Shown here: positions 1 through 10,555 of the stretch, one piece after another
Numbering within the stretch: the stretch's first letter is position 1
Layout: every line of letters begins with the position of its first letter
Source of the DNA: Pseudomonadota bacterium
Lineage (GTDB): Bacteria > Bdellovibrionota > FAC87 > UBA2466
NCBI GenBank assembly: GCA_043718025.1
Contig: JAYSWN010000114.1
Coordinates: 1 to 10,555, forward strand
Direction of reading: 5' to 3'
Length of the DNA: 10,555 nt
Notes under the pieces: generated by a model
What the model saw: the letters and a program-made list of their open reading frames with translations, nothing else
Databases searched by the model: none
What the model was told of the DNA's origin: nothing
Program-made: the position numbers and the translations under genes

Positions 1-34
1 GAGGATTGCTTCGGCCTGCGGCCTCGCAAAGACG
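1..34 (-). repeat. CGTC-tagged REP-like palindromic repeat (may continue beyond the window edge)
   Basis: Reverse complement reads CGTCTTTGCGAGGCCGCAGGCCGAAGCAATCCTC, matching the widespread CGTCATTGCGAG...GAAGCAATC extragenic repeat pattern (TTGC...GCAA outer stem, GGCC-GCA-GGCC inner palindrome). Confidence 0.65.
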
Positions 35-49
35 AGAGCGATAAGGCGA

Positions 50-144
50 CCAAAAGGTGCCCATCTACTTTTCAGCTGAAAAGGTCGCGGGTGCGATTCG
101 CACCCGGCACTTTTCCGGCTGAAAAGTAGATGGGCACCTTTTGG
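50..144. repeat. 95-bp long-hairpin element (REPIN/MITE-like); may also terminate the protease-like gene transcript
   Basis: Perfect 27-bp inverted repeat CCAAAAGGTGCCCATCTACTTTTCAGC (50-76) / 118-144, continued by GAAAAG (78-83) / CTTTTC (110-115) and CGGGTGCGA (88-96) / TCGCACCCG (98-106). Lies 6 bp beyond the stop codon at 151. Confidence 0.8.
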
Positions 145-150
145 GGATAT

Positions 151-1815
151 TTAGTTTGAGGTGTTTGGCGAAAGTTTTTCGACCAAGAAGTATTTGCCCT
201 TAATCGTGCGGCCTTCGATCGCAATTGGCACTTCAGAACGTTGGCCCGTCACCATTTTAGTTAACGTGGCCGTACGGCTATCCAAAACCGTGTATTTTCC
301 ACCCATCGCGCTGTTGGCGTAAAGAAACAGATCTTCTTTCACCGAAACATCGCCCTCAATCGCGGCGCGGGGTTTGCGCGCCATGATCGGCAGCACTTCT
401 TTAGAAGCGTCGGAGTAGGTCACGATGATCACCTGATTAAAGCGAAGATCGGTGATGCCCGAATCTTTTTTCACCACGCCGATGCAAACGTTGGCCACTT
501 TGGTTTCGGTGACGACGTTTTCGCCGCAGTAAACGGGCACAATCGCAAAATTGGGGGTTTCTGGACTCACACTATCTTCTACCGAGTAGCTGGTAGTGCA
601 GCTTGCCGAACCATTGGCGTTGGTTACCCGGCCTAAAGCAGTGAAGGTGCCTTTTTGAGCGGGAGTAATAATCCGATTTCCGTTTGGTACGGATACCGTT
701 ACGCCGTCGATCGTGCCACCCGTAGCATTGGTGGAAACCAACGCCAACGTTAGCGATTGGCCCAGCACCACCGATTCAGGGTTGGCGGTCAAAGTGCATT
801 TGGGTTGGAGGGGAGGAGCAATACCGTCTTCAACCGTATAAGTTGCCGAACAACTTCCGGTGCCACCGGGGCCAGTCACTTTACCTGAAGCCGAGAAGGT
901 TCCGACGTTAGTGGCCACCATTGATTTCGTGCCATTCGGAAAATTTACCGCCGCACCATCAATCGTCGCCGAGGTGATGTTGCCCTCACCGAATAGCGAG
1001 AAGACGATGGTCTCCCCTTTTTTAACCAAGCTTGGATTGGCGCTTAGATTACATTTGGGCGCCGGAGGAACTACGCCCCCACCACACTCACCGGTGACGC
1101 CGCAGATTTTTACGCTATTTTGCGTAGCAAAATTTCTTAAGAACGTATCGCTCTCGGGAATGTCGAGGCGCACGCTCCAAGTCATGTCGGTTAAGTTTCC
1201 CTTGGTACTCAAACCCACCAATAGATCTTTGCCGTCTACTTTGGCAAGGGTAGGACCGCCCGTATCGCCAAAGCAAATGGCCGCACCATCGGCTTTGCGC
1301 GAAACCATATCGAAGTTGGCGAAGCCGGTGATTACCGTGCTGCCGATACGCAAGATGCCGTCACTGGTCGGAGTTTCTCCGGGCGCCGGCTTCTTGGTAC
1401 AGCCATAACCCAGTAGTTGGATGCCTAACCCCTGCGAGGCTTTGCCACCAATTGAACCAAAATCAATTCCCGTAACCTCTTCGCTAATTAATCCCAGCGC
1501 CACGTCGTGATCCGACTTAGGAAAATTGTAAATCGGGCTGCGGGTCATTTTGGCAGAATAGGACTTATTGCCGACCTTGAAAGTGGTGGTGCCGCCATTA
1601 GGCACGCAATGAGCCGCAGTGAGTAAAACTTTTGGTCCGACCAAAGAGGCCGAACAAGGAGCCCCATTAGTAGAGATGCTCACTACGTACTGAAAGGTGC
1701 CGGGCGTAACCGGCGTTCCGTTGATAAGTCGCGTGGCAAAAATACTTTGTGACCCAAACACAAGTAGGCCGAGAGCAAGCAGTGAACCTGCTCGGGGAAT
1801 TTTGAGAGAATTCAT
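151..1815 (-). CDS. Secreted trypsin-like (peptidase S1) protein with Thr at the catalytic Ser position, two Ig/PKD-like repeats and an unknown C-terminal domain
   Basis: N-terminal signal peptide followed by R-LINGTP; CSASLVGPKVLLTAAHC (His69), DHDVAL (Asp104), GYGC and ICFGDTGGP motifs; AAGGAG RBS at 1824-1829 on the minus strand. Confidence 0.9.
   Translation of the reverse strand: MNSLKIPRAGSLLALGLLVFGSQSIFATRLINGTPVTPGTFQYVVSISTNGAPCSASLVGPKVLLTAAHCVPNGGTTTFKVGNKSYSAKMTRSPIYNFPKSDHDVALGLISEEVTGIDFGSIGGKASQGLGIQLLGYGCTKKPAPGETPTSDGILRIGSTVITGFANFDMVSRKADGAAICFGDTGGPTLAKVDGKDLLVGLSTKGNLTDMTWSVRLDIPESDTFLRNFATQNSVKICGVTGECGGGVVPPAPKCNLSANPSLVKKGETIVFSLFGEGNITSATIDGAAVNFPNGTKSMVATNVGTFSASGKVTGPGGTGSCSATYTVEDGIAPPLQPKCTLTANPESVVLGQSLTLALVSTNATGGTIDGVTVSVPNGNRIITPAQKGTFTALGRVTNANGSASCTTSYSVEDSVSPETPNFAIVPVYCGENVVTETKVANVCIGVVKKDSGITDLRFNQVIIVTYSDASKEVLPIMARKPRAAIEGDVSVKEDLFLYANSAMGGKYTVLDSRTATLTKMVTGQRSEVPIAIEGRTIKGKYFLVEKLSPNTSN
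574..1059 (-). repeat. Two tandem ~78-aa beta-sandwich-like protein repeats, each bracketed by a Cys pair
   Basis: aa 253-330 PKCNLSANP...TIDG...PNG...GTF.A.G.VT...SCSATYTVED and aa 338-414 PKCTLTANP...TIDG...PNG...GTF.A.G.VT...SCTTSYSVED. Confidence 0.85.
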
Positions 1816-1856
1816 GACGGAGGCTCCTTATAAAATTTTTTAATGCTGTGAGGTCG

Positions 1857-1865
1857 ATATTAGCA
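1857..1865 (-). promoter_or_regulatory. Possible extended -10 element for the protease-like gene
   Basis: TGCTAATAT (TGn + TAATAT) about 40 bp upstream of the ATG; no properly spaced -35 found. Confidence 0.25.
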
Positions 1866-2019
1866 TCGGAGATAGTAGCAAAAGAAACGGAGGATCGGCT
1901 TTGTTATCAGTCGTTAACCAGATTCTTGGTGAGCGGCGCGGCACAAAAGATCAGCGGCCAGGAACAAAAAAAACGAAACTGGTTTTGGGTCGCGATTTAA
2001 ATTTTTGTTAGAGTTTGCG

Positions 2020-4278
2020 TCATTGCGTAATCGTCATCAGCGCCCGCGGGGCCCCACCGGAGCCGCCGCCAGAAAGTTTTGCCGCAACCACATCGCCAAC
2101 ACTCTCACTCGCCGGAGCGCGAAAAGCTTGGCCCACGGAAGCGGTGCGTTTTACTGACGCTGCGTCACATAGAGTCACGGTAACCATTTTGGTTTCGCCG
2201 CAGAAGCCTGCAAAGTTGCCGACATTAGCCATGATGCCCAGGCCACGTAAACGCGTGCCCTTGTTCTCTTTAATCTCTGCCGAAGCTAATCCCATAAATT
2301 TACCGTTCATGATGGGAGGCCCCTTGGGACCAATCATGGGGTCGGTGTTGTCGGCCGCGGGTCCGGCGCCTGCGCCGCCTTCGCCATTGCCAGCGCTCCC
2401 GTACTCGGTGTTGCGCACAAAATTATTGGTACTGCCGCGATCGCCAGCGCCCTCTTCTTGGCCAACGTTAGGCATGGCGCCCAATCCTCCACCGTCACCG
2501 CCCGCGCCTTTTCCTACGGCAGGAACTCCGCCGCCGGCTCCAGAGCCAGGAGGTTCGCTAGGAGACGGATTGCCGCCACCACCGATTAAACTGCCGGCAC
2601 TACCGCCTTTTGGTTGGGCATCGTCGCCATTCGAACGGCGAGAACCTAAGCCCAACGGTTTAGTTCGGCTGCTGCCCGACACGGGTTGATTGCCCGCAAA
2701 ATTGATATTGGGAACGTTGTACTTAAACGGCGCTAAGGCACCGCGATCCGAACTGCGACCCGGATTAGGCCCGGTGCCGCCGATGGGGTTAGCGCCCTCG
2801 CCAACCGGAGCCGCTTTAAATTCACTGAATTTCACCGGGTCACCAAACTTAACCGGTTCGACACCTTTACCACCACCCGCACCACCGCCGGCGCTGCTGC
2901 CACCACCACCGCTCGGGCTGCCACCACCGCCGCCACCGGACTCTGGGTTGGCCGCAATAGGCGCTTCGGGAAATTTGGGATCGGGTTTATTTAATTCGTC
3001 GCGTATCGCCTGACGTTCACGTTGTAGAGTATCTAGCTTCTGCGCGAGCGCCGTTTCCGCGTTACTTAATTTGTCCCAAGCTGCCACCCCGCTACGAGTG
3101 ATTGCTTGGCTTTTTGGAGCAAGTTCATCCACTACAATAGAAGCCGCCTGGCGGTAATAACTCGTGCCTTTATCCGACGCAGTAATTCCTAAATCTAGAT
3201 TCACCTCAGAGAGGTGCCCTTCATTTTGTGTTCTAAATCGGTCGAAGGACCGCCGCAAGCCTTCGGCATTAATACCTTCGGCATTGTCCGCCGTGGCTAA
3301 GGCTCCGGCGATTTCAAATCCGAATCCACGTACCCGGCGGGTAAAGGCAATTGAGATATCATTAGTCGCGGCTGCGATAGCGTCGGCGATCGAGAACAAA
3401 ATTGAGGGAAAAAAATGGGGGATGATTCGCATTGAAGCGCTTTTTTTAACTGCCGTCCCTGCCTTTGATGGTTCAGGAGCAGCATCACTCTTGAATCCCG
3501 CTCCGGCTTGATTTCCCAGTGAAGTCCAAAATTTATCGAAGCATTTTGGGGCGTCGAAACTTTCACCGCAAATTTCTTGCGCGTCCTTCAATTTATCTTT
3601 TTCGGTCAAAGAAGCAAAAGCTCCCACGTCAGAGGGCCGTTTCACCAAATTGGACGCGCGGTCCAGGTTCCGAATCCATTTATCCATTACTTTTTTGGTG
3701 CTGGGATCAATTCGCCCGCCATCGGTATCGAGCGCGATTTCAGATTCTGGCTCTTTCTCCGAAACCGGCATGTCGGCCATTGCTTTAACGGCGTTTGCTT
3801 TCACAACCGCCAGAGAGTCGATTGAAAATTCCTTCGGTTTAACTTTTTCAGTAGTTGACGAAGTTGTAGTCGCCCCTTGCAGAACTAACTTACCTGAATC
3901 TTTAACATCAACCTTAACTGACTTTGATCCTTCGATGATGACGGTGCGGTAGAAACTAGGAAATCCAGAAATCTTTGTGAGAACATCTACGTAGCTGCGG
4001 GCCGCCCTTGCTTCTTGCTCCGCTTTTTCGGCATCTTTTTGCTCAAGGATTTGTCGATTCTGTGCATTTGCTTGGTTAAATTCGGCTCTGCGGCCATCTT
4101 GTTGGTGCTGCAAACGATCCAGCCCGGATTGGGCCTCGCGGCGGCTCTGGTCGCTTATGCCGGCTTTCGCTCCACCGGTAGCGCCGCTCAAACCAGGCGC
4201 AAGCTGTGTGTTTGCCACCGCATTAACCGCGATAGCCGTAGCAAAAAATGTGGTGACGATGAAGTAAAGTGCTCTCAC
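2020..4278 (-). CDS. Secreted hypothetical protein, 752 aa, with helical/coiled-coil segments and a long Gly/Pro/Ser-rich low-complexity C-terminal half
   Basis: Long ORF with GTG start, AAGGGGGG RBS and Sec-type signal peptide (MRALYFIVTTFFATAIAVNAVA); two local Cys pairs; no family recognised. Confidence 0.8.
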   Translation of the reverse strand: MRALYFIVTTFFATAIAVNAVANTQLAPGLSGATGGAKAGISDQSRREAQSGLDRLQHQQDGRRAEFNQANAQNRQILEQKDAEKAEQEARAARSYVDVLTKISGFPSFYRTVIIEGSKSVKVDVKDSGKLVLQGATTTSSTTEKVKPKEFSIDSLAVVKANAVKAMADMPVSEKEPESEIALDTDGGRIDPSTKKVMDKWIRNLDRASNLVKRPSDVGAFASLTEKDKLKDAQEICGESFDAPKCFDKFWTSLGNQAGAGFKSDAAPEPSKAGTAVKKSASMRIIPHFFPSILFSIADAIAAATNDISIAFTRRVRGFGFEIAGALATADNAEGINAEGLRRSFDRFRTQNEGHLSEVNLDLGITASDKGTSYYRQAASIVVDELAPKSQAITRSGVAAWDKLSNAETALAQKLDTLQRERQAIRDELNKPDPKFPEAPIAANPESGGGGGGSPSGGGGSSAGGGAGGGKGVEPVKFGDPVKFSEFKAAPVGEGANPIGGTGPNPGRSSDRGALAPFKYNVPNINFAGNQPVSGSSRTKPLGLGSRRSNGDDAQPKGGSAGSLIGGGGNPSPSEPPGSGAGGGVPAVGKGAGGDGGGLGAMPNVGQEEGAGDRGSTNNFVRNTEYGSAGNGEGGAGAGPAADNTDPMIGPKGPPIMNGKFMGLASAEIKENKGTRLRGLGIMANVGNFAGFCGETKMVTVTLCDAASVKRTASVGQAFRAPASESVGDVVAAKLSGGGSGGAPRALMTITQ

Positions 4279-4335
4279 GACTGTCCCCCCTTACGAAACA
4301 ATCGAACGATGTATTCTGATTCTTCCCTTTTAGTG

Positions 4336-4351
4336 TGCAACCCTAGGGCCG
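4336..4351 (-). promoter_or_regulatory. Candidate sigma-54 (-24/-12) promoter for the 752-aa gene
   Basis: Minus strand CGGCCCTAGGGTTGCA versus consensus TGGCACGNNNNTTGCW: GG and TTGCA present at the correct spacing, about 58 bp upstream of the start codon. Confidence 0.45.
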
Positions 4352-4360
4352 AAATTTTGA

Positions 4361-4381
4361 ACCTGCCCAGGTTGGGCAGGT
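4361..4381. promoter_or_regulatory. Palindrome (operator or hairpin)
   Basis: ACCTGCCCA-GGT-TGGGCAGGT, perfect 9-bp arms. Confidence 0.5.
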
Positions 4382-4419
4382 CGTACAAAATAAATACGGT
4401 GGGTGTGGACCTAAACAAC

Positions 4420-4438
4420 GTGTCTAAGGTTTAGACAC
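4420..4438. promoter_or_regulatory. Palindrome (candidate activator/Fis-like site or hairpin)
   Basis: GTGTCTAA-GGT-TTAGACAC, perfect 8-bp arms; the core GTCTA-N5-TAGAC fits the Fis-type GnnYA-N5-TRnnC pattern. Confidence 0.5.
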
Positions 4439-4497
4439 CGCCGTGGCTATTCCCCTAAAAGTTGATGGTTAAAAAATAGCGGCAGTTTAGGTCGGAC

Positions 4498-4610
4498 GAA
4501 GCTTTAGGCAGAAGAGTTGTCCCCTCGCTAATGCCTCGGCTTTTGGTTTTGCTAAAAAAAGGCTTCGCGCCTGCGGAGGCTTCGCGGACAACTCTTCTGC
4601 CTAAAGCTTC
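4498..4610. repeat. 113-bp element with 25-bp perfect terminal inverted repeats (MITE/REPIN-like or structured RNA)
   Basis: GAAGCTTTAGGCAGAAGAGTTGTCC (4498-4522) / GGACAACTCTTCTGCCTAAAGCTTC (4586-4610) with a 63-bp spacer; no obvious target-site duplication. Confidence 0.75.
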
Positions 4611-4747
4611 TGTTGCCCATCACTTTCGAAAACCAAAGGCACTTTAATTTTGGGGCGAGGACCACCACGTGGGAACTCAACTCAGTGAAAACCGCCCTAC
4701 CGTTGTTCGCGCGTAGGTGGCCCTTCCCCCCAAAGACTTGCCGCTCG

Positions 4748-6202
4748 TCAGTCGAGCGAAACCCAAACTGATTTAACCTGGGTGTACAGCTCAAGCGCGT
4801 ACTTACCCAGCTCTCGCCCGTAACCGCTCTGCTTGAACCCACCAAACGGCGAAGCCGCATCGAAACAGTTGTAACAATTCACCCAGACCGTACCGGCCCT
4901 AATGCTTTTAGCCAGACGGTGAGCCTTGCCAATATCGCGTGTCCAAATGCCGGCCGATAAACCGTATATGGTGTCGTTGGCTTGCCGCGTGAGATCTTCG
5001 GTGCCGCTAAAAGAAATCGCGCACGTGACGGGCCCAAAAATCTCTTCGCGAGCAATCGACATCGAATTTTTAACGTTCGAAAAAACCGTGGGCTGAATGA
5101 AGAAACCTTTGTCTTTTGCGGCCGCCCCACCCGTAAGCACGGTGGCGCCCTCGGCCTTACCTTTTTCAATGTGCCCCAGAATTTTTGTGAACTGCTCTTG
5201 CGAAATCTGAGCCCCCATTTCGGTATTGGGATCTAACGGATCGCCCACCACCAATTTTTCGGTGCGCTCTTTTAGTTTGGCCAAAAAGAGATCGTGAATT
5301 TTGTCTTCGATGAACAGACGCGAACCAGCGCAACAGACTTCGCCCTGGTTAAAAAAGATTCCGCGCATGGCGCCACCAACCGCAGCGTCTACATCGGCGT
5401 CAGCCAGAACAATGTTGGGCGCCTTGCCGCCTAGCTCTAAAGAAACTCGCTTTAAATTTCCGGCCGCCATTCTTTGAATCTCACGCCCCACTTCGGTGGA
5501 ACCGGTGAAGGCAATTTTATCGACCCCGGGGTGCGACGCTAGGGCGGCACCCGCGGTGGGGCCAAAGCCGGGAACAAGGTTCACCACCCCTTTAGGAAAA
5601 CCCGCCTCGATAATCAGCTCGCCCAGACGCAAAGCCGAAAGCGGAGTCTGCTCAGCAGGTTTTAGCACCACCGTACATCCCGTGGCCAACGCCGGGCCCA
5701 GTTTCCAAGCCGCCATCAGTAGCGGAAAATTCCACGGAATGATCTGCCCCACGACACCGGCAGGCTCGCGTAGGGTGTAATTAAAAAATTGCCCGGATAC
5801 GGGGATGGTATCGCCGTGAATTTTGTCGGCAAAACCGGCGTAATATTCAAAGCAGTCGATCGTAAGCGGCAGATCGGCGTTAAGCGTTTCGCGAATGGGT
5901 TTTCCATTGTTTAAGGTTTCTAGCCGCGCCAACTCCTCTTTGTTTTTATCGATCAGGCCCGCCAGTTTATAGATAAGGCGGCCGCGATCGCGGGCCGAAA
6001 TCTTTGCCCACGGGCCGGTCTCAAAAGCTTGTCGAGCGGCAAAAACCGCGGCGTCAACGTCAGCTTTGTCGGCTTCGGCCACGTCGGTGAGCACCTGCTC
6101 GGTGGAGGGGTTAATAACGTTAAAGCGTTTGCCGCTGCGCGCTTCGCACCACTCATTATTGATAAGGAGCTGGCCCGGTTTGATCTTGGCTGACATTTCC
6201 AT
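4748..6202 (-). CDS. NAD(P)+-dependent aldehyde dehydrogenase (ALDH class 1/2-like)
   Basis: IIPWNFP, KPAEQTP, FTGSTEVG, LELGGK (catalytic Glu), FFNQGEVCCAGSR (catalytic Cys), EEIFGP and PFGGFKQSG motifs; GAGGG RBS. Substrate cannot be determined from sequence. Confidence 0.97.
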   Translation of the reverse strand: MEMSAKIKPGQLLINNEWCEARSGKRFNVINPSTEQVLTDVAEADKADVDAAVFAARQAFETGPWAKISARDRGRLIYKLAGLIDKNKEELARLETLNNGKPIRETLNADLPLTIDCFEYYAGFADKIHGDTIPVSGQFFNYTLREPAGVVGQIIPWNFPLLMAAWKLGPALATGCTVVLKPAEQTPLSALRLGELIIEAGFPKGVVNLVPGFGPTAGAALASHPGVDKIAFTGSTEVGREIQRMAAGNLKRVSLELGGKAPNIVLADADVDAAVGGAMRGIFFNQGEVCCAGSRLFIEDKIHDLFLAKLKERTEKLVVGDPLDPNTEMGAQISQEQFTKILGHIEKGKAEGATVLTGGAAAKDKGFFIQPTVFSNVKNSMSIAREEIFGPVTCAISFSGTEDLTRQANDTIYGLSAGIWTRDIGKAHRLAKSIRAGTVWVNCYNCFDAASPFGGFKQSGYGRELGKYALELYTQVKSVWVSLD

Positions 6203-6390
6203 TTAACCCTCACTGCGCCGCGTGATTAACGCGCGTTATTGTCTTGATGGGTTTGACGCTATGGGCAGTTTAGGACCCGCGTCAACTGGGTCAGCGGTCT
6301 TTGTTAACCGTTTGAGTTCACCCGCGGCGCAAGGACTGACACATTTGTTAACGAAGTTACGCTTCAAGCCCCTGCCAGCCGCGCTTCCCA

Positions 6391-6456
6391 GAGACACTAG
6401 TTTAGTAAACGATATAATTGCCCTTAAGAACCCAACTCTTTCTAGCCCCGAGGAGG
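6391..6456 (+). promoter_or_regulatory. Candidate sigma-70 promoter and RBS of the thioredoxin/beta-barrel operon
   Basis: Perfect TATAAT at 6413-6418, weak -35 GAGACA at 6391-6396 (16-bp spacer), GAGGAGG at 6450-6456 before ATG 6461. Confidence 0.5.
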
Positions 6457-6460
6457 CGCG

Positions 6461-6988
6461 ATGACCCCAAGGTTATGGCTGCTGACTTTGTCTAGCATTG
6501 CACTCGTAAGTTGCGGCAGGTACTACGCCGGTGGACAGCCCGCGCGGCCGCCCGCAAATCCGCCGCCCACGGTGATGGTCGAGGGTAAGCGCACCACCCT
6601 TACGGTTTTCGGCGCCGGCTTCTGCACCAAATGCAAAGCGCAATTTCCAGAAATAAACCAATTGCTCTCACAGCTTTCCGCTAAAGAACGCGCCTTGCTC
6701 GACATCAAACTATTTTATGTGGCCGGAGAGCCAAGCAACGTTCGCCCTACGCAAGAGCTGGCTGAGAGTTACCGCGACAACTACTTTCCGCTGGCTCAAC
6801 CCGAACCCGATCTACCTTGGCGCTGGGCAAACTTTAAGCTGATGTTGCCCGGAGTAAAACTTGATGTGCCGGCGGCGGTGGTGAGCGACGAGAACGGGCA
6901 AATTTTAAAGCGCTTTCCGGCCGGAGACACCACTTTTGTTTCTGCAGAAATTTCGTCGTTCGTTGAAGCTCGTCTCAAGGCCCAATAA
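6461..6988 (+). CDS. Thioredoxin-fold lipoprotein (CTKC)
   Basis: Lipobox LVS-C18, Pro-rich tether (PARPPANPPP), beta-strand followed by GAGFCTKC, and a cis-Pro-like DVPAAVVSDENG segment; strong RBS. Confidence 0.85.
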   Translation: MTPRLWLLTLSSIALVSCGRYYAGGQPARPPANPPPTVMVEGKRTTLTVFGAGFCTKCKAQFPEINQLLSQLSAKERALLDIKLFYVAGEPSNVRPTQELAESYRDNYFPLAQPEPDLPWRWANFKLMLPGVKLDVPAAVVSDENGQILKRFPAGDTTFVSAEISSFVEARLKAQ

Positions 6989-7025
6989 AAAACCTGTTCG
7001 CCTTATTTCTAACTGGAGTCACGCC

Positions 7026-7508
7026 ATGCCAAAGTTTCTGACGCTTCTCGCCTTACTGGGAAATGCCGTTGTTTTTTCGGCAACCGTGCCGACGTTTCAG
7101 GCCGAAACGACCGAAGGAAAGTCTTTCTCCCTGAAAGATAAACTCAAAGAAGGCCGGCCGGTACTGATCTCTTTTTGGGCAACCTGGTGTCAGCCTTGTG
7201 TTGATGAACTCAATCATTTAAAAACGCGGCTAAAAAAAGAGACGGCCGGGGTCGACGTGGTGGCCATTAACGTAGACACCTCCGAAACCTCTTCTGATGT
7301 GCGCCCCACGATGCGCCTACATAAGATTGAGTTTCCGGTGATTTTAGACCCCACCCATCAGATATTTTCGAAGTTTAACTCCACTAAGGCCGTGCCTTTT
7401 TCAGTTCTGGTCAGCCCGCAAGGTGAGATTTTACAAACTTATTCAGGCTATAGCGACGAGATGATGAAAAAGCTCGAGTCGTATAACCAGAAAGCAAAGG
7501 GCGGATGA
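7026..7508 (+). CDS. TlpA/ResA-family thiol-disulfide reductase, exported (160 aa)
   Basis: PVLISFWATWCQPC, VVAINVD, FPVILDP and AVPFSVLVSPQG motifs. Start reassigned from 6936 to ATG 7026 because of a GGAG RBS at 7015-7018 and a signal peptide (MPKFLTLLALL). Confidence 0.93.
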   Translation: MPKFLTLLALLGNAVVFSATVPTFQAETTEGKSFSLKDKLKEGRPVLISFWATWCQPCVDELNHLKTRLKKETAGVDVVAINVDTSETSSDVRPTMRLHKIEFPVILDPTHQIFSKFNSTKAVPFSVLVSPQGEILQTYSGYSDEMMKKLESYNQKAKGG

Positions 7509-8980
7509 GGGTTCTCTTAAGTTTGGCGTTAACGGCAAGTTTTGCTCAAGCCGCCGGCGAAATAAAGAGTGATGTTGAGGCGAGCCCCTTTCGGATCTCA
7601 ACTCAGGGACACGGCATGTTCTTGAATTCGACCGACAACGAAGATTCTTTGGCCCGCGCTGCTTATAATCTGCTGCACGAGAATAAGGTTTCTGCGGAGT
7701 TCAAAGACGTGCAAGCCGATCTCACCTTCACCAACCGATGGAATCCCAACGGAAACAAAGAGAACAATTCTTTCTTCACGGTAGAAAAGAAAACCCTGAG
7801 TCACGCTTGGTCCGACGGTAAAGTAGAAGCCGGAGACAGCCATCAGGAGCTGGGGCGGGGTATCGCGCTTTCGCTCTATCGCGATAGCGCTTTTGGCGTC
7901 GACAATACCCTCGAAGGAGTCGCGCTTAAACAGAGCCTTGGGCAGGTGAAGGTGAGCGCATTGGCCGGACGAATCAACAGCCTAAACAATCCGGTAGCGT
8001 TGAATCCCATCACCAATCCCCTTTTAAATCGTAACGTCTGGTTAGCCGGTGCGCAAAGCACCGTAAAAGCGACCAAGGACGTAGAGATCGGTGGGCACTA
8101 CTTATTTTCTGCAAACAAGCCGAACGACGCTTCCGATATCGATAAAAAGTGGCACACCGCCGGCATCGTGTTGGCTTGCAATGGCTTGGCTAATGCGATC
8201 GATCTTTACGGCGAAACCAACGTACTGCTCACTGAAGGCGCCGGCGCCAATCAAGTGAGCTACCCCACGGGCAATGGAAGCTACTTATCTGCCGCTTGGT
8301 CCGAAGAGAGCTGGCGGGTTAAGGCCGAGGTAAAAGATTACCGAAAGTTTTACTACGACTTTCGTCGCCCGCCGACGTTAGAAGACGACGTCGTAGTAAC
8401 GCTAAACACTCAAGACGTCACTGCCGCACGTTTTGCCGTAGAGCGCGGCTTGGGATTAAAGACTAATGTGTACGCCTCGTTCTTAGCCGGGCACGATCGA
8501 ATCGAAGAGGGCGACCTGCGCCACGGCATCATCGGTGGAAAATGGTTGGGCCCTTTGCGATCGGCTTTTGAAGCCAAGCTTGGATACCGATGGGTGGTTG
8601 GCCATAGCAACCTCACCCACGGCGGTTTGAAACTTAAAGTTCCCACCTTTAAGGGCCAGTCGGCCGAATTTGAATACCGCAAGCAAATTGGAAACAAAGA
8701 TTTGAATCGCTACCGCATCATCGAAGATCGCAATCAAACCACGGTTGGCTACAACTTTAACGAACAATGGAACGCCGGCGTAGGCTACGAATTTCTTCCC
8801 ACCGCCCCGCCCGAGGCGCAGGCCCACTTCTTTAATGTTAACGGCACTTACAAAACGGGCGCCTTTATTACTAAGGCATTTGTCGGGCAGACGAGCGGCG
8901 GCACTTTGTGCTCGGCCGGAGTTTGCCGCCAAGTTCCACCCTTTTCTGGAGCTTACCTCGAAGGCACTTATCAGTTCTGA
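7505..8980 (+). CDS. DUF6029-like outer-membrane beta-barrel protein with a C-terminal Cx4C motif
   Basis: Signal peptide (AFAQA-type end: SFAQA), amphipathic beta-strands and terminal YQF barrel signature. GDSHQELGRGIALSLY...GVDNTLEG, PPTL and GGTLCSAGVCRQVPPFSG match motifs I recall for DUF6029. ATGA overlap with the upstream gene. Confidence 0.8.
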   Translation: MRVLLSLALTASFAQAAGEIKSDVEASPFRISTQGHGMFLNSTDNEDSLARAAYNLLHENKVSAEFKDVQADLTFTNRWNPNGNKENNSFFTVEKKTLSHAWSDGKVEAGDSHQELGRGIALSLYRDSAFGVDNTLEGVALKQSLGQVKVSALAGRINSLNNPVALNPITNPLLNRNVWLAGAQSTVKATKDVEIGGHYLFSANKPNDASDIDKKWHTAGIVLACNGLANAIDLYGETNVLLTEGAGANQVSYPTGNGSYLSAAWSEESWRVKAEVKDYRKFYYDFRRPPTLEDDVVVTLNTQDVTAARFAVERGLGLKTNVYASFLAGHDRIEEGDLRHGIIGGKWLGPLRSAFEAKLGYRWVVGHSNLTHGGLKLKVPTFKGQSAEFEYRKQIGNKDLNRYRIIEDRNQTTVGYNFNEQWNAGVGYEFLPTAPPEAQAHFFNVNGTYKTGAFITKAFVGQTSGGTLCSAGVCRQVPPFSGAYLEGTYQF

Positions 8981-9014
8981 ACTCCGCTCACTGCCAACCA
9001 CAATCACGGATACC

Positions 9015-9051
9015 AAATAGAAACGGCGTAGCGGAAGCTCCGCCACGCCGT
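9015..9051 (-). terminator. Probable intrinsic terminator for korAB between convergent genes
   Basis: Minus strand ACGGCGTGGCGGA-GCT-TCCGCTACGCCGT (13-bp stem including one G-U pair that forms only on this strand) followed by TTCTATTT. Confidence 0.6.
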
Positions 9052-9072
9052 GAAAAAAAAGAAACGCGGGGG

Positions 9073-10101
9073 CTATCGCCAAGAAGCGTTCAGTTTCTTG
9101 ATCGGCTCTGGCCCAGGATCAAGGTCTTTATCCCCAAGTTTGTACAACGGGGTGTCGCCAAAATTATTGAGCTCAGAGAAGTCAGGTTGTTCAGCTCTGA
9201 AATAAAGCAGACCGGTCATCGTGTGCCCCGCATCGTAAGACTCGCTAATGGCAGTCAGCGCGCCCATTTTATTGGTAGGGTCGAAGTCTTTTCCCAATTT
9301 TTTAAGGGTTAAACTTGAACCGTCGTGCAGCTCAATGCTGCGCATCTCGCCCTCTTTCATTTCAACGGTAATCTCTTCTTGAGGCGGAATGTACCCTAGC
9401 TCATGAATGGGCTGATCTCGTTCTTTGGCCGAGGTGTAACTCATGGTGCTGCCTTCGTGGTTATTGAAGGTCACGCAAGGGCTAATGATGTCGATGATGG
9501 CGATGCCTTTATGAGATTCGGCGGCCTTTAAGAGTGACATCATCTGCTTGCGATCGCCCGAGAAAGAGCGCGCTACGAACGTGGCACCCAATTCAATCGC
9601 CAGCGCGCAACAATCGATATGGGGATAAGGGTTTTCCCACCCCTTTTTTGCTTTCGAACCCTTGTCGGCGGTCGCGGAGAACTGTCCCTTGGTCAAACCA
9701 TAGGTGCCGTTGTTTTCGATGATGTACGTCATGTCTAAATTGCGCCGAATTAAATGAATAAATTGGCCAATTCCGATGCTCGCCGTATCGCCGTCTCCCG
9801 AAATACCAATCGCGTGCAGAGTGTGGTTTGCCACCTTGGTTCCGGTAATTACGGAAGGCATGCGACCGTGAACGGTATTAAAGCCATGACCACGTCCGAT
9901 AAAGTAGGCCGGGGTTTTGCTTGAACACCCAATGCCCGAAATCTTAACCACCTCATGCGGCGGCACCGCGAGATCGTAGTAAGACTGGATGATCGACGCC
10001 GTGATTGAATCGTGACCGCACCCTTTACAGAGGGTGGATGGACTACCGGAGTATTCGGCTTTGCCTAACCCGATGCGATTGCAGTTTGTTTGGGTTTCCA
10101 T
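9073..10101 (-). CDS. korB: 2-oxoacid:ferredoxin oxidoreductase beta subunit
   Basis: STLCKGCGH, SGIGCSSK, VHGRMP, TPP-binding GDGD...ENNGTYGLTKGQFS and SPCVTFN motifs. Confidence 0.95.
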   Translation of the reverse strand: METQTNCNRIGLGKAEYSGSPSTLCKGCGHDSITASIIQSYYDLAVPPHEVVKISGIGCSSKTPAYFIGRGHGFNTVHGRMPSVITGTKVANHTLHAIGISGDGDTASIGIGQFIHLIRRNLDMTYIIENNGTYGLTKGQFSATADKGSKAKKGWENPYPHIDCCALAIELGATFVARSFSGDRKQMMSLLKAAESHKGIAIIDIISPCVTFNNHEGSTMSYTSAKERDQPIHELGYIPPQEEITVEMKEGEMRSIELHDGSSLTLKKLGKDFDPTNKMGALTAISESYDAGHTMTGLLYFRAEQPDFSELNNFGDTPLYKLGDKDLDPGPEPIKKLNASWR

Positions 10102-10103
10102 GA

Positions 10104-10555
10104 TTAGTTCATCCCTAACTTGGTTTTGAGGTTGCCTTCAATGAAGTCTGCCGAAATGGGAAAGCCGCCGTAATACAAAATTGATTTCAATTTGCTCTGG
10201 TAGCCCGGCAGATCCACTTCGATCAACTGCTTCATCTGGCCATCGCGGTTTTGCTCGACCACAAAGACCTGATCGCAGCTCTTAATAAAGTCTTCTACCT
10301 CGGAGCAAAGTGGGTAGCTGCGCAAACGCATGTACTTAATGTCGACCGCCTTATTGCGATCTAACATTTCAACCACCGCGTGGTGAGTGGTGCCGTAGGC
10401 AATCACGCCGATTTTAGCTTTGGCGTCACCGGTAACGATTGGCTTGGGCACATGTTTCTTCGCGGTATGCCACTTTTTAAGCAAGCGATCCATATTACGA
10501 ATGTAGGTGTGAGGGCTTTCGGTGTAGCGGCCGTACTCATCGTGGCCAGTGCCGC
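10104..10555 (-). CDS. korA: 2-oxoacid:acceptor oxidoreductase alpha subunit, C-terminal part (5' end outside the window)
   Basis: Frame is open to the window edge (GTGHDEYGRYTESPHTYIRNMDRLLKKW...), with IGVIAYGTT, VFVVEQNRDGQM and YYGGFPISA motifs; stop codon 2 bp before the korB ATG. Confidence 0.93.
   Translation of the reverse strand, partial: GTGHDEYGRYTESPHTYIRNMDRLLKKWHTAKKHVPKPIVTGDAKAKIGVIAYGTTHHAVVEMLDRNKAVDIKYMRLRSYPLCSEVEDFIKSCDQVFVVEQNRDGQMKQLIEVDLPGYQSKLKSILYYGGFPISADFIEGNLKTKLGMN

Follow-up and report, generated by a model that had tools for sequence, protein, structure and literature searches.

A thioredoxin of the TlpA type, encoded directly beside a predicted outer-membrane β-barrel, likely occupies the lumen of that barrel in the manner of a plug, as judged from a structural model of a naturally fused relative (P0173) rather than of the pair encoded here. 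Together with a thioredoxin-fold lipoprotein, the two proteins make up a three-gene module that would be an undescribed route for reducing power across the outer membrane, a thiol relay through a cysteine pair of the barrel. Our literature search found no paper describing a TlpA–barrel–thioredoxin module.

All three genes lie on the forward strand of the window, the stretch of 10,555 nucleotides that was analysed. The first (6461..6988, 175 aa) encodes a ResA/StoA-like thioredoxin-fold lipoprotein and is separated by 37 bases from the second (7026..7508), which encodes a TlpA/ResA-type thioredoxin; the third (7505..8980, 491 aa) encodes an outer-membrane β-barrel of the DUF6029 family. We take the TlpA start to be the ATG at 7026, which lies behind a GGAG site and yields a protein of 160 aa; the list of open reading frames gives an upstream TTG at 6936. 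The preliminary description of this DNA had read it as three adjacent genes, each with a cysteine pair, the last two overlapping by ATGA; the three open reading frames and their motifs were confirmed by position, and the overlap is present at 7505-7508. A weak sigma70-like promoter candidate on the same strand (GAGACA-16-TATAAT, 6391..6418) has 10/12 matches and lies 42 bases before the first ATG, but we rejected it as a signal because one such site was found against 1.4 expected in shuffled sequence. The flanking genes for an aldehyde dehydrogenase and a 2-oxoacid:ferredoxin oxidoreductase recur with the module only within the family of the source bacterium and are treated as inherited synteny. 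No pilin or chaperone genes occur in the window, and no relative was found among viral contigs.

TlpA has a signal-peptide-like N-terminus and is likely periplasmic. Its earlier assignment is borne out by Pfam matches to AhpC-TSA (73.9 bits) and Redoxin, by the WCxxC motif and by a conserved cis-Pro position, all features of TlpA/ResA proteins. In an alignment of 81 TlpA sequences, C55, C58, E61, D84, and P124 are invariant (both cysteines in 81/81), and the profile has PDB 2m72 as its top match with 196 bits, the runner-up reaching 109. The active-site motif WCQPC had been correctly recognized but placed at 7188-7199, which covers CQPC; the tryptophan codon starts at 7185, and the motif on the forward strand spans 7185..7199.

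The assignment of the third protein to DUF6029 (PF19494) is likewise sound: it scores 58.6 bits with a gathering cut-off of 27, a precomputed DUF6029 domain is present on all 88 barrel homologues, and the top Atlas clusters for the barrel give DUF6029 at 0.97. A search by sequence for a solved homologue gave 0 matches, and the barrel matches neither the usher Pfam family nor PF02683, the inner-membrane domain of DsbD, CcdA, and ScsB. Its model (pLDDT 93.3, pTM 0.86) is all beta, with 24 predicted strands, a barrel covering residues 29-490 of 491, a C-terminal YQF, and no plug or extra domain. The closest folds are the ushers FimD (Z 20.3) and PapC (Z 20.0), with an rmsd of 4.7-5.1 and 9-10% identity, and weaker matches are AlgE (Z 16.5), MtrAB (6r2q, Z 15.9), and Wzi (Z 13.8). 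The ushers share the 24 strands, but the barrel modelled here lacks their inserted plug and their N- and C-terminal periplasmic domains. At about 10% identity, these matches to the model are generic for any large barrel. The presence of AlgE and Wzi among them fits a suggestion made in PMC9603273, from the HHpred similarity of 28 Wzi-like barrels near OPX genes, that DUF6029 is a polysaccharide export porin. For the present barrel, we consider such a function very improbable, given that the fold matches are generic, that the conserved neighbours are thioredoxins, and that no polysaccharide gene was found among the eight window proteins scanned.

The cysteine pair of the barrel, Cys469 and Cys474, lies in a predicted β-hairpin (CSAGVC, 8909..8926; strands 466-470 and 473-477 in the model) within the last outer loop, which connects strands 23 and 24 (residues 464-479, 8894..8941, forward strand) and is assigned to the outer side by strand parity. 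This hairpin loop is the most conserved segment of the barrel; across 144 sequences, no other loop or strand reaches its mean conservation of 0.75. The pair is invariant in 86/86 close homologues and in a 116-row alignment of distant barrels at about 20% identity, and it is present in 122 of 131 further representatives, the remaining 9 having no normal C-terminus. Among barrels chosen by whole-profile score, it occurs in 105/105 complete Myxococcota proteins and in 20/20 weak Bacteroidota matches. The preliminary description had named a non-conserved pair as evidence that would speak against a relay; the pair is conserved wherever it can be read. A selenocysteine variant of the first hairpin cysteine was sought in metagenomes with one motif; none of the 21 matches lay in a barrel frame. 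A supposed likeness of the hairpin to that of the DsbD N-domain gained no support on comparison.

The link between TlpA and the barrel is close. Trio order is kept in all 28 same-order loci that have upstream DNA, and in three sets of distant loci TlpA adjoins the barrel in 55/65, in 20/20 (weak Bacteroidota matches), and in 95/104. TlpA is absent within two genes of the barrel at 10/65 and 9/104 loci, which counts against a relay. Fusions of TlpA to the N-terminus of the barrel are found in 14 natural proteins (10 and 4 more) and also at 5/104 genome loci. Rare co-occurrence of barrel and thioredoxin genes had been named as a further sign against a relay, yet TlpA is nearly always adjacent, and the natural fusions and the model placing TlpA in the lumen make the pairing stronger than had been claimed. 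When the fusion model (pLDDT 92.7, pTM 0.89, compared with a pTM of 0.86 for the barrel alone) is aligned with TonB-dependent transporters, 12/13 alignments begin in the TlpA domain and the transporter plug; for the 11 chains common to both transporter lists, the alignments made with the isolated barrel begin at the barrel. As TlpA superposes on these plugs, it likely sits in the barrel lumen. The modelled structures speak for the position of TlpA, not for the orientation of its active site. Inter-protein covariation across 189 TlpA–barrel pairs gave no signal (top z of 7.6, versus 6.7 and 8.1 in shuffled pairs). Many of the top intra-barrel covarying pairs fell on neighbouring strands.

How might reducing power pass through such an assembly? 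A thioredoxin predicted to be the plug of a barrel likely hands reducing power to the barrel's cysteine pair, and possibly onward to the surface. We see an even chance of a thiol relay from DsbD through the TlpA plug and the barrel hairpin to an outer acceptor. DsbD or CcdA would recharge TlpA, which likely forms one unit with the barrel; the active site of TlpA would face and reduce the cysteine hairpin, and the hairpin would pass electrons outward. The acceptor would here most likely be the co-encoded thioredoxin lipoprotein, on the surface, and the relay may serve to maintain surface thiols in the reduced state or to break disulfides of external substrates. DsbD-family genes are present in the source genome and in 26/28 genomes of its family, but this support is weakened as such genes are common anyway (10/14 control genomes). 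A further point against the relay is the modelled 24-strand pore, whose size goes far beyond what a relay requires and is suited to a transporter. TlpA and the barrel could, with a possible but doubtful standing in our view, be the whole of a redox-gated or redox-assisted importer, in which TlpA would be a removable plug, the hairpin a gate or a thiol- or metal-binding site, and the second thioredoxin an optional helper, with entering disulfide- or metal-bearing cargo being reduced. The plug position of TlpA in the fusion model, a barrel as wide as usher pores, and the constancy of the TlpA–barrel pair next to a third gene that varies or is absent are compatible with import. However, the recurring neighbours are thioredoxins, with no recognisable cargo-binding or catabolic genes, and the partner, where its location can be read, is outside and carries a CxxC. 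Even as an importer, the assembly would have a new architecture, with a thioredoxin plugging an outer-membrane barrel.

Which protein would accept the electrons of the relay on the outer side? Three phyla have a recurring second thioredoxin, drawn from different subfamilies, with Omp28 or T9SS-tagged thioredoxins in Bacteroidota and ResA-like lipoproteins in the family of the source bacterium. Omp28 genes, described earlier as frequent neighbours of Bacteroidota DUF6029 barrels, indeed adjoin 57/70 of them, and a thioredoxin fold with a T9SS sorting domain is encoded at 17/20 Bacteroidota loci. Acidic residues follow the lipid cysteine in 38/53 Bacteroidota partner lipoproteins, resembling the export signal described in PMC5080379. 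One Myxococcota subclade retains TlpA and the barrel, yet the surrounding DNA, out to about 4 kb, encodes no second thioredoxin (20/20 loci), which argues against the relay; in five genomes of this subclade, the best partner scores are 55-102 bits, the range of ordinary TlpA paralogues. Where 2 kb of upstream sequence is available in Myxococcota, a second thioredoxin is present at only about 29/72 loci.

In the lipoprotein encoded here, lipid Cys18 (6512-6514) is followed by a Pro-rich linker and, 37 residues past the lipid cysteine, by the active-site motif CTKC (6623..6634, forward strand); F50, C55, C58, and P137 are invariant in its alignment, the cysteine pair in 36/36. An Omp28-type identity, as first proposed, does not hold: Omp28 (PF11551) was not matched even with E values of up to 0.1 allowed, unlike in the 57 Bacteroidota neighbours where the same library detected it. 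Pfam yields a weak thioredoxin-fold match only (AhpC-TSA, E 0.003), and the best solved-structure match of the profile is StoA (3erw, E 1.7e-7), which points to the StoA/ResA type. The lipoprotein scores higher against the TlpA alignment than against Myxococcota WCTAC lipoproteins (109 versus 79), so that orthology with the latter is not supported. The default side for a lipoprotein is the periplasmic face. With the acidic export-like signal in 1/30 lipoproteins of the source family, and T9SS sorting domains nearly absent there (1/28 genomes), nothing places this lipoprotein outside. Of the relay as originally proposed, the TlpA–barrel link is thus upheld by the fusions and the model, whereas the outward step draws on analogy with Bacteroidota, the local lipoprotein lacking an export signal.

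A TlpA-like lipoprotein without such a signal would also suit a system confined to the periplasm. Cross-strand hairpin disulfides are often structural, and the hairpin disulfide might be structural or regulatory, with TlpA and the lipoprotein forming, proof-reading, or repairing it from the periplasm; DsbC with LptD, as treated in a section of PMC5403849, is a comparison case. We regard this as unlikely, since a helper fused to its client in many lineages, or residing stably in its lumen, would be unexpected, and T9SS-tagged partners act outside. Could the barrel instead be a dedicated exporter that flips the neighbouring lipoprotein or other cargo to the surface, TlpA keeping the cargo reduced in transit? 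The usher-sized pore, a lipoprotein as the commonest neighbour, and a source family without a T9SS cargo signature for export would agree with this. But at those 17/20 Bacteroidota loci, the partner owns a T9SS export domain, the barrel is retained where no thioredoxin lipoprotein adjoins it, and the fusion model has TlpA filling the lumen, which together make an exporter quite unlikely.

The relay has its nearest functional parallel in DsbD, CcdA, and ScsB, membrane proteins with one conserved cysteine pair between thioredoxin-fold partners, among which thioredoxin fusions also occur; the putative exchange of the barrel's cysteine pair with thioredoxins on both sides would resemble DsbD. Those proteins are, however, α-helical and of the inner membrane (PF02683), whereas the module has a predicted outer-membrane β-barrel with the donor predicted in its lumen. 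TonB-dependent transporters have 22 strands and an integral plug. The fused N-terminal TlpA superposes on their plug domains, but the barrel has 24 predicted strands, and its plug would be a thioredoxin that is usually a separate protein. In MtrAB(C), a large plugless barrel houses a soluble redox protein and has an outer partner. The module resembles this conduit (PDB 6r2q) in its plugless barrel with a soluble redox protein predicted inside; the carriers of MtrAB(C) are multiheme cytochromes, whereas here they would be CxxC thioredoxins and the barrel's own cysteine pair, and no CxxCH motif is present in the module, the motifs reading CTKCK and CQPCV. Closest in composition is the TlpA–DUF6029–Omp28 trio of Bacteroidota, which in Porphyromonas gingivalis we take to be, probably, PG2175, PG2174, and PG2173 (Omp28), beside PG2172 (PorA). 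The TlpA subfamily (2m72 being the best match) and the barrel family are the same, but in that trio Omp28 is downstream, while here a 175-aa ResA-like lipoprotein, without T9SS cargo, is upstream. In PMC13744359, PG2174 is listed as a 65 kDa outer-membrane protein, uncharacterised and present in vesicles. Our literature search found no published function for a trio of the P. gingivalis type.

Bacteroidota possess surface-exported thioredoxins, and no account of how thiol enzymes outside the outer membrane are recharged was found in the literature search; the module offers a testable answer with named cysteines. More broadly, and tentatively, at a little short of an even chance, DUF6029 barrels may be the outer-membrane counterpart of DsbD, in which a thioredoxin plug would reduce the hairpin and the hairpin would serve independently recruited surface thioredoxins, a thiol wire from cytoplasm to surface shared by thousands of species of Bacteroidota, Myxococcota, and their relatives. 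The module occurs in 110/251 Myxococcota genomes and in every searched genome of the source bacterium's family. One variant of the hairpin motif is matched by about 9,500 sequence stretches stored in the GTDB collection; among the first 80 of these, 70 were true barrels.

The three linked genes with cysteine pairs proposed in the preliminary description are all borne out by open reading frames and motifs. Between a divergent aldehyde dehydrogenase gene and a convergent 2-oxoacid:ferredoxin oxidoreductase gene lie, all on the + strand, gene 1 (6461-6988), a lipoprotein (lipid Cys18) with a Pro-rich linker and the motif CTKC, gene 2 (7026-7508), a TlpA-type thioredoxin with WCQPC, and gene 3 (7505-8980), a DUF6029 barrel with CSAGVC close to its C-terminal end. 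The coordinates described earlier are likewise correct, except that 7188-7199 spans CQPC rather than WCQPC. The Omp28-type comparison made for the lipoprotein has to be given up: gene 1 of the window has no Omp28 match and its domain is ResA/StoA-like. In the gap that separates the barrel gene from the convergent oxidoreductase gene, a strong 13-pair DNA hairpin (9023-9051) is scored as a terminator for the - strand.

The barrel module is real, and it is both conserved and widespread. Within the phylum of the window genome the barrel is present in 33 of 301 genomes, comprising the window genome, all 28 others of its family, both genomes of a sister family and two with weak C-terminal matches. 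One homologue with 40% identity bears the label Bdellovibrionaceae and others are labelled Proteobacteria or Deltaproteobacteria, which makes a Bdellovibrionota-related lineage likely. The order lipoprotein, TlpA, barrel is found in 28 of 30 fetched loci (window locus counted), and the remaining two stop at a contig edge. The barrel also occurs in 110/251 genomes from the phylum to which a Polyangiales record belongs and in 68/251 from that of a Flavobacterium record, and a search of 14 control genomes found it in none. Rare co-occurrence with thioredoxin-fold genes, which by the earlier proposal would speak against a thiol relay, is not what we see. A GTDB motif scan for the cysteine hairpin gave 120 stretches among the matches listed, 80 of them with flanks; 70 of these 80 are barrels, mainly from Bacteroidota, a set that was chosen on its cysteines and is uninformative on cysteine conservation. 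TlpA lies at most two genes from the barrel in 55 of the 65 motif-scan loci having upstream DNA, and an Omp28 protein is near 57 of the 70 barrels (75 hand-picked neighbours, one under the cut-off). For Myxococcota we collected 106 loci, to which 105 of those 110 genomes contributed, the centre genome and four fragmentary ones being set aside; TlpA (at least 75 bits) is adjacent or fused to the barrel in 95 of the 104 with sufficient upstream DNA. In 21 of the best 30 Myxococcota loci a second CxxC thioredoxin, mostly a WCTAC lipoprotein, lies upstream, with the gene order of the window.

The architecture of this module is well supported by prediction. The AlphaFold2 model of the barrel (86 homologues as input; pLDDT 93.3, pTM 0.86) has 24 membrane strands spanning residues 29-490 and lacks a plug domain. 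Both cysteines, Cys469 and Cys474, are placed on a short hairpin (strands 466-470 and 473-477) between membrane strands 23 and 24, and since even strands lead into short turns and odd strands into long loops, this hairpin is predicted to lie in the last outer loop. It is also the best-conserved segment of the barrel (0.75), followed by loops 3 and 7. Loss of the cysteine pair would likewise have told against the relay, and the pair is kept: in 86/86 near homologues (89 matches, less three fragments), and, in sets picked by whole-profile score, in 105/105 complete Myxococcota barrels and 20/20 weak-to-middling Bacteroidota matches. In the last 45 residues of another 131 representatives, Cx4C occurs in 121 and Cx3C in one; in eight of the other nine the profile match stops before the hairpin is reached, and one extends into an unrelated tail. 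With the limit set at E 0.001, the whole family numbers 1,524 representatives. A sequence search found no solved homologue of the barrel; among known folds the model comes closest to the FimD and PapC usher barrels (Z 20, ~10% identity), with Foldseek concordant.

TlpA and barrel probably form one unit. N-terminal TlpA-barrel fusions account for 10 of the 13 representatives longer than 600 aa (one with two TlpA domains), four additional proteins carry both Pfam domains, two of them labelled Myxococcota, and in-frame fusions occur at five genome loci of the Myxococcota set. The barrel-linked TlpAs form a separate subfamily; among solved structures it matches the uncharacterised 2m72 best (196 bits vs 109 for the next). 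The model of P0173, a fusion protein from a relative, was folded with 102 sequences, 13 of them fusions, and reaches pLDDT 92.7 and pTM 0.89. TlpA makes up ~1/5 of this chain, from which we infer that, were the domain floating, the pTM could not exceed the value reached by the barrel on its own. In a structural search with this model, 12 of 13 TonB-dependent transporter rows start in the TlpA domain (residues 36-102) and in the N-terminal plug of the transporter; with the plugless barrel model, the 11 chains common to both lists start at the barrel. The alignment start in the transporter shifts accordingly, fusion vs plugless, for instance in BtuB (7 vs 135), ShuA (1 vs 133) and Cir (30 vs 162), and the fusion gains 14 to 42 aligned residues for transporters but only 8 to 12 for usher barrels. 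The modelled TlpA thus takes a plug-like placement, matching the position that the N-terminal plug occupies in TonB-dependent transporters; as the comparison joins models of two different proteins and alignment ranges supply end points alone, it gives placement but does not tell which way the active site faces. A redox-gated importer, part of the alternative raised in the preliminary description, we regard as possible though doubtful.

The reading that we favour, to which we would give about an even chance, is a thiol relay from DsbD through TlpA and the hairpin to an outer thioredoxin. By analogy with the ResA/TlpA paradigm, DsbD would reduce TlpA, which is predicted to enter the barrel lumen from the periplasmic side and may there reduce the cysteine hairpin; the hairpin would in turn reduce the outer thioredoxin, a step best supported in Bacteroidota and least in the lineage of the window. 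The window genome encodes a full DsbD, made up of N-domain, membrane domain and thioredoxin, that adjoins a redoxin, and also a second, shorter form with membrane domain and thioredoxin. A DsbD-family gene is present in 26/28 family genomes, and because it is common in the controls as well (10/14), it shows only that an electron source is available. The full DsbD (L034:619-3281, on a contig of the window genome), with an exported redoxin directly after it, is likely a separate periplasmic reducing pathway.

Which protein would accept the electrons? Bacteroidota have Omp28 or a redoxin as the partner, one of which bears a T9SS sorting domain, a mark of export to the cell surface, in 17/20 loci. 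At least two acidic residues and a net negative charge follow the lipid Cys in 38/53 Omp28 lipoproteins, resembling the acidic export signal described in PMC5080379, by a rule looser than the consensus there. Against an outward step in the lineage of the window we count the rarity of this acidic feature (1/30 lipoproteins of the family) and of the T9SS sorting domain (1/28 family genomes), together with a Myxococcota subclade in which no second thioredoxin was found within ~4 kb of the barrel in 20/20 loci. A purely periplasmic role, the upkeep of a structural disulfide, we consider unlikely. Across Myxococcota, a second thioredoxin is found in ~29 of the 72 loci having 2 kb of upstream DNA. 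As the partner varies or is absent, TlpA and barrel together make up the constant core, whereas the acceptor of the favoured relay would be exchangeable or unlinked. Export of the lipoprotein by the barrel seems quite improbable.

In the partnerless subclade (L308-L326) the gene after the barrel often encodes a secreted double F5/8-type C (glycan-binding) protein with two conserved cysteines. Small T9SS cargo proteins beside TlpA in three loci (L203:2180-2926, L054:3280-4029, L202:5535-6242) share the motif W-x-S-S-L-C-F-x(1-3)-C-F-x-P, lack a thioredoxin fold, gave no solved match and are possible further acceptors. In one genus (L014, L022, L026, L027) the thioredoxin domain of the upstream lipoprotein is duplicated in tandem, with CxxC lost from the first copy, and in L004, L005, L006 and L024 the lipoprotein has a second Cys pair immediately before the conserved Pro. 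A paralogue of the lipoprotein's thioredoxin domain elsewhere in the window genome (L036:1453-2367; 29% identity, WCGDC) lacks a lipobox, has an additional C-terminal domain and adjoins an OsmC-like gene.

We found no description of the module in open PubMed Central and bioRxiv text, although subscription papers and bioRxiv supplements may bear on this result. The sole DUF6029 paper found there, PMC9603273, suggests a polysaccharide role; a polysaccharide porin is, in our judgement, very improbable. PMC13744359 lists PG2175 as a thioredoxin-domain protein, PG2174 as an uncharacterised 65 kDa outer-membrane protein, PG2173 as Omp28 and PG2172 as PorA. Searches of the same open text for Omp28 with thioredoxin, P. 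gingivalis locus tags and trans-outer-membrane thiol routes gave no description of the module, PorA, Omp28 and operon together gave no papers, and Omp28 with selenoprotein gave no Omp28 occurrence among the matches listed. The terms disulfide, omp28 and operon do not occur in the available portion of PMC7712824.

Two further genes of the window, both on the - strand, may be recorded. The 752-aa protein at 2020-4278, which has no match in Pfam or NCBIfam, combines a signal-peptide-like N-terminus with a stretch resembling a coiled coil and a long low-complexity tail rich in Gly and Pro. The gene at 151-1815 encodes a secreted trypsin-like protease whose catalytic-Ser motif is GDTGG, not GDSGG; after the protease part come two repeats bounded by Cys (PKCxLxANP) and a C-terminal domain that has no assignment.
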